From: a virus
Direction: 5' to 3' (one strand)
Length of the DNA: 64,000 nucleotides
Virus record (IMG/VR): IMGVR_UViG_3300010371_000002
Coordinates: 1 to 64,000 of that record
Shown here: positions 1 through 64,000 of the stretch, one piece after another
How the letters are laid out: each line of letters opens with the position of its first letter
Numbering within the stretch: the first letter of the stretch is position 1
Notes under the pieces: model-generated
What the model saw: the letters and a program-made list of their open reading frames with translations, nothing else
The model's database searches: none
What the model was told of the DNA's origin: nothing
Program-made: the position numbers and the translations under genes

Positions 1-94
1 ATGCTCAATCCTAGCGCGGTTGCCGGATTTGGCCGTGATGGTTACGACGGTGTCCCCCGGTTTTAGCGATTGGAGCCACGCGGCCCGCTCCGTG

Positions 95-286
95 TCAACG
101 GTCATTGGTGGCCTCCAGCTGTCGTGTCTTGTGCCGGAAGCCGAGCATTCGGTGAAGTTCGTCCTCTGCCTTCTTGGCAGCCCGCAATGCGGCAGGCTCT
201 TCAGATGTCGAGCACGTCCATAAATTATCGATAGCCTCAACGAACTTGCGAGCGACCAATCTTAACTCGCCTGAGTACGTGGTCAT
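95..286 (-). CDS. Small hypothetical phage protein, paralog of 651-839
   Basis: Coupled to neighbours by stop/start overlaps; shares LWxC..SEEP.A...A.KAEDELHR.L..R.KTR with 651-839. Confidence 0.75.
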   Translation of the reverse strand: MTTYSGELRLVARKFVEAIDNLWTCSTSEEPAALRAAKKAEDELHRMLGFRHKTRQLEATNDR

Positions 287-654
287 CCCTGCGCCCTCAC
301 CGCCTGAAGCGCCGCCAGCATCACGGCCTCGCCGGGGGTCTGGGCGGTCGCATGAATGCCGCCGTGCTCATCAATGAATGCGGCATCCCAGATATCATTG
401 TCATCCTGATTGTGGAGGCAGAATGCATAGCCGCTCAGTGCCATCTTCTCCGCGACCTCCCACCACGCCCGAGGGTCGCGCCAGGGTTCCCAGTCCTCCC
501 ATGGGCCATTGTCATTTTTATAGACCTGAATCGTTGGGGTTACGGTATCCGTTTTAAGGTCGTAATGCTCCCACGCGCGTACTTTCCATCCGAAAGCTTC
601 TGCGCACTGGACCGCAAGGTCCATGCCGGGGAGCGGTTCGTTAGTTGTGGTCAT
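283..654 (-). CDS. Phage ABA-sandwich-like protein
   Basis: AEAFGW...WEPWRDPRAWWEVAEKM...ATAQTPGEAVMLAAL pattern resembles this family. Confidence 0.55.
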   Translation of the reverse strand: MTTTNEPLPGMDLAVQCAEAFGWKVRAWEHYDLKTDTVTPTIQVYKNDNGPWEDWEPWRDPRAWWEVAEKMALSGYAFCLHNQDDNDIWDAAFIDEHGGIHATAQTPGEAVMLAALQAVRAQG

Positions 655-839
655 GACTTCACCTTCTTGTCCATCCTAGTCTTATACCGGTAATCGAGGA
701 TGCGGTGGAGTTCATCTTCAGCCTTCTCGGCATTAGCGAACGCCTTTGGCTCCTCCGATTCAGGGCATGACCAGAGATGATCCAGTGCCGCCGCGAAGAC
801 ATTGGCCGCACGCTGCAGTTCGTCAGGGTAGTTCCTCAT
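651..839 (-). CDS. Small hypothetical phage protein, paralog of 95-286
   Basis: ATGA overlaps at both ends; clear similarity to 95-286. Confidence 0.75.
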   Translation of the reverse strand: MRNYPDELQRAANVFAAALDHLWSCPESEEPKAFANAEKAEDELHRILDYRYKTRMDKKVKS

Positions 840-1189
840 TTCTGCCCCTCCCTGAACGCGCGGACTGCCGCGAGAAGCGACCGCAGCGTATCAATTTCCA
901 ATGCCGTCATTTCCGAAAAAGGCGTCGATTTACCCGCCGCCGCTTCGAATTCCAGCGCCGCCTTGACGACCGGCAGCATGGCGCGGATATGGGCGGGAGC
1001 GCGGGCGATGAAAATAGCGTCATCCTTGCGCACGAAATCCGCGATGTCGCAGTGAGGACTATCTGAAGGTGCCACGTCGTCAGACATCACGCAATGACCG
1101 CCGATAAGGTCATTCTCGCGGGCGAACCATGGCCCCGATGTTACTGTCGCCAACTCGCGCTCGATTTGTTCCAAAAGCTCACTGTCCAT
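836..1189 (-). CDS. Ead/Ea22-like early phage protein
   Basis: TSGPW...DDAIFIARAP motif; start MDSELL at 1189 follows GGAGAAG. Confidence 0.55.
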   Translation of the reverse strand: MDSELLEQIERELATVTSGPWFARENDLIGGHCVMSDDVAPSDSPHCDIADFVRKDDAIFIARAPAHIRAMLPVVKAALEFEAAAGKSTPFSEMTALEIDTLRSLLAAVRAFREGQK

Positions 1190-1421
1190 CGGACTTCTCC
1201 CCTCCCCTCGCGTCGGCAGCGCGTAAGTCACGTGCTGCTTGATCCTCGGCCATTTTGATCCTGTGCCAGTAGAACGGGTCACGGCCACGAGTCACACGTT
1301 CCAATTCGCCCTCCAGTTCCGCGATGCGGGCGTAAGCGACAAGCAATTCCTTTGCGAAGAATCCTTCGAGGCCCATGACCTTACTTGCATCCCGCAATTC
1401 GTATTCGGTGTATTTAGGCAT
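1179..1421 (-). CDS. Hypothetical protein
   Basis: Overlapping operon arrangement; short coiled coil (ARIAELEGELER). Confidence 0.6.
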   Translation of the reverse strand: MPKYTEYELRDASKVMGLEGFFAKELLVAYARIAELEGELERVTRGRDPFYWHRIKMAEDQAARDLRAADARGGEKSDGQ

Positions 1422-1782
1422 CGGCCTTGACCTCCTCCGTAATTGCCACGGCTCGGCGCAGTTGGTCGTTCGTCAGCTTCTTCCAGTCCATACGGTTGAC
1501 CTTGCCCAAGTTCTGCTCACGCTCGATTTCGTCTCGGATTTCCTGCGTCACGGGATCAAGTGTCGCACGCCCGGACCAACGGTCAGTCTTGCGCATTTCC
1601 CGGCCATCATCGCGGCTGAACCTGCCATCGCCCCATCGGTCGATGATGATCTGAGTAGGAGTGGTGCGCGAGACCGTACAGATTACCGGGGTCCATTGCG
1701 AGCGGCATACCGCTACTCTGTCCCCAGCCTTCAGTTCTTTGAGCCACTGGTCGCGCTCTTTGATTTCGTTAATGGTCGGCAT
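1414..1782 (-). CDS. Hypothetical phage protein (small beta-barrel-like)
   Basis: LKAGDRVAV...TVSRTTPTQI...RFSRDDGRE pattern common in phage early genes. Confidence 0.6.
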   Translation of the reverse strand: MPTINEIKERDQWLKELKAGDRVAVCRSQWTPVICTVSRTTPTQIIIDRWGDGRFSRDDGREMRKTDRWSGRATLDPVTQEIRDEIEREQNLGKVNRMDWKKLTNDQLRRAVAITEEVKADA

Positions 1783-2053
1783 CGGCCTGTTCCCCTTCCC
1801 GCGCCGCCGTGGTTTTTTTGCGCGGCTTCTTATCTACTGCCCCGCGTGGACGCCCCTTCTTATGGATCGCGCCCGCCTCAATGTCCGCGACGTACTTCTC
1901 GAACTCAGGGCGCGGTATCCAGTTGCGCCCCGCGAACTTCACGGCAGGCAGTCGCTTCTGCTTGATAGCCATACGGATGGCGGCTTGGGATTCTCCGAGG
2001 CGCTTTGCGGCGTCCGGGACCGTCACGTAGTCGTCTGTTTCCACGAGGCTCAT
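1769..2053 (-). CDS. Excisionase-type HTH DNA-binding protein with AT-hook-like tail
   Basis: YVTVPDAAKRLGES..AIRMAIKQKRLPAVKFAGRNWIP (HTH_17-like) plus KKGRPRG..KKPRKK; first gene after the leftward promoter. Confidence 0.8.
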   Translation of the reverse strand: MSLVETDDYVTVPDAAKRLGESQAAIRMAIKQKRLPAVKFAGRNWIPRPEFEKYVADIEAGAIHKKGRPRGAVDKKPRKKTTAAREGEQADADH

Positions 2054-2061
2054 GTTACCTC

Positions 2062-2090
2062 ATTATATTTCTCTTTCCGTAAAAAGTCAA
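2062..2090 (-). promoter_or_regulatory. Leftward sigma70-type promoter
   Basis: Minus strand TTGACT (2090-2085), 17 bp, TATAAT (2067-2062); 8 nt before the ATG at 2053. Confidence 0.85.
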
Positions 2091-2093
2091 CTA

Positions 2094-2121
2094 TTGACAC
2101 AAACGTAAATAGTGGTATAAT
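2094..2121 (+). promoter_or_regulatory. Rightward sigma70-type promoter with extended -10
   Basis: TTGACA (2094-2099), 16 bp, TATAAT (2116-2121) preceded by TG; RBS GAGGAG and ATG at 2156 follow. Confidence 0.85.
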
Positions 2122-2155
2122 AGAGATAGGTAAACAATTTCGAGGAGACAGACAA

Positions 2156-2350
2156 ATGGCAAAGGCGGTTCAAATCGGACATATCCCCAGCGAACTTAAA
2201 GAGTCGATACTCGCGCTGGTGTCCATCGTTCAGGAGAGCGAAGGCTGTTCTTACAACCATGCGTGTCAGGTTCTCGCGGAAGCCCTTGGCCGAACCGTGG
2301 TTGTGAATGAAGTGGCTGACATGGCTCGCTACATCGAGTCGGGCGAGTAA
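2156..2350 (+). CDS. Hypothetical early protein
   Basis: GAGGAG RBS, start MAKAVQIG; first gene of the rightward operon. Confidence 0.7.
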   Translation: MAKAVQIGHIPSELKESILALVSIVQESEGCSYNHACQVLAEALGRTVVVNEVADMARYIESGE

Positions 2351-2362
2351 ACGGAGAGATCA

Positions 2363-2677
2363 ATGGCCGAACCGTGGGAAATGACGCTCGAAGAGTTCCG
2401 CAAGGCGCACAAGGCGACACGCTGCTTTCAGCGGTACGACCACAATGCCCGCGCCGACAGGTATGCATCTTGCCGTATGGGCCACCGGCAGCGTGAGGCC
2501 ATTGGCGAGTACTTCTACGTTCATGATTTCGCGCCGGGATTGGCGTTCCCGTCTCAGGGGCAGGCGGTGAGTCGCGCTCATCGGAATGTCGTGGCGCAGG
2601 CTATCAAGGACGGTTTGCCGGTTCCAGTGGCCGTGCTGGTGCAGTACCCGGACTTGAGCCGGTTGCAGACGATTTAG
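2363..2677 (+). CDS. Hypothetical protein
   Basis: GGAGA RBS; C-terminal HRNVVAQAIKDGLPVP.AVL.QYPDL motif. Confidence 0.7.
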   Translation: MAEPWEMTLEEFRKAHKATRCFQRYDHNARADRYASCRMGHRQREAIGEYFYVHDFAPGLAFPSQGQAVSRAHRNVVAQAIKDGLPVPVAVLVQYPDLSRLQTI

Positions 2678-2736
2678 TTACATGTCGCTAGCGATTGCGG
2701 CGAATAGGGGCAGTAACGAAACGGAGGCGAACGCAG

Positions 2737-3111
2737 ATGGCGCTCAAAGCATATGTGGCGTTTACAGATTATGGCGAGCATCAGGAGATCGTGTTCGCGA
2801 AGCGTGGTCAGGATGTCAAGAGGATCGGCTTGGACGTTTGGAGCGACTGCGACTTTGTTGAACGGAGGGTGAAGCGCGCCCCGGGATTCGATGACGCCAG
2901 CGACCCTCCGACAGCAAGGGAGTTCCTTGATCGTGGCTGGTTTCTCTACTGCACGGAGTGCGGAGGGAACGTGTACGGAGACACCGAAGGCCACATCACT
3001 GTCGGACAGCGAGCGTTCTGTGGCCCTGATTGCCTCAAGAGGTTTGCGCGGGAATGCGCCGAATACAAGTGGAGCTTCCCAGAAATAGCAGAGGCGGTCG
3101 CAAAGCTCTAA
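2737..3111 (+). CDS. Hypothetical Zn-binding protein
   Basis: GGAGG RBS; CTEC...FCGPDC motifs. Confidence 0.7.
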   Translation: MALKAYVAFTDYGEHQEIVFAKRGQDVKRIGLDVWSDCDFVERRVKRAPGFDDASDPPTAREFLDRGWFLYCTECGGNVYGDTEGHITVGQRAFCGPDCLKRFARECAEYKWSFPEIAEAVAKL

Positions 3112-3155
3112 CAACAAAAAACGCCTCCCGCCCGCGCTGGTAACGCGGACGGGAG
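3111..3155. terminator. GC-rich hairpin with adjacent A/T tract
   Basis: CTCCCG-CCCGCG / CGCGGA-CGGGAG stem at 3125-3155; A-run immediately 5' gives a U-tract on the minus strand. Confidence 0.5.
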
Positions 3156-3317
3156 ACTGCGACCGAATGCGTGGGAGCGCAAACGATCTTGAACACTATT
3201 ATACACGCTGCCGCGTCGTGGGACGGCTGGCAGTGGCTCATGGCGGTCAGTGCCGTGGCAGCGGTCGCGGCGATTGTGTGGACGGTCTGGAGCGAGAGGA
3301 AGGGGTGGTAGGGAGAG

Positions 3318-3533
3318 ATGAACAAGAACGATGCTGCCGCTCTAGCGCCTGCTGGCTGGTCCTACTGCGGTTTCGATGACCCCTATTACCTCTTTCAGAT
3401 GGAAACGCGGGACGCGCTGAACCTGCCGAGGTACCGGGCAATGCTATTGCTGGAAGAGGACATGACGGAACGCAATATTGAGTTTATGGTGAGGCACAAC
3501 CTGACGCGGGTTGAAGGCTTTTCGGTGGACTGA
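3318..3533 (+). CDS. Hypothetical protein
   Basis: GGGAGA RBS; operon context. Confidence 0.6.
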   Translation: MNKNDAAALAPAGWSYCGFDDPYYLFQMETRDALNLPRYRAMLLLEEDMTERNIEFMVRHNLTRVEGFSVD

Positions 3534-3565
3534 GCAAAAGCCGCGCGGCGGCGGGAGAAACGAAC

Positions 3566-4156
3566 GTGAGTAAAAGAACGCTAGAACCTTTGAACATGAT
3601 TGATGGTCGCCTGTTTTGTCCACGGTGTGGTGATAGGCAGACATCTATCATGGACGAAACAGGCAGTTTGGACGAATGGGATTGCGACTACTGCAACATC
3701 AAGTTCTATGTACCAAGTGGGACGGCACTGAAAGACTCTGCGGCCCTCACCGCCCAGCCAGACCCGCGCGTCAAGGGGCTGGTGGAGGCGCTGGAGCGCA
3801 TTGAGCGGTGGTTTGGGGAATTCCCTCCCACTGGTCGCACGTGGGACGACAAGCCGGGCGGTGAGCCGATGAGCTATGCCGCCGTGAATGGCAGCAACGG
3901 CGAGCGCGACTTTATGCGAGGGATCGCAAGGGCGGCTCTGGCGGCGGCGAAAGGCGAGCCTGCCGAGGGTGATGAAGACATGGACCCGTTCGGGGATCAC
4001 GTCGAAACCGTCTGCCGTGACTGTGGATGCAATCCTTGCGACTGCGAACGCATGGCCGAACTCGATGCCGCTTATCACGAAGAGTATGGACCTGGTGGCA
4101 TCGACCCAGAATTGCTTATCCCGCCCGGACTAGGGCTATCGGAGGACGCACGTTGA
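3566..4156 (+). CDS. Hypothetical Zn-ribbon protein
   Basis: CPRC..CDYC at the N-terminus, CRDCGCNPCDC near the C-terminus. Confidence 0.65.
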   Translation: MSKRTLEPLNMIDGRLFCPRCGDRQTSIMDETGSLDEWDCDYCNIKFYVPSGTALKDSAALTAQPDPRVKGLVEALERIERWFGEFPPTGRTWDDKPGGEPMSYAAVNGSNGERDFMRGIARAALAAAKGEPAEGDEDMDPFGDHVETVCRDCGCNPCDCERMAELDAAYHEEYGPGGIDPELLIPPGLGLSEDAR

Positions 4157-4191
4157 GGGAACCGAGTGGCGACCGGTGGGGGGGGTGAGTA

Positions 4192-4377
4192 ATGAAAGTC
4201 CGTGTCACGATTGACTTTAGCGAGCGCGAGCGCGCTGCCATCAACGCTTATGCCGGACGAGAGGGATTGGCGACCCGTAAGGAGTGCGAAGAGATCGTAA
4301 AGGACGGTGTCTATAGCCACATAAGCGACATTATAGACAACGCGATCCAAGCTGGAGATTTCGAAAATGACCACTGA
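4192..4377 (+). CDS. Hypothetical protein
   Basis: Operon context, overlaps next gene. Confidence 0.55.
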   Translation: MKVRVTIDFSERERAAINAYAGREGLATRKECEEIVKDGVYSHISDIIDNAIQAGDFENDH

Positions 4378-4999
4378 AACACTAACCGACGCCGAGATCA
4401 ACCGGCGGCTCGCGGATGCGCTGGGGCTGGATTTGACGGCAAAGACGGATGAGGATTTCAGGCACGCCTTACAGGGGCTAAATTGGGATTTTCGAAAGTC
4501 GGAACACAATATCGAATGGAACCACGACGATCCTAAAAATCCGGAATTGATTATCCCGGCAGAATATCAGGGTTTTGGTTCGTATACCATTTCGAATCCA
4601 TTGCGCGTCGAAATACCCCATAAAGTCTATGACTATCAGCAGGCCGAGCAATGGATTTGGGACAACCGCGAAGGCCAGCCATGGCAATCCGATCTTGAAG
4701 CCCACGTAGCAGCCTACCGCCGCACGCCGCCGAATTGGGCCGGGGATCTGGCAACGGCTTTCACGCTCGGTGAGGAGATGCGAAAACGGAAATTGGTACT
4801 GAAATACCAAGAGGCTCTGTGGAAATGCGTTGCGCCCGATAAGCGCAATAGGGGAGGGAGCAAGTCGTGGTGCTGGGAATCCATTTCCTCTGACTCTGCA
4901 CAATCGTACTGGCCTGGGATCATGATGGCCCACGCCACCGCCCGACAGCGCGCCCTCGCCGCACTGCGGACGATTGAGGAGGCCACCAATGACCGATAA
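4367..4999 (+). CDS. Phage ABA-sandwich-like protein with insertion
   Basis: LTDAEINRRLADALG...PPNWAGDLATAF...HATARQRALAAL motifs. Confidence 0.55.
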   Translation: MTTETLTDAEINRRLADALGLDLTAKTDEDFRHALQGLNWDFRKSEHNIEWNHDDPKNPELIIPAEYQGFGSYTISNPLRVEIPHKVYDYQQAEQWIWDNREGQPWQSDLEAHVAAYRRTPPNWAGDLATAFTLGEEMRKRKLVLKYQEALWKCVAPDKRNRGGSKSWCWESISSDSAQSYWPGIMMAHATARQRALAALRTIEEATNDR

Positions 5000-5339
5000 A
5001 CCCTGGACCGCGCCCAGCCTTCTGGCGAAAGACCGCGCATTAATGGCCGAAATCGAGATCGCCAAGATTGCTGGCGTCGTGACGCTCCATTACGAGGGTA
5101 TTTGCATTATCATCGAAGCCCTGGACGCCCACGCCCGCGATGCCAAGCCGCAGTGGACGAAGGTGGAGGAAAGGCTGCCTGACAGTAACCGCTATGTTTG
5201 GGGATTTGATGGAAGCTTCGTAATTCGAGCGTGGTATTCCGATATTTTCGGATGGCGCAATGAACGGATGGACATCGTAAAAATCACCCACTGGCAGGAA
5301 GAGTATATCCCCGAACCGCCCCGCGAGGATGCGCCATGA
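4989..5339 (+). CDS. DUF551-like phage protein
   Basis: WTKVEERLP...ITHWQ signature. Confidence 0.7.
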   Translation: MTDKPWTAPSLLAKDRALMAEIEIAKIAGVVTLHYEGICIIIEALDAHARDAKPQWTKVEERLPDSNRYVWGFDGSFVIRAWYSDIFGWRNERMDIVKITHWQEEYIPEPPREDAP

Positions 5340-6058
5340 GTGATTCAACGAACGAGTACGATTACCCGCTGCCCGAAGACGCTGAAATCGAGGCAGCTCA
5401 TCCGCTGAAGACCGGGCGGCATGACCTGTACGCGGAAGCCAATCGCCTTGTCTCGGCGAAGCATTCCAAGGCCGCACTGGTGTCGCTGGTGAACTGGCTT
5501 CTGTTGAGAACTACTGTCGCCGAGGAGCGCGCCCAGCGAGCGGAGCGGGACGCCATGATCGCGAAGTCTATCAACGCCGAGATCGTAGGCGAGCGTAACA
5601 GTATGAGCGCCCTTGTAGATGATCTACAGGCACGCGTTGATGCCCTCACTGCCGACAAAGAGCGAGCGGAGCGGGAGCTTGAAGGGGAGCGGGAAAATTA
5701 CACGTCGATGTGTAGCCGGTACAAACTCGACATATCTGAAGCTCGCCGCGTAGCAGACGAAGCGAAAGCCATCGCGGTGAGAAAAGACGTAAATTGCCGC
5801 GAGTTGGAAACCACAATCGCCACTCTCACGCCACTGGCCGAAGAGGGGCGCAAGGCGGTGCAGCAGGAAATCAACGACCTGCAACTGATCGGTGACGGCA
5901 AGGTCCATAGCGTGTATTGGGGCTGGTACGAACGTGACGGACTAGCAGAGTACTGGACGACCGATGACGATATGGTCGAGCATATTGAGCTGACCGGCAA
6001 GGGCCGCGAGCACCTGGCGTATCTGCGCACCCTAGTGGGAGAGGAGAAGGCCGAGTGA
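5336..6058 (+). CDS. Hypothetical coiled-coil protein
   Basis: ATGA overlap with upstream gene; heptad-rich central region. Confidence 0.65.
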   Translation: MSDSTNEYDYPLPEDAEIEAAHPLKTGRHDLYAEANRLVSAKHSKAALVSLVNWLLLRTTVAEERAQRAERDAMIAKSINAEIVGERNSMSALVDDLQARVDALTADKERAERELEGERENYTSMCSRYKLDISEARRVADEAKAIAVRKDVNCRELETTIATLTPLAEEGRKAVQQEINDLQLIGDGKVHSVYWGWYERDGLAEYWTTDDDMVEHIELTGKGREHLAYLRTLVGEEKAE

Positions 6059-6294
6059 GCGAGAGAACTCTAGACTTGTATTTCGGCGCCCTATGCGAAC
6101 CTCTGAGTGTTCAATTAGAGCGGCAAGGGCTAACCGCCGACGCCAAGGATATCAAACACTGGCAGATTGACGCAGATGCCCTGTCAAGGCTCTACATTCG
6201 CGGACTCGTGCGCAGTTCGGATCGAAGTCGAATACAGAGAGCGCTTTACGAGAAGATCAAGCGCGGCGTGAAAGTGGAGGAACCGCAATCATGA
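6055..6294 (+). CDS. Hypothetical protein
   Basis: GTGA and ATGA coupling to neighbours. Confidence 0.6.
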   Translation: MSERTLDLYFGALCEPLSVQLERQGLTADAKDIKHWQIDADALSRLYIRGLVRSSDRSRIQRALYEKIKRGVKVEEPQS

Positions 6295-6488
6295 AGCACC
6301 TCATGGACCCGCAGCCGCCCGAAGGCTACGGATATTGCAACCAGATCGGCAGCCATAGCGGAATATGGGTATTTCGAAGGTGGGCTGATGATCCGTCGAA
6401 TACAGGGGTTCGCGTGCCATCCGCCGACATGCCGCAGGCGCGCCCCATCCTCGAAAACGGGCTCTGGTACTGGCAATGCGAAGACTAA
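6291..6488 (+). CDS. Small Trp-rich protein, paralog of 6488-6709
   Basis: MDPQPP...MPQARPILENGLWYW. Confidence 0.65.
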   Translation: MKHLMDPQPPEGYGYCNQIGSHSGIWVFRRWADDPSNTGVRVPSADMPQARPILENGLWYWQCED

Positions 6489-6709
6489 TGGACCCGCAAC
6501 CGCCTGCGGACGCCAGGATCGAGCCGACACTCATCTTTGACCGGCATTGGTGGGCCGATTCGCCTGCGTGGAATCCGTGGTTCGAGAGTGCCGAGGGGCG
6601 CTACCAGTTGCCCGAGGTGATCGTGTCGCCGGAGGGGATGTCAGAGGCGAGCCCAGTCTTTGCGGAGGGGCGTTGGTGGTGGGAAGAGGGAGAGGACAAG
6701 GAATTATGA
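6488..6709 (+). CDS. Small Trp-rich protein, paralog of 6291-6488
   Basis: TAATG overlap; MDPQPP...MSEASPVFAEGRWWW. Confidence 0.65.
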   Translation: MDPQPPADARIEPTLIFDRHWWADSPAWNPWFESAEGRYQLPEVIVSPEGMSEASPVFAEGRWWWEEGEDKEL

Positions 6710-6942
6710 CACTGGAGCAAATCGAGGCGGCTATACGCAGGGCAGACGCAACTCCGCTGACTGACAAAGAGATAGAGCTTGACGAAATCACCTTCGGCAT
6801 GATGATGATGCTTGAAGCGACGGGGAATTGGCACCTTGAGGACTTCTGTGCAGCTAACCCGAGCCGTGCCGATGAACTGCGGGAGTTCGTTCGGGACTAT
6901 GAGGATTTACAGGTCAGACTCTTGTTTGTGGAGGCCGCTTAA
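6706..6942 (+). CDS. Hypothetical protein
   Basis: ATGA overlap, start MTLEQIE. Confidence 0.55.
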   Translation: MTLEQIEAAIRRADATPLTDKEIELDEITFGMMMMLEATGNWHLEDFCAANPSRADELREFVRDYEDLQVRLLFVEAA

Positions 6943-7193
6943 TGGACCAGGAAATAATTTACGAAATCAGGAGACTAGCAAGACCTCTTAACGCAGACAC
7001 ATTCGTATCCCAACTGGAATACATGAAAGAGCACGGATCATCCGTAACGCTCAATTGGGGCGAAGGCGATGACCTGTGGGAGTGTTCCTGGATTACGGCT
7101 GGCAATCGATTCAGTGGCTATTCTGGCGGCATGAGAATGTCTGTCGTGCGCTGCCTAGAGAACGTTCTAAAGGGAATTGAGGCAGAGGATTAG
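6942..7193 (+). CDS. Hypothetical protein
   Basis: TAATG overlap, GGAGG RBS. Confidence 0.6.
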   Translation: MDQEIIYEIRRLARPLNADTFVSQLEYMKEHGSSVTLNWGEGDDLWECSWITAGNRFSGYSGGMRMSVVRCLENVLKGIEAED

Positions 7194-7233
7194 CAGGTAG
7201 CGCCCAGCCGGGGCGGGGAGAGGAGAGACGGGA

Positions 7234-7656
7234 GTGGAAACAATAACAGTTAACCGGAAGGTTACGCTTGAGGTTTTCGAGTGCAACGGTTGCCATATCA
7301 TGTACGGCGTACCTGCCGGGTTCCTAGAGGACCGCCGCCGTACGGGAGACGTCTTCTACTGCCCGAACGGCTGTCAGCGCGTGTACCGTGAGACTGAGGC
7401 CGACCGGTTGAAAGCTGAGCTTGCCAAGCAGGCGCAGCGACTTGAGCAAGCCGAGACCATTGCGGGAGAATATCGGGAGCGTGCTCGTAGCGCGGAGAGG
7501 CGCTTGACGGCTAATCGCGGCGTTATTACGAGGCTGAAGAATCGGGCGGCGAATGGGGTGTGTCCGTGCTGCAACCGTTCGTTTGAGGACTTGAGGCGGC
7601 ATATGACGACGAAGCATCCTGATTTTAAGAACGCTGAATTGACCGAGGCTGAGTAA
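7234..7656 (+). CDS. Zn-finger/coiled-coil protein with C-terminal C2H2 finger
   Basis: CNGC..YCPNGC, coiled coil, CPCCNRSF..L..HMTTKH. Confidence 0.75.
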   Translation: METITVNRKVTLEVFECNGCHIMYGVPAGFLEDRRRTGDVFYCPNGCQRVYRETEADRLKAELAKQAQRLEQAETIAGEYRERARSAERRLTANRGVITRLKNRAANGVCPCCNRSFEDLRRHMTTKHPDFKNAELTEAE

Positions 7657-7669
7657 TAGGAGAGACGTA

Positions 7670-7873
7670 GTGTTCGCAAATCTAGTCAAATGCGCAAATC
7701 CGCTCTGTGACCGTATGGTGCCAGAGGGAACACTCTATTGCTGTGGCTCGTGTATCTATGCGCACGAAAGGAATTATGAGATCCATGAAGATGGAGTCTT
7801 GGCGCATGCGGATGGCTGCAATGAACGGGATAAGGCACGGCGGGAAGCGTATCCATATTTGTACAAGAAGTAA
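7670..7873 (+). CDS. Small Cys-rich protein
   Basis: AGGAGA RBS; CANPLC..YCCGSC. Confidence 0.6.
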   Translation: MFANLVKCANPLCDRMVPEGTLYCCGSCIYAHERNYEIHEDGVLAHADGCNERDKARREAYPYLYKK

Positions 7874-7885
7874 GGAGAGGCAGTA

Positions 7886-8080
7886 GTGCCATCAAACGAA
7901 CAGCTTTATTTCGACGTGCTTAAGCGCATCAGTAGGGGCTACCAGACGCCCGACCAACTGCGCAAGAACGCCGAGAAGGACTATGGGATCGAATACGATG
8001 AGGCGCTTGAGATGGCCTACGAGAACATCCAGGCGGAAGCTGCGGGAGCGATAAAGGGGAAGCGGAGGCCGAAGGAATGA
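7886..8080 (+). CDS. Hypothetical phage protein
   Basis: AAGGAG RBS; YGIEYDEALEMAYENI. Confidence 0.65.
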   Translation: MPSNEQLYFDVLKRISRGYQTPDQLRKNAEKDYGIEYDEALEMAYENIQAEAAGAIKGKRRPKE

Positions 8081-8301
8081 TTATAGATGAGAACAATCCG
8101 CCGCCGTTCCGGGCCGCAGGTTCCGATCACTGGGAGCGCGGCCTTGATCCATGGCACGCGAGCGCCTTCGTTGGGACGCCAGCCGAAGGGCGGTTTGAGG
8201 ATACCGGGCCGAGAAGGGCAGGATGGGCCGCGATAGATTGGTGCGGTAATGAAATCGGGTGGATTGCAGACGGGACGGAATATGGAGAAGAGGGCAAATG
8301 A
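8077..8301 (+). CDS. Hypothetical protein
   Basis: ATGA overlaps at both ends. Confidence 0.6.
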   Translation: MIIDENNPPPFRAAGSDHWERGLDPWHASAFVGTPAEGRFEDTGPRRAGWAAIDWCGNEIGWIADGTEYGEEGK

Positions 8302-8729
8302 CACGAGAAGAACTTGCGGCGAAATTGAATGGCCGTGAATATGGCGAAGAGATGACAAAAGAAGAGGGGGCAGAAGCCAAGCGGAACGGCGTGGTGGTCG
8401 TCTACGGTGCTTCAGATGACCTGATGGAGTTTCGCGGCGCGATTTACGACGAAGCCGGCGCGTACAATGGACGGGCTGTCTTGCTTGACTGCAATGGCAT
8501 CCTGCCGTCATGGGATGATGCTATTAATGGGGGTGAGTCAGGTGCGGCGGAATATCTCCGGCGTAAGCCCTTGTGCAAGGTCATCGAAGCCGTGTGGACG
8601 GATGGCGTAGACGATCCCTTGCCGCCGTGGAGCTATAAGACTGATATTGCACATTCGACATTCGATATTATGGAGGACGGCGAGGTTTATTGCCGTGGGA
8701 TCGTATTCGAATTAGTTGACTTGCTTTAG
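8298..8729 (+). CDS. Conserved hypothetical phage protein
   Basis: VVYGASDDLMEFRGAI...HSTFDIMEDGEVYCRGIVF, a widespread phage family of unknown function. Confidence 0.75.
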   Translation: MTREELAAKLNGREYGEEMTKEEGAEAKRNGVVVVYGASDDLMEFRGAIYDEAGAYNGRAVLLDCNGILPSWDDAINGGESGAAEYLRRKPLCKVIEAVWTDGVDDPLPPWSYKTDIAHSTFDIMEDGEVYCRGIVFELVDLL

Positions 8730-8807
8730 AGTGGAAGGAGGCGCGGCAGAACTCGACATTCGCCGCGCCCCTGTTAGGACTAAGGCGTAATCACACCCAC
8801 CATAGCC

Positions 8808-9165
8808 ATTATACCACGAGCGAGGAGGTGATGTGGAATGGATGACAACCGCGAGATTGCTGGGTTCATCGAAGATAATAACCGAATCCAGCGTAACCGT
8901 GAACGTCAACGTCAGTAAGAAGGCGCGATGGACTTTATATTCGCCGTGCCTTCCCTGTTGCGTTTGTGATCGCCCGTCTGCTGTGATGATTATACCGCAA
9001 TCAATCGCATCGGCCAGCCTCCCGATTCTCCAAATGGCATGACTGCATTCGGCCCCGTATAGCCGTTTTAGTTGTCACTGCAGCCGTCTTATTTTATTGA
9101 TCGTTCTTTTAAACGACGATGCGAGTCTGGATTGGTGCCCACGGGAGATTATACCACGGGCGAGG
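8808..9165 (-). promoter_or_regulatory. Repeated minus-strand -10 elements
   Basis: ATTATACCACG(A/G)GCGAGG at 8808-8825 and 9148-9165 (TGGTATAAT on minus); a third GGTATAAT at 8989-8996. Confidence 0.5.
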
Positions 9166-9180
9166 CGCAGGAGAGAAACT

Positions 9181-9429
9181 ATGTCCGATCAGCAGAATAT
9201 ATTAGGGGCAATTGCCGCCATGGATAACCGCGACTATATCACGCCGGAGGATGTCAACATCGCACTCAAAGACAATCCTGCGGACATCGTGCGGCTGCAC
9301 ACCTTGCATGTGCTCGGGAAACAGGCTGGCATTGGAGCGGAAGATCCTGGGTTATGCGCTTTTGTTGCTTGGGTCGGGGTTTATGAGCCGGAGGTTGATG
9401 AAGAAGAGACAGGGAGCAACGATGATTAG
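9181..9429 (+). CDS. Hypothetical protein
   Basis: AGGAGA RBS, start MSDQQN. Confidence 0.6.
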   Translation: MSDQQNILGAIAAMDNRDYITPEDVNIALKDNPADIVRLHTLHVLGKQAGIGAEDPGLCAFVAWVGVYEPEVDEEETGSNDD

Positions 9430-9604
9430 TCCAATGCAACTATTGATAGTGTTCGTGATTCTTGTCGGGATCGGGTTTCTATCAATGCCGATGCTTACCA
9501 ACCAACTCGACGGTGTAAGTTGGTTTATGGGGTTCTTGCTCGCCGGATGCTGTTGGGTCGCCGCCTACACGATCTACTGGTTCGATGTGAAAATGAACGG
9601 ATGA
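9422..9604 (+). CDS. Small two-TM membrane protein
   Basis: Two hydrophobic stretches; GGGAG RBS. Confidence 0.55.
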   Translation: MISPMQLLIVFVILVGIGFLSMPMLTNQLDGVSWFMGFLLAGCCWVAAYTIYWFDVKMNG

Positions 9605-9607
9605 ATC

Positions 9608-9799
9608 ATGAGAGTTTCAGAGCTTATTGAAATCTTGGCAAAATGCCCTGCTGACCAAAAAATCGTTGTTCTGGATCAGGGATTCTTAAAAGAGATCCGG
9701 GCTATCGTGCAATACAATGCCGATAACCCCATTGGCGAGAACGATGAAGTTATTGCCATTGAGTTTCAGAAGGCACACAAGAAGCCAACCGCAAATTGA
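9608..9799 (+). CDS. Hypothetical protein
   Basis: MRVSELIEILAKCPAD start typical of small phage proteins. Confidence 0.6.
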   Translation: MRVSELIEILAKCPADQKIVVLDQGFLKEIRAIVQYNADNPIGENDEVIAIEFQKAHKKPTAN

Positions 9800-9812
9800 A
9801 GGAGAAATTATT

Positions 9813-10262
9813 GTGATGACGGCTGAACCACAAACACCACAGCAGGAATTACAAAACCGAATCGAAGGTCTGCGGGATGATTTTATCAGGGATTGTGAGA
9901 GGAAGCTCTCATCGTTGAAGAGTGTCACCGTAGACCACGAGATCATCGAAGAAATCGGCAGTATAAGCCGCGAGATTGAGGAAACAATCTATAAGATCGA
10001 GCGCCAAATGGAGATCCGAGATGGGGTTTCGGAGTATTCCCATATGATCGGATCGCAACTCTCATATGCGGTGAAATGCGGGGATTCAGACCGAATTCGA
10101 AAGCTCATCGCTCAGCCAGCCGCCATTGGGAACTGGGCGTGGGCAGAGATTGTTGCGGAGGTCGATCGCACTGGGGATCGGAGCGGTTTGGAGTTGTTAT
10201 CTCCCAATGCGCGGTCAATCGCGAACAATATTCTCGTGGCGCTTGGGCATTGTCCACAATGA
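9813..10262 (+). CDS. Hypothetical protein
   Basis: AAGGAG RBS; last gene of the rightward operon. Confidence 0.6.
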   Translation: MMTAEPQTPQQELQNRIEGLRDDFIRDCERKLSSLKSVTVDHEIIEEIGSISREIEETIYKIERQMEIRDGVSEYSHMIGSQLSYAVKCGDSDRIRKLIAQPAAIGNWAWAEIVAEVDRTGDRSGLELLSPNARSIANNILVALGHCPQ

Positions 10263-10273
10263 TTGGGCAATAG

Positions 10274-10302
10274 GGCGCGACGGGTATTGAACCTGTCGCG
10301 CC
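10274..10302. terminator. Hairpin between convergent operons
   Basis: GGCGCGACGGG-TATTGAA-CCTGTCGCGCC, 11-bp stem with one G-U pair. Confidence 0.55.
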
Positions 10303-10346
10303 TCTGGTTATAGGGATAGTTGGCGTCCATCGGGATTGTACCGTTG

Positions 10347-10952
10347 TCAAGACGAAATCTGCCACGTGATTCCGGTGTCCTGAACGGTGTCCCAATCCAC
10401 GTCAATCCCATGCCATTTCCCGACGCTGCCCTGCACCACGTCCGCATCCGGCTTCCAGTCAGCCCACCCCGGGAAACCTTTCGACTGACTGAGCCATCCG
10501 GCGTCATGGATCAGGCCGAGTTCGCTCAATCGCCGGAGGACCGCGCCCGAACCGTAGGCGCTCGCCAAGTACCCGCCAGCCTTCACGTCGCTATGCACGA
10601 TGGTTGCGTACCGGACAGCGACATCCACAGAGATATCGCCGTCATAGGCAAAGACGATCAGGGAGCCTTTTGGCTGCCCAATACTTGATGCTTTCGCGAC
10701 CGCGCCTCCTGCATCGAAATGCGCGGCCTCGTTGGTGAAATAGCTGTCCTGGTTCGGATAGCCGTTTTCCCAGATCGTCGCCACGCGAATTCCGGCCTTC
10801 GAGAGCGCAAGCGCCTCGGCATGGGTCAGCGGAACCTTGAAGCCGCTGCTGTGGAAGATGTATCGCAGAACGGCGCCGAATCCCTCGGATTTGAGTTGGG
10901 CGATATGCGGTGTAGAATCGATGTAACAGTCGAGTGCCTTGATGCTGGTCAT
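10347..10952 (-). CDS. Endolysin, DUF1906 (Rv2525c-like, GH25-like) glycoside hydrolase
   Basis: ALD...GFGAVLRY...LTHAEA..L..AGI.VATIWE...IVFAYD.D...AYGS...W....DVDWD; AGGAG RBS. Confidence 0.8.
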   Translation of the reverse strand: MTSIKALDCYIDSTPHIAQLKSEGFGAVLRYIFHSSGFKVPLTHAEALALSKAGIRVATIWENGYPNQDSYFTNEAAHFDAGGAVAKASSIGQPKGSLIVFAYDGDISVDVAVRYATIVHSDVKAGGYLASAYGSGAVLRRLSELGLIHDAGWLSQSKGFPGWADWKPDADVVQGSVGKWHGIDVDWDTVQDTGITWQISS

Positions 10953-11019
10953 GGGGAGTCTCCTGACATGGAAAAGGGCCGCGCACTGGCGACCCGTAGA
11001 AAGCAGAATGATTTGAAAA

Positions 11020-11058
11020 TGCCAGTGAATGTATAGGTGTCCGATACATTCACTGGCA
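11020..11058. repeat. 15-bp perfect inverted repeat with 9-bp spacer
   Basis: TGCCAGTGAATGTAT-aggtgtccg-ATACATTCACTGGCA. Confidence 0.85.
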
Positions 11059-11098
11059 AACATTCTTGAACTTGATGTGGTGATGGAGAACTATTTCA

Positions 11099-11701
11099 AT
11101 GAGAAAGCTATGTGCGGCGTGCCATGAGGCGCGAGTAGAACTCGGCTGCACGGAGCAGCACGATTTTGGAACTTACGTCATGCACTGCGATGGTTGCGGG
11201 AAATGCGTTCCGGTTAGCTACTGCTCTTTCGAATTGCTGAGCGAGAAGATATCCCGGGAACTCCGGGAAGCTGCAGGGATGAAGATCGTCAACGAAGCGA
11301 TCCTGAAATGTGGCGAGGTTCAGGCGATGCTGGACCGGTTGGGTGAGAACATAAGAGTATCGAGCGCGAAGATGAGCCTGGGACAAACGCTTCATTCCCT
11401 GCGTGTTCTCCGGGATGGCGTTGACCCGAATATGCGGTTCAAGCCGCCGGTCACGGAAATTCGCGGGGACGATCTTGGGCGCGTCATCGCAAATGCACGA
11501 GGCCGCAGGAGTGTATGGACGAAATCCAAGGGCATGGTCCGCACAGACCACCAATGCATGGGGTGCGGCAAGGCCATTCGCAAAGGGATCCCCGTTTATC
11601 GATCCGTGACGCATGGAATCCCTGTGGAGTGGGTTCTGTGCGAGGAGTGTTGCGAATCTCCGAAGGGAGTTTCATTAGACCGGCCGCCGCTCGGACTTTA
11701 A
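11099..11701 (+). CDS. Cys-rich multi-Zn-finger protein (moron, opposite strand)
   Basis: CAAC, CDGC, CMGC and CEEC motifs; GGAGA RBS. Confidence 0.65.
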   Translation: MRKLCAACHEARVELGCTEQHDFGTYVMHCDGCGKCVPVSYCSFELLSEKISRELREAAGMKIVNEAILKCGEVQAMLDRLGENIRVSSAKMSLGQTLHSLRVLRDGVDPNMRFKPPVTEIRGDDLGRVIANARGRRSVWTKSKGMVRTDHQCMGCGKAIRKGIPVYRSVTHGIPVEWVLCEECCESPKGVSLDRPPLGL

Positions 11702-11723
11702 GCACTGAATGTAAAGTCCGACT

Positions 11724-13238
11724 TTACATCGAAGCGGGAATATGATCTGGCGGCATGTTGAAGACGGCGGTACCGACAAGTCCGGTCTCGCCGCTCCACA
11801 CATAGGCTTCAGCGGACCGGACAGCCCCGACGTACCCCGACCGCGCGTGCCAAGCGTCAGGAGGACACAGAGAAGGCAGAACCCGTACTCTGAACCCTGC
11901 CACATCCTCGGCACTTAACCTATGAAAATGTCCGATGTGACATTCCCTCCAGTGTGCAGCAGCCCACATTTGGGGACGTTCGGCGGCGGCGATATTGGCA
12001 AGCTTGCTGTGCGGCTTCTCTTCCTTGCCATGAGTAAAGACCAGCAGCGTCTTCCCAAAAGCGTAATATTTGCGGGGAAAGGGTTCATTGTCGATCGCCA
12101 CATCATCGGCGTGCCGGAAGTGGGCTTTCAAGACCTCGCCAAGCGTCCAGGCGCTCAGATAGTCGTGATTACCCCGTACCACAACAACATCCACGGACGC
12201 CCGTAACCGAAGCTGCTCCACACCCCACACCAGCATCTCAAACGCCTCCACGAACGCCTTCTCATACCGCGTATCAACGTCTTGAGGCGTACCATGTGCC
12301 GTGTGTCCGGCAGAATCGTCTGCGTTTAGCAAATCGTTTCCCACAACGAAGAGAATTCGCGCCAACGGATAAACTGCCGTCTTTGCGAGCAGATCCAATA
12401 ATGCACGCTTGAAGGTGTCCACGGCGATGCGGCAGTCATAGTTCGCGCCGGTCTCGGGTGCCCATGAGAGTTTCCGCAAATGGACGTCCGGGATGGAGAT
12501 TTCCAGCAGGCAACCTTCGCCCTCATAGGATGGTTTGAGCGCCAATCTGGGATATCTTGGGGCATGTTCCCCTGCGCGCTCGATAATCCCCTCAATAGCA
12601 CGCCGAATACACTGTGCCTCCCTGTTCGCCACAAGCTCTGCAGACACACTGTAGAGCTGTCTGAGAATGGGAGTGGTGTCTTTTAGCTTCCACCCTTCCT
12701 CTGTGCTTCCTTCGGGGCGTGGGGCAATCGCCATCTGCCAGGCTTTACACTTCCATCGTTTGACGGTCCAATCGACCGGATCAGCCCCGCACACCTCAAG
12801 CAGTTCCTCCAGGGTTTTGACTTCCCGGTCCACAGTCCGGGTCGCCCGCCATGTCTCCCCCGAATACTCATCCTCCGACACAGGAATCTCTTTGCCCAAG
12901 GATGCTTTATGTGGGGATTCCTTTGGGGGTACGGTGTCTGGAATTCTCACCGGGGTTTCTCTTGGTTCAGCGCCTTTGATGGCGGCCTCTCTGCCCCACC
13001 GACTGCGCCACTCACGGGCGGCTGGCGGGAGCTCGTCAGCCCGGTATGGATAATCCTCCACGATGCCGCCCGCATCCAGGATATGTTCGGCCTTCATCTT
13101 CCAGTGCGAGAGGGTCTGGGAATGGACACCCGCGACTTCGACCCATTCACTGCGGCTACTGTTATCCCAGAGTCCGCGGGCGAGGTAATCCAGGAACGCC
13201 CGAAAGAGAGGGCGTTTTTCCAAAGGTGGTGTCGGCAT
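11724..13238 (-). CDS. Calcineurin-like metallophosphoesterase with N-terminal HTH-like region
   Basis: PDVH, GND, GNHD, THG and GHFH motifs. Confidence 0.85.
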   Translation of the reverse strand: MPTPPLEKRPLFRAFLDYLARGLWDNSSRSEWVEVAGVHSQTLSHWKMKAEHILDAGGIVEDYPYRADELPPAAREWRSRWGREAAIKGAEPRETPVRIPDTVPPKESPHKASLGKEIPVSEDEYSGETWRATRTVDREVKTLEELLEVCGADPVDWTVKRWKCKAWQMAIAPRPEGSTEEGWKLKDTTPILRQLYSVSAELVANREAQCIRRAIEGIIERAGEHAPRYPRLALKPSYEGEGCLLEISIPDVHLRKLSWAPETGANYDCRIAVDTFKRALLDLLAKTAVYPLARILFVVGNDLLNADDSAGHTAHGTPQDVDTRYEKAFVEAFEMLVWGVEQLRLRASVDVVVVRGNHDYLSAWTLGEVLKAHFRHADDVAIDNEPFPRKYYAFGKTLLVFTHGKEEKPHSKLANIAAAERPQMWAAAHWRECHIGHFHRLSAEDVAGFRVRVLPSLCPPDAWHARSGYVGAVRSAEAYVWSGETGLVGTAVFNMPPDHIPASM

Positions 13239-13277
13239 GTCGTACTCCGATCTAGTGTCGGCCGTTGGGATTCGGCT

Positions 13278-13940
13278 CTATTCCGATTTCGGGTCGTATT
13301 GCGTGCACATGTGGGCGCATTCAAAGTAACCCGCTCCATCAGTAAAGCTGTCCCGCAGTGAAGGAGTTTTCACAGCCCGAGTTGCTTTCAGCCCGGTCAT
13401 CATGAGACACGCGACACTCGGGTCAATATCGGGAATGGGTGCGGTCAGGATGCCCGGGTGATGGTTCTCAAGCCAGTGAGTGAGCAGGGCGGCCCAGATG
13501 CGACCGTTGCAGGCATAGTCTTCGGCAGGATGCCCGTAGGCAGTTCCCCGATTCCCATGAACCAACCCCTGTGCCTCCTGCAAGATTGATTCACAGGGTT
13601 CAGGAGTGTCCTTGATCGGTTCCAGTCTTTCGGCATCTACCAACGGCATATCGAGAGCGCGGGCGACATAGACTTCGATTTGAGCGCCTTTGCTGTTTCG
13701 CCAACCGGGAAGCAGGGCCACCACGTCGGCTTGTACGAGCATCCTGAGTGCCTTACGCATGTAGTAACCCCAGGATTGAGCAGTACTCCCGCCATCCGTC
13801 TCCGCAGGGTTCAAGACATGGAATCCCTCGTGCCGGAGTTTGGCCGCCGTAGAATTGAAGGCGTCGAAATTATAATTCGGCAATCCGGTCATGGGGCCTG
13901 CAATGTAGATGGTCTGGTCATCGGCAGGGTTCAGGGGCAT
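13278..13940 (-). CDS. DUF4406 (nucleoside deoxyribosyltransferase-like) fused to DUF6378
   Basis: IYIAGPMTG..NF.AF...LNPAE...LLPGWRNSKGA.IE; then SILQEA..LV.GNR..AYGHP...LK..R...DS..D.AGY. Confidence 0.8.
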   Translation of the reverse strand: MPLNPADDQTIYIAGPMTGLPNYNFDAFNSTAAKLRHEGFHVLNPAETDGGSTAQSWGYYMRKALRMLVQADVVALLPGWRNSKGAQIEVYVARALDMPLVDAERLEPIKDTPEPCESILQEAQGLVHGNRGTAYGHPAEDYACNGRIWAALLTHWLENHHPGILTAPIPDIDPSVACLMMTGLKATRAVKTPSLRDSFTDGAGYFECAHMCTQYDPKSE

Positions 13941-14142
13941 ACGGCACCTCAAAAGGCAGGATGGAGCATCAAAAAAGGCGGGTCAATAGCCGGAAAGGTC
14001 GGTATGGGCGGCATCACCGACAATCGCGGGAAACAGGATTGCGGCGGCGAGCATCGTCGCCGCGAGAATGAGCAAGAGTTGGTATAGAAGGAGGCCACGT
14101 TGCCGCCGGTGCTGATAACACATGGCGGTCTCCGGTATAGGG

Positions 14143-14595
14143 TCAATCTTGTTTTGGATCGCGCTCCAGGGATTCGGCTCGGTAGACGCCCGCATAATCA
14201 GTGAGGCGCTTCGGGTCCGGCGTCAGCGGATCAAGAACGGTACCGTCTTTCAGTATGATAACGCGATGGCCGAATATGGACGTCGGGTTCACCATGATAG
14301 AGCAAAGATGCAGGTCTGCCCAGGGTGGCGGAGGCCATCCCGTGAACGGACACTCACCATCGCCATACCAGCGGAACTTCTCGCCTCCAGCCCAACGGAT
14401 CGCGGTCTGGAAACGGTAGCCGTTGGCGTTCAGGTATTCCTGCTCATCGTAGGCACTCACGGCGTTTCCGTCGAACTTGATCTCAGTGCGAACGACCGAA
14501 TATGGCTTGCCGGTCAACATGGCGAGACAAGCCACTATGCAGCCGAGAGGGTCTTCCTGCCCAACCCATCGGATCGATTCTGTTGTTACGGACAT
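14143..14595 (-). CDS. C39-like (papain-fold) cysteine peptidase
   Basis: Q-EDPLG-C-IVACLAM, GH-RVI, VL-D-P catalytic pattern. Confidence 0.7.
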   Translation of the reverse strand: MSVTTESIRWVGQEDPLGCIVACLAMLTGKPYSVVRTEIKFDGNAVSAYDEQEYLNANGYRFQTAIRWAGGEKFRWYGDGECPFTGWPPPPWADLHLCSIMVNPTSIFGHRVIILKDGTVLDPLTPDPKRLTDYAGVYRAESLERDPKQD

Positions 14596-14681
14596 TGCGA
14601 CTCCTTACGGCCGACGAAATGACCAGATAAGCGCGACGAACAACACACCAAACCCGAACCACGTAGCCGCAATGATTCCGT

Positions 14682-15080
14682 TCATGGTATTACCGTGCAT
14701 TTCGCGGGATCGAGCGGGCAGAAGAAGGTGTAGTCCACGGCATCCCCGACTCCCATCTCACGCAGCGGGTGCGGGTCCCAGACGATCTTCCCTTGATGGC
14801 AAACGACCGCATGGGTGCCGCTGAATCGCGGTGATCGGGCGGCCATGATGTAGTAACCTGGGAAAGTGCGCACGGTTGTCTCTTCGTGGCCGACGGCAAT
14901 TTCCATCATGCAGAGATTGCGCTCAGCCAGCCATCGGTCATACTCATCGCCCCAGTATTTCTCACCGTGCGCATTCCAGTCCGGCACCTCGGAGAGTGGC
15001 ACTTCGAAGATGCTTGCGAGACATGCTTGCCAGCAGTTGCCGAAGCCGATTTCCGTGCGGGTTTGCTCGACAGGGATCAT
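14682..15080 (-). CDS. C39-like (papain-fold) cysteine peptidase
   Basis: EQT...GN-C-WQACLAS, TH-AVV, VW-D-P. Confidence 0.7.
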   Translation of the reverse strand: MIPVEQTRTEIGFGNCWQACLASIFEVPLSEVPDWNAHGEKYWGDEYDRWLAERNLCMMEIAVGHEETTVRTFPGYYIMAARSPRFSGTHAVVCHQGKIVWDPHPLREMGVGDAVDYTFFCPLDPAKCTVIP

Positions 15081-15259
15081 GACGCCACCTCTCGGGTTCC
15101 GTCCGGGTTCTCCGTAACAACGGGAAATTGCAACTTCCCATCAGTGCCAAAATACTCTTCGGTCACACTCCCATCGGGATGCGTGATAGTCTTCAGTGTC
15201 CGTCCGTCCGACAGCACAACAGATGTTTCGGTGTCAGCAACAGGCATATTTTCAGCCAT
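15077..15259 (-). CDS. Small hypothetical protein
   Basis: GAGGAG RBS; repeated xDGx beta-hairpins. Confidence 0.55.
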   Translation of the reverse strand: MAENMPVADTETSVVLSDGRTLKTITHPDGSVTEEYFGTDGKLQFPVVTENPDGTREVAS

Positions 15260-15354
15260 GTCAATTCTCCTCGTGGTGGAAAATATAATTGCGATTCATT
15301 GGAGCCTGTCAAGCTGTTACACTCAACAGGCTCCAGGGATTCAACGGGTAAGCG

Positions 15355-15552
15355 CTACGATGCGGGTTTATCCTTGGGGGACCGCATGTAGCCGAGAATG
15401 AGCGCAATGGCGATACTGCGAAGATCGGTCATGCTGATATGGCCGGTCTTCTGGTAGAGGGTGATGGCGTTCTGTGCAAAGACCACCACGACGCCCCAGA
15501 TCGTAAGCAGGGCCGCATGGTGACTCTTGAAGAAGCCCTTGATGAAGTTCAT
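15355..15552 (-). CDS. Putative holin
   Basis: 65 aa, two hydrophobic segments, basic C-terminus; located after the tail genes. Confidence 0.55.
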   Translation of the reverse strand: MNFIKGFFKSHHAALLTIWGVVVVFAQNAITLYQKTGHISMTDLRSIAIALILGYMRSPKDKPAS

Positions 15553-15559
15553 GGTAGCC

Positions 15560-16024
15560 TCAGTCCACTGTGGGATTATCGGTCGCCCCGGCGTTAAGCC
15601 CCATCGCGGAACTGCCGTCACCGGATGGATCGGAGGAGCCAGACTCTCCAGCGGCATTGGCGCCGACGGCTCCGGGTTCGGGAAACTGGCTGGTGATATC
15701 CACCTGACCTCCCGTGAGGGTCTTCAGGTAAGCCGCCAGATCAGCATCCAGAACGGCGTCGTCCTTCGCGGGAAGACCGGCTGCCGTGAGTTCCTGGTTG
15801 ATGAACGAAATCACGCCTGCCGCAATCTTGCGGATCTCGGTGAGGGCGGCGGCGTCGAGCGTGGTTTCGACGGTGGTGGTGACATTGGCCGGAATGAGCC
15901 CGACCACGGTGTTGACGGTCTGGACGACCTGCCCGACGACAGGGATGGAGTTCAGTTTCTTCGCTAGGTCGGGACCTTTTTTGACGCCGACAAGCTGGTC
16001 TTCGAGCCAGATAGGATCTGCCAT
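15560..16024 (-). CDS. Hypothetical protein in lysis region
   Basis: AAGGAG RBS, start MADPIW. Confidence 0.6.
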   Translation of the reverse strand: MADPIWLEDQLVGVKKGPDLAKKLNSIPVVGQVVQTVNTVVGLIPANVTTTVETTLDAAALTEIRKIAAGVISFINQELTAAGLPAKDDAVLDADLAAYLKTLTGGQVDITSQFPEPGAVGANAAGESGSSDPSGDGSSAMGLNAGATDNPTVD

Positions 16025-16082
16025 GATGATGTTTCTCCTTGGGAGTGTGTGTTTGAGATTGAGAATTGCGGAAAGATAGCTA

Positions 16083-16397
16083 TTATCGACCGGGCGGATT
16101 CGGGTGAGGATGGAATCCGTGGTTGGCGAGCCATGCGGCCAGCCAGCCGCCGAACGGTCCCAGGATAGCGATAAAGAAAGCGAACCGGCGTCGTTCGCCG
16201 CTCTCGATGACATCCACACGCCCCTTGACGGCCGCCATATCGACGCGCAGGTCCGTCACCGTGGCCGTGAGATCGTCAATTGATCCCTTGAGTTCGGCGT
16301 GCCCGGTGGTCTGTGCCTTTGTGGCGGCGGTATTTTCCTGGAACGCGGCAGTGTTCGCATGAAGGGCGGCGATCAGGTCGCGGTCACTCGGGTTCAT
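16083..16397 (-). CDS. Coiled-coil plus C-terminal TM protein (holin/XhlA-like)
   Basis: AAAGGA RBS; IDDLTATVTDLRVDMAAVKGRV followed by one TM helix. Confidence 0.6.
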   Translation of the reverse strand: MNPSDRDLIAALHANTAAFQENTAATKAQTTGHAELKGSIDDLTATVTDLRVDMAAVKGRVDVIESGERRRFAFFIAILGPFGGWLAAWLANHGFHPHPNPPGR

Positions 16398-16761
16398 CGG
16401 GGTAAGTCCTTTCAAGCCGATGTGAATATGTGCGGCCGGAAGGAAAGACCACCTATACTCAACATTGGCAATGATGCGCGGGTAACGGGCGCGGGAAGGG
16501 TAGTGGCGGCGGGGCGTGAGCAATGCCCTGACGCGATTGTAAGGGTAGGCGCAAAATATCCTGGAGAGATCACGGATATTTACGGTAAATTCGTGTCAGC
16601 GCGTCTGCTCGCTCAAAGCAGCCGCGTCAGCCTCCGTCAGGGTGTTCAAGCACACTGGCGGGGGCGCTCAGAAGTAAAATCCCAAGATGGTGCCAGGTGG
16701 CCGAGGGTGGCGACCGGCAAGTAGTACGAGGGGAAAAGGCTAATCTATACTGATCCCATTT

Positions 16762-16986
16762 TTAGGCGGGATTGCCTGATAGGTCGAACCGGCCAGTAGA
16801 ACACTCTATGAACGTCGTTTTGGTGCACGTGCAGTGAACCGGCACATCCAGGATTTTGGCTGCCCCGGAGTATGCTGCAGGGGCATACACTCTGACTGGA
16901 TTATGGTAGTGGGCAATCAGGTTGACCAGTGCGGTACGGATTTGCTCTTCACTTGGTTCAGGGATCTTGGGTACATATTCGGGCAT
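16762..16986 (-). CDS. Hypothetical protein
   Basis: AAAGGGG RBS; small ORF. Confidence 0.45.
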   Translation of the reverse strand: MPEYVPKIPEPSEEQIRTALVNLIAHYHNPVRVYAPAAYSGAAKILDVPVHCTCTKTTFIECSTGRFDLSGNPA

Positions 16987-17072
16987 AGTCGCCCCTTTCT
17001 ACACAAAAGGTCTATCAATGTGCGAATCGATAGACCTTTTGCCGTGGATGGATTGCGGCGGGAATCCCGGCT

Positions 17073-17714
17073 CTATGGAGTTGTGTAGGGCTGCAGGATT
17101 TGGATCAAGGCCGTTCCCTTGAAGGTATTGAAGGAACCATCGCTGAACTCCATGCGGACCTCATGAAGCGCGCGAGAAGCACGGGTCAGCGTGGCCCCCA
17201 CCCCGGGGACACTGACGAGCCCCAAGTTTGATTCCACGGTTTGATCCGCGATCGTCACGGCTGTTGTCAGCGCCAATGTTCCATCGGCATACTGGATATG
17301 CAAATAGCCGCCGGTCGCGGTACTGAGGTCCACGGGACTGCCTGTGCCGTCGGTCAAGACGGCCTGATAGGCTACCCCAGTATCTCCGCAGACGAACTGG
17401 CCGTTGCCCACAAGTGCGGCAGTAAGTGGCGGCGTGAGTGACAACGGAGACACAATGGTGTCGCTTGTGGTCGCCGATCGTGCGATCCCATTTCTCAGCC
17501 AGTTCCATTGATCCGAGATGGCTCCGATACTCATCCCGACTGGGAGTTGATCCGGCAGTTCGTAAGAGATTCTGTGGACGGTGGCGGCTCCAGTGGGTGA
17601 GATCGAGGCCGTGACTGGGCCATAGACATAACTGCCCTGCGTGCCCGTCAGAGTGGCGGCTGTCAGGGTGACCGATACCGTGTCGTTGACGATGATGGAG
17701 AGCGTCTGGCCCAT
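17073..17714 (-). CDS. Virion protein with BppU-like C-terminal domain
   Basis: GDT....AVLTDGTGSPVDLS.A...G.V...EV...FSDGS..TF. Confidence 0.6.
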   Translation of the reverse strand: MGQTLSIIVNDTVSVTLTAATLTGTQGSYVYGPVTASISPTGAATVHRISYELPDQLPVGMSIGAISDQWNWLRNGIARSATTSDTIVSPLSLTPPLTAALVGNGQFVCGDTGVAYQAVLTDGTGSPVDLSTATGGYLHIQYADGTLALTTAVTIADQTVESNLGLVSVPGVGATLTRASRALHEVRMEFSDGSFNTFKGTALIQILQPYTTP

Positions 17715-17716
17715 GG

Positions 17717-18364
17717 CTAATCCCCCTGGACAACGATTGTCGGCTGCACATCGGATGTGGAGGCCGGAAACGCCGGCAGATTGTCCGTCTTCGCCTTGAT
17801 TGCTGCGGATGTCGAAGCCGCACTCGTTGACTGAGTGGCCGCAGTGGCGGCGCTTGATGCCGCTGAGGTGGCTGCGCTGGCGGCCGTGGCTGCACTGGCG
17901 GCGGCGGATGCGGCCGCAGTCCCCACTCCCGAGACGCTCGTGTCGAGGTTGTCGAGCTTGCCCGCGCGTGTCGAGGTCAATCCCTGTGCCGTGAGCCCGG
18001 CCGGGACATCCGTCCCCGAGATGGCTGTATGCTCAGCCGCCGAAAGTGCGACCTGTCCGGCCGAGCTGATGCCGGAAACGATGCGCGAGCTGTCCAGGAC
18101 GCAGGTTCCATCGATATAGCGGTCTGAGGGATTCGCGAGGGCCGATGTCGCATCGATCTGCCACGAAACTTCGCCGTTTGCCTCCGCGTCGTAGCTAAAC
18201 TTGTATTGCCCCAGTCCTATCTCCGTGATGGAGGGCTGGGAAACGTTCGTGCCGTCGCTGAGCTTCTTGAACTGCGTGAAACTCAGCGAAAGTCCTGTTT
18301 TCCGGTTGTCCCCGGTCGTGATCGTGCTATCGCGCACGGCGACGGTATAAATGATCGTTGTCAC
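17717..18364 (-). CDS. Putative tail/virion fibre protein with Ala/Ser/Thr-rich linker
   Basis: TEIGLGQY, RAGKLDNLD, AAASAAASAAT repeats, AIKAKTDNLP. Confidence 0.65.
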   Translation of the reverse strand: MTTIIYTVAVRDSTITTGDNRKTGLSLSFTQFKKLSDGTNVSQPSITEIGLGQYKFSYDAEANGEVSWQIDATSALANPSDRYIDGTCVLDSSRIVSGISSAGQVALSAAEHTAISGTDVPAGLTAQGLTSTRAGKLDNLDTSVSGVGTAAASAAASAATAASAATSAASSAATAATQSTSAASTSAAIKAKTDNLPAFPASTSDVQPTIVVQGD

Positions 18365-18421
18365 CGATTCCTCCTGAAGCCCACATGGACCGTCCGTAAA
18401 TCAGCCGCTTGCCGGAGCGTG

Positions 18422-20992
18422 TTACCTGCTTCTCTTGAGCTGCCGTGAGACGCCCCGGCTGCTGGAACCGGTCGGCGGCGTGATCGCCACCTGTATGGCC
18501 GACGTGTAGAGCGATGCCAGCAGCACATTCTCGTTGCTGCGAGGGTGCAGTCCGTCCGCGCTCTGGGTTGTCGCCGAGCCGTTCCCCGCCAGGCCCGGCT
18601 GAACCCCGATATTGATGAGGAATGCCTTACTGTCCGGGGTCGCCGTCTGGTAATTGTTAAACCCCGTCGTGACGGCGCTCGCCTTGCTGCCGTTCGGGCA
18701 GATGCACACGAGGATCTTCGCTGTCGAGCAGGCGGCGCGCTGCGCGGTCAGCCAGCCGGAGACGGCTGCGGTGACGGTCGCATCCGATGAACTCTTATCG
18801 TTCGTGCCGTGGAATGCGAGGATGTAATCCGGCGCGGGACTGTAAAGACCACCCGATGAGGGCACCCCACTGCTGTAGAGCCTGTATTGTCCTGCCCAGA
18901 ACTTGTTCCAGGATGTCTGGCTGTCATTGGAAGGAGTATAAACGGGGGGGACGTTATCCAAGCCCGTGACGCTATAGCCCAGCCCCGCGTAGACGACCGC
19001 GCCGTACTCCGTGCCGAGGTTGTTCATGATCCCCAGGACAGCGCTCTGCGAATGATCGGAGACGGTCGCCGTCCCCGTGGGACCACCCAGGCTCTTGCCC
19101 TCCCCATATGAATCCCAGAACAAAATACCGCGCTTGGTATTGAGCGTGGGGGCCGACGACGCGCCGTTGACATAGAACCCTGTGACGGACACGAAGTCCG
19201 TGGGCGTTGTCCATCGGTCGGCCCCGTTGCCGTTGTCCGAATTGTACAGAAGGTAGACGGTATGCGTCCCCTGCGTTAACCCCGTCGCGAGGGAGGTGGC
19301 GACCCCGCTCGTCGCGCTGGGAAGGTCCTGGTACGGCAGGTCGTCGATCGCATACCGGATTGCTCCGGCGGCCAGGTTGACGGCGGGCACGAGCTGAATG
19401 TCCGTGCCGGTCCAGCCGAGCTTGATGTAGCTTCCCACGCCGGTCGTTTTGATATACGTCGAACTTGCGCGCACGTTGTTCGACTGGAGGGACCCCGATC
19501 CGTCCGAAAACCAGCTGTAGGGACTGGCATACAGGTTCGTGTCGGTCACCCCGATCAGGAACATCGACCGGACCGTCGTGGTCGAGCCCGTGCTCGGGTC
19601 CGTGATCGTGAGCGTGCCGCCGGTCGTACCCGGGTTGATTGTCAGCGTGGCGCTGGTGGTCGAGTTCACGACCTGGGAGACGATGGAGTAGCCGGACGCG
19701 CCGCCGCTCCCCGCAATGGTGAACGTCGGCGTGCCTGGTGTCCCCGCCGTCCAGTTCGTCGCGGTGCCCGTCAGCGTCACGGTCTGGTTCCCGCTCCCTG
19801 CAATGAGCTGCACGGGAGACGCCGTGATCGCGGAGCCGAGAAGCTGCAGGACCGTGAAGGCCCCGGAGTTCGTGTCCTTGATAAGCGCCGCGTTGGGCAC
19901 GGTCCCCGGATTGACGGAGAGACTCGCCGCCGTTCCGCTGCTGACCGACTGGGAGACGAGGCTCGCGGTCGCGCTCCCCTCGTTGGTCAGTGTGAATGGG
20001 CTTCCCGAGAAAGCCGTCCCCGCGCCCGTAACGGCAATGCTGGCCGTGCCGCCCGAAAGCGAGAGGTTCGTCGGGGAGATCGTGAGGCCAGCGGTCCCGC
20101 TGTAGAACGTCTTGAACTCATCGAGAGAGTAAGGCGTGGACCCGTTATTGTTGTACGCCGTCATGCCGAACTGACCGCTGCCCTGCAGGGAGTTCGACAC
20201 GGCGTAGGAGTACGACGCCTTGGCGACGACGGTGGATGACGTCACATCCGTGACGATGATCTGCAGCGTCGTCGGGTTGATCCCGACTGCGGATGCCTCT
20301 ACGATGAACTGGTGCCCGGCGATCGGGGTGAACGAGTTCGTACCAACCAGGGGGGCGAGGGTGTTCAGGACGCCGCCGACGAAGGCGTAGAGGACGAACT
20401 GGATGCTTCCCGCGCCGGTCTCGAAGGCGTTGACGCCCGCGTAGAACGTGTCGTTGTTGTCCTGCCACCGCAGGCACGTGTAAATGGTCGGCGCATTGGA
20501 CCCGGACGGCGTATAGTAGATCTGGACTCGCCCGTCCTGGACCGCCTCGGCGCTCGGACGCAGGAGGTAGTTCGTCTTGTAGCTGTTCGATCCCGAAGGC
20601 GTGACGAGAAGCTGGTTCGATGAGATGCTGTAGACGCTTCCGTGCACGTCCGTCCAGGCGTTCTGCACCGCCGACGTGGAGTTCGCGCTGCCCGCCGTCG
20701 TGTTGGGCCTGTGGAAGTTGTCGTCAAGGATCTGGCGCCACGCTACCAGGATGATCGTCGCAGAGTTCGTCCCGTCCGAGATCGTCGCCGTCCCGAGGTT
20801 CCCACCCCCTGATACCGTGATCGACGCGACCGTGCTGCTGCTGACGGACTGCGCCGTAATCGATGCGCCGGAGACGCCCGAGATCGTGAACGTCGTCGTG
20901 CCGTTGACCCACGATGTGCCCGAACCGGTCAGCGCAATGACGGTGCTGACGTTGGTATCCACGACGACGGGCGATGTTGTGAAGGATGCCAT
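18422..20992 (-). CDS. Virion-associated SGNH/GDSL esterase with Ig-like and lectin-like N-terminal domains
   Basis: Blocks (W)DSYGEG, GLG, HGTND and DGLHP; three repeated xTGxGT...FTI...S..V.S.T.A.LT modules; GGAGG RBS. Confidence 0.8.
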   Translation of the reverse strand: MASFTTSPVVVDTNVSTVIALTGSGTSWVNGTTTFTISGVSGASITAQSVSSSTVASITVSGGGNLGTATISDGTNSATIILVAWRQILDDNFHRPNTTAGSANSTSAVQNAWTDVHGSVYSISSNQLLVTPSGSNSYKTNYLLRPSAEAVQDGRVQIYYTPSGSNAPTIYTCLRWQDNNDTFYAGVNAFETGAGSIQFVLYAFVGGVLNTLAPLVGTNSFTPIAGHQFIVEASAVGINPTTLQIIVTDVTSSTVVAKASYSYAVSNSLQGSGQFGMTAYNNNGSTPYSLDEFKTFYSGTAGLTISPTNLSLSGGTASIAVTGAGTAFSGSPFTLTNEGSATASLVSQSVSSGTAASLSVNPGTVPNAALIKDTNSGAFTVLQLLGSAITASPVQLIAGSGNQTVTLTGTATNWTAGTPGTPTFTIAGSGGASGYSIVSQVVNSTTSATLTINPGTTGGTLTITDPSTGSTTTVRSMFLIGVTDTNLYASPYSWFSDGSGSLQSNNVRASSTYIKTTGVGSYIKLGWTGTDIQLVPAVNLAAGAIRYAIDDLPYQDLPSATSGVATSLATGLTQGTHTVYLLYNSDNGNGADRWTTPTDFVSVTGFYVNGASSAPTLNTKRGILFWDSYGEGKSLGGPTGTATVSDHSQSAVLGIMNNLGTEYGAVVYAGLGYSVTGLDNVPPVYTPSNDSQTSWNKFWAGQYRLYSSGVPSSGGLYSPAPDYILAFHGTNDKSSSDATVTAAVSGWLTAQRAACSTAKILVCICPNGSKASAVTTGFNNYQTATPDSKAFLINIGVQPGLAGNGSATTQSADGLHPRSNENVLLASLYTSAIQVAITPPTGSSSRGVSRQLKRSR

Positions 20993-21108
20993 GGAGCCTC
21001 CAGGCATAGAAAAAGCCGCTGCCTCGGGTGGAGGAGCGGCCAAGCGGCGTTGAAAACAATGAAAGGCCCAGCCGAAGCCAGAGCCTTTCAAGTCAGATAT
21101 TATCTCAA

Positions 21109-21148
21109 CACAACGGCCACAGTCCTGCGCAGGACTGTGGCCGTTGTG
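21109..21148. repeat. Perfect 40-bp palindrome
   Basis: CACAACGGCCACAGTCCTGC|GCAGGACTGTGGCCGTTGTG. Confidence 0.9.
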
Positions 21149-21174
21149 AACATCTTGGGATTAGTCGGCAAGCG

Positions 21175-21660
21175 TCACATGGCGATGGTAAACTCACCCG
21201 TGAGGCCGTTATAATGGAGCGTGCAGCGCATCAGCAGGTCACGTCCAATCAGCATCGCCAACCCCTGTGATTGAAGATTGGCCCCAATGGCACGATGGAG
21301 TTCCATCTGTATCGGAAGCCCGATGATATTGAAGCTGATTGGATAGACGTTGCATTCGGTCCCCGCATGGGACGCCGAGGCCATTTTAGCCCTGTCGATT
21401 GCGGGAAGCCCGAGCTTCTGTGCAATCGCGTCATCGATGCACGTCATTGACGCTCCGGTGTCGATCAACGCCCAACCGGAGACGGGCGCAGGAACCGGGG
21501 TTCCGGCAGCCGTCAGGGATTGAGCGTAGACCTGAGCAATCCCGACCGACACCTGCGCAACGGGGCCGCGCTGCTGCATGAGAATCGGCGGGGGCAGGTT
21601 GACTGTTTGGCCGTTAGGCTGGACACCCTGGCCTTGGATCTGCGTATGGAATATCGGCAC
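21175..21660 (-). CDS. Retropepsin-like (clan AA) aspartyl protease
   Basis: ALIDTGAS and LIGRDLL motifs. Confidence 0.85.
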   Translation of the reverse strand: MPIFHTQIQGQGVQPNGQTVNLPPPILMQQRGPVAQVSVGIAQVYAQSLTAAGTPVPAPVSGWALIDTGASMTCIDDAIAQKLGLPAIDRAKMASASHAGTECNVYPISFNIIGLPIQMELHRAIGANLQSQGLAMLIGRDLLMRCTLHYNGLTGEFTIAM

Positions 21661-21907
21661 GTAGAATCCCCAGTGTCAGGGCCGGGATGCTGACCTCTTG
21701 CCGAACGGGTTCCACGCGACGGACGAGAAACGGTGTCAGCCCGAACTTCTGAGCTCCGACCGTCAGCGCCTCTTCGTCCGTATTGTAAACCCCGATCAGT
21801 TCACGCCCCTTGACCAACACGACGCGCCCAGCATACTTGGTCAGCCAGTCCGGGAGAGACTCCTCGTAATAACTGCGTTCCTCGCTTAGCACGGTGTTTT
21901 CCTCCAT
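21614..21907 (-). CDS. DUF5678-like small partner of the aspartyl protease
   Basis: WLTKYAGRVVLVKGRELIGVY...EAL..G..KFG..PFLVRRV; GGAGGTGA RBS. Confidence 0.65.
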   Translation of the reverse strand: MEENTVLSEERSYYEESLPDWLTKYAGRVVLVKGRELIGVYNTDEEALTVGAQKFGLTPFLVRRVEPVRQEVSIPALTLGILRADIPYADPRPGCPA

Positions 21908-22158
21908 GTTAGACTCACCTCCTCAGATTTGCCTATACCCTAGGATACGGCATTTCGCGTTGATTCGGCGCGAAAATCTTTCGGACGGTGGCGCGACATG
22001 GTTCTCGGTCGGCCGCTACGATTCCTTCGCCATTATCTAAATATCTCTCAAAAAGAATGTATCTCGTCCGTGAGGAGGTCTCATGTCAACAGGAGATCCC
22101 AAGATTCGGCGGCCGCAATCATTGCGTTAAGGCTGCCGTCCCCAGATAGGACTTTGCG

Positions 22159-22191
22159 GACGGGGTTTACAAGGGATTTGTAAACCCCGTC
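22159..22191. terminator. 14-bp hairpin at end of moron
   Basis: GACGGGGTTTACAA-gggat-TTGTAAACCCCGTC. Confidence 0.6.
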
Positions 22192-22388
22192 ATCTGCCGT
22201 CGCGACTTTTCGATATCCCGACGCACTGCCGCAGCATCGGCCATCAGCGCCAGCCGGTCGGCTTGCGGTCCATCGATCGCTTCGTTATATTCCGAGAGAG
22301 TGTCCCCGAAGTCGAAGATACGGGCAACACCTTCCAGGAACGATGGCCTCGCGAATAATAGGCTGGATATGGGAGGCCGGATTGTCAT
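22167..22388 (-). CDS. Conserved small hypothetical protein
   Basis: LFARPSFLEGVARIFDFG.TL.EYN...AD..AL..D; ATGA overlap. Confidence 0.65.
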   Translation of the reverse strand: MTIRPPISSLLFARPSFLEGVARIFDFGDTLSEYNEAIDGPQADRLALMADAAAVRRDIEKSRRQMTGFTNPL

Positions 22389-22702
22389 GGAACGACTGCC
22401 TTTCGCCACTCTGAGGCGTGCATCTCACCCGTTGCGGACCAATCCGATATCACGTCCTGGAGCCGTCTCAAATCCTGCGCCTCGGCCGCTTCCTCGAAAT
22501 CCCGGAACATTTCAGGCAGTTCAGATGCCGGGATCGCCTCGAAGGTCTGCAGGATGCCAATCACCGGATCAGGCACGACCATATCCAAAGGAGAGGTCTC
22601 AGGGGTCGGGCGGTTCTTGCGCGATGGGCGCACCAGAAACATCGCGACGGTCACTACACCGGATGCACCTGTCAGCAAGTACGATACCGTTAATGAGTCC
22701 AT
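22385..22702 (-). CDS. Hypothetical protein with N-terminal TM
   Basis: Hydrophobic N-terminus; operon coupling. Confidence 0.55.
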   Translation of the reverse strand: MDSLTVSYLLTGASGVVTVAMFLVRPSRKNRPTPETSPLDMVVPDPVIGILQTFEAIPASELPEMFRDFEEAAEAQDLRRLQDVISDWSATGEMHASEWRKAVVP

Positions 22703-22706
22703 GGAC

Positions 22707-23198
22707 CTATGGTTCCAACAGACGTTTCAGCGTCTCATCAACCCGCTCCGCAGTCAGGGGAGTTCCATCCAGCGCAACGGTATGGCCGCCCTGTTCCCTG
22801 GTTTCGGGCGACACCGGCATCGCGGACGCCTCGGCGAACCCTTGCGTGATTTTTTGGACAGCCTCATCAATGGTAAGCCCATCCATCCATATCATCGGCC
22901 TGTCGGGGACCAATGGAGGCCATCCGAATTGCTGCACGGCAGACATTGAGCCTTCCGGGACGAAACCATGGGGAGCCATGATCCAGAGCGTAAGGGATTC
23001 CGTCAGCGGTCCATTCTTGGGAGAGCGCATCTCGTAACTGCTGATGATGGCTCCATAGGGGAGTATCCCGAAGGCGCGACTACCACATGTGTTTATGGCT
23101 TCCATCCACTGTGATCGCGAGACGAGAGTGTCTACGATCTTGATGCAGCCGTTAGAGTCGGGAGTGATGGTGATCCGCATTCGGGACGTTGGTTCCAT
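22707..23198 (-). CDS. Hypothetical protein
   Basis: Tightly packed ORF, GAAGG RBS. Confidence 0.5.
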   Translation of the reverse strand: MEPTSRMRITITPDSNGCIKIVDTLVSRSQWMEAINTCGSRAFGILPYGAIISSYEMRSPKNGPLTESLTLWIMAPHGFVPEGSMSAVQQFGWPPLVPDRPMIWMDGLTIDEAVQKITQGFAEASAMPVSPETREQGGHTVALDGTPLTAERVDETLKRLLEP

Positions 23199-23201
23199 GG
23201 G

Positions 23202-23390
23202 TCAACCTTCCGTTTCGGGCTGTCTCGCCGGACAAACGGACATACCGTAGAGATTGCCGCAAAGGGAGAAGTCAGGCAGCAGCACCAGGGTTCCGTCCTT
23301 CAAGCCTTCCATGATACGGGTGGCTTCCTCTGTGGTGAGGGGTTGTGGTTTGGGCCGGTTGGGAGACAGCAAAGTATTTTCGGTATCCAT
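23202..23390 (-). CDS. Hypothetical protein
   Basis: Tightly packed small ORF. Confidence 0.45.
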   Translation of the reverse strand: MDTENTLLSPNRPKPQPLTTEEATRIMEGLKDGTLVLLPDFSLCGNLYGMSVCPARQPETEG

Positions 23391-23463
23391 GGTTCATTTT
23401 ACCGTGGATTGATTGTCCCCAGCGTGTCTGTGTGTTAGAATGGCAACGTGAACAGCCGTAGCG

Positions 23464-24633
23464 TTGATATGCGCGCAACCAATATTGATATTCAGTGTCC
23501 AATCTGCCAGAATGGATGGAATTATGGGAACCAACGCGGTTGTAGATAATCCAGTACACTTGGCAGCCTCAGCGGACACGAAATCAAGCGATGAGTGGGC
23601 CGTATTGGGCGGCATGCGGTTTGTGCTGGCGTGCATCGTCATGTGCTACCATATGGGCGTCTACGTGGGCCACTCCGATCCCGTCGCGATGTTTGGGAAG
23701 CTGGACGGATTCATCGCCGTCATTGCATTCTTCGCGATTAGCGGATACAGCATGGCTCATTCGCTGGAACGCGATCCGAACCCAGGGCGCTTCTACGAGC
23801 GGCGCTTCTGGCGCATCTACCCGCTTTACCTGTTCGCCCTCCTGCTGGCCTACGTGCCAGCCGGGATCTTTCTATTCCTTCACCCTGTGCCGGATGGAGG
23901 GTTCGGAGAGTTCCCGCAGCCCCGGGAGTTTGCGCTTTCGCTCGTGTTCCTTCAGGGGATCGCCATGGGGATGCTCCCCGGGAACGGCGTTTTGTGGTCC
24001 CTGAACGTCGAAGCGTGGCTCTATGTCGTCTCTCCGGCTCTCGCACGCCTCAAGGCATCGCACCTCGCCGTAATGGGGTCTCTGTCCGCAGCCGCCTTCG
24101 TTCTCTATAACCGATTCGGCCACACGCCGTACTCTCACGCCAGCCACGGAGTAGCGCTCATCGGGCTTTCGTGGGCATTTGTCGCCGGATTCGCGCTTTA
24201 CCGGTTCCGGGATAAGATGCGCAACACGGCGGCGGTAATCATCGTCGCCATTGCGCTCGCCTGCGACCTTCCCTCTCGGGAGCAATTTGGCTCGGTCTTG
24301 ATTGCCGCTGCCGCATACGTGCTCTGGAATGCCCGCAGTTTTCGCATGAGCTTGCGCGCCCGAAAGGTTCTTACGTGGCTCGGCGATGTCTCATTTCCGC
24401 TTTACGTCGTCCACATTCCTATCCTGGAAATGTGCGGAGGCTTCAACGTTCATTCCGGTGCCGTCATGGCCGCTTGCTGCCTTACCTTTGCGGTCATCAC
24501 ATATTACGTCATCGATAGCCCTGTCCGCGCCTACGTGAAACGAAGCCGAGGGCGGCGGAGAACCCCGGACCTTCAGGATATCAAGCTGACTTCTGGGACT
24601 GGGAAGGCATATTCCATACGACCATCTTCCTGA
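23464..24633 (+). CDS. Acyltransferase-3 (OafA/Oac-like) membrane O-acetyltransferase; start probably 23512-23524
   Basis: LGGMRFVLA..V..YH, AVIAFFAISGY, FYERRFWRIYP, WSLNVEAWLY, LGDVSFPLYVVH; about 10 TM helices; TTGATA-17-CAGAAT upstream. Confidence 0.9.
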   Translation: MICAQPILIFSVQSARMDGIMGTNAVVDNPVHLAASADTKSSDEWAVLGGMRFVLACIVMCYHMGVYVGHSDPVAMFGKLDGFIAVIAFFAISGYSMAHSLERDPNPGRFYERRFWRIYPLYLFALLLAYVPAGIFLFLHPVPDGGFGEFPQPREFALSLVFLQGIAMGMLPGNGVLWSLNVEAWLYVVSPALARLKASHLAVMGSLSAAAFVLYNRFGHTPYSHASHGVALIGLSWAFVAGFALYRFRDKMRNTAAVIIVAIALACDLPSREQFGSVLIAAAAYVLWNARSFRMSLRARKVLTWLGDVSFPLYVVHIPILEMCGGFNVHSGAVMAACCLTFAVITYYVIDSPVRAYVKRSRGRRRTPDLQDIKLTSGTGKAYSIRPSS

Positions 24634-25151
24634 AGAGTGCACTGACCGCCTGCCTGCCGAATAGCCTCCAGGTTGCCGACTCCGATCCTCCCGGTAGCAG
24701 CCCGGTCATGCTCCGCCTGCGTCATGAGCCGCTTGTGCCAGTATGCGGTCTCGGCGGCCTGCAGTTCGGCGTGCGAATACTGGCGGGGAAACGCCTGCCA
24801 GAGCCGGAACAGCGTCCAGAACTCTCGGAACGCACCAAGGAGACCGAGTTCCGCTTCTTCGAGATCGACCTGCTTGCGGGCGAGTGCGATCTGGTTTCGC
24901 GGACTATCCAGTTCGGTCATATCCTGTATATCAAGCAAGACTTCCTCATAGGCCAGCTTGGCGCGGCGGATGTTGAAGTACTTGATCTGGAGTTCAAGCA
25001 CGCACTGCATATACTGGCGCGGCCCCGTGTGGTGCTGCCCCAGAACGAAATGCTCAATCTGGTAATCACTGCGCGGCTGCTGGATTTGGGCGAATGCGCC
25101 TTTCATTCCCTCAACCGCACACTCTATCTTCTCAATCTCGTGAAAGTCCAT
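24573..25151 (-). CDS. Helical hypothetical protein, possible chaperone of the preceding propeller protein
   Basis: RSDYQIEHFVL..H.T..RQY.QC.LEL...YW.KRL..QA; starts 1 nt after the upstream stop. Confidence 0.7.
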   Translation of the reverse strand: MDFHEIEKIECAVEGMKGAFAQIQQPRSDYQIEHFVLGQHHTGPRQYMQCVLELQIKYFNIRRAKLAYEEVLLDIQDMTELDSPRNQIALARKQVDLEEAELGLLGAFREFWTLFRLWQAFPRQYSHAELQAAETAYWHKRLMTQAEHDRAATGRIGVGNLEAIRQAGGQCTLQEDGRMEYAFPVPEVSLIS

Positions 25152-25152
25152 A

Positions 25153-27873
25153 TCAGATCCCTGAATCGGAAAATGCCGCAGGGGAAAACACTGCGGTCGC
25201 CAGGTTAGCGGATGAAACAGCCGCGACGGTATCGGTCGAATGGGCGATCTTGTCGGCCGTCGCGTCAGCGCTCGTGCCGCCGCCGCCAGATGCGCCGCCA
25301 ATCATGTAGCTTTTCGTGGAACTATCAGTGAGTCCACCGCCGGTCGCCCGGGCCGTGCTCAGCACCCCAGAAAGCGCGCTGGTGGTATCTGTGCTGTAGA
25401 CGGTCTTGTCGATCGCGGTCACAGAGGTGGAACTGGTGAAATTCCCCATCAGGTATCCCTTCGTGCTCCCATCCCCGGAATTCCCTGTGCCCCAGTTTGC
25501 GGATGCCGTCGCGTTTGATGAGGATGTTGCGGAGGTGGTCGAGGTGGAGAACACCACCTTGTCGCCAATCGCGTAATAGGTTGGCGTCGAAATCTTCGAC
25601 GCGCCGCCGATTATGTATCCCCAGGTGCTCGCGTTCAGGTAGCCGCCATCAAGCCGCGCTGTCGAGAGGTTGAGGGAGGAAGCGGCTGCTGATGGCGTCC
25701 CGGAGCTGAGCGCAATCGTGAACCCTGTCGCAACGGCATTCGCGGATGATCCCGACGTGATGCCGCCCAGTAGGTAACCGGTCGTACTGCGGTCGGAGAG
25801 ACCTCCTCCTGTGAAATATCCCTGTGCGGTCGGCAGTGAGTTGACGGATGTTGAGGTCGTATCGGTCGCGCCGAACGTCTGGTACATCGTGCTCACGGGA
25901 GCGGTGCCTGAATAAGAGGTCGTGCCGCCCGCAAGATATCCGTTCGTGCCACCATCGCCAACCGCGCCCAAGGACCTGGTTGCGGACCCAAGGTTCGCGG
26001 AGGTCACGGCACTGGTGGTGTCCGTGCTGAAAACGGTCTTGTTTCCCAGCGCCTCCGCGATGCCGCCGGTCGCGATACCGCCAAGAACATACCCCTTGAT
26101 GCCGATCGGTGAACTCGATTGGTAGTAATAGTATCCCTGGGTGGTGGCGGTTCCAGCGCCCGTGGTAACCGTAATCGGGCCGCTGGTTCCTGGCGTCTCC
26201 GTCGGGACAGTCGCCGTGATCTGCGTGTCGCTGACGACCGTGAAAGACGAAGCAGCGGTTCCGTTGATGACCACCGATGTCGCACCCGTGAAACCATAAC
26301 CGTTCAGCGTCACCGTTGTGCCCGACAATCCATAGATCGGGGTAAATGAGGCCGTGACGATTTGTGGAATGCTCGTTGACGCACTTGCGATCTGGAGCGC
26401 ATCGATCTTCGAGCGCGCCAGCTTCACCACGCCGCGCGCTGCGGTCGTATTCGCCGCCTGGATGACCAACTGGCTTGTTGAGGCAACATTCACGGAAAAT
26501 GTCAGTTCGAGTTCACCCTCCCCGGTTCCGACCATCTGGACATATTGAAGGGAGGTCAGGAACGCAACGGATGCCGTCTGGTTATAGACCTGGGCCTCAA
26601 TCTGGTCTCCTGCAGTCGCACCGGACACCGCGAGTGTTACGATGATGAGATATTTTCCGGTAGCGAGGTTCAACCCCAATGGACTGCAGCCTGCAGGCTG
26701 GATCGTCGTCAAGCTGCCGGTCAGGGCATAGTCGGGAGCATTCGAATTCCCCGTCACCTCCGCGTTCGCCGTAACGCCTCCGCCCCCACCGGGCGCACTG
26801 AGGACACCCCCACTGATCGTGATTGTCGAGCCATCCGGCTTAACCGCGCCGAAAGCCGACGTCGTGGCGACCGGCAGATCCCCAGAGACGATGCCAGCCA
26901 CCTGCACCGATGCGCCGGTCGATGCCTGCTTCAGGAATTGCCCCGGGCCACCCGTCGCACTGAGGTCTGCCGCAGTCCCGCCTTGCGCAAGGGAGATCTG
27001 CCCCGTCGTGATCTTCGAGGCGGCAAGCGAAGGGATGTCGGCGGTAGTCAGAGCGCGAAAAGTAGGAGCCGCCGCCGAACCACTCGCCGGACCGCACAGA
27101 AACGTATTCGCACTCTGTGCAGAGATGGTCAGATTGTATGTTTCATTGCCACCGGAACTGCCGATCGACCAGGCGAAGAATCCATTGTCCGGCAATTTTA
27201 CTGCCAGTGTTCCGGGGGTCGTATCCGATCCATCCACGAGCAGCGTGTAGGGGAACGGTGCCGCGATCTGCATCCATTTGGTCGGATCGGTTCCCGGAGT
27301 AACGCCCGTAGAGGATGCGACCGCGAGATACGATCCTCCCCCGTACGACACGAGATCATTGACCACATAACTCGTACCGCTTGCCCAGGCTCCGAGCCCA
27401 GTCACACTCGCTCCAGCCGCCCCCGCGATGGTGGTCAGAAGCACCCAGGTTCCTGACTGGTATTGCCAGAATTGACCGTTTGTCGCGCCGCCCCCGACGT
27501 CAATGTAATAGGTTCCATTCGCCGGGGTGCTGGTCGGCGCTCCGCTGCCATTGAGAAGCGTGACACCACCCGATCCATTGAATTGAATCCATGTCGAGAG
27601 CGTCGGGTCGTAGTATTTGAGGACCGACGGGGAGGTGGTCGTATCGCCCCAGTAGTAGGCCGTGTTGGTCGGTGCGGAGGTGCCGAAGATCGTAGGCCCC
27701 GGAAAGACCTGGGCATTCGTGGGGCGGCTGTCGGCGGTCCAAAGCAGAACCGGGGTATCTCCCGCCAGCGCGGGCACGGTTGCGCCACCTCCTCCACCCC
27801 CGCCGCCAATCGCCGGGACCATGATCCCGGAATTGAGGTCAGGACCGCCGATTACTCCACTGCTGTTCGCCAT
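25153..27873 (-). CDS. Tail fibre/receptor-binding protein: CBM5/12-like module, IPT/TIG domain, Kelch-like beta-propeller
   Basis: WASGTSY..NDLVSYGG.SY; FTP.YG..GT.VTLNGYGFTGAT.V..NGT; six GY..GG...K.VFSTDT...LS.AR repeats. Confidence 0.75.
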   Translation of the reverse strand: MANSSGVIGGPDLNSGIMVPAIGGGGGGGGATVPALAGDTPVLLWTADSRPTNAQVFPGPTIFGTSAPTNTAYYWGDTTTSPSVLKYYDPTLSTWIQFNGSGGVTLLNGSGAPTSTPANGTYYIDVGGGATNGQFWQYQSGTWVLLTTIAGAAGASVTGLGAWASGTSYVVNDLVSYGGGSYLAVASSTGVTPGTDPTKWMQIAAPFPYTLLVDGSDTTPGTLAVKLPDNGFFAWSIGSSGGNETYNLTISAQSANTFLCGPASGSAAAPTFRALTTADIPSLAASKITTGQISLAQGGTAADLSATGGPGQFLKQASTGASVQVAGIVSGDLPVATTSAFGAVKPDGSTITISGGVLSAPGGGGGVTANAEVTGNSNAPDYALTGSLTTIQPAGCSPLGLNLATGKYLIIVTLAVSGATAGDQIEAQVYNQTASVAFLTSLQYVQMVGTGEGELELTFSVNVASTSQLVIQAANTTAARGVVKLARSKIDALQIASASTSIPQIVTASFTPIYGLSGTTVTLNGYGFTGATSVVINGTAASSFTVVSDTQITATVPTETPGTSGPITVTTGAGTATTQGYYYYQSSSPIGIKGYVLGGIATGGIAEALGNKTVFSTDTTSAVTSANLGSATRSLGAVGDGGTNGYLAGGTTSYSGTAPVSTMYQTFGATDTTSTSVNSLPTAQGYFTGGGLSDRSTTGYLLGGITSGSSANAVATGFTIALSSGTPSAAASSLNLSTARLDGGYLNASTWGYIIGGASKISTPTYYAIGDKVVFSTSTTSATSSSNATASANWGTGNSGDGSTKGYLMGNFTSSTSVTAIDKTVYSTDTTSALSGVLSTARATGGGLTDSSTKSYMIGGASGGGGTSADATADKIAHSTDTVAAVSSANLATAVFSPAAFSDSGI

Positions 27874-27890
27874 CGAGTCCTCTTAATCAG

Positions 27891-29936
27891 CTAATCAGGA
27901 AACCATGTCATCCCGGCGTCGGCAGAATGAACGGTCTTGCGAAACCATTGACCTTCGTTATCACTCACATAGCATTGAATGACACTCTGGTCGTACTGGT
28001 CTTGCGCCATGATGACGATTTTGCCTTTCCACTGCCACACGAGAAGCGCGTTCAGGTCAGGAACCATGACGGGCAGCAGGTTCGCGCCGTCCTTTGAGGA
28101 ACTCCACCACACAGGCACCTGCTTCGTTCCATTCAAACTGTAGTAACGCCCGACTGCATTCCGGTTCACCAGGAACACGAGCTGCCGGATACCGGCATAA
28201 CTCCTCGTCGTGATCCGGTACAGGACGTCGTTGTCCGCAGACATCACCGATTTGAAGCTGCCCCCAAAGGTCGAATCGATGAGAACGTGAATCCCTGAGA
28301 TCGTCTGGTAATCGTCAGTCGAATACCAGATGCCGTCGGTCGAGCCGCCGCGCCACGCTATCGGCTGCGTCACGGGGGCCATCAGGGAATAGATGGGGCT
28401 CGTCGGCATATCCGTCGGCATCGTCCAGGTATCGCCGTCATCCAGGGTTTCAGCCACTCCGGGATGACCTCCCGTGGTTGGCGCGCATGCCTTGAGAACC
28501 CGGTAAGCTCCCCCTGCCTGCCCCCCCGCGCCCTTCGTGCCCTCATACCCACCCCTGCTCACCCAGAACCCATTCTGATTCAGGGTTCCATCGGCCACGC
28601 CGGGGAGGGAAGCAGCATAGTAGCTTGTGGTCGTACCGTTGCTCGGCCCGGTCACCGTGTGGCTGTTGCTCATGCTCGCGGTCGTCCAGGTTCGACCGCC
28701 ATTCGTTGAGCGCATGCCGGCCTGCCAGTAGGTTCTGCCGAGCGAAACGGAATAAGACGACCCGTTGACCCAGAGTGTCCCGGACGGCATCACGGAGAGA
28801 ACGAGCGGAGTCAGGATCTCCAGTGCCGAATTGTCCGTGATCGCAGTCCCAGACGAATCCTTTGCCCCGATATCGACACCGGGCAGGAAGGTTTCGCCGA
28901 AATCGGGCGACGACACGCACCGAACCGCCGTGGACACCACGTTCAGCGGGCTGGAGCCTATCTGGCTGTATGCCCGCGCCACGATAGCGTACAGGCGCGG
29001 ATTCCCGCCCCCGGTGGTCAATCCAATGGTCCCGGCGAGCGCGAAGCTGAATGCGTAATACGGGCCGCCGGGGCCACCCGGGTTGAACGGAGGCGGCGTG
29101 GGCGTCAGGATCGTGATTGCGGCCGTCCGGTATTCGTCAACAACGAAAATCGAACCGGCGAAAACCGAGTTATCGGACGGCACCACATAGACCGTCGTCG
29201 TCGCCCCGATGGCGCCCGGTCCGAATGCTGACGATGAGAACGTGATTGATCCTGTTGTCAGCCCGGCCCCGACGACGATGAATGAGGAACTCGTCACCGG
29301 GGTCATCGTGCTGGTAGTGCCATCGGACGTGATGACCGATGGAGCCGTGAGGGTCACGCAGAAACGCACGTGGGACGGAGCCGCCTTCGCGAGCGTCACG
29401 GTCAGGGTTACGCTATCCCCGGCATTGATTGTCGAAGCCGTCGCCGCAACGCTGAAATCCGTGACGACCGCCAGGGGGAACGACGCCTGGATTGCGCTGT
29501 CGGCATCCCGTGGGTCGGGACTGCTCGTGACCTGCAGCGCCGGGAAATAGTAGTCGCTGAAGAATAGTTGGGAGAGCCCCGTGTAGCCGAGGAAGTCTCC
29601 GCCCCAGTAATCGATATCGGCTGTCGAGTCCGCAGCGATCTCCAGCATAACCGGCGACGTCCCAAAAAACGGCGGCGGTCCCGAGAGCGGCGATCCATCT
29701 CCTGTCTGTGTCAGCGTGAACGGCCCGGGAGAACTCTGCGTGTAGTGGGCCGCTGAATAGAACCCATAGAGATCCCATGTCGTGAAATCACTCGGCGGCG
29801 TGTTCGTTGCAGAAAACCCGACGAGCCGATACGCCACGTTCGGCGGATCAATCTCGAACGTATGGCTGCCCCCCGGTTGGATTTTAACGAGCGTCACAGT
29901 GCTGACTCCATGCTCGGTACTACAATCACAGGGCAC
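27891..29936 (-). CDS. Minor tail protein with BNR/Asp-box repeats
   Basis: SPDFGETF, STNGGRTW, TLDDGDTW, STDDYQT and SDNEGQW Asp-box motifs. Confidence 0.7.
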   Translation of the reverse strand: MPCDCSTEHGVSTVTLVKIQPGGSHTFEIDPPNVAYRLVGFSATNTPPSDFTTWDLYGFYSAAHYTQSSPGPFTLTQTGDGSPLSGPPPFFGTSPVMLEIAADSTADIDYWGGDFLGYTGLSQLFFSDYYFPALQVTSSPDPRDADSAIQASFPLAVVTDFSVAATASTINAGDSVTLTVTLAKAAPSHVRFCVTLTAPSVITSDGTTSTMTPVTSSSFIVVGAGLTTGSITFSSSAFGPGAIGATTTVYVVPSDNSVFAGSIFVVDEYRTAAITILTPTPPPFNPGGPGGPYYAFSFALAGTIGLTTGGGNPRLYAIVARAYSQIGSSPLNVVSTAVRCVSSPDFGETFLPGVDIGAKDSSGTAITDNSALEILTPLVLSVMPSGTLWVNGSSYSVSLGRTYWQAGMRSTNGGRTWTTASMSNSHTVTGPSNGTTTSYYAASLPGVADGTLNQNGFWVSRGGYEGTKGAGGQAGGAYRVLKACAPTTGGHPGVAETLDDGDTWTMPTDMPTSPIYSLMAPVTQPIAWRGGSTDGIWYSTDDYQTISGIHVLIDSTFGGSFKSVMSADNDVLYRITTRSYAGIRQLVFLVNRNAVGRYYSLNGTKQVPVWWSSSKDGANLLPVMVPDLNALLVWQWKGKIVIMAQDQYDQSVIQCYVSDNEGQWFRKTVHSADAGMTWFPD

Positions 29937-31068
29937 GCTCTGCGGTGGTCACAATATCGAATGCCCCTGCTGTCGCGGTCCCGGCAATCGAAACCGCCGT
30001 CACCGCTGAGTTCATCCGGTCGCCTCCCGTTGAAGGAGATAGGTTGATGATTGATCCTGCCGTGGCGCTGCTGATGGTGGCTGTCCAGGTATGGGAAACG
30101 CCGTTTTGATTCAGCGCCGTCACGGTGACCACGCAGGTTCCATTGATGGTCGTGGTGATGCTGCAGGCAGGGTTCAGGATCGGCGCGAATGCCTGGGGCA
30201 TCGGCATGCCGCCAAGGTACCGATTGTTCCCGAACGTGTTCACCACCCAGTAAGATGGGTTTGTTCCCGGCGTGACATTTGTCGAAGTCGCCACGGCGAC
30301 GTAGTAGACACCATTGTAAAGAACGACAGGCGTAAGAACCCCGGATGAAACCGTGTATGTGGTCAGGCTGCTCCAGGTTCCGGCATCGGTGGTTCCTTGT
30401 CCACCCGTATTGGTCGGAGCAGGAGCAGAATAGCCATTGGCGCTCGGCCAGTTCGTCGCGGCGTTGTTACTGATCGTCCCGGCGTTGGTGCCCGTGATGG
30501 CGAAGTGACCTAAGATTATCCCGGCTGGGGCGAAAACAACACTTGGGTCGAGGTATTGGCCCTGATTGTAGGCGTTCCAGTAGAGTGCCGCGAAGTTTGG
30601 GTTGTAGAGCACCTGAAAGGCCGAGCCGCCCGGGTTCGACGGGTTGTTGTAATACTGGGCGTAGGTCGTCAGGTTCGTGATCGATGGGATGCCGTTCAGG
30701 GTCGCATAGGTCAGGATGGCCTTGCGTTCTCCCTCGAAGAAACTGAAGAGGCCGCTGAAGATTCCCACGCGGCTGTAGAGTCCGTTTCCGGCTCCGAAGC
30801 TGCCGCCGCCGACACCCGCGCCGCCGAAGGTCACATTGGCGGGTGCTCCGGCGGCCGTGATGGACCCGACGGACTTGGTAAGACCCTGCGCATACGGCAG
30901 ATGAGCGCCGAACTGGCTCGGGTCCGTCAAGGCGAGCGCTGCTGAGAGATCCGAGAGCACCATCTGGGAATGCAGGTTCGCGAGGTCCGTCGCAGTGAGG
31001 AGGTCTGTAAAGAGGCGCGACAGGTCGCCGTATGTCGTGATTATGCTCGCCGGGGTGATGAGTGTCAT
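29926..31068 (-). CDS. Minor tail protein with CBM5/12-like insert
   Basis: GTWSSLTTY...VLYNGVYYVA..STNVTPGTNPSYW, similar to the module in 25153-27873. Confidence 0.7.
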   Translation of the reverse strand: MTLITPASIITTYGDLSRLFTDLLTATDLANLHSQMVLSDLSAALALTDPSQFGAHLPYAQGLTKSVGSITAAGAPANVTFGGAGVGGGSFGAGNGLYSRVGIFSGLFSFFEGERKAILTYATLNGIPSITNLTTYAQYYNNPSNPGGSAFQVLYNPNFAALYWNAYNQGQYLDPSVVFAPAGIILGHFAITGTNAGTISNNAATNWPSANGYSAPAPTNTGGQGTTDAGTWSSLTTYTVSSGVLTPVVLYNGVYYVAVATSTNVTPGTNPSYWVVNTFGNNRYLGGMPMPQAFAPILNPACSITTTINGTCVVTVTALNQNGVSHTWTATISSATAGSIINLSPSTGGDRMNSAVTAVSIAGTATAGAFDIVTTAERAL

Positions 31069-31109
31069 GGTGTTCGCCCGCTGGTTGCCCAGCCCCTATC
31101 TGGCCGCGC

Positions 31110-33425
31110 CTACAGGTTGTAGAGCCAGCGTCCCCGCGTGGTCGATCCGAAGACCGACGGGTCCTTGAACGACCACCGGTTCGTGATGTCTTCGGCGCTG
31201 AGGAAGACGGTCCCGTTGAGGTCGCTGCCGGTATCGTTGATGGCGTAGCGGTCGAGTGCGAACAGTCCAGGGAGGTATGCGCCCTGGCACCACTCCCAGA
31301 CGGCCGGGAGCGTCACCTTCTGAAGCGCGTACCAGGCATAGTAGGCCGTGAATACCGGATCGATGAACCAGCTCGACACCTTCACGAGCGGATTGGCGAA
31401 CCCCTCGACGTTCCCGGTGAACCCGGGCCAGATGTCGTCGGCGTTAAGCCACGTCCCCTGGATGCGTCCCGCGTTCGGGTCGGGGCCGAAGAATCCCACG
31501 CCCGTTCGGCGGTCTGCCGTCGAGATCATGATGCGGCGCTGCCGCCACATGGAGGTCACGAAGTCGATGTTATTGATGTCGCCGGATTCCGAGTAGTTGA
31601 AGTAGCCCCGGAAGGGCGTCACGTAAACCCCGGGGTTGTACGGCATGATCTGCGCGACTCCCCAGGGGTCATTGAACAGGATCGAGTGATCCATGTCGTT
31701 GAGTTCGATCAACGCATCCAGGAACTTGCTTTCGGGGTGAGGCGCGACCTTGGGCGCGGTCGCCACGCCAAGCGGCAGCTTGAATCCGTTGCAGTCCGGC
31801 GGGTTTGGACCGAAATCGAAGAGCTTGAAGTCATCCGAGATGAACGCATCGCTGCGGCCCCGCATGTTGAAGAGGAACCGCCGCCAAGCATTGATCCACC
31901 AACCGTCGCCATAGGTGAGTTGCCCGCAGGCTTTCGTTTCCTCCGGGAAGAAGTTGTCCGAGACGACGATATCGAATTCCCGGCGCGGATCGGCCTTCCA
32001 GATGCTCGCCTCGTTCCCCGCCCATCCGGTCATAAACTGCACCGGAGCGCTGTAGGGCTGCATGAGGCCGCCGCCGCCCGTATAGGTCAGCCACCGGGAG
32101 AACGAGCAGGCTCGATGGCTCCCGTCAAAGGCCGAGAAATTCCCGTTCGTGTTGTCGAACTTGACCCCGAGCTGGGAGCGCACGAGGCCCGTTCGGTAGT
32201 CGTACCACTGATGCTCCTCGATCTCTCCGATGAAGCTGGAAAGATCGACCGGGGCGCTGATGGTCGCATTGACGTAGTAGGTAGGAGGGATGCGCATCTG
32301 GATCGCCGGGATGACGGGCGAAATGGATACATATCCATCCACGGGGTCGGGACCGGCGACCTCGATATAGTACTTGACCCGTATCCCGGTATTATCCATC
32401 GGGTAGATGCTGCCGACGAATCCCGCCCCGTCAGGGATCTGAGCCCCCGGCAGGTACACGCCGCCATTTCCCTGCCAGACGAACGGAAGATCGATCTCCT
32501 CGCTATAGAGTTGCCCGGTGGCCGAGAACTGCATGGGCAGATATTGAAACTGCGCCCATCCGTTCTGTCCAGTCATCCGAAGCGGCCCGGAGACGACGTT
32601 CAGGTTCTGCGTGTAGGCATACGTGAGACCGGTCCCGACCGCAACCCCGGAATTGTCGGGACGAAAGATCAGGACCTCCTGGCCGTTGTTGATCGTCACC
32701 ACCAGGGTGTTGGAGCTTGGAACCGGCAGCCATTCGATCTCCACCACGCGCCCGTTGTTCTCGAACATCTTCGAGCAATCGCGAATGCTCGTTCCCGCGA
32801 TGCCGTTGAACCCGAACGGCCCCCAGTACCACGTATCGGTTCCGTCCGGGTTCGGAATGCCCTGCTGGAGAAATGGCGGCATCCCGTCGAGTAAGAAGAG
32901 GCTGAAGGGGCGCGCATCGCCAGCCTGCGACGGCGGTGTCTGATCCCCAACACTTAACGTCGTGAAGTAGTTCGTGCCGTTGACGCTGGAGCCGCTCGTG
33001 GGGGTCGTGGCGGGGCCGCGTCCGATCCGCGCGTAAAAACAGCTACTTGCGTCCAGAGAGCCGTTGGTTGCGACGTCGAACGTGTTGTTCCATGTCGCGT
33101 TCGACATCACGAGGGCCGTGACGCCGGACGTGTTGTCGAACTGCTCGTGCCAGTCCGAAGAACTCCCGGACGGAAAGTTCACGATGGCAAGCGTCGTCGG
33201 AACCTTTTGCTGAGAAGACTCCAGGATCAGCACGCCCGCCTCGGGGACGATGCGCAGACCCGCCATCTGGACACCAGGCCGCGTGGCGACGATGTTGTCC
33301 GATCCCACGAAAGCCCCGAAGAGGCCCGCAAGGTCGTGTCGCAGGTACGGCGCGGTCTTCTGCAGTCCGAACACCGAGACGGGCGTGTCCACCAGGAACT
33401 GAAAGTCGAGTCCGATGTCAGCCAT
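31110..33425 (-). CDS. Minor tail (distal tail/hub-like) protein
   Basis: 771 aa, beta-rich, immediately downstream of the tape measure gene. Confidence 0.65.
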   Translation of the reverse strand: MADIGLDFQFLVDTPVSVFGLQKTAPYLRHDLAGLFGAFVGSDNIVATRPGVQMAGLRIVPEAGVLILESSQQKVPTTLAIVNFPSGSSSDWHEQFDNTSGVTALVMSNATWNNTFDVATNGSLDASSCFYARIGRGPATTPTSGSSVNGTNYFTTLSVGDQTPPSQAGDARPFSLFLLDGMPPFLQQGIPNPDGTDTWYWGPFGFNGIAGTSIRDCSKMFENNGRVVEIEWLPVPSSNTLVVTINNGQEVLIFRPDNSGVAVGTGLTYAYTQNLNVVSGPLRMTGQNGWAQFQYLPMQFSATGQLYSEEIDLPFVWQGNGGVYLPGAQIPDGAGFVGSIYPMDNTGIRVKYYIEVAGPDPVDGYVSISPVIPAIQMRIPPTYYVNATISAPVDLSSFIGEIEEHQWYDYRTGLVRSQLGVKFDNTNGNFSAFDGSHRACSFSRWLTYTGGGGLMQPYSAPVQFMTGWAGNEASIWKADPRREFDIVVSDNFFPEETKACGQLTYGDGWWINAWRRFLFNMRGRSDAFISDDFKLFDFGPNPPDCNGFKLPLGVATAPKVAPHPESKFLDALIELNDMDHSILFNDPWGVAQIMPYNPGVYVTPFRGYFNYSESGDINNIDFVTSMWRQRRIMISTADRRTGVGFFGPDPNAGRIQGTWLNADDIWPGFTGNVEGFANPLVKVSSWFIDPVFTAYYAWYALQKVTLPAVWEWCQGAYLPGLFALDRYAINDTGSDLNGTVFLSAEDITNRWSFKDPSVFGSTTRGRWLYNL

Positions 33426-33433
33426 GGTGTGAC

Positions 33434-33463
33434 AAAGCCCAGGAAGATCGCTTCCTGGGCTTT
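33434..33463 (-). terminator. Hairpin after tape measure gene
   Basis: AAAGCCCAGGAAG-atcg-CTTCCTGGGCTTT. Confidence 0.6.
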
Positions 33464-33489
33464 GCTTCCTTTCTCATTAGGGGGCCGTA

Positions 33490-36400
33490 CTACGGCGGCG
33501 CTCCGGGCATGAACCGCCCCATTCCGGCTGTCTGGTTCGTGACCGGGACCGTAACCGTCTTTTCCACGAAGCCGGACTTGAGCGCGCTCGCGTCGAGCTT
33601 GATCGTAATCGTCGCCGTCGATCCTGAGTCCTGGCTGGAAGATGCGCCTCCAGGGGCCATCATGGGCGGCGGGGTGTGGCTGTGCGATGGCGCGGCGGGA
33701 TGAACGGGCGCGTAGACGGGAACGCGCATTGGCGCCTGACCTGCAGCACTAGGTCCCAGCGGAGTTGCGTCGATCATAAACGCCGAATCGGGTACGTCCA
33801 TCGAAGCGTGGTTGTGACCGCCAGTCGCGAGGAACGCCGAATCCGGGATATTGGCAGAGGCATGATTGCCGCCGCCATGGGCGAGGAAGTCGTCATCCGG
33901 CACATCCAGAGAGGCGTGATTGTGTCCCCCATGCGCAAGGAACGCGGAGTCCGGCACATGCGCGGAGGCATGGTTTCCGCCGCCATGGGCCACATAGGCC
34001 GTATCACGCCCCGGGACGATCGGATATGCCGACGGATGCAACCCGGCAACCGAAGAACTTGGACCAGGCATAATGCCCACAGGCGTGCCCGAACCGCCCC
34101 CCGGAACGGTGGCGAGCGCCTGTGCCGTCTTGTTGCCAGGCTGTGACCGTGCCGGGTCACTGCCAGCAGTCCCGAGGCCGCCGAAGATGCTCTCGTAAGC
34201 GTCGAAGGTGCTGGACTTCGTGAATCCCAGGTTGCGCCCCCCTGCGATCTGAAGCATCTGCTGCACATTGGGGGCTGAATGCGCCGCCACGCCCTCCACT
34301 TCACCCGCAAGATCCGCGATGCTCGGCATGTAGGCTTCCTCGAAGCTTGTGCCGCCGACAGTAATGGCCGGAAGTTGGAACGCGAACCGGTTCGCCAAGT
34401 CATTCGCCGCATCGACCTGCTTGTTCATCAAGGCGTTGCGCTGGCTGTCGTATTGGTTCGTGAGGAACTCCGGGAGGGTACCTCCCATTGCCTTGCGTTG
34501 GGCATCTTCCTGAGAGTTCAGCCCGGAAAGCTCGCTGCCGATATCCTGGAAGTACGACCCGGCAACCGAATTCATATCCCCGGGCGTCATGAACGAGCGC
34601 CCCATCCGGTAGAGGGAGCCCTGGTCGTTGATAAGTCGGTTCGCGAGTTCGGGATCGGGGGTGTACTGAGCCTGGTTCTCCCAGCGCTGTATGTTCTGCA
34701 GGTCGATTCCCTCGGACTGCCTGCGGAAATCGGCGCGCTGCTGCTCGTTGTAATGCGCGGTATCCCCCGCCATCTCATCAAGGCGGCGCTTCTCCGCGAC
34801 GGCATCCGCGACGGCCTGCTGCGTATCGAGGAGGGACGCGCCGGAACCGCCGGTGATTCGGGAGATCGTGCCGGTGATATCCGACTGGGCCGCGCCCGTC
34901 GCCGAGAGCGCCACCACGCCTTCGTCAAGGTTCGTCTGGCTCTCATGCCGAAGCCCCAGGATCTGCCCCCGGACGGCATTGCGCTGGGCTTCGAGTTGTT
35001 GCTGCTGATCGACGTCCTTCGTGTCCCGGATGGCGCGCGTCAGATCATCGAACTCGCTCGTGAGCTTCCGCACCGCATCCTGAGCCGCGTCGAAGATCTC
35101 CGTCGGGCTCCCGGTGTATCCCGCCTTCTGGTAGTCGAGCGTTGCCCCTTGTACACCGATCTGTTCCCCGCGGATGTTCTGCTCGACACCCGCGAACCGC
35201 CATGCGTTCTGTTCCTGCGCGATCTGCGCCAGTTCCGCATTCGCCCCCGCCTCCATCTGCTTCCGCTCAGGAGGCGTCAGGAGGGAATCGGGGGAACGGG
35301 CTGTGTTGATTTCGAACTGCGCGGACTCTCGCCGGGTGCCAAGAATCTCATTCTCCGCGCCTTGCAGGTCGCTGATGCGGCCACCGGACATGAGCCTGCG
35401 GGTCAGCTCTAATTGTCCCGCCGAACTCGATACTCCGTATTCACCGATGGTCGTTGCGGTCTCGGTGGCGAAGAGCGACTTCTCACTCCCCGCCACATTG
35501 AGATCGATCTGGCCGATCTGCTGCTGGACTTCGCCAAGCTTTTGGAGCGCGTAGTTCCGGTCCGTGTCGTTGCGCGCACTATCGACTTGCTTTTGCAAGA
35601 TAGCGGCCCGGTCGTTCAGGTATCCACGCTCCTCACCGGCATCGCTCGCGTATTGTCCGGTGGCGGATTCGATGGCCCCAAGGCTGCTCCCATTCAATCC
35701 TGTGAGCGTCAGCGCATTGCGGGAAACATCGGCCTGCGTGCCGGATTGAAGGATCTCTCCACGCAACTTCGCCATGGTGTTGGCGATATCGTTGGACTGC
35801 GCAGCCATCGGATCGGCGGGAAGATCTCCCTCCATGCCACGCGACTCAATCGCGCCCGGGATGAAGTTCGCCAGAAAGTTCGCGCCCGGGGCAAACGCGC
35901 CCAGCCAATTACTGGACGGGTTTTCGCCAGCGCGCATCCGCTGATGTGCGGACTGATAGTCGGGGTTATCTTTGAGCTGGGACTGCTGGGCGGCGTGCTG
36001 GAGCGTGTGGAGTGTGCCGAAGTCGGCATCGTCGGCCGCCGCCATTTCCAGCGAACCGATGTCCTGCGAATTGATATCACCACTGGCGAGTCGCTGCCCG
36101 TACTGATACAGCATCGGATTGCGCTGGATGACATCCGCGATCGCGCCATAGTTCTGCTGCGAGAATTCTCCAAAGGAATTCGTCAGAGCCGTAAGGCCGG
36201 GGACGGTGTTCGGGCCGAAGCTGCCGACACTGCCTGCAGTTCCGAGCGCTTCGGAGAACTCCTTGGTGGCGACTCCGCTTGCCTGGATCTGCTCGGAGAA
36301 TTCCTTGGCTTTTGAGGCGGCTTCCCCGAGAGACGCCGCGAGTTCCTGCCCGGATTCGCGGGAGTATTGGGACCGCTCGAGAGCCGCGCCCCCCACCCCC

Positions 36401-37281
36401 TCGACAACCGATCCGACACCGGTGCCAGCCAAACCGCCCGCGACCGTGCCGATCCCAGGAACAACCGATCCGAGAACCGCGCCTGCAATCCCAAAGGCAC
36501 CAGGAAGAGCCCCTAAAGCACTTCGATCAGCCTCTTCCGGCGTCCGGTACTCGCCTCCGTTATTGTAGGCGATGGCCGAGCCCACCTCCTGCCCAAACTG
36601 CATTGCGGCAAAGCCTGCCGTGGTGCGAAACGCCTTGTTCCCCCACGCGCTCTTCAGCCGGTCTTGCCATGACTGCTCGACATCGACATTGAAGGTCGTA
36701 TCGATAACATCGTCATCGTTGACAAGTTGCGCTTCCTGGATGTCGGGGACCGGCTGCCGCTCTTTCCAGTCGCGGTATTGCCGCTGCCAGTGCTCGCCGC
36801 GCATCCCGGGACGCCAACCAGATCGCTCTGGGTAGTTGCCGTCGTCCGGCCCCCAGTCACTTCCGCCCGATCCTCCCCCGAACCCTCCGTTGCCGGAGCC
36901 GCCGCCTCCGAAAGCCCCTCCTCCCCCGAATCCCGCACCGGGCATTTCGTCCAGGTTGACGGGAACGAGGTCTGTGACGCTTTCGGCCTGCCATGCCTGC
37001 TGGGAACGCGCCCAGGCCGCTTGCTCGGACGCGATGCGCTCTTGCAGCGCCCCCGTGAAGGCATCCGCGCCTTTGGCCGTGCGGAGTTCTCCCATGCGAC
37101 CGGCCTTGACCCACTCTTGAAGCAGGCTTTGCTCGACGGCCGCACTGTCGAAGGCGGGGAATTCCCCTGTCGCCGTGGCAGCGGATGTCGCCTCGGCCAT
37201 CCGGGCTTCCAGAGCCGACCGGGCCGCCGTGGCATCGATCGTGACACTCGTGCCGAGCAGAGATTCGTCATTAATCGCCAT
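33490..37281 (-). CDS. Tape measure protein
   Basis: Longest ORF (1263 aa), Ala/Gln/Gly-rich helical, GAVLGSVVPGIGTVAGGLAG hydrophobic patch; lies downstream of the tail chaperones. Confidence 0.8.
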   Translation of the reverse strand: MAINDESLLGTSVTIDATAARSALEARMAEATSAATATGEFPAFDSAAVEQSLLQEWVKAGRMGELRTAKGADAFTGALQERIASEQAAWARSQQAWQAESVTDLVPVNLDEMPGAGFGGGGAFGGGGSGNGGFGGGSGGSDWGPDDGNYPERSGWRPGMRGEHWQRQYRDWKERQPVPDIQEAQLVNDDDVIDTTFNVDVEQSWQDRLKSAWGNKAFRTTAGFAAMQFGQEVGSAIAYNNGGEYRTPEEADRSALGALPGAFGIAGAVLGSVVPGIGTVAGGLAGTGVGSVVEGVGGAALERSQYSRESGQELAASLGEAASKAKEFSEQIQASGVATKEFSEALGTAGSVGSFGPNTVPGLTALTNSFGEFSQQNYGAIADVIQRNPMLYQYGQRLASGDINSQDIGSLEMAAADDADFGTLHTLQHAAQQSQLKDNPDYQSAHQRMRAGENPSSNWLGAFAPGANFLANFIPGAIESRGMEGDLPADPMAAQSNDIANTMAKLRGEILQSGTQADVSRNALTLTGLNGSSLGAIESATGQYASDAGEERGYLNDRAAILQKQVDSARNDTDRNYALQKLGEVQQQIGQIDLNVAGSEKSLFATETATTIGEYGVSSSAGQLELTRRLMSGGRISDLQGAENEILGTRRESAQFEINTARSPDSLLTPPERKQMEAGANAELAQIAQEQNAWRFAGVEQNIRGEQIGVQGATLDYQKAGYTGSPTEIFDAAQDAVRKLTSEFDDLTRAIRDTKDVDQQQQLEAQRNAVRGQILGLRHESQTNLDEGVVALSATGAAQSDITGTISRITGGSGASLLDTQQAVADAVAEKRRLDEMAGDTAHYNEQQRADFRRQSEGIDLQNIQRWENQAQYTPDPELANRLINDQGSLYRMGRSFMTPGDMNSVAGSYFQDIGSELSGLNSQEDAQRKAMGGTLPEFLTNQYDSQRNALMNKQVDAANDLANRFAFQLPAITVGGTSFEEAYMPSIADLAGEVEGVAAHSAPNVQQMLQIAGGRNLGFTKSSTFDAYESIFGGLGTAGSDPARSQPGNKTAQALATVPGGGSGTPVGIMPGPSSSVAGLHPSAYPIVPGRDTAYVAHGGGNHASAHVPDSAFLAHGGHNHASLDVPDDDFLAHGGGNHASANIPDSAFLATGGHNHASMDVPDSAFMIDATPLGPSAAGQAPMRVPVYAPVHPAAPSHSHTPPPMMAPGGASSSQDSGSTATITIKLDASALKSGFVEKTVTVPVTNQTAGMGRFMPGAPP
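33775..33990 (-). repeat. Four tandem 54-bp (18-aa) His-rich repeats in the tape measure C-terminus
   Basis: AHGGGNHASAHVPDSAFL / AHGGHNHASLDVPDDDFL / AHGGGNHASANIPDSAFL / ATGGHNHASMDVPDSAFM. Confidence 0.9.
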
Positions 37282-37340
37282 GGGGTTCTCTCTGCGGAAA
37301 CGCTAACCGGGAAGTGCGCAAGTTTTGGTACAATAGCGGT

Positions 37341-37883
37341 ATGGAAGGCCACTCGGCGGGGATACATCCGTGCATGGGCTGCGGCGGCAATACGCCGGAT
37401 CACGCCCGCTACTGCCAGCACTGCGGAAAACAGCAGTCATCAGGAGCCCCGTCGAACTGCCGTGCGTGCGGGAGTATTTTGATTGACGGGGGGCCATGCC
37501 TTCGATGCCAGGCCGCACAGGGAAAGGCACAAGTTGGCGATTGTCCACGATGCGGGGCTAACATCACCCCTGGGATGCCGTTTTGCAGCCGGTGTGGCGC
37601 TCGCACGGCCAGCCAGCCAAATCCCCCGAAAGGCCATCGCGTCAAGCAGGTGAAGTACTTCACCTGCTCCCGGTGCGGAGTGAGGCCCGCTGAAGGGGCG
37701 CGTTATTGCCCTGGTTGCGGCGGTCGTTTCCGCGTCCCAATTGGCCCTGCCATCACGGAATATGTGCCGAAGGGTTCAAAGAGCGACGAGCCGTTCCCGA
37801 TCATGCTGGTAGTGTCCCTGCTGATCGTCATCCCCACATGCCTGGTGCTCGCCGTCACGTTCGTCATGGCAATGAGCCACTGA
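37341..37883 (+). CDS. Multi zinc-ribbon (DZR-like) membrane-anchored protein (moron)
   Basis: Four CxxC...CxxC pairs and a C-terminal TM helix; TGGTACAAT ends 6 nt before ATG 37341. Confidence 0.75.
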   Translation: MEGHSAGIHPCMGCGGNTPDHARYCQHCGKQQSSGAPSNCRACGSILIDGGPCLRCQAAQGKAQVGDCPRCGANITPGMPFCSRCGARTASQPNPPKGHRVKQVKYFTCSRCGVRPAEGARYCPGCGGRFRVPIGPAITEYVPKGSKSDEPFPIMLVVSLLIVIPTCLVLAVTFVMAMSH

Positions 37884-38252
37884 AATCACAGCACTGCTTT
37901 CCGAGACATCTTGCCCTGTCAGGCGATACGCTTCCTCAATGCTGCGGAACCCGTCGAGTCCGAGCGGATCGTAACGGCCCCCGACCGCCTCATCGTAGAC
38001 AGCGCGCCGGATCTCCACCTTGCCGGTGCGGCGCACGACGTTATGGTCCCCGAACTCATTGGTCACAAAGGCGACCGGGACAAAGGCGCATTTCCCAGGG
38101 ATCGGTTTCTCATGCGGGAGTGCTTTCAAATCGTGGCAATACGCGACTCCGAGTTCATCGTCCGCCAGAAAGCAATTCTCCAATGGTTCGCCGTCCAGAA
38201 AGATGGACACGAGAAATTGTCTATGGTTCGACCATTGCCAATGCCAGATCAT
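37776..38252 (-). CDS. Hypothetical protein
   Basis: GAGG RBS; starts 9 nt after the chaperone extension; 3' end overlaps the opposite-strand moron. Confidence 0.45.
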   Translation of the reverse strand: MIWHWQWSNHRQFLVSIFLDGEPLENCFLADDELGVAYCHDLKALPHEKPIPGKCAFVPVAFVTNEFGDHNVVRRTGKVEIRRAVYDEAVGGRYDPLGLDGFRSIEEAYRLTGQDVSESSAVISVAHCHDERDGEHQACGDDDQQGHYQHDRERLVAL

Positions 38253-38261
38253 GACAGAGCC

Positions 38262-38597
38262 TCATATGCTGGGGGTTGCCGGACGCGATAGAATTGAAAT
38301 CAACGTGGACATCTGCCGAATCAAGGCTTCGAGGTATTTGGTGCGGCTGGAACCTAGCGACTGGCAGAGGGCGAGGAACTTGCCGCCCTCCACGGGGTCC
38401 ATGTCCTGGAGATCGCCTGCCCAGACGCCCATCTGATCCGCGACCCAGTACAGCATTTCGCCGCGGGAGCTTGCGGCGGGAAGCGGCGCGAGGTAGGAAT
38501 GGATGCCCTCCAGGTCCGCTTCCGTCTTGATAAACGCATCGACCCAGGAGCCCGCCGCTAGGGCGTCGGGTCGTCCGCCGCAGGCTTCACTTTTAAA
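38262..38597 (-). CDS. Tail assembly chaperone -1 frameshift extension (gpGT-like)
   Basis: The -1 frame is open from TTTAAAA (38597-38591) through SEACGGRPDAL...GEMLYWVADQ to the stop at 38262. Confidence 0.75.
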   Translation of the reverse strand, partial: FKSEACGGRPDALAAGSWVDAFIKTEADLEGIHSYLAPLPAASSRGEMLYWVADQMGVWAGDLQDMDPVEGGKFLALCQSLGSSRTKYLEALIRQMSTLISILSRPATPSI

Positions 38598-38995
38598 CTC
38601 TGGATGTCCCCCGCCGAAACGCGCGTGGTCGGGTCCGTCCGCGTCACGAACGCAGTCAGAATCTCCATCGGTATTTCATAGACTTTCTCTTTGGTGATCT
38701 CGCCAGTGATGGACAATTCCGGCCCAGCGACCGAGATAAGATGCACCTTTGCGTAGGACGCCTCGTAGGCTATCGCGGCGGTAGCCGGATTGACATAGTT
38801 GCCCTGCGGGTTGCGCCTCGCGCCGAATTCCTCGACGCCGCTCTGTGCGTCAATGATCGTGCCTGTATTCGGGCGCTTGTACTCGATTACCCAGGCCGTG
38901 ATGACTGCGGGGTCGTAGTCCTTGAGATCGGCGGAAGGCGTGAAGGTCACCCACCGGGAGGGGCTGACCTGAGCCGCCTGTATCGTGATTTGCAT
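38558..38995 (-). CDS. Tail assembly chaperone (lambda gpG-like)
   Basis: Between tail tube and tape measure; slippery T TTA AAA near the 3' end. Confidence 0.75.
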   Translation of the reverse strand: MQITIQAAQVSPSRWVTFTPSADLKDYDPAVITAWVIEYKRPNTGTIIDAQSGVEEFGARRNPQGNYVNPATAAIAYEASYAKVHLISVAGPELSITGEITKEKVYEIPMEILTAFVTRTDPTTRVSAGDIQSLKVKPAADDPTP

Positions 38996-39046
38996 GGAAC
39001 CTCCGGGGAGAAGTGACCATCTCCCCTAGATAGATTTTCGGGAAGC

Positions 39047-39991
39047 TTAGGAATAGCTGGTGTTGATCGGCCAGCTTGACGCCGAGTTCACGCTGTTCGT
39101 GCCAAAGACCGTGTATGCCCCGACGTTCGGCGCATAGTCGTTCGGGGACACCGACGTCGAGTCCGCATCGTACGAGACCGTCAGGTCCACCAGGAGCGTG
39201 TGGGAACCATCCCCGGTCGGGATCTGGATCTCAATGGGGTAGACGCCGGCAGCCAGCGGGATCGCCTGCGTCGCGCCGAGCAACTGTGTCATCACATAAG
39301 AGCCGATCAAAGGCCCTGGAACATAGCCGTTCGAAATCCTCGCGGTGCGGCTTTTCGCGGATGGCTGCGCCGAGAGCCGGTTGTTCAGCGTGAGCCGGAA
39401 GGCCCGGATGCTGTCGTAGGTCGTCGGACTCGATGACGCCCCGTTTCCGAACCCGCACTGGATGAAATGTGGGACACCTGCCCCGATCGTGCCTGCCGCT
39501 GCCGGGATGCTGAGATCGGACGCCGCAAGGCTGTTCAGCGGGTCCGCGATGGCTCCGCTCAGCGTGTAGCCGATCTTGCCGGGAACGCCGCCCTGCGAGT
39601 ATTGCCCATAGAGATCCAACGTATTCCACCAGAGTCCGGTGAACGTTCGCGCGGTGCCGCCTGAGTACGGGATCAGGGAGCCGACCCACGGGGTCAGGCC
39701 ACCGTTCACGCGCGCTCCGAAGGCCGTGTTGATGAGGGCTCCGATGGAGCGGTCCGGCTGCAGGTTCCCCATCACCTGAATCGCGCCCGTGCGCACGCCG
39801 GGAATGGTGATGTGGGTCAGGCCGGAATTGTCCACCGCATCGGCATAGCCACGGTTGTCGGACAGGCTGAGCCGCACGATATCGTTTGCGAAGCAGTAGG
39901 AGACCGGGGAGCCGGACGCCGGATCGGTCGCGCACACGAACGCGCCATCGAATCCCTTGCGCGCGCCGCCTGGGACGAAGATTTGAGACAT
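39047..39991 (-). CDS. Major tail (tube) protein
   Basis: GGGAGA RBS, start MSQIFV; position in module; IRAFRLTLNNRL motif. Confidence 0.7.
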   Translation of the reverse strand: MSQIFVPGGARKGFDGAFVCATDPASGSPVSYCFANDIVRLSLSDNRGYADAVDNSGLTHITIPGVRTGAIQVMGNLQPDRSIGALINTAFGARVNGGLTPWVGSLIPYSGGTARTFTGLWWNTLDLYGQYSQGGVPGKIGYTLSGAIADPLNSLAASDLSIPAAAGTIGAGVPHFIQCGFGNGASSSPTTYDSIRAFRLTLNNRLSAQPSAKSRTARISNGYVPGPLIGSYVMTQLLGATQAIPLAAGVYPIEIQIPTGDGSHTLLVDLTVSYDADSTSVSPNDYAPNVGAYTVFGTNSVNSASSWPINTSYS

Positions 39992-40042
39992 GGTTTTCTC
40001 CCGCCGATCACGGCATTCAGGAAAAGGAGGCCCGAGCAATGG

Positions 40043-40636
40043 CTACGAGGGGCCGATGTATGTGGTTCGGTTCTGGGCGTAGTGGATGATCGCGCGGTGG
40101 ACGATCAGATATCCGTGGTAATAGGTCTTGCCTTCGGCGGAGATCTCCGGCCAGTTCATCGGGCCGCCGGAGATGCGCTCGCACTCCGTGAAGCCCCAGG
40201 GCTCTCCGTTGCCTTTCGGCGGCAGCGCATAGCCACCCGTCGCCGGGTTCTTCGGATACAGGGTGCGCGTGTGGCTGTTGTTGAACAGGTCGCGGAGCGT
40301 GTCGCTCACGACGCCTTCGAAGTAGGAGAATGCCTCCGGGCTGTTCCCCACCGCGATCGGCGTCTTGACCCGTATCTCCGTCATCTGCGTGAGTTCGTAC
40401 AGCCCGGTTCCTTCCGGCAAGTCTTGATCCCGCCCATGGACGATGCAGACCAGAGGTTGTCCGACCGCCTTCAGATCTCCAATCGGCACCTGTGCCGCTG
40501 AGATCTGAAGAGAAGCAGGAACCCCGGCGGCCGCGAACGTCGCGTTGATGGACGGAATCCCGTAGGTCAGGATCAGGTCCTGGAGGGCGTAGTCGAGCGC
40601 CTGCCGGAGCGGCATCATCGTTTGCGGTGCAGGCAT
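40043..40636 (-). CDS. Putative tail terminator
   Basis: Position between the morphogenesis gene and tail tube; size. Confidence 0.5.
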   Translation of the reverse strand: MPAPQTMMPLRQALDYALQDLILTYGIPSINATFAAAGVPASLQISAAQVPIGDLKAVGQPLVCIVHGRDQDLPEGTGLYELTQMTEIRVKTPIAVGNSPEAFSYFEGVVSDTLRDLFNNSHTRTLYPKNPATGGYALPPKGNGEPWGFTECERISGGPMNWPEISAEGKTYYHGYLIVHRAIIHYAQNRTTYIGPS

Positions 40637-40645
40637 GGGAGTGAC

Positions 40646-41170
40646 CTACGAAGGCGTGATTTCGCTGGCGCGAACCTCGATCCCCGAAGGGGCGATGCCG
40701 GTTCGCATCACGATATAATCAATGAGCCGCTTCTGAAGCTGGTCGATTTCCGCCGGGACGAGCGCCACGAGGATGCGCTGTGGAACCCAGGAATCGGATG
40801 AGGGATTGTCATGGACCGCTGCATAGGGCGCGAAATCCAGATTGATTCCCGTCGTTACGGAATTCGCGGTGAGCAGGATCGTCTCGCCCACCTCGGAGGC
40901 CAGTCGCCCGGTCCGCACGAGGGTTTCGTCCCCGAACCCGAGACGGTCTTTCTCCCGCTGCGTTTTGGGTGTCACGGCTGCCCAGGGCACGCCGAAGGTC
41001 TGCCCTTTGTCCTCGAAGTTGCGCTGCTGCCACTGGGCCATGTCAAGCCCCATGAGATCCAGGATCGGCGAGAAGTCCTCCCCCAGGAATTCACAGAGCG
41101 GCCCGAGATCGCCCTCCGGGATCAGGTCCGGCGTCGCATAGATCGAGAACACAACCGATTGAGCAGGCAT
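40646..41170 (-). CDS. Virion morphogenesis / tail completion protein (Mu gpG-like)
   Basis: NFEDKG...PWAAV.P.T...K...LVRTGRL...PYAAVH...PQR. Confidence 0.8.
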   Translation of the reverse strand: MPAQSVVFSIYATPDLIPEGDLGPLCEFLGEDFSPILDLMGLDMAQWQQRNFEDKGQTFGVPWAAVTPKTQREKDRLGFGDETLVRTGRLASEVGETILLTANSVTTGINLDFAPYAAVHDNPSSDSWVPQRILVALVPAEIDQLQKRLIDYIVMRTGIAPSGIEVRASEITPS

Positions 41171-41173
41171 ACA

Positions 41174-41557
41174 CTACTCCGGTAAGGGATTTGCCTCGAT
41201 GGTGACCGGATTGTCTTCGGGGGTGTCCGGTGGCTTGGGTTGTGGCGCTTCCGGCAGTGGAATCTCGGATGCTTGCTGCACAGATGGTTTGGTCACAACA
41301 ATTCCACTCTCTGCCTCAATTTGCTCAAGTGTTTTAAGCTCTGAGTGGTCGAGACGGTTGCCATTTGGATCGGTGAGGGGTTGGCGTGGGTAGCCGATCG
41401 GGAAGCGGCACCGGGGGCATTCGCCCGTGGACTTCACCTCGGGGGCATATTCGGGCGTGACCTCCCGTCCGTCGGGGCCGACCACGTTTGTTCGCGAGGG
41501 CATTGCGGAGCCGTTGTGGTTGTATCCGCAGTTCGCGCACTGTTTTGTAAGGTCCAT
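41174..41557 (-). CDS. Hypothetical Zn-ribbon protein
   Basis: CANC...CPRC; AGGAG RBS. Confidence 0.6.
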   Translation of the reverse strand: MDLTKQCANCGYNHNGSAMPSRTNVVGPDGREVTPEYAPEVKSTGECPRCRFPIGYPRQPLTDPNGNRLDHSELKTLEQIEAESGIVVTKPSVQQASEIPLPEAPQPKPPDTPEDNPVTIEANPLPE

Positions 41558-41567
41558 GCTCTCGCTC

Positions 41568-41990
41568 CTATGTCTGGGGAATATCGGGTGGCCGGAAACT
41601 GGGGCGCGTTCCGTCCGGGTTGGCCGTCGCGGTTGCGGACTGAGGCTCGCGATAGCAGCACATCCGCTGCATGGCCCCCTGGTTCTGGATCATCTCCCGG
41701 TAAGTACGGGCGATTATATAGACTGTGCCCTGCCTCGTCAGCGTCTGGTTCTCCACCGGAACCGCCTTGAGAAAACTGGGCGGCACATCCACGATAATCG
41801 GGTCTGCGTTCGCCGCATTGACAAGCCCTTCGGGAACCCATGGCGGCACGCTCGTGATCCCGACAGCCGTGACGTTCGCATACGCGACGGTCCCGTCCGG
41901 GAGGGTGACTTGTTCCCCATACTGCTTCACGGTGTTCGCAATAATGTCCGCGAATCCGATCCCGCGCGTACTCGCCCCTCGCTGCCTCAT
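41568..41990 (-). CDS. Putative head-closure protein
   Basis: Position; YGEQVTL...LTRQGTVYII pattern. Confidence 0.5.
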   Translation of the reverse strand: MRQRGASTRGIGFADIIANTVKQYGEQVTLPDGTVAYANVTAVGITSVPPWVPEGLVNAANADPIIVDVPPSFLKAVPVENQTLTRQGTVYIIARTYREMIQNQGAMQRMCCYREPQSATATANPDGTRPSFRPPDIPQT

Positions 41991-42008
41991 GGATAGCCTC
42001 GCAAATCA

Positions 42009-42407
42009 CTACCACACGGTCATGTTGCCGGGGTTGTTGCCGTTGCCGGTCGCAGGGGTGAACATCTGATCCGGCGGGTTTATGACCGGCTGATAGGGGC
42101 ACTTCGACCGCAAATCGGACGCCTGGGCGCGGTACTGGGCCGCGAGTTCGGAGGTCGTGACGCCAAGGCTCTGGGTCTTCACGATGAGCGCCAGCCGCAC
42201 GGCATCGGAAGCCAGTGCCTCCAGACCCATCGCCGCCGCCAGCATCGGCGTGTTGCCCGCGATCCCGAGGAAATACTGAATCTCGGCATCGGTGAACGTC
42301 GCGGTGTTTTGCCCGTCATCCGTCAGGTCGTCCACGTCGGTATCGGCGAGATGGAGACGGGTCTGTCCAGTGGTCGTGGTCAAATCGTAGGTGTAGATGG
42401 CAGTCAT
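42009..42407 (-). CDS. Head-tail adaptor
   Basis: TY..TTTTGQTRLHLADTD...FTDAEIQYFL...AAA..LEALA...LAAQYR.QA..LR. Confidence 0.75.
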   Translation of the reverse strand: MTAIYTYDLTTTTGQTRLHLADTDVDDLTDDGQNTATFTDAEIQYFLGIAGNTPMLAAAMGLEALASDAVRLALIVKTQSLGVTTSELAAQYRAQASDLRSKCPYQPVINPPDQMFTPATGNGNNPGNMTVW

Positions 42408-42417
42408 CGCGCGCCTC

Positions 42418-42933
42418 CTATCCGGTCCGGGATTCGGCAACGCCAGGAATGACCGTTACCTTCGTGGTGTCCTGGATCGTCGGCGTCTGCCGGCCGGTCG
42501 CAAGGTTCTCGATGTTGCCGCCCCGGGTGCGGAACTGTCCGGCATCGAAGAATGCGTGCCAACTGGAGATGTGGTACCGCCAGAGCGTGTGCTTGGGATC
42601 GTGCTTCATCTCGGAATGGATGCCGGGGAAAAAGCCGACGGGTACGTTATAGGGATCGTAAGGCTGGTAGATCTCCGCGCGGCTGATCCGGTCCGGCATA
42701 ATCGGCATGTAGAACGCCTTGTCGTCCCCCTGCGCGATCATCCAGCGGTCATCGCCGCAGAGCACAGAACAGATGTCCTGCGCGATCACCAGATGGTCGC
42801 AGACCACGAGTTTTCCGTCCACCATCAGCGGGATCGGGGTGTCATCGCCCGTTTTGTACCAGACGATGATGCAGTAACCCTTGACGGTCTCTTTTGTCTC
42901 GAACATACATGGCCTCGCGAGCAGAGATTTCAA
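42418..42933 (-). CDS. Hypothetical protein
   Basis: ORF between capsid and adaptor genes. Confidence 0.55.
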   Translation of the reverse strand: MKSLLARPCMFETKETVKGYCIIVWYKTGDDTPIPLMVDGKLVVCDHLVIAQDICSVLCGDDRWMIAQGDDKAFYMPIMPDRISRAEIYQPYDPYNVPVGFFPGIHSEMKHDPKHTLWRYHISSWHAFFDAGQFRTRGGNIENLATGRQTPTIQDTTKVTVIPGVAESRTG

Positions 42934-43016
42934 CTGGTCAAAGTATCAGGGAGGCTGACGCAGCAATCGCCACACAGCCTCCCTAGTGAAGCACGGAGTT
43001 CCTAGTCCAATGGAAC

Positions 43017-44045
43017 TTAGATGGAGGTTCCGCTGATCAGGTAAGCACCGACGATCTTGCCGGTGGACGGGGCATCGACCGCGACGGCCTTGGCAGTCCT
43101 CATGCAAGATGCCTCGATGAACTGGCCCTTGCGGTCCTCGTTGCGGTACCGGCGCACCTGGAAGCCGCGCACGCCCGTGGTGTCGTCCGGAGCCTCGAAG
43201 GTGCGGAAGCCGTGGACGGTGCGCGGGCCGACGCCGACGCTGCGGTAGAACACGACCGCGAGCGCCTGCCCCTGGTCGTCCACCCACATGTTGTTCGTCG
43301 TCACGGCCGCGCCTTCCGCCGCCGTGTTGTACTGCTGGTTCCCTTCCAGGACCGTACAGCCGCGAAGGTTGCGCACCAGACCGCTTTCGCTCAGTCCCTC
43401 CGGGTTGGTGAACTTATACAGGTCCTTGTAGTCCGGGTGGTCGGCGAGCGTGAGGGCGCTGTCCAGGGTGAGCAGAATGTAGTTCGCTTCCCGGTAGACA
43501 CCCTTGCGGACCGCGATGCGCCCGTCCCGGATGTTCGAGAACGGATGGGAGTTCGCGGAGGCGTACGAGAGCCAGGAGGTTCCCGTGCTGCCGGTGGTGA
43601 GCTGGGCCGTGTAGCCGCTCGCATACCCGGAGCGCGTCCCGACGATGGTCGCCGTGAACTTCTCGTAGTCGAGTTTGATGCGCTCGGTCACGAGATAGGT
43701 GGCGTCGATGTCGGGCTGCAGCGGGCTGTCCGCGATGGCGATTTCCGCGTCCGTCACGAGATCGCGCAGGGCGAACTCCTCCGTGTAGTAGGAGTCCGTG
43801 GAGAGCGTGAAGTCGATCTCGGCCGCTTCGGTTTTTGGCCGCCGGATGGACCGGGGCCGGTTATTGGCGTCCAGTCCGCTGGTCGAGAGGAACGTCGCCC
43901 GGTCGTACACGAAGTACTTGTTGGAGCGCACGTCCACCGGCAGCGGCGGGGCCACGACATCCGCAATCAGGGAGTCGTTCATGTAGGCGATCGAGACCTC
44001 GGTGAGAGCGCGATCGATGTGGAGACTTGTCAGCGCAGGCATCAT
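43017..44045 (-). CDS. Major capsid protein
   Basis: IDRALTEVSIAY.N.SLIAD.V.P..PV...KY..Y N-terminus; GAYLI C-terminus; strong codon bias; AGGAGG RBS. Confidence 0.9.
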   Translation of the reverse strand: MMPALTSLHIDRALTEVSIAYMNDSLIADVVAPPLPVDVRSNKYFVYDRATFLSTSGLDANNRPRSIRRPKTEAAEIDFTLSTDSYYTEEFALRDLVTDAEIAIADSPLQPDIDATYLVTERIKLDYEKFTATIVGTRSGYASGYTAQLTTGSTGTSWLSYASANSHPFSNIRDGRIAVRKGVYREANYILLTLDSALTLADHPDYKDLYKFTNPEGLSESGLVRNLRGCTVLEGNQQYNTAAEGAAVTTNNMWVDDQGQALAVVFYRSVGVGPRTVHGFRTFEAPDDTTGVRGFQVRRYRNEDRKGQFIEASCMRTAKAVAVDAPSTGKIVGAYLISGTSI

Positions 44046-44054
44046 GCCCTCCTT

Positions 44055-44453
44055 TTACAGCCGGGTCAGTTCCGGGTTGATCAGTACGTCCACCAGATTG
44101 CCCGACGTGGCGTTCGTCACCGCCGTCCCGACCACCTGGGCCACGATCGCCCCCGTGGTATTGGGCACGATCGGGACAGCCTGCCCGATGGCGTTCGAGG
44201 CGACTTGCTGGCCTGCCGTGATGGTTGCGCCCGCGATGATCTGGCAGATATCATCGATCTGGACCGCGACGTTGCCGTCCGAGTCCGAGGGTTCGCCGGT
44301 GACACCGGCGAACGGCTGGGCGTTCGCGGTCGAGAGCGCCACGGCTCCCTGGTTCACCGTCGAAACGATGACGATCAGGTTCGCGCCGACGGGCGTGGTG
44401 GGCGCTCCGTCAACCGTGAATGTCCGGCGTCGGCCGGTATGCTGATAGGCCAT
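44055..44453 (-). CDS. Capsid cement/decoration protein (DUF2190-like)
   Basis: AGATITAGQQVASNAIGQAV...VGTAVTNATSGNLVDVLI. Confidence 0.8.
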   Translation of the reverse strand: MAYQHTGRRRTFTVDGAPTTPVGANLIVIVSTVNQGAVALSTANAQPFAGVTGEPSDSDGNVAVQIDDICQIIAGATITAGQQVASNAIGQAVPIVPNTTGAIVAQVVGTAVTNATSGNLVDVLINPELTRL

Positions 44454-47400
44454 TATTTTCCTCCTGCCACCGGCGCGCTGGCGCGGTACGCCGCCGCCTT
44501 ATCGGGATGCTCGCGCGAAACGATTTCGAGCGCCTTACCGAACGTGATGTTGTCCTTCTTGGCGCGGTCCCGCGCGAAGGTGATGATCTCCGCGTCATCG
44601 GCACCGTTTTGGGTGCCGCGCGGAACTCGTGTGGACTGGAAGCCCACGAGCGCCGCGATGGGCTCCCGGTCCTGGTACAGAGGCCGGATGTGGGCGTCGA
44701 AGAACGCCGGTTCCACTTCCCCAAGCTTCTTCGTCAGCGATTCCGCCTCGTGCGAGGTGATGCGGAACTCATCCGCCATGGACTTGATCCAGGCGCTGTT
44801 CTGCGCGAAATGCGCCGCTTTCGCCTGCTCGGCCTGCTTCGTCTGCTCGGCGGAAAAGTCGGTTTTGAGCGCGACATTCTCTTCCCGAAGTTTTGCGAGT
44901 TCGACTTTCAGTGAACTGAACTCGGCCTTGTCGGCCTCACTGAGACCACCACCGGTCGTGGTCGCCCCTGCATCGGCTTCCTTGGTCGCTTCCGCGAAGA
45001 CGGCTACGACCTGCTCTTCCGTCGCGTCGTCCGGCAGCTTCTTGAACTTTGCGGCGATTGTCTGCCACACATTCATTTTTTTCTCCTTGCCGGACCTGTC
45101 GGCCGACATCATCGCGGGCAGGCTCGTCATCGAAGCTTGATGAGCGAGCGGGTGCCCAATGGCGAGTTTGCTCATGTACGCATCGCAGTCCGCGCCCATT
45201 TTGGCCGCGTTATCGTGATGCTTCTGGATCTCCCGCAAGAGTTCGGGAGTGATGAAGTCGGCCCGCCCCTCGACTTCCCGGGGCGTACCGAACATCGATT
45301 TTCCGGGGCAGTGCGCCCCCTGGCTGCACGCGAAGTCGTGTACGACCTGGTGCGGATTGCTGTAGTAGCCGCTGGTGTCGCCCATAAGGACCTTCCCTTG
45401 AGTCGTGGGTGGACCGCCGGACTGCCCGGATTTGAACCCGGCCGCCTCGGCGGCGTTGAAGGCCGCCATGAGCGCGGCCCCGGTGATGCGCGGATGCTCA
45501 ACGAGGGCGAGCCCCGTGAGCTTCTTCGAGGTCCGGTCCCATTCGCACGAGACGGGCTTGTCCTCGGGGAGCTGGCTGTCCAGCCACTTCGGGATCTTGA
45601 CGGTGCCGAAGAGCTTCTTGCCATCGGTCCGGGCGTCGATGACGTCGCCCAGCTTCCCGTCGAGCATCGTGGGGACATGCTCCAGGTCGATCGGCACCGG
45701 CGCGAAGTCCTGAACGGCCTGGTTCATCTCGGCCGTGTTCAGCGAGAACTTCTTATCGGGATAATCACCGACTTCGAACAGGAAGGAGTTCGGATAGTAG
45801 ACGTAATCGCCGTCCTCGAACCGGCTTCCTTGATTTGCAGTGAGGCTGAATGCCGCCATCTTGGCCTTCCTCTTTCCGGTGTAGCCTTTCGGCATCACCG
45901 CCGAATCGTCGTCTCCGTCATCGTCCGGCAGCCACGGCGCGACGATCTCGGGATCATGGAACTGATCCGCCATGCGCTTGTAGATCTTCTCAAGGTCCTC
46001 TTCGGCGGATTTCCGGGACGCCGCCGGGAGATCGGTCTGCTTCAGGCGGGCGGCGGCGTTGAAGGCCCCGTGCGGGATGATCGTGAGCTTCCCGCCCACG
46101 ATATCGGCAATCGGCAGCTTGTAGCTGGTGAAGAGCTTGGGGTCGCCCGCGCAGGCAAGGAACGCCTTGCCGAAGTTGCCTGTCGGCTCCTTGTCGGAGC
46201 CCGTGTGGTCCCGGACGCGCTTTGCCGCCGCCCCGGCGTCCCAGGGATGATCGCGCGGCGCGATGGGAAGCGAAATATCGCCCACCTTGAAGTGAACATG
46301 GGCTGGCTGTGGCATGGCGTCTCCTTTCAAGGGGATCACGAAGCGCCGCCCGCGCGCGTCCGAGAAGGTGATCTCGTCCACGGAATGCTCCGTGCCGATC
46401 AGGGAATCGTTTCCGGCGAACTTCGCGCCCTGGCCAGCCTTCACGTAGGCCACCGTCACATGCGGGCGGTAATCCGGGAACGTGACCGTGGTGTCGCAGC
46501 CGCTTCGGATCTTCTGGTGGAGCGCGTGCAGGTCCGGGCTGTGGACATCAAACTTCACGACATCATCGCGCCCGTCCTTGCCCTCGAACACGCTCGTGGG
46601 ACCGAACCGCAGCGTGACTGGCCCATGATCCTTCACAGCCGCCGCCACGGCATGCGGATCGAACGTATGGAGTCCGTAGCAGACCGTGCAGTGCGGCGTG
46701 TCCTCGCGGCCATCCTCGCCCATGTCAGCATCGGGGATGGATGCCGCAAACCCCGTCACGAGATCCGCGAGAGCGGGCGGAAGGTCGATCTGCGTGGACG
46801 CGAAGGTGTGCCGGAAGTCGCTCGCCCCGAGCCGTGCGGCCATCGCTCCACATTTCGGGCAGACATTGTAACGCCCTCGAACGTTGTCTTCTGTTTCAAA
46901 TTCGTGTCGGCAGTTCGTGCAGGCGAACGAGTACCGATGGGGTTTCTCCTCGCCCGTCGGCTTGTCGATGTGAAGCGACCCCAGATCCGTGAAAGATGCT
47001 TTTTCAGAATCATCGGGGGCAACTTCCAGGAAGCACTGGCAGCGAAAGCCGTGGCACGCGAGATCGAAGCTCTGCGGGTAGAGTCCGGTGGCCGCGAAGT
47101 CCTCGGCCGGCATCGGGCCAAGAGACGCCATCTCCAGGCAGTCGCGGCAGGATTCCTTCGTCGCCCCGATCCGCCAGATGATGGACTGCCCACTCTCCAC
47201 CGCGCCCGCGACCAATCCCGCCCAGTACTGCGACAGAATCGCGTTGCAATACAGCGTCACACGCCGCCGAACCGTATCATCCGAAAGTGGAGAGGGTTGC
47301 GACTGAGAAGTTTGATCTGATCCCTGCTCCGCAGCCGAATTAGCGTCCGCATTCTCGCGCGAGATATGAGCGGCATTGGCGAATAAGCGTAGTGCGTCAG

Positions 47401-47992
47401 CCTGAGTGTCTACAAATGGCTTTGTTGCGTCTTCTGGCGATGAAGCAGATCCCACGGGTGCTGCGGCGGTAAATCCTTCCTGGTAGGCTTCCTGGGCGTT
47501 CTTTTCGATACCGTCGATGGCTTCGGTGATCTCCGAACTCTCGGCGGATGTCACGGCCCCGTAGAGCAACAGCCAGAGCAGAATCAACCCATGGTGCAGG
47601 TTCGCGCTCATCCAGTGCGGCCGCCATGTCCACCCGTCAGGCGCGGAGGAATCGGCGCTGAACTGCCCCGGATGATCCGCTTCGAGCATCTGGCTCCAGA
47701 GTCTGGCGAACCAGGCGCGGCCAGCTTGCCCACCCCAGAGCAGGGCCGACACGTAGCCGGGGCTGTCATGGGGCAGATCGAGGAACCGGCGATTGCGGAG
47801 CCAGAACCGATGCGCCTTGCGTGCCTTGTCAGGGCTGACCGTTCCTCCTGTGGCGATTCGGTGCGCCCATGCGATGGTTCCGGCTTCCAGGCCGTCGCCG
47901 CCATGCCCCGCATCCACCATCCCGGCCCCCGTTCGGCATGCGTCCTGCACGGCTTTCGGTGGCTTGAAGTCGATGTGGACGTAATTGGACAT
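44453..47992 (-). CDS. Head polyprotein: N-terminal domain, MuF-like domain, Zn ribbon, 2H phosphoesterase (Acb1-like), helical domain, Mu gpI-like prohead protease, scaffold
   Basis: SALLWGG; W....ESCRDC...LACHGFRCQC; CTNC..CPKC; HCTV and HVTV; YKLPIAD; PIDLEH...PVSCEW...LTGLALVEHP; acidic coiled-coil C-terminus. Confidence 0.85.
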   Translation of the reverse strand: MSNYVHIDFKPPKAVQDACRTGAGMVDAGHGGDGLEAGTIAWAHRIATGGTVSPDKARKAHRFWLRNRRFLDLPHDSPGYVSALLWGGQAGRAWFARLWSQMLEADHPGQFSADSSAPDGWTWRPHWMSANLHHGLILLWLLLYGAVTSAESSEITEAIDGIEKNAQEAYQEGFTAAAPVGSASSPEDATKPFVDTQADALRLFANAAHISRENADANSAAEQGSDQTSQSQPSPLSDDTVRRRVTLYCNAILSQYWAGLVAGAVESGQSIIWRIGATKESCRDCLEMASLGPMPAEDFAATGLYPQSFDLACHGFRCQCFLEVAPDDSEKASFTDLGSLHIDKPTGEEKPHRYSFACTNCRHEFETEDNVRGRYNVCPKCGAMAARLGASDFRHTFASTQIDLPPALADLVTGFAASIPDADMGEDGREDTPHCTVCYGLHTFDPHAVAAAVKDHGPVTLRFGPTSVFEGKDGRDDVVKFDVHSPDLHALHQKIRSGCDTTVTFPDYRPHVTVAYVKAGQGAKFAGNDSLIGTEHSVDEITFSDARGRRFVIPLKGDAMPQPAHVHFKVGDISLPIAPRDHPWDAGAAAKRVRDHTGSDKEPTGNFGKAFLACAGDPKLFTSYKLPIADIVGGKLTIIPHGAFNAAARLKQTDLPAASRKSAEEDLEKIYKRMADQFHDPEIVAPWLPDDDGDDDSAVMPKGYTGKRKAKMAAFSLTANQGSRFEDGDYVYYPNSFLFEVGDYPDKKFSLNTAEMNQAVQDFAPVPIDLEHVPTMLDGKLGDVIDARTDGKKLFGTVKIPKWLDSQLPEDKPVSCEWDRTSKKLTGLALVEHPRITGAALMAAFNAAEAAGFKSGQSGGPPTTQGKVLMGDTSGYYSNPHQVVHDFACSQGAHCPGKSMFGTPREVEGRADFITPELLREIQKHHDNAAKMGADCDAYMSKLAIGHPLAHQASMTSLPAMMSADRSGKEKKMNVWQTIAAKFKKLPDDATEEQVVAVFAEATKEADAGATTTGGGLSEADKAEFSSLKVELAKLREENVALKTDFSAEQTKQAEQAKAAHFAQNSAWIKSMADEFRITSHEAESLTKKLGEVEPAFFDAHIRPLYQDREPIAALVGFQSTRVPRGTQNGADDAEIITFARDRAKKDNITFGKALEIVSREHPDKAAAYRASAPVAGGK

Positions 47993-47997
47993 GGCAA

Positions 47998-48021
47998 CAA
48001 AAAAGCGCCCTCGGAGGCGCT
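47998..48021 (-). terminator. Terminator-like hairpin directly upstream of the polyprotein start
   Basis: AGCGCC-tccgag-GGCGCT followed by a T-run on the minus strand. Confidence 0.55.
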
Positions 48022-48038
48022 ATCGGGTAGTACAATAG

Positions 48039-48353
48039 ATGCAGTATTGCGAAATGGGGCGAAATTATATGAATGATCGCAACGAAATCACCGGCTTGAA
48101 CACATTGTCACAGCCGTGGAATCAAGTCGGCAGCCGCGCACTCTCCACTGAAGACCTCACTGCCGTACGGGCCAAGATGATCCGTGAGTGGGGAACACCG
48201 AAGCCCGAACCTCATCTCTACGTCCCGGCAAACTGGCAAGAAAGCGAGTACTGGCGGGCCGCTGTTGGGTTCTGGACAAACGACCGTAGCCTTATCAGTG
48301 ATCGATACCTGGAAGCCATTAATCACGTGGTCCACGAGATGCTCATGGGGTGA
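48039..48353 (+). CDS. Hypothetical moron protein (start uncertain)
   Basis: TACAAT at 48031-48036; opposite strand to the late operon. Confidence 0.45.
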   Translation: MQYCEMGRNYMNDRNEITGLNTLSQPWNQVGSRALSTEDLTAVRAKMIREWGTPKPEPHLYVPANWQESEYWRAAVGFWTNDRSLISDRYLEAINHVVHEMLMG

Positions 48354-48364
48354 TACAATCAAGC

Positions 48365-48667
48365 ATGGAAAAGCAAATCACATGGTCCGATTTCGCGGGG
48401 GCAAAATGCGATCCCGTCGGTGACATGCTCTCAATGGCGGAATCGCGCGAGGACGTCGAATATCTACAGCGCATGCTTCTGCGTGAAGACGCGCCCGAGG
48501 AAACCGTCAATCGGTTTGAACAGGCAAAGTCTCAGCTTCCGCAGTTTGGTCCAAGTCCAATCCGTCCGATGATTCATCCGGCGCTGAATGCTCTTGAACT
48601 TGAAGAGGCTGTGCGGGAGTGGATTCGGTCGGGATTGCCGGATCGTCCACGCTCTCAGGCAGACTGA
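48365..48667 (+). CDS. Hypothetical moron protein, probably leaderless
   Basis: TGATACAAT ends 5 nt before ATG 48365. Confidence 0.5.
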   Translation: MEKQITWSDFAGAKCDPVGDMLSMAESREDVEYLQRMLLREDAPEETVNRFEQAKSQLPQFGPSPIRPMIHPALNALELEEAVREWIRSGLPDRPRSQAD

Positions 48668-48923
48668 CGGGTTCCTCATCGAGATCGACGGGTGGCAATT
48701 CGGGGTGTCCTTCGTCGCCCAGGTTCGGGCAGTGGATGCCGTCCGGGACATAGACCCCGCAGTAGGTACACACTCCGTAAATACTGAAGCAATGCGAGCA
48801 GTAGTAGGTGTTGACGATGGGGCTGTCGAACTCGCCGCCTTCGAGTCGTGACTGGTCGTGCTGATACCGGCAACCGCCGCAGTAGACACGATGTCCGTTC
48901 AATTCAAGGAATGGATAGCTCAC
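48507..48923 (-). CDS. Cys-rich hypothetical protein
   Basis: CGGC, CSHC, CTYC; GAAGGAG RBS. Confidence 0.5.
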   Translation of the reverse strand: MSYPFLELNGHRVYCGGCRYQHDQSRLEGGEFDSPIVNTYYCSHCFSIYGVCTYCGVYVPDGIHCPNLGDEGHPELPPVDLDEEPVSLPESVDDPAIPTESTPAQPLQVQEHSAPDESSDGLDLDQTAEAETLPVQTD

Positions 48924-49333
48924 TGCGTCTCTCCTTCCTCAAAGACCTTGAGACCACGGATCGCGTGTATCAAGCCGGAGGGAGTGCGGCCGTCGGGTGA
49001 GCAGAACCGCGAAACCTCTTGGTACTCCGCGTGCGTGGCCAGCGCCCTGGCATTCTCCGTGCTCAGATGCATCTCCGAAGCTTCACGGCCATAGCGGGCC
49101 ATGTAGCCGCGCTTAGCCGCCTTCAGGCTGTCGAACGGTTGAGACTCCTCCCAGTGCCATGTATCGGTATCCGGTATGGCGAAGAAACCTTCCGCACCGG
49201 ACACATACGACCCGATCACACTGGGCTTGAAATACTGGTACTGGTGCGTACTTGTCTCACTCTCGGGTGATGTCGCTTTTTGCTCAATTACGCCGACACA
49301 GCACCGCAATGGACCTGACTTTGGCATGATCAT
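48920..49333 (-). CDS. Hypothetical protein
   Basis: Coupled to the glycosyltransferase gene. Confidence 0.5.
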   Translation of the reverse strand: MIMPKSGPLRCCVGVIEQKATSPESETSTHQYQYFKPSVIGSYVSGAEGFFAIPDTDTWHWEESQPFDSLKAAKRGYMARYGREASEMHLSTENARALATHAEYQEVSRFCSPDGRTPSGLIHAIRGLKVFEEGETQ

Positions 49334-49336
49334 TCC

Positions 49337-50224
49337 TCAATAGGGATACTGGGCGGCGACGTCTTGCATTCGGAGACGGCGGAGCGCGGGCGGCAGGTAG
49401 CCATGGAATCCGCAGACGATGGGCTTTCGGTCATGCGGATCGCAATGCCCGCAGTAGTTCCAGGGATACCGGAGCGTCACAAGCCCCGCTTGATAATCAG
49501 GCTCATCCAGTAATAGCCGCATCATGGCGTCCTGGTCATCGGGAGACCCTTCGTGTTCCATGGCCCGCACGTGCTCGAAATAGCGCAGGCTGTCCGGTGT
49601 GACGCGCACATAGAAGCAGCCAGTCTGCCAGTGGAAGACATCGCCTGCCCAAGGGCAGAACCCGATAATCCGCATCCCGAGCCACGCATGCGTCGGAAGT
49701 GCCGTTCTCAGATCCACCGAGAGATCCGCCACGAATGAGTCGGCGTCGATCCAGAAGATATGCGTGTACCGACCGCTTCGCATGGCCTCCAGAATCAAGT
49801 CGATTCGGAACCATTTCGGGGAATGGTTCTCGCCGGGATCAGCCGCGAGGTATTCGTACCCCTGCCGGTCACAGTACTCGCGGTGCCGCGCTTCATGGTC
49901 CCGCACCATCCCCGCGAACTCACCGGACAGACCGCATGTCAAAAAGAGCGGTTTGGCATCCTGCGCGAAGCTTTCTCTCAGGGTGCCGCGCTCTGCCTGC
50001 TCATCCGGCAAACGATTTTGAGGCTTGGAATCGCCAATTCTTGCAACGGTAAAAGACGTGATTCTCGTGTGCGGGTTATATACTTCGTCCAGAATGCGAG
50101 TTGGGCATCCGGCTCGCTCGTCAAGAATACGTGCGATCAAAGATGGTTCCTTAACGCCCAGCACCAAGATCTCTGCATCGCTCACTTCAATAAGTGTGAT
50201 GGTGGAGTCATATTTATCGGTCAT
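49337..50224 (-). CDS. GT-A glycosyltransferase, GT34 (GMA12/MNN10)-like
   Basis: YCDRQGYEY...SPKWFRI.LI...IFWIDAD (DxD), TGCFYVR, DDQDAM, WN; ATGA overlap. Confidence 0.75.
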   Translation of the reverse strand: MTDKYDSTITLIEVSDAEILVLGVKEPSLIARILDERAGCPTRILDEVYNPHTRITSFTVARIGDSKPQNRLPDEQAERGTLRESFAQDAKPLFLTCGLSGEFAGMVRDHEARHREYCDRQGYEYLAADPGENHSPKWFRIDLILEAMRSGRYTHIFWIDADSFVADLSVDLRTALPTHAWLGMRIIGFCPWAGDVFHWQTGCFYVRVTPDSLRYFEHVRAMEHEGSPDDQDAMMRLLLDEPDYQAGLVTLRYPWNYCGHCDPHDRKPIVCGFHGYLPPALRRLRMQDVAAQYPY

Positions 50225-51150
50225 GCCACGATCCTTGTCACGGACTGAATGAAGGCGCTCAAATCCTGCTCGTACATGACGAGTTCGATATTGGGAACCT
50301 CCAACCAGCGCCGGAAGTAGCTCACCGGCGAGGAAAGCGGCTTGTTGCCGAGCACGCACGCCGGGAGGCTCTGGACCGCGCAGTAATGCGACAGGCCGCT
50401 CGCCGTCGTGATGACGCCAGAACTTTGTTCCGAGAGAGCCATCACCGCCGTCATGCTAGGGGCGCTGTTCACCAGATCAATAATTCTCGGATGTCTGCCT
50501 TTTGGTTCCCAGCCCTGCCCGACAAGCACATACGTCCACGGCGTGTAATTTACGAGGAACGACAGCGCTTGCTCCCAGTGCGGCCAGTGATCCTCGATGG
50601 GCGAGCTGTTGAGCGAAAGCGGATTGACCACAAAGAAGCGATTATCAATTTGCGATGAAACCGATGTGGCCCAGTTCCACGCCGATTGAGGAAGGCGCGC
50701 TCCATTCCACCGGTGGACCGCACGCTGACGCATCCAGGGCTGCGAGGCTCCCATGGTGGTATTCAGGACATGCCCCGTGACCCCTGCTCTTGCCCGCAGT
50801 TCCCTCGTGGGTTCCATGTCCTGATCGAGCGGCGTGTCGGCGATATACCGGCACACGCGCCAGTAATCCGCCCCGTCGCGAGGCTGCACATGAACGACTT
50901 CCCGAACCCCCGATTGAAGTCTCAGGAAACAAGGGATCATGGGATCTCGCGCCCAGCAGAGGATGCCGCCTTCGCCGATCATGGACCGGAACGCGCCGAA
51001 ATCGATCAGGCAATCGCCCCAAGCCCCTACGCACGTACCCCAGCGCAAAGGAGGGGCCGCCGGTCGCCATCGGTGCGGCTTGTCACAGGGCAGCGCGATA
51101 TTCCCGCCACGCCACGGGTCCGAAAAAGTGGTGTCCTCCATCAAAGACAC
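50221..51150 (-). CDS. GT-B glycosyltransferase, GT9 (heptosyltransferase)-like
   Basis: GAWGDCL, NPLS...WPHW, VLVG, IIDLV, VITTASGLSH.C....P.CVL. Confidence 0.7.
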   Translation of the reverse strand: MSLMEDTTFSDPWRGGNIALPCDKPHRWRPAAPPLRWGTCVGAWGDCLIDFGAFRSMIGEGGILCWARDPMIPCFLRLQSGVREVVHVQPRDGADYWRVCRYIADTPLDQDMEPTRELRARAGVTGHVLNTTMGASQPWMRQRAVHRWNGARLPQSAWNWATSVSSQIDNRFFVVNPLSLNSSPIEDHWPHWEQALSFLVNYTPWTYVLVGQGWEPKGRHPRIIDLVNSAPSMTAVMALSEQSSGVITTASGLSHYCAVQSLPACVLGNKPLSSPVSYFRRWLEVPNIELVMYEQDLSAFIQSVTRIVA

Positions 51151-52268
51151 CTCTCAATCGGGACCGCGTACAGAACCGTCTCCCACCCCATATCCTCATA
51201 GCACCGGGCATAGAATCGGTAGTTCTCGCAGACACTTGCCAGAAAGGCTGGAATGGTCCACAGGTCGGATGGGCGGTGATAGAGGCAGCAGGCGATGACG
51301 GGGCGGTCACGGCGGATTGTTTCGACTCCACCCCGAAGCGCTTCGAGCTCGGCACCTTCGATGTCAAGCTTCCAGAGCGATGTGAGGTGGTATCGGCAAA
51401 GCTCATCAATCATCGCCGCCGGAACCTCAATACCCTGGTCGTCAATTCGTGCCGATACTCCCGATCCATTGATCCGCACGGACTTGACTGCCGGGTCACC
51501 GACGAGAGCGCACAAACGCCGTCGGCATTCCGGCAACAATTTCGACTGGATGGCGTTCAGCTTCTCGAAGTTTCCGGGGTTGGCCTCGATGGTGAAGACG
51601 CTAGCCTGGTACATGTCGTACCGCTTGCGGAACTCCAGCATGGTATCGCCGTCATAGGCTCCGCAGTCCAGAAAGCTCTCATCCTCGCGCGGTCGGTACA
51701 GCGTGAAGTCGAAGTAGATATCCTCTGGCAGCGAATACGATGGGCGCGGCTTGTACGTCGCCGTCCGGTCGCTGTAGGTTTTGAAGAAACCGTAGGCGTC
51801 CCGCACGACCTGCCGCGAAGCTTCATCGCTCCACGCATCAAGCCAGGTCTCGGGATGCGGCGGGACGTCGGCCCATGCGGGCAGCTTCAGCGCGTTGAAG
51901 TGCTGCCAGAGCGTCCACCAATGCACGATGCGGTCAGGAGAGACGCCAAGGTCGATAAGTTGCCGCCGCACATCTTCCGCGCCGAGGTGAACGAGGATGA
52001 CGTAGGTGGTACAAGCGGGAACCCAGCCATCATGATGAGGCGCATGGATGACGTGCCCATTGTAACCAACGGCTAAGTCGTGTTTCGCACCATCGTTATC
52101 CATGAAGGCGACGATAGGATATCCTGGGATACCGTCCGGGAAATGTTCCAATAGCTGGCGACAGAGATTGCCGCAGCCTACGATTGCAAGGAAGCCGGAC
52201 GGCGGGATAAGGCACTCCCATTCGGTTTGAGGTGTGGTGGCTTCACAAGGCGCTGTTACTGCTTGCAT
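51141..52268 (-). CDS. FkbM-family SAM-dependent methyltransferase with N-terminal Rossmann-like domain
   Basis: FLDCGAYDGDT, IEANP.NF, KLDIEGAELEAL.G..TI....P......YH. Confidence 0.9.
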   Translation of the reverse strand: MQAVTAPCEATTPQTEWECLIPPSGFLAIVGCGNLCRQLLEHFPDGIPGYPIVAFMDNDGAKHDLAVGYNGHVIHAPHHDGWVPACTTYVILVHLGAEDVRRQLIDLGVSPDRIVHWWTLWQHFNALKLPAWADVPPHPETWLDAWSDEASRQVVRDAYGFFKTYSDRTATYKPRPSYSLPEDIYFDFTLYRPREDESFLDCGAYDGDTMLEFRKRYDMYQASVFTIEANPGNFEKLNAIQSKLLPECRRRLCALVGDPAVKSVRINGSGVSARIDDQGIEVPAAMIDELCRYHLTSLWKLDIEGAELEALRGGVETIRRDRPVIACCLYHRPSDLWTIPAFLASVCENYRFYARCYEDMGWETVLYAVPIERCL

Positions 52269-52912
52269 GTTGCGGCCTCGCTTTTCTGATGGCGTTTCAG
52301 TTCCGCGAAGTCCGCAATAAGCCGTTCAGCGCAAAGGATCGCGGCGTCCCACACCGGCATATCACCGGTATCCGATTGATCCCTGAAACGATACGAGAAA
52401 ACTTGCCTGCTACCATCCGGGTTGCAGAAGGAGGGCGACTGAAACTCCACCTGGACAAAGCCGCGCCCACACGTCTTCGTGCCGGAAAACTGTGCGATGA
52501 CCGGATAAATACATTCGGCCAGATTCTTCTGGGTCCACTCCATCCCCTCCATATCGGCCTTCATGAACCGGTATGGCTTGGTTTCCCATCCGACTTCATT
52601 GGGACCGACGATAAGGACGGAAACGTAAATCGAATCGGGCGATTGATCCACGGGGCAACCGGCTGGGTCCACCTCACGTACGGTCGCTCGAAGCTCCTCC
52701 ATATTGGCATAGACTGACAGGAGCGGGAATGTGGAATGCGACACCGTGACACAGAACGCCTGGCGCTGGAAATTGAACTCCATGCCGACGAATTCGGCAC
52801 CGTCGGGAAGGAACTCTACCGTAACCGCCGCCTTGCCCTGAAGCGCGGTCAGTATCGTCCCCTGTGTCACGTAAAAGCACTTAATACGTCTTTCTTCGAT
52901 TGCTGATGGCAT
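52256..52912 (-). CDS. Hypothetical protein
   Basis: GGGGAGG RBS; LPDGAEFV...QAF.V.VSH.TFP. Confidence 0.55.
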   Translation of the reverse strand: MPSAIEERRIKCFYVTQGTILTALQGKAAVTVEFLPDGAEFVGMEFNFQRQAFCVTVSHSTFPLLSVYANMEELRATVREVDPAGCPVDQSPDSIYVSVLIVGPNEVGWETKPYRFMKADMEGMEWTQKNLAECIYPVIAQFSGTKTCGRGFVQVEFQSPSFCNPDGSRQVFSYRFRDQSDTGDMPVWDAAILCAERLIADFAELKRHQKSEAATCKQ

Positions 52913-53056
52913 CGTTCGCGCCCTCCCCAGAGCGCTCCCACTGGTGTTGCCCCTTTACGTCCAGACAACACAAAGACCCTGAGCATGAGACGGTGGGTAT
53001 CGTCTCACGGCCGTCGCCGCTGCCCAGGGCCAACTGATTCAAAACCGCCCGAGGAA

Positions 53057-53404
53057 TTACCCTACGGAGATCCAGGCATCCACGGTGCCGTTCGTGCCAC
53101 CTGAAAGCGATGTGCAATTTGCACGCACCTGCGAGACTGGCTTATCGACCACAAAGACGATGTCGCCGCTGGCTTGAGGGGTCAGCGTCCATGTCCCGAG
53201 CGTAAACCATTTCGTACCGCCGTCACAGGAGCCTTCCAGTGTCACAACAGCTGTGGTGGGCGGCGTTCCAACCGGCCCAAGCTCCACCTGAAGCCCGAAG
53301 GACACGCAGGTTGTGGAAACGCTCGCCGCCAGTCCCGCCCCGGTCGCAGCCCCGGCAATGATGGAATGGAAGCTCTGGCGAAACGGGAATGTGACGCTAC
53401 TCAT
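53057..53404 (-). CDS. Small beta-sandwich virion protein (possible head spike base/decoration)
   Basis: VTLEGSCDGGTKW...VRANCT; GAGG RBS. Confidence 0.5.
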   Translation of the reverse strand: MSSVTFPFRQSFHSIIAGAATGAGLAASVSTTCVSFGLQVELGPVGTPPTTAVVTLEGSCDGGTKWFTLGTWTLTPQASGDIVFVVDKPVSQVRANCTSLSGGTNGTVDAWISVG

Positions 53405-53436
53405 GGGATAGCCTCAGATCGCAAAGAGGAGGAGGT

Positions 53437-53578
53437 TGGTCAGGATGGGATTCGAACCCATGGCGGTCTGCGTATCGAGTCTTCGGCCTCACACAGCCCG
53501 TCTAGCCGATCAAGCGCGGCTATTCACCGCATATCAACGATAGACCTGAGCAGCGCATAGCGCCTCCGTCACCTGACC
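53437..53578 (-). ncRNA. Oversized tRNA-like RNA (142 nt)
   Basis: Acceptor stem GGTCAGG/CCTGACC with discriminator A, U8, perfect T-arm ATGGG-TTCGAAT-CCCAT; about 110-nt interior with no canonical anticodon loop. Confidence 0.7.
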
Positions 53579-53601
53579 ACTCTCATTGTACCTGCGGACT
53601 G

Positions 53602-54096
53602 TTATGCCGCCATGGGGGCGAGAGCACCCCAGGAGGGCTGCCAGCCTTCGGGGCAGACAAAGGTCTGGTTCGTGTTCGGATCGAGCCAGTGGTTGCGCCG
53701 CTTGTGCGGATCGCGGACAAGGCGGCTAGGGCTGACGCCCGCCGGAAGCGAGAACCCGGGGTTCTCCTTTGTGCCCTGGTACGCTTGAGCCTGCGTGCCG
53801 CCCTCGCGGATCACGTTCACGAGGCGCAGGTTCGCGACCGGAACGCCCTCCGAGAGCGCATATTCGACGGCGAAGCGATCCACCCCGTCATTCACGGCAG
53901 TGGAGGATGAAGCAACGGCACCCCCGCCAGCCAGCGCCTTCTCAACGAGCGCTTCGAGGCGCGTGAGTTTGGCGGCCATCGCGTCGTTCTGCTCGGTGAG
54001 CCTCTCGTTTTCGGCCAAGAGGGCGTCATAGTCACGGTCTTCGGCTTGCGTGGTATCGAGTTCCGACTGTGCGGAAGTTGCAGATTTCGGTGGCAT
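53602..54096 (-). CDS. Hypothetical protein with coiled coil
   Basis: AAGGGGA RBS; follows the portal gene. Confidence 0.65.
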   Translation of the reverse strand: MPPKSATSAQSELDTTQAEDRDYDALLAENERLTEQNDAMAAKLTRLEALVEKALAGGGAVASSSTAVNDGVDRFAVEYALSEGVPVANLRLVNVIREGGTQAQAYQGTKENPGFSLPAGVSPSRLVRDPHKRRNHWLDPNTNQTFVCPEGWQPSWGALAPMAA

Positions 54097-54182
54097 GGAG
54101 AATTCCCCTTCAGGATGGTTTGAGGCTGGAAAAATGCGCCAGCCACGCGAATGATCGTGAATAGCATCGCGTCAAATTAATG

Positions 54183-55685
54183 CTATTTGGAATCGTTGTT
54201 ACCGGGTGCGCCGTCGGTCGTTTGGGTTGGGTTGTCGCCGGTGGCGTCGCCGTCACCGGATGCAGGCTTGCTCGTGACGTTCTGCGGCTTCTGACCGGCG
54301 ATCTGCTGGGTCTTCTTCACGAGGTCCGCATACTGCTGCGCCTGGTCGAGCATCTCCTGCTCTTCCGGGCTGATGGGCGGCAGGTCCATCTCATCGCGGA
54401 TCAGCTTCGCCGTCGGGGCGACGTTCCCGATCTGGACCAGTTCCCCGAACGCTTGGGCGAGCGCGAGCAGGTTCTTGCGGGCCTTCCCGAGCGACACCAT
54501 GGGGCAGAGATCAAGGGCGTCGTCACCATAGTTGTAGCGGATGAGTCGCCGCACGAGCTGATTGCTCAGCACACCCTCGACCATCTTGCGTGTGAAGTCG
54601 AAGCCGAACTGCTGCGTATTCTCGTGGACCTTCCCGAGGGCGTTGGTGTTCGTCCCGCCGGTCGTGCCCGTTGTGAGAGTGTTGCCAAGCACGGCGGTTG
54701 CGATCTGCTGCACGTGCCAGTCAGCCGCCATCTTGAACCCCTCCAGCGCCTTTGCATCGAGTGAGACGACCTCGTATTCACAGTTTTCCGGGAGAAGTAA
54801 TGAAGATCCGCTGCGCACCGAGTCGATGGCGGCTGACGCGGCAGCTAGCGCGACGGTATCGCCGAGAGGGTATTTGACCACCAGGAATGGGCTTCCAAAG
54901 CGTTCACAGCCGATGGTCCAGAACTTCAGGATGCCGTCGAGTATCCACCAGTGCTTGTAGCACGAGCGGCCGTCCCCATCCCCGTAGGGCAATCCGCGCT
55001 TCGGGTTGTGGGTGTAGATCAGCACCTTCTCGACGGGCAGCGGCTTCTGGTAGCCTTCGAGGGGCGAATAGGCATCCACGTTGATCGGGGCCATGGTCCG
55101 CAGATCCAGATCCCAGCCGATCTCCTGCGCGGGCTTGGAGGCGATGTACTCCAGCCCCGTCTTGCCGCTGTACTTGCCGCCCTTGAAGCGCTTCCAGGTC
55201 ATCTCAGAGACGTGGCAGCCGTCCCAGCATCCCCGCAGCAGCTCGAACAGCACCGCGAGGAAGTCCTGCGGGAAGTCCGTCTGGTCGTTGCGGATATTCT
55301 TCAGCACATATTTCGTGAACTGCGCGAGTTCGTCCGCTTTACCGAAATCGGGGTCTTCAGGTTCCCGGATGGCGCTCACGATGTCCCAGCCGTCGGAGAG
55401 GATCGCGTAGCGCTTGATGTCGAACGGGGCGCGGCACGCCGCCATCGTCAACATCTCATCGAACTTATCGAAACCAACCTGGTTGATGAGCTGGTCCAGG
55501 TTGAACTGCGCGAACCGGAACGAGGCGGCGTAGATGCTGTCATAGCCCGCCATCAGCGATTTGAAGCGGTCCCGCGTCTCCAGGACGACGGGCATCTGGT
55601 CCCGCACGTAAGCGGATGCCGTCAAGGCGTCGATCGGCTTACTGACTGGCTGGAGTGACCTAGCGACGGGTTTTGACTTGATCAT
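54183..55685 (-). CDS. Portal protein (DUF935, Mu gp29-like)
   Basis: P.EKVLIYTH....PYG.G..RSCY..W..W..GCERFG.PF...Y..G, IATAVLGNTLTT, ALGKVH. Confidence 0.9.
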   Translation of the reverse strand: MIKSKPVARSLQPVSKPIDALTASAYVRDQMPVVLETRDRFKSLMAGYDSIYAASFRFAQFNLDQLINQVGFDKFDEMLTMAACRAPFDIKRYAILSDGWDIVSAIREPEDPDFGKADELAQFTKYVLKNIRNDQTDFPQDFLAVLFELLRGCWDGCHVSEMTWKRFKGGKYSGKTGLEYIASKPAQEIGWDLDLRTMAPINVDAYSPLEGYQKPLPVEKVLIYTHNPKRGLPYGDGDGRSCYKHWWILDGILKFWTIGCERFGSPFLVVKYPLGDTVALAAASAAIDSVRSGSSLLLPENCEYEVVSLDAKALEGFKMAADWHVQQIATAVLGNTLTTGTTGGTNTNALGKVHENTQQFGFDFTRKMVEGVLSNQLVRRLIRYNYGDDALDLCPMVSLGKARKNLLALAQAFGELVQIGNVAPTAKLIRDEMDLPPISPEEQEMLDQAQQYADLVKKTQQIAGQKPQNVTSKPASGDGDATGDNPTQTTDGAPGNNDSK

Positions 55686-55688
55686 ACG

Positions 55689-57446
55689 TCACCAGACCTT
55701 CGAGGTTCCGTAAGGAGAGCGGGGAAGCTGCGCGGTAACACGCTGAGCCTCTTGCAATGCTTCGCGGGTGTTGCCGCCCTCCTTGACAAGCAGCCGGCGC
55801 AGAGCCTGTGTGGCCGTGTCCACCTGATCGTCATACGCGCCAGCCGGGAATGCGGACGATTCACCGATGAAGCCATGCACCCATGGGAAGATGTCAGGGT
55901 GCGGCAGGTACGTATTGCCTGACTCAATGACGGGCGTCACGGCATGAGCCCTGGCAATCTTGTCCCCGTCGGGTTCAACGGGCGTCAGCCCTGGGATGCG
56001 GCTTTTCAGCGACGCGATAATGGCCGGACCATTCGCCTTGTCCTCAACGAGCTTGGATGTTGCCTGCGGCCATTTTGCGGACAGTGCAAGGAGTGCGGCT
56101 TCAGTTGCCGTAAAATCCAGCTTGTCATGGACCTGATCAAGCAGAAAGGCGTCAGCCGCGAGCCGCGCCCAGACCTGCCCACACACATAGTCGCTTGTGA
56201 CAGCGCCCTTGAACGCCATATCCCATGACTGAATGGTCTCATCAAACCAGGGCGGCAGTTCGATGACCGGGCAATAGACGATATCGCCGTTGTCGAGGCG
56301 CAGGGGGTACGGTTCCGTGCGGAAACCCTTGGGCACCCAGAAACGCCACCAGCGCGCCTTGAGGATCGTTCCTTCGGCCGGCGCCGGACGCTGCTGCATC
56401 TGCCCCGCATACCCCGCCGTCCCAAGCCGCAGCCGCTCCGATTCCAACACCGACTTCGGAAACCGATCCGGCATAAGCAATTCGCCCGGAGTGGTACGTG
56501 GATCTCGGAACCCTAACGGGGATCTTCCTTCTTGGCAACTGGGGCATTTACAGCTCGTGGAGATCTCGTACTCCATGGGAAGAACCATGTGGTAGAGGTC
56601 GGGGAGCTTGGGCAGAACGTGGCCGGTCCAGTCGCGCTCATGCAAGCGCTGCATGATGCCGATGCGCAGGGACGACATCATATCGTTGACGCGGTTGCCA
56701 GCCTTCAGATCCCACCAGTCGTTCACGGACTGCCGCAGGGCGTCCGAGAGCACTTCCTTAGCGTCGTTGGGGTCATCGACAAAGAAGGCATCAGCCCGAT
56801 CTCCGGTGAGTTTTCCCCCACACGTCGCCGCGAGCCGGAAACCCCCTGCGGTGTTCTTGTAGAAACCCTTCGCATTCTGGTCGGCAGCCATCGACCACTT
56901 GGGTTCGAACCAGGATTGATACCAACTCGACTCGATCAACTCCCGACAATACATCGAGTCCCGAAGAACGAGGTTTTCCGAACCGGACGTGAAGATGGCT
57001 CGCCAGGAAGGCCAATGCAACCACATCCACGCCGTTGTGTAGACGCTGACGATGCGTGACTTCGCCGTACCGGGCGGGATATTGACCACGAAACTCTTGA
57101 ACCGCTGCTCGGGTTCGGGCAAGCCCTTCATGCGGGCACGCTGCACGGCCATCCAGTCTTCGAGCATCGCCTGCACGTGGTCGCAGATCGCGTCCATGTG
57201 CCAGTTCCACACCAGCGGCGTGGTCGGCTCCAGGACATGCCACCCTTCACGGAAGAACGTAGCGAGGGAGGCACGGGCAGCAATGGCAAGCTTTCGCTCT
57301 TCTGCCGTCAGGGAAGCGCGTTGCAGTTTTGCGGCGAGCTTCTTTTTGTCTTCCTCGCTGACTTTGGCGAAACGAAATGAGGGGGTATCAATCCGTGGAA
57401 GCCGGATCGGCGTCGATAGAATCATGGCTCTTGCCTGCCGCCGCAT
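55689..57446 (-). CDS. terL: Terminase large subunit
   Basis: Walker A NIPPGTAKS, Walker B FFVDDP, IMQRLHERD, nuclease SWD, VEDKANG, DDQVD. Confidence 0.95.
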   Translation of the reverse strand: MRRQARAMILSTPIRLPRIDTPSFRFAKVSEEDKKKLAAKLQRASLTAEERKLAIAARASLATFFREGWHVLEPTTPLVWNWHMDAICDHVQAMLEDWMAVQRARMKGLPEPEQRFKSFVVNIPPGTAKSRIVSVYTTAWMWLHWPSWRAIFTSGSENLVLRDSMYCRELIESSWYQSWFEPKWSMAADQNAKGFYKNTAGGFRLAATCGGKLTGDRADAFFVDDPNDAKEVLSDALRQSVNDWWDLKAGNRVNDMMSSLRIGIMQRLHERDWTGHVLPKLPDLYHMVLPMEYEISTSCKCPSCQEGRSPLGFRDPRTTPGELLMPDRFPKSVLESERLRLGTAGYAGQMQQRPAPAEGTILKARWWRFWVPKGFRTEPYPLRLDNGDIVYCPVIELPPWFDETIQSWDMAFKGAVTSDYVCGQVWARLAADAFLLDQVHDKLDFTATEAALLALSAKWPQATSKLVEDKANGPAIIASLKSRIPGLTPVEPDGDKIARAHAVTPVIESGNTYLPHPDIFPWVHGFIGESSAFPAGAYDDQVDTATQALRRLLVKEGGNTREALQEAQRVTAQLPRSPYGTSKVW

Positions 57447-57810
57447 CCGCCGAGGAAAGCGCCTCGATCAGCCGGATGCTCTTATCCGACATCACGCCGT
57501 AGAGCACCGCAAGCTGCTGGGGCGGGAACCCCTTGAGGTACTCGGGATCGCTCGCGACTTCGGCCTGAACCGCGAGCGCGTCAAGGCTGGCATGGAGGTA
57601 CCGGACGATTTTGCCCTCCGTGATCCCCCCATCCTTTTTATCGCGAACTTCCGCGAACTTACCTTCGCGCTTGGCCCGGTCCCGGATGCTGCGCACCGTG
57701 GACTCGCTCAGGTTGTACGCCTTGGCGGTTTCCGAGACGCCCTGCCCGGCGAGGAGTGCCCCCAGGACTGCCCCCTCGTCTTCTCCATTCGTCGCTTTCC
57801 CCCGCGCCAT
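57388..57810 (-). CDS. terS: Terminase small subunit (HTH)
   Basis: N-terminal HTH (GVSETAKAYNLSESTVRSI); immediately upstream of terL. Confidence 0.7.
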   Translation of the reverse strand: MARGKATNGEDEGAVLGALLAGQGVSETAKAYNLSESTVRSIRDRAKREGKFAEVRDKKDGGITEGKIVRYLHASLDALAVQAEVASDPEYLKGFPPQQLAVLYGVMSDKSIRLIEALSSADAAAGKSHDSIDADPASTD

Positions 57811-57833
57811 ACCGTTACACTCTCATGACCGTT

Positions 57834-58487
57834 TTATGCTCTCAAACAGGTGCCGCACGCCCGGGCGATATTGGCCTGTGCGATCGTCGGCTCCGTGTTC
57901 GCGAACTTCGCGAGCTCCGCGCTCTTGCCAGCGGATTTCCCCGCGCCATACCGCTCCCACTCGAACACGAACACTTCGACGTCATGCCCGCGCATGGCGA
58001 ACTGGGGAAGCCCCGTGGTCTTGCTGAACTTCGGCACATTGTCCTCATCGACCGCCTGTCCGGCGTGCGCCATTTCATGCTCGGCCGCACAGCAGAACGT
58101 GCCGTCGTCAGCCCTGGCGAAATATGGCGCGTAGAGCGTGATAAGGAAGTCCAGGTTCTTGGGACCGAAGAACTGCGTGAGCTGATAGTCCACCCGGGCC
58201 TTGAGCCATTTGTTGCCGTTGCAGCGCGGTTGCTCGCACATGCCGACAATCGTGATCCCGCTCTTTGTGTGCGGGACAGAACTCCATAGCCATCCGACCT
58301 GGGCAAACCGAAGGTGCTTGTGAATTGGGTTATGGATCGCGCCGTCCTGAGCGATGATATGCTCAAGCGCCCACTCACCGATTTCCATGGCAGGAACGAA
58401 CAGATCGCCACCATTCGGGCGGGATAGTGCCTTGGGCGGGAAGGGACGACTTCGCACAGCCTCGCGCTTTTGCTTCTCAGTTGGCAT
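57834..58487 (-). CDS. Putative phage metallopeptidase
   Basis: HEMAH (HExxH) and RGHDVEVF; family commonly found beside terminases. Confidence 0.85.
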   Translation of the reverse strand: MPTEKQKREAVRSRPFPPKALSRPNGGDLFVPAMEIGEWALEHIIAQDGAIHNPIHKHLRFAQVGWLWSSVPHTKSGITIVGMCEQPRCNGNKWLKARVDYQLTQFFGPKNLDFLITLYAPYFARADDGTFCCAAEHEMAHAGQAVDEDNVPKFSKTTGLPQFAMRGHDVEVFVFEWERYGAGKSAGKSAELAKFANTEPTIAQANIARACGTCLRA

Positions 58488-58574
58488 CGCGGTGTCTACT
58501 ACTTATCCAGCATACGCGGGGTGTTTTGCCGTGTTTTCGAGCATTTTCCGTTCAAGAATAGTAGACAACCACCT

Positions 58575-58775
58575 CTACCAGACTTCGAACAGTGGCTCTC
58601 CGGGAAGCACGTATCCCCGTTCAATCCGCGCTTTGGTAAGTCTCTGCTGCCTGTTCGCAAAACCCTGGATACGCTTGATGACGGATTGCTCCATCAAACA
58701 TCGCCGGGTAACCTGGGAATCACGGGAATCAGGGGTTTCGTCCGGCTCATCCGCGATTATCACTTCATCGTCCAT
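58575..58775 (-). CDS. Hypothetical protein
   Basis: Small ORF in operon. Confidence 0.45.
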   Translation of the reverse strand: MDDEVIIADEPDETPDSRDSQVTRRCLMEQSVIKRIQGFANRQQRLTKARIERGYVLPGEPLFEVW

Positions 58776-58781
58776 CGGAGA

Positions 58782-59030
58782 CTATCTCTCGCGTTGTTGG
58801 GATGCTGTAGCGAACGCTCTGGCGTGCTTGCAATAGCGGCAAGGACAATCCTGAAGCAGTGTGCAGGCTCGGGGTTCTTCCCGTCGCTCCTGCATCTCCG
58901 CCTCAAGGTCTTCGCGATTGTCGTACTGGCGCGATATCTGGCGCTGACGGTCGCGGAGGTTCTTGATGTGTCTCGGATACCCGTTGCCCATGGTCTGCCT
59001 CTGCAATTCCGGCTTACCCGCCTCATCCAA
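58782..59030 (-). CDS. Hypothetical protein
   Basis: C-terminal CTL..DCPCRYC. Confidence 0.5.
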   Translation of the reverse strand: MDEAGKPELQRQTMGNGYPRHIKNLRDRQRQISRQYDNREDLEAEMQERREEPRACTLLQDCPCRYCKHARAFATASQQRER

Positions 59031-59373
59031 TCAGCGGGACTAGGGACTTGACGACGGCGCGGAACAGGTAGTCCTTGGTTCGCTGGAACTCGGGGAGCGC
59101 ATCGTAAGACACAAGGCAGGGATGCCTCTTTGCGTCCGCATCCTTCACGGTTCCGTACCGCCAGCCGTTCGCAATCTTGTCGGCTGTCCAGGCATCATGC
59201 TGGTCGGCGGGCGTGAGGTCCGGGTTGTCGATGGCGAACTGAACACCCTTGATGGCGGAATCGCGTTGCCACTGGTCGGCTTCCTCCCAGGATTTCTGGG
59301 TATCGTCGCCCGTGGCGCTGCAATAGGCCCGGTTCACTTCATGCGCGGTCTTCGCGATGTCTTCGATGGTCAT
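59023..59373 (-). CDS. RyR-domain phage protein
   Basis: HDAW...KIANGWRYG.VKD.DAKRHPCLV.YD.LP..Q..KD. Confidence 0.85.
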   Translation of the reverse strand: MTIEDIAKTAHEVNRAYCSATGDDTQKSWEEADQWQRDSAIKGVQFAIDNPDLTPADQHDAWTADKIANGWRYGTVKDADAKRHPCLVSYDALPEFQRTKDYLFRAVVKSLVPLIG

Positions 59374-59403
59374 TGACGGTCGGTATCCTTTGAGGATGGA
59401 TTT

Positions 59404-59568
59404 TCATTGCTGACCGTGGCGTTTGATGTACTCTTTGGTTTGCCTGTTAGCGTCGGTGACGATCAGCAGCCACAACAGAAACGCGCATATGAGGGTGATG
59501 GCGACGATAATGCCCCAGACCACGAGCGCACCCTGCATAAAGCCAGTCGTGGGGTGTACAGCATGCAT
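59404..59568 (-). CDS. Small single-TM protein (54 aa, below ORF-track cutoff)
   Basis: MHAVHPTTGFMQGALVVWGIIVAITLICAFLLWLLIV...; GAGG RBS. Confidence 0.5.
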   Translation of the reverse strand: MHAVHPTTGFMQGALVVWGIIVAITLICAFLLWLLIVTDANRQTKEYIKRHGQQ

Positions 59569-60082
59569 CTCGGTACCTCAAGGAACTCTCATCTCCAACC
59601 GAGGCGCGGGAATAATTGCCGCCAACGCCGCCGTATCCGCTCAATCATCGGATTTACTCCTATGACGCTCCAAGAAAATTCCGTCGATCTTGTACTGCGC
59701 CCACAAGCCGAGCATAATCCCGGCGCAGAAAACATCGAACAGGAGAAATGTGACGTTTGGATCGTGCAGCGCGATTATCCAGTGGGGTGTCATATCGCTC
59801 TCCTGGCGTGTCGTTTTTCACGTCGTCGCTGCCGATACCGTCCCGCCCACTGTCCGCGATCCCTGGCACTCGCCGTCATGACACAAACTCTCGTGCGGAA
59901 CAATCCAGCAGACCGCTTCCAATCCTGCGATCGGTCACAAATACGCGGCTTTCGAGGCTTGGAGGCATCTTCTTTAGTCGTCTCTCGCACGTCCACAGGA
60001 AACGCAATAGTACAGTTGCCCAGCCGGTAGACAATGGACGGCGTGACGATCTCGCAGCGGTGAGCATAGAAGATTGGGGCCA

Positions 60083-60274
60083 TCAAGCAGCAGCCTCCTC
60101 GCAAGCTTCGAGGTATTCATCAATGGTTTCGTCGTCACAATCCTTCGGCTTCACTGGAAACACATAATCCAGCAGAAACCGCACTTCCCGAACAGGCTTG
60201 TGACACTCGGCCACCGGGGAGTTCTCCGCGATCCATGAATCCGGCAGGTTGCTGCAGACGACTTCAGAGCTCAT
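60083..60274 (-). CDS. Hypothetical protein
   Basis: GGAGG RBS, start MSSEVV. Confidence 0.45.
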   Translation of the reverse strand: MSSEVVCSNLPDSWIAENSPVAECHKPVREVRFLLDYVFPVKPKDCDDETIDEYLEACEEAAA

Positions 60275-60636
60275 CACATTCCTCCACACCCTGGCAACAG
60301 AGAGCCATCGCACCACCAGCCGCACACGACACCACAGTAAATAGAACAACCCCAAGCATCACAGGACTCAGGGCATCATCACCCAACACAGAAACCATCC
60401 AGACTGCACCACCAATAAAGATCGCATAAAGGAGTGCGTACATGGAGATGACCAGAACTTATCTTTTGATCGTCTCCGGCGCGGGGGTGGTGTGCTGAGT
60501 GGCGGTCTCGCGGAACATCACGCGGGAACTCAGCAGGGCCTGTACCGGGCCAAGGGTCACACGCCGGAGACGAAGTGTTAAAGGTGAGGGCGAGCGCCAT
60601 TCCGAACGGCGGCTGAAAAGGCGGCGCGAGAAGCTT

Positions 60637-60903
60637 TCATGCGGTCCAGTACGCTTCGGACAGCCCTTCGGTTTCGGCGGCCAGATCGAAGAGCGAGCCT
60701 TGCCGCGTCATCCTCCCAGTGCGCTCCTGGGGCGGCGCATAGCGTCTTGAGGTGCCGGTGTCCACAACCGAGACGCGGCCACAAAACCCCATGATGACAA
60801 CGCGGGAACGGTCCTGCCAACCATGCACCACGGTTGCCGCGGCGAACTGATCCATCGCTGTTACAGGAGCGCCAGGGCTAAAAGTGTAGGTGATGGTCTT
60901 CAT
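60637..60903 (-). CDS. Hypothetical protein
   Basis: ATGA overlap with upstream gene. Confidence 0.45.
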   Translation of the reverse strand: MKTITYTFSPGAPVTAMDQFAAATVVHGWQDRSRVVIMGFCGRVSVVDTGTSRRYAPPQERTGRMTRQGSLFDLAAETEGLSEAYWTA

Positions 60904-61364
60904 GGGGTGCCCGCCGCAGCCTCGCGAGCATCGATACGGCTCCATGCCTCGCGGTACCGTTCAGTAGCATCAAACTCACTCTGGGCACGTGAAAGGGAAT
61001 CCTTGGGGTGACGCTCATTCCCATAATTGGGGGTGATTTCAGCAAAAGGAATCCCTTGGGCGGCTTTGTTGCGCATGGTGTCGGTGAGCGGTCCCACGGG
61101 AGAGCGGGTGACGCCCAGGTTAAGGTCCGAGATTTCCAGGAGAGGAACAGGGTAGGAAGATCGTTCCGATTTGGGCCGGGTTTCGGCATGGGCGATGCGG
61201 TGAAGGTCACGTGCGTTCCGAGCCGCATTCATCGCGGCGTACTCGCGAACTCTCTCGCCCGCCATCTTGAGCGCACGGCTGGCGGTCTTGGCGTCGCAGT
61301 TCATCTCAAAGGCGGCTTCCCGCTTGCTCAATCCTTGCCGGTAGCATTCATCCCACGTCAGCAT
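60900..61364 (-). CDS. HTH protein (possible late regulator)
   Basis: MLTWDECYRQGLSKREAAFEMNCDAKTASRALK HTH; GGAG RBS. Confidence 0.6.
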   Translation of the reverse strand: MLTWDECYRQGLSKREAAFEMNCDAKTASRALKMAGERVREYAAMNAARNARDLHRIAHAETRPKSERSSYPVPLLEISDLNLGVTRSPVGPLTDTMRNKAAQGIPFAEITPNYGNERHPKDSLSRAQSEFDATERYREAWSRIDAREAAAGTP

Positions 61365-61513
61365 AAACATCTCCAAGGCAGCACGCTTACACATAAGAAA
61401 AACCACGGACACGCAGGGCATTGGAGCGCCTTTTGGTGTTCGTGGTTTTTACGGGAGTTGGCGCATTGAGCGCGAGGCTTGGTCCCCCGGAGCCTCCAAT
61501 CTAGATTCGAATT

Positions 61514-62023
61514 TTACTTACGATAGTCTGTGTCATCTACACCTTTGGACGAATTGCACGACCGGCATAACGGCTGAATGTTTTCAATGTTGTTCAAGCC
61601 GCCCTTGGACACCGGAATGATATGATCAACTGTCAAGGGTTCATCAGATCCGCACCGCGCACAGCGGTTATCGTGCCTATCACAGAGCGCCTGCCATTCT
61701 TCTGGCGTATATGGACGGGGCGTGAAACCCAAATGCGTGCGTCTCTCATGATGCCGGATGCGCGCTTCCTCACGAGAAACTACATCAACTCGGGTTTCGT
61801 CAATCTTGCGGGTTCTCGTGAGATTCCTGGCTTGCAGAGACAGAAACCTTGCTGACTTGGCTTCGGCCGCCGCCATTCTCTCTTTGGATGCTGCTATTCG
61901 CGCCTCATCAATTTCTTTGAGTTCTTTTAGGCGCTTCGCAGCGGTACCCTTTGAACAATTCATCTCAATGGCGGCTTCAGCGAAACCCAATCCTTCATCA
62001 TAACAACCTTGCCATGTCATCAT
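61514..62023 (-). CDS. HNH endonuclease with N-terminal HTH
   Basis: CARC...TVDHIIPVSKGG.N.IENIQPLCRSCNSSK. Confidence 0.9.
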   Translation of the reverse strand: MMTWQGCYDEGLGFAEAAIEMNCSKGTAAKRLKELKEIDEARIAASKERMAAAEAKSARFLSLQARNLTRTRKIDETRVDVVSREEARIRHHERRTHLGFTPRPYTPEEWQALCDRHDNRCARCGSDEPLTVDHIIPVSKGGLNNIENIQPLCRSCNSSKGVDDTDYRK

Positions 62024-62039
62024 TTCAAGCCACCACACA

Positions 62040-62066
62040 ACACACGTATCGGGTCGATACGTGTGT
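62040..62066. repeat. 12-bp perfect inverted repeat upstream of HNH gene
   Basis: ACACACGTATCG-ggt-CGATACGTGTGT. Confidence 0.85.
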
Positions 62067-62323
62067 ACAAACTGAAGATCTAGAGGGCCGGGCTGATCCT
62101 ATTTACAGGACTATTCGAAATCGCCCCGGTTCGGAAATTGCCGACCCCTTCGTGTTAGACCACCTGCACACCATCAAATCTTGTCATACAAGCCCGCGCT
62201 CCAATTTCCAGGTGAAGCGCGGGTATTGCCTGGTTGAATAAATTTTACTGCATCCCTGGTTGGATGTAAATCATTATGGTCATCACGCTATACGCAATTT
62301 ACGGATAAGGCCGGTTGCTCGGT

Positions 62324-62560
62324 TTATCGCTGCCGTTTTCGGTGCCTGCGCCTTACACCGCCCAGGTTCTCTCTGTCGGTGGAGCGGAACACCTGGACAA
62401 TATCGTCTGACAGGCCCGTTAAGCGCGCAACCTCGGCATCGCTGATATGCGGCCATCGTGCGTCGGTTGATCGCAGATAATCCAGCCATTCCCGGATCAC
62501 GGTCGGAGGATCGCGATACTGACCCGGCATACCCTCCCCATGCTGCTGATTTGCTTCCAT
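62324..62560 (-). CDS. Small HTH-like protein
   Basis: ISDAEVARLTGLSDDIV; AAGGAG RBS. Confidence 0.55.
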   Translation of the reverse strand: MEANQQHGEGMPGQYRDPPTVIREWLDYLRSTDARWPHISDAEVARLTGLSDDIVQVFRSTDRENLGGVRRRHRKRQR

Positions 62561-62562
62561 CC

Positions 62563-63204
62563 CTACTCTCCCTTAAGCCTATCGGTGTCGATCACGGCCC
62601 ATCCGCAGGCAACGTTATAGACCCACGTGCCCCCAACAAGCGCCTTCCCCGCCGCCTCATGCACATGCCCGCATATCACCAATTTCGGCTTGATCTCATG
62701 GATCTTATCAAGTAACGCCTGACTGCCAATATGTGATCCATCGGCCGCCATATCCAGCACCCCAAAGGGAGGACAATGAGAAACAATCACATCCGTACCC
62801 AATGGTATTCTTTCGAAGGCAGCTTGTTCGACTTCGGGGCGCGTGGTCATGTCCCGCCACATCGATGCGATCTGAGGCATGTTATAACAAGGCGACATAT
62901 TGACCCCATAGAATGACGGCCAGCCCTCGCGCGGACGGGATGCCATCTGGTCAATACTCTTTGCTCCCGTCCAAGGGAATGAAAGCGGGTGCAGGCCGAA
63001 ATCATGGTTGCCAGGTATCCAGAGAACAGGGGTGGATAGCCCCAACTGCTGCATCCACCACGTAGCCCGTTCTATTTCCCATGGACGCCTGCACCCCAAT
63101 TCGGTGATGTCTCCTGCGATTACGATCACATCAGCGGCGGGAAGTTTTGCTGGGTCGAACTTTTCGAACCGGCTATGAATATCACTCATGGCGAGTATTC
63201 TCAT
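62563..63204 (-). CDS. Icc-like metallophosphoesterase
   Basis: SDIH, AGD, GNHD, SHCPP and CGHVH motifs. Confidence 0.9.
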   Translation of the reverse strand: MRILAMSDIHSRFEKFDPAKLPAADVIVIAGDITELGCRRPWEIERATWWMQQLGLSTPVLWIPGNHDFGLHPLSFPWTGAKSIDQMASRPREGWPSFYGVNMSPCYNMPQIASMWRDMTTRPEVEQAAFERIPLGTDVIVSHCPPFGVLDMAADGSHIGSQALLDKIHEIKPKLVICGHVHEAAGKALVGGTWVYNVACGWAVIDTDRLKGE

Positions 63205-63223
63205 AATTTCACAGTAAACTCTT

Positions 63224-64000
63224 CGGCATGGAAGCCCGTTCGCTTCAGCGCCCGGAGGAATGCCGTCCTTTCCTTCTTGTATTGAGTATTTCTTGTTTTA
63301 ATTCTACTCTGAATAGGGTATAATTCAGTGTACATGAAGCAAGTAATCGTCCTGAAATTGGAACCATCGCCCGAGCAGTATAAATCGCTCCTGGAAACGA
63401 TGGAGGCTTTCAATATTGGCTGCCAGTATGTTGCCGATGTTGCCTATGAGAAGCGTCTTGCGAACAAGATCGCGCTCCAAAAGATCGTGTACGGCGAGCT
63501 TCGCGGCACCTATGGCCTTTCGTCTCAAATGGCGATCCGAGCGATTGCGAAAGCCTGTGAAGCCTACAAGCGTGACCGGCGCATTCACGTTCAGTTCGAC
63601 CTCTACGGCGCGATGGTCTACGATCAGCGCATTATGAGCTTTAAGGGGCTGACACACGTTTCGCTGCTGTGCTTGGCCGGACGAGAGATTGTCCCGATAC
63701 GGTATGGCGCTTATCAGTCCGCAAGGATCGATAGAGCCAAAGGACAGGCCGACCTCATTTATCGCGACGGCGTTTTCTGGCTTTGTGTGACTATCGATCT
63801 GCCCACGTCGCCGCCAATAGACCCGACTGGCGTTATTGGTGTTGACCTTGGAGTTATCAATCTCGCGGTCGATAGTGACGGGGAAATGCACTCGGGCGAT
63901 TCCGTCAAACAATGTCGCCGACGGTTTCAGAAACTTCGTGCTGGGCTTCAGTCGTGCGGTACGAAGTCGGCCAAGCGACACCTGAAGCGTATCCGGCAAA
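63224..64000 (+). mobile_element. IS200/IS605-family element (no tnpA upstream, IS1341-like), truncated by the window end
   Basis: Left-end-type hairpin CGGCAT-GGAAGCCCG..CGCTTCAGCG..CGGAGG-AATGCCG (63224-63265) followed directly by tnpB. Confidence 0.75.
63334..64000 (+). CDS. tnpB: TnpB RNA-guided nuclease (5' part; absent from the ORF track because it runs off the end)
   Basis: Open frame MKQVIVLKLEPSPEQ...LLETMEAFN..C...LSSQMAIRAI...VIGVDLGVINLAVDSDG (RuvC-I)...TKSAKRHLKR. Confidence 0.92.
   Translation, partial: MKQVIVLKLEPSPEQYKSLLETMEAFNIGCQYVADVAYEKRLANKIALQKIVYGELRGTYGLSSQMAIRAIAKACEAYKRDRRIHVQFDLYGAMVYDQRIMSFKGLTHVSLLCLAGREIVPIRYGAYQSARIDRAKGQADLIYRDGVFWLCVTIDLPTSPPIDPTGVIGVDLGVINLAVDSDGEMHSGDSVKQCRRRFQKLRAGLQSCGTKSAKRHLKRIRQ

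Follow-up and report, generated by a model that had tools for sequence, protein, structure and literature searches.

A 2H phosphoesterase joined to a prohead protease and scaffold in a proposed phage head-assembly polyprotein

In the 64,000-nucleotide stretch of phage DNA analysed here (the window, positions 1 to 64,000 of IMG/VR record IMGVR_UViG_3300010371_000002), a single reading frame, P0001, joins a 2H phosphoesterase domain to a prohead serine protease and a scaffold. The fusion is a real feature. We put the chance at about even that P0001 is an internal head-assembly polyprotein with a 2H messenger-degrading enzyme as its cargo. The loading of signal-degrading enzymes into phage heads was predicted in 2017, and the present fusion arranges that idea in a new way.

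Reading frame and domain architecture

The genome of this uncultured soil phage is 93,960 bp long with direct terminal repeats and a completeness rating of 100%. It matches the ORF once only, upstream of the major capsid gene.

44453..47992 (-), P0001, the whole ORF, head-assembly polyprotein, 1179 aa plus stop, continuous in independent contigs
44055..44453 (-), 132-aa head gene (phrog_673), its start overlapping the polyprotein stop codon; a syntenic 132-aa gene is present in phage L005
43017..44045 (-), major capsid protein, 342 aa (phrog_1005, E 1.7e-38)
54183..55685 (-), portal protein, 500 aa (phrog_113, E 2.7e-53)
55689..57446 (-), terminase large subunit, 585 aa (phrog_38, E 1e-85)

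Translation of the ORF gives 1179 residues with no internal stop. The initial annotation had allowed that the fusion might be an assembly artefact, which the independent contigs dismiss: assemblies from three soil or rhizosphere samples carry the frame with 0-3 substitutions and no indel, and in a variant of ~95% identity from a different study (a 2024 soil study) every indel preserves the frame (+18 nt; three 1-nt deletions inside 11 nt; 94 nt in place of a 97-nt stretch). In the same variant, 25 of 38 listed substitutions fall at third codon positions. Judged by these comparisons, P0001 is a single continuous ORF under purifying selection. The view that the fusion has no function, being an assembly or frameshift artefact or carrying the 2H domain as a decaying, inactive passenger, could draw on the lack of any full-length relative with the exact P0001 architecture among 1.84 billion representatives. 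We regard it as very improbable given the frame conservation above, the intact catalytic tetrad and high-confidence model of the 2H domain, and the gene of L005, a syntenic 98-kb phage in which N-domain, Zn ribbon, 2H domain, protease and scaffold are likewise encoded together. As L005 is syntenic yet only 35-40% identical to P0001, the 2H-protease-scaffold fusion is old and conserved.

Domain searches of the 1179-residue ORF located every part named in the initial annotation where that annotation had put it. From the N-terminus, the parts of P0001 are:

47663..47992 (-), N-domain, residues 1-110 (phrog_2859), which heads protease/scaffold proteins in other phages
47003..47281 (-), Cys-rich domain, residues ~238-330, with C282, C285, C313, C318 and C320; MuF-like by motif only
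46949..46999 (-), conserved linker motif LGSLHIDKPxGEE, residues ~332-348, common to the L005 protein and P0011
46832..46933 (-), Zn ribbon CxxC...CxxC, residues 354-387 (Pfam Zn_ribbon_8, TIGR02605), conserved in the L005 protein
46313..46810 (-), 2H phosphoesterase domain, residues 395-560, with H434-x-T436 and H511-x-T513 (PF13563, PF23474)
45923..46285 (-), ~120-aa domain, residues 570-690, often found ahead of phage proteases or scaffolds
45428..45847 (-), prohead serine protease domain, residues ~716-855, with candidate catalytic H772 and S815
45173..45367 (-), two repeats of the motif HD-x3-6-GA-x-C, residues 879-895 and 920-936, kept across the family
44456..45076 (-), scaffold part, residues 973-1179, a coiled coil and a conserved C-terminal domain (phrog_976)

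The N-domain is about 45% identical to residues 1-110 of P0057 and 33% identical to residues 1-95 of the L005 protein, and is homologous to the N-termini of Nodularia and Vibrio phage head proteins, among them a 659-aa protein of Vibrio phage 1.214.O encoded between the MuF gene and the capsid gene. The Cys-rich domain aligns with residues 154-252 of P0038 (E 1e-4), whose domain of this type in turn matches P0108 directly ahead of the P0108 2H domain. Its earlier label as a MuF-like Cys domain is not backed by any profile search: there was an Atlas lead to PF04233, but no match in Pfam or NCBIfam, and hhalign gave a probability of 0.3. Matches to the Zn ribbon (Zn_ribbon_8, E 5e-5; TIGR02605, E 9e-5) both lie under their cut-offs. 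The region described as a helical domain does contain a domain, at residues 570-690, with homologues at the N-termini of P0005 and P0008, in P0009 (417-540) and in BayC gp11 (796-898); its model is of low confidence and the only lead, to DUF6582 (Atlas score 0.79), is weak.

The 2H domain

Both HxT motifs are intact in the 2H domain (PHCTVCYG and DYRPHVTVAY), and H434, T436 and H511 are invariant across 33 relatives. The AF2 model has a pLDDT of 93.4 and compares with 1iuh at Z 15.4, with LigT at Z 14.4 and with Acb1 (7t26) at Z 12.7. The proposal of a 2H phosphoesterase with an intact active site is therefore well founded, with H434/T436 and H511/T513 in place and a confident model (pLDDT 93) that matches 2H folds at Z 12-15.

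Its description as Acb1-like holds for the sequence profile, less clearly for the fold. The domain scores 35.3 bits against the Acb1 family PF23474, passing the cut-off of 27 bits, and a profile search of PDB sequences returned Acb1 proteins (9q2g, 9q2y, 7t26) as the only matches at E <= 0.01; by this measure the nearest solved relatives are the Acb1 anti-CBASS nucleases. Against the Acb1 reading, the modelled fold is at least as close to the LigT/ThpR cyclic phosphodiesterases and Usb1 (LigT/ThpR Z 14-15 versus 12.7 for Acb1), so that no particular enzymatic specificity is supported. Acb1 enzymes (T4 gp57B; Erwinia phage FBB1, 7T26/7T27; Burkholderia phage BCSR5, 9Q2G/9Q2Y) have the 2H fold and HxT/HxT tetrad in common with P0001, and 7t26 aligns over 135 of 137 residues, but identity is just 18-22%, and Acb1 is a free enzyme of ~150 aa whereas the P0001 2H is a domain within a late structural polyprotein.

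The structural neighbours raise the alternative that the 2H domain is directed at RNA, as a 2',3'-cyclic phosphodiesterase or an RNase of the Usb1 type. It would repair the ends left in tRNA or rRNA when host anticodon nucleases or other RNase defences cut them, or it would attack host RNA; such an enzyme could also be loaded into the head. ThpR/LigT-type enzymes and Usb1 give the top structural scores (Z 14-15.4), the general 2H/2'-5' RNA ligase family PF13563 is the best Pfam match at 43.8 bits, and an RNase role is one of two options given for phage 2H domains by Iyer, Burroughs, Anand, de Souza and Aravind (2017; PMC5512222). We nevertheless consider an RNA substrate unlikely: the PDB profile search favours Acb1, the 2H clade was never linked to ligases in the 2017 study, and neither RNA ligase nor RtcB was found in the complete 94-kb genome. 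This lack of a repair partner speaks for the cargo reading.

Protease, scaffold and candidate internal starts

The last ~470 residues of P0001 form an unexceptional prohead serine protease and scaffold of the Mu gpI, T4 gp21 and assemblin kind. In the protease, S815 is invariant and H772 is kept in at least 90% of 22 relatives, and the model has a pLDDT of 85-96. Foldseek with this model gave herpesvirus assemblins as best matches (E 1e-3), while an unbiased structure search placed T4 gp21 (5jbl) at the top with Z 8.3 and the VZV protease at Z 7.7. Pfam gives no protease match for P0001 itself, yet its homologue P0005 passes Mu-like_Pro. No other prohead protease (S78, ClpP or Mu-like) was detectable in the complete genome. 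The end of the scaffold matches phrog_976 (E 0.008) and aligns with standalone protease-scaffold proteins. The T4 gp21/assemblin fold, the conserved H772 and S815 and these alignments uphold the earlier assignment of protease and scaffold to the same chain.

In most relatives the protease-scaffold is a protein of 410-570 aa, and several features of P0001 suggest that shorter products may also be made here:

48004..48021 (-), terminator-like hairpin and T-run, ending 11 nt before the ATG of the ORF
46313..46315 (-), M560, candidate internal start right after the 2H domain, preceded by AAAGGAG, the best SD pairing among all 54 in-frame start codons
45857..45859 (-), M712, candidate internal start of a 468-aa protease-scaffold protein, with GAGGAAGG upstream and an SD score among the best in the ORF

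The standalone homologues P0005 and P0008 start about 12 residues downstream of M560, and the position of M712 coincides with the start of four others (P0006, P0010, P0013 and P0014). A further start, M973, has AAGGAG 6 nt ahead of its ATG at 45076, and the best SD-preceded ATG would give a product of 140-220 aa in 27 of 41 related loci; the scaffold part is thus probably also made alone from M973. The first ATG of P0001 has no Shine-Dalgarno sequence and lies behind the hairpin, so that protease-scaffold and scaffold would probably be in excess, with the full-length cargo form a minor species. The SD-like strings may, however, just mirror Lys/Gly/Glu-rich linkers. The nested genes of Mu (gpI/gpZ), lambda (C/Nu3) and P2 (gpO) likewise hold protease and scaffold in one frame and resemble P0001, in which an internal start probably yields the scaffold alone; P0001 differs in its ~710 extra N-terminal cargo residues and in having no Pfam protease match.

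Proposed head loading and fusions in other phages

In the reading we favour, the cargo (Cys-rich domain, Zn ribbon and 2H), inserted between the conserved N-domain and the protease, would be co-assembled into the procapsid because it is covalently joined to the scaffold. The protease would then cut the chain at linkers, among which LGSLHIDKPxGEE is a candidate processing site. The freed ~20-kDa 2H enzyme, predicted to be catalytically intact and from a clade found in phage polyvalent proteins, would hydrolyse host nucleotide immune messengers such as cyclic di- or trinucleotides or 2'-5'-linked signals. The favoured timing would be at the next infection, once the enzyme has been ejected together with the DNA, with action late in the producing cell as the alternative. 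Acb1 and viral 2H PDEs are known from the literature to degrade CBASS and other signals.

Acb1 is usually an early, free protein, whereas the 2H domain of P0001 is fused to a late structural gene product, and this contrast counts against the cargo reading. Scaffold fragments normally leave the prohead, and the 2H piece could exit with them instead of being packaged. The domain might accordingly be active only at a late stage in the cell that makes the virions, while attached to scaffold or protease, and would not be carried to the next host; fusion would then serve co-expression, or would place the 2H beside assembly proteins sensed by some CBASS systems. The late, structural nature of the gene fits this account, as do mutations in the T1 prohead protease, scaffold and capsid that escape type I CBASS (review, PMC13728456). 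We think it rather improbable, since the same clade occurs on portals and in giant polyvalent proteins by virion genes, both retained in virions (PMC5512222), and expulsion with the scaffold cannot account for the portal fusions.

The recurrence of such fusions points, on present comparisons, to head cargo. Members of this 2H clade, in most matches 42-52% identical to that of P0001, are joined to portals of three families (P0002, P0016, P0069, P0148), to MuF (P0003), to the P0001-type protease in three different orders (P0001, P0007, L005/L022) and to another protease-like region (P0009), and are found inside polyvalent proteins that are 2000-6800 aa long. P0007 carries its 2H domain as an insertion that separates the two HD-x3-6-GA-x-C repeats.

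Iyer et al. (PMC5512222) described 2H-MuF and 2H-portal fusions of the same clade and proposed that they degrade defence nucleotides; P0001 has the virion-gene setting and proposed role in common with these systems. Doherty et al. (2025; bioRxiv 10.1101/2025.08.21.671373) also list 2H PDEs of phages that have protease domains added to them. The suggestion that the architecture was undescribed was therefore too strong. What stands is the carrier, a prohead protease-scaffold polyprotein: the text of the 2017 paper makes no mention of scaffold or prohead-protease fusions. Processing in P0001 would be by the capsid maturation protease and not by a Zn-metallopeptidase.

The same logic is seen in T4, where Alt and the internal proteins IPI-III carry a capsid-targeting sequence that is cut by gp21: an effector joins the prohead via the scaffold core, is freed by the protease and is then injected. 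T4 uses a short, non-covalent targeting signal peptide, whereas in P0001 the 2H domain is covalently fused to the protease and scaffold.

MuF-protease fusions are already known in actinophages (PMC7302621). The 'capsid maturation protease and MuF-like fusion protein' of Streptomyces phage BayC/TP1604 (gp11) and of Microbacterium cluster EG (PMC7302621), and the 2H-protease proteins ValentiniPuff gp7 and Tiamoceli gp18, are each encoded, like P0001, by a large single gene between portal and capsid that combines a head-internal module with the protease. They differ from P0001 in protease family and 2H subfamily (24-40% identity or none), and Pfam identifies their MuF domains but not the Cys-rich domain of P0001 as MuF. 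More distant 2H domains lie within genes annotated as capsid maturation protease in cultured actinophages, including BayC gp11 (1197 aa) and ValentiniPuff gp7, a protease gene of the XkdF type. BayC gp11 contains MuF, a weak 2H domain in which both HxT motifs are present, and a homologue of P0001 residues 571-670; ValentiniPuff gp7 combines 2H with Peptidase_S78_2. The 2H domains of BayC gp11, ValentiniPuff gp7 and Tiamoceli gp18 are unannotated in their records.

Genome setting and continuity of the polyprotein gene

The 1179-aa head-assembly polyprotein (P0001, whose residue numbers are used throughout) is encoded in a virus genome of 93,960 bp that has direct terminal repeats and a completeness rating of 100% in its IMG/VR record. 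The features of its surroundings are:

55689-57446, minus strand: terminase large subunit, head module
54183-55685, minus strand: portal, head module
49337-52268, minus strand: region separating portal and head genes, with an FkbM-type methyltransferase (PF05050, E 9e-13) and, as a weak match, a GT34-like glycosyltransferase
44453-47992, minus strand: the polyprotein, one open frame of 1179 codons
start codon overlapping the polyprotein stop codon, minus strand: 132-aa head gene, between the polyprotein and capsid genes
43017-44045, minus strand: major capsid protein, head module

The portal gene is separated from the polyprotein gene by a block of non-structural-looking genes that includes the FkbM-type methyltransferase; this enzyme and the GT34-like glycosyltransferase could modify virion glycans. 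Immediately upstream of the polyprotein the minus-strand head operon is broken by two plus-strand ORFs of 104 and 105 aa (48039-48667), which have no family match and lie within a lower-GC stretch.

The initial annotation had described a single continuous frame of 1179 codons, and this was confirmed. In three soil or rhizosphere samples, Logan contigs span the ORF, differing from it by 0-3 substitutions and free of indels. A fourth run, from a soil study of 2024, holds a variant at ~95% identity and was the only one counted as independent, because the IMG/VR record may have been assembled from the other three. The changes in this variant all preserve the frame (an insertion of 18 nt, three 1-nt deletions within 11 nt, and a replacement of 97 nt by 94 nt), and 25 of the 38 listed substitutions fall at the third codon position. 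The intact coverage, the frame-keeping variant and the third-position share together indicate that the fusion is real and under purifying selection.

The 2H domain and its carriers

Both motifs of the 2H phosphoesterase superfamily are present (H434-C-T436 and H511-V-T513); in an alignment of about 32-33 relatives H434, T436 and H511 never vary, and at least 90% keep T513. Residues 395-560 match the Pfam families PF13563 (2_5_RNA_ligase2; 43.8 bits, cut-off 27) and PF23474 (Acb1; 35.3 bits, cut-off 27), PF13563 scoring higher over the same residues. The AF2 model of the domain has a mean pLDDT of 93.4 and the bilobed 2H fold, with a Z score of 15.4 to 1iuh (rmsd 3.1, 155 residues aligned; Foldseek and VIA-align), and essentially all of the 68 chains at Z >= 8 are 2H proteins. 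Z scores were 14.4 to E. coli LigT and 14.2 to Usb1, and 12.7 to the Acb1 structure 7t26 (135/137 residues aligned). By the fold of the model alone Acb1 and LigT are not separable, LigT/ThpR and Usb1 (Z 14-15) outscoring Acb1.

When all PDB sequences were searched with a profile of the clade, Acb1 proteins were the only matches at E <= 0.01: 9q2g (2.8e-4) and 9q2y (5.7e-4), both from Burkholderia phage BCSR5, and 7t26 (0.01). A literature search by phage name found no paper on the BCSR5 enzyme. For the 2H domain the profile search outperformed whole-protein phmmer against the PDB, which gave spurious Talin matches on the Cys-rich linker region and Acb1 at only E 0.078. Because the profile search returns only Acb1 proteins at this threshold of 0.01, 'Acb1-related' is a fair label at the level of sequence. 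The Acb1-like 2H enzyme of the initial annotation was thus supported in its motifs, fold and profile match, whereas the structural half of its Acb1 versus LigT comparison leaned towards LigT/ThpR and Usb1.

The CBASS signals that Acb1 cleaves include 3'3'-cGAMP and cA3. The FBB1 enzyme has a terminal lid and an aromatic clamp formed by Y12, W74, F107 and W147 (PMC9117128). Lids of 2H phosphodiesterases are predicted poorly and vary even within a group, and viral enzymes sharing one active site differ sharply in substrate (Doherty et al. 2025, bioRxiv 10.1101/2025.08.21.671373). The LigT-like fold scores sustain a role in RNA repair as an alternative; against it, family scans, which divergent forms can escape, detected no RNA ligase in the genome.

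An exhaustive search with the polyprotein returned 7103 matches, and among the best 150 there were no whole-chain relatives; a word-indexed search found three partial relatives only. The 2H domain is, for most matches listed, 42-52% identical to 2H domains in polyvalent proteins of 2000-6800 aa. It is also fused to portals of three Pfam families (P0002, P0016, P0069 and P0148) and to MuF (P0003). The protease family of the polyprotein is joined to 2H in three different orders: that of the polyprotein itself; protease, 2H and scaffold in P0007, where 2H is inserted exactly between two HD...GA.C repeats; and N-domain, Zn ribbon, 2H, protease and scaffold in loci L005 and L022. A further protein, P0009, has a 2H domain and continues from it through a different protease-like region and a domain of the type found at residues 570-690 to a tail. 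The 97.7-kb contig L005 is syntenic with our virus (a 781-aa gene, a 132-aa gene and a 341-aa capsid gene) yet only 35-40% identical, and the fusion is therefore old.

The 2H domain is present in 2 of the 42 IMG/VR loci with relatives of the protease, and 4 have long N-terminal extensions of another kind. Four contigs (L006-L009) encode protease-scaffold relatives of 928-1082 aa with N-terminal extensions of 500-650 aa. These extensions gave no Pfam match and contain no 2H domain, and they may hold other cargo at the same position.

With seven segments in one chain, a place in the head module and a 2H domain common to the polyvalent network, the protein fits the definition of polyvalent proteins, which likewise combine several effector and adaptor domains per chain in a virion-gene setting (Iyer et al. 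2017). The independent fusions to many head-internal carriers are the strongest evidence here that the 2H enzyme is capsid cargo.

Protease, scaffold and remaining segments

Residues 573-1173 align to standalone phage proteins of 410-574 aa (P0005, P0006, P0008, P0010 and others). Across 22 relatives S815 is invariant and H772, 43 residues away, is conserved in at least 90%; we infer that they form the catalytic pair. The protease model (residues 722-855) has pLDDT values of 85-96, and the top 20 Foldseek matches are nearly all herpesvirus proteases (assemblins; E 1e-3). An unbiased search of 48,161 chains ranked T4 gp21 (5jbl) first (Z 8.3, rmsd 3.4, 110 residues aligned), followed by the VZV (Z 7.7) and HCMV proteases, all at moderate Z scores. 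The Mu gpI-like protease of the initial annotation is upheld as a gp21/assemblin fold with conserved His and Ser; the polyprotein has no direct Pfam protease match (PF10123 and PF04586 scanned), but its homologue P0005 passes PF10123 (Mu-like_Pro; 28.9 bits, cut-off 25.2) in the part that follows its protease. Family scans, which divergent forms can escape, detected no S78, ClpP or Mu-like protease elsewhere in the genome, so the polyprotein's protease is the sole detected candidate for the maturation protease of this phage.

The polyprotein gene lies just upstream of the capsid gene, and the chain has a C-terminal scaffold. Beyond the protease follow two HD...GA.C repeats, a coiled coil and a conserved C-terminal domain. 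The repeats might be a metal site or a cleavage module:

45173-45367 (residues 879-895 and 920-936), minus strand: duplicated HD-x-GA-x-C motif, conserved family-wide

The first ATG of the polyprotein (47992) has no Shine-Dalgarno (SD) sequence and is preceded by a hairpin that could throttle full-length production:

48004-48021, minus strand: terminator-like hairpin of 7 bp (5 GC) with a T-run, ending 11 nt before the polyprotein ATG

Among 54 in-frame start codons the best anti-SD pairing was found at the ATGs M560, M973, M712 and M870, a ranking that leaves aside a G-run before M25. Each of the four falls on a domain boundary; the positions of M712 and M973 also match a conserved Met or the point where standalone homologues start. 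Of 41 related loci, 27 would yield a product of 140-220 aa from the best SD-preceded ATG downstream of the protease. From the start ranking, the boundary positions and these loci we infer that a nested scaffold gene in the polyprotein frame is likely, as in Mu I/Z and lambda C/Nu3; the reading is put no higher because Lys/Gly/Glu-rich linkers also yield SD-like strings. The cargo-bearing full-length form may then be a minor species.

Towards the N-terminus, the N-domain (residues 1-110) recurs N-terminally in protease/scaffold proteins, namely P0057, the L005 protein and a Vibrio phage protein encoded between MuF and capsid genes. The Zn ribbon of the initial annotation has a clear CxxC...CxxC pattern and can be retained, though its Pfam score is under the cut-off. 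The Cys-rich domain (residues 238-330) aligns with the N-terminal part of P0038, which continues into the same protease and scaffold, and the P0038 domain in turn matches P0108 directly ahead of the latter's 2H domain.

Profile searches did not bear out the assignment of this domain as MuF-like. A Cys-rich CxxC...CxC domain is present, resembling that of ValentiniPuff gp6, which is annotated MuF-like; the C-terminal MuF motif is defined as CxxC or RxRxxH, then ...CRC. However, no MuF match (PF04233, TIGR01641) was found in the polyprotein at E <= 1 in Pfam or E <= 10 in NCBIfam, nor any PF04233 match genome-wide at E <= 10, and residues 190-345 as sole query matched nothing but the polyprotein itself. 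An Atlas cluster matched the domain with a score of 0.92, PF04233 occurring in 18% of its members, and hhalign against MuF lent no support, with a probability of 0.3 from very small, three-sequence alignments. Only the Atlas lead and the motif pattern favour the MuF label, which is tentative.

The module at residues 570-690 often precedes phage proteases; it has low pLDDT and a weak DUF6582 lead (Atlas score 0.79). A linker motif ahead of the 2H domain is a candidate maturation cleavage site, and also occurs in P0011, a protein with no 2H domain:

46949-46999 (residues 332-348), minus strand: LGSLHIDKPxGEE, conserved in the polyprotein, the L005 protein and P0011

A 14-residue hydrophobic stretch, GLILLWLLLYGAVT (47549-47590, minus strand, residues ~135-148), falls where conservation is poor, between the N-domain and Cys-rich domain.

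A possible counter-defence role and cultured relatives

The most likely mechanism is one in which the scaffold part would bring the polyprotein into the procapsid, the protease would release its modules, and the freed 2H enzyme would hydrolyse nucleotide immune messengers, either in the next host after ejection or late in the producing cell. Should the enzyme degrade such messengers and be carried inside the capsid, the phage would bring a premade counter-defence into the cell, removing the early-expression lag that limits free Acb1-type enzymes. Mutations in the T1 prohead protease, scaffold and capsid are reported to escape type I CBASS (review PMC13728456), and it is therefore conceivable, as the initial annotation proposed, that the 2H domain would neutralise signalling triggered by head assembly itself. 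A stricter version, in which 2H is tethered to a prohead protease, scaffold or capsid sensed by cGAS-like CBASS proteins and would destroy the signal in cis, where and when it is made, strikes us as improbable. Were it true, it would explain the repeated 2H fusions to unrelated portal, MuF, protease and scaffold families, and phages would have, in the joining of a second-messenger nuclease to whatever triggers immunity, a general means of counter-defence.

The initial annotation had considered the complete architecture undescribed, which needs narrowing. Fusions of 2H to MuF and portal have been described and degradation of defence nucleotides proposed, while scaffold or prohead-protease carriers are absent from the text (Iyer et al. 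2017, PMC5512222). Extra domains were reported in 13/75 phage 2H phosphodiesterases, 'proteases' among them without further discussion (Doherty et al. 2025), and MuF-protease fusions were already known (PMC7302621). Our literature search found no paper linking Acb1 to MuF or polyvalent proteins. What is new is a predicted self-processing protease-scaffold polyprotein as 2H carrier, the recurrence of 2H carriers across what sequence comparison places in at least three protease families and, probably, a stoichiometry set by nested starts.

The comparative pattern also provides testable candidates in cultured actinophages, which are safe to work with. Many 'capsid maturation protease' genes hide an unannotated phosphodiesterase; this bears on surveys that count anti-defence genes in phages, and on which phages to choose against hosts that carry CBASS, type III CRISPR or Panoptes. 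BayC gp11 (L002:1616-5209) has MuF, a 570-690-type domain and a weak 2H domain that retains both HxT motifs; in ValentiniPuff gp7 (L047:3291-4463) 2H and Peptidase_S78_2 each score above cut-off; and the 950-aa Tiamoceli gp18 (L048:2220-5072) contains a 2H domain. All three are annotated only as capsid or head maturation proteases (BayC gp11 as 'capsid maturation protease and MuF-like fusion protein'), their 2H domains being unannotated.
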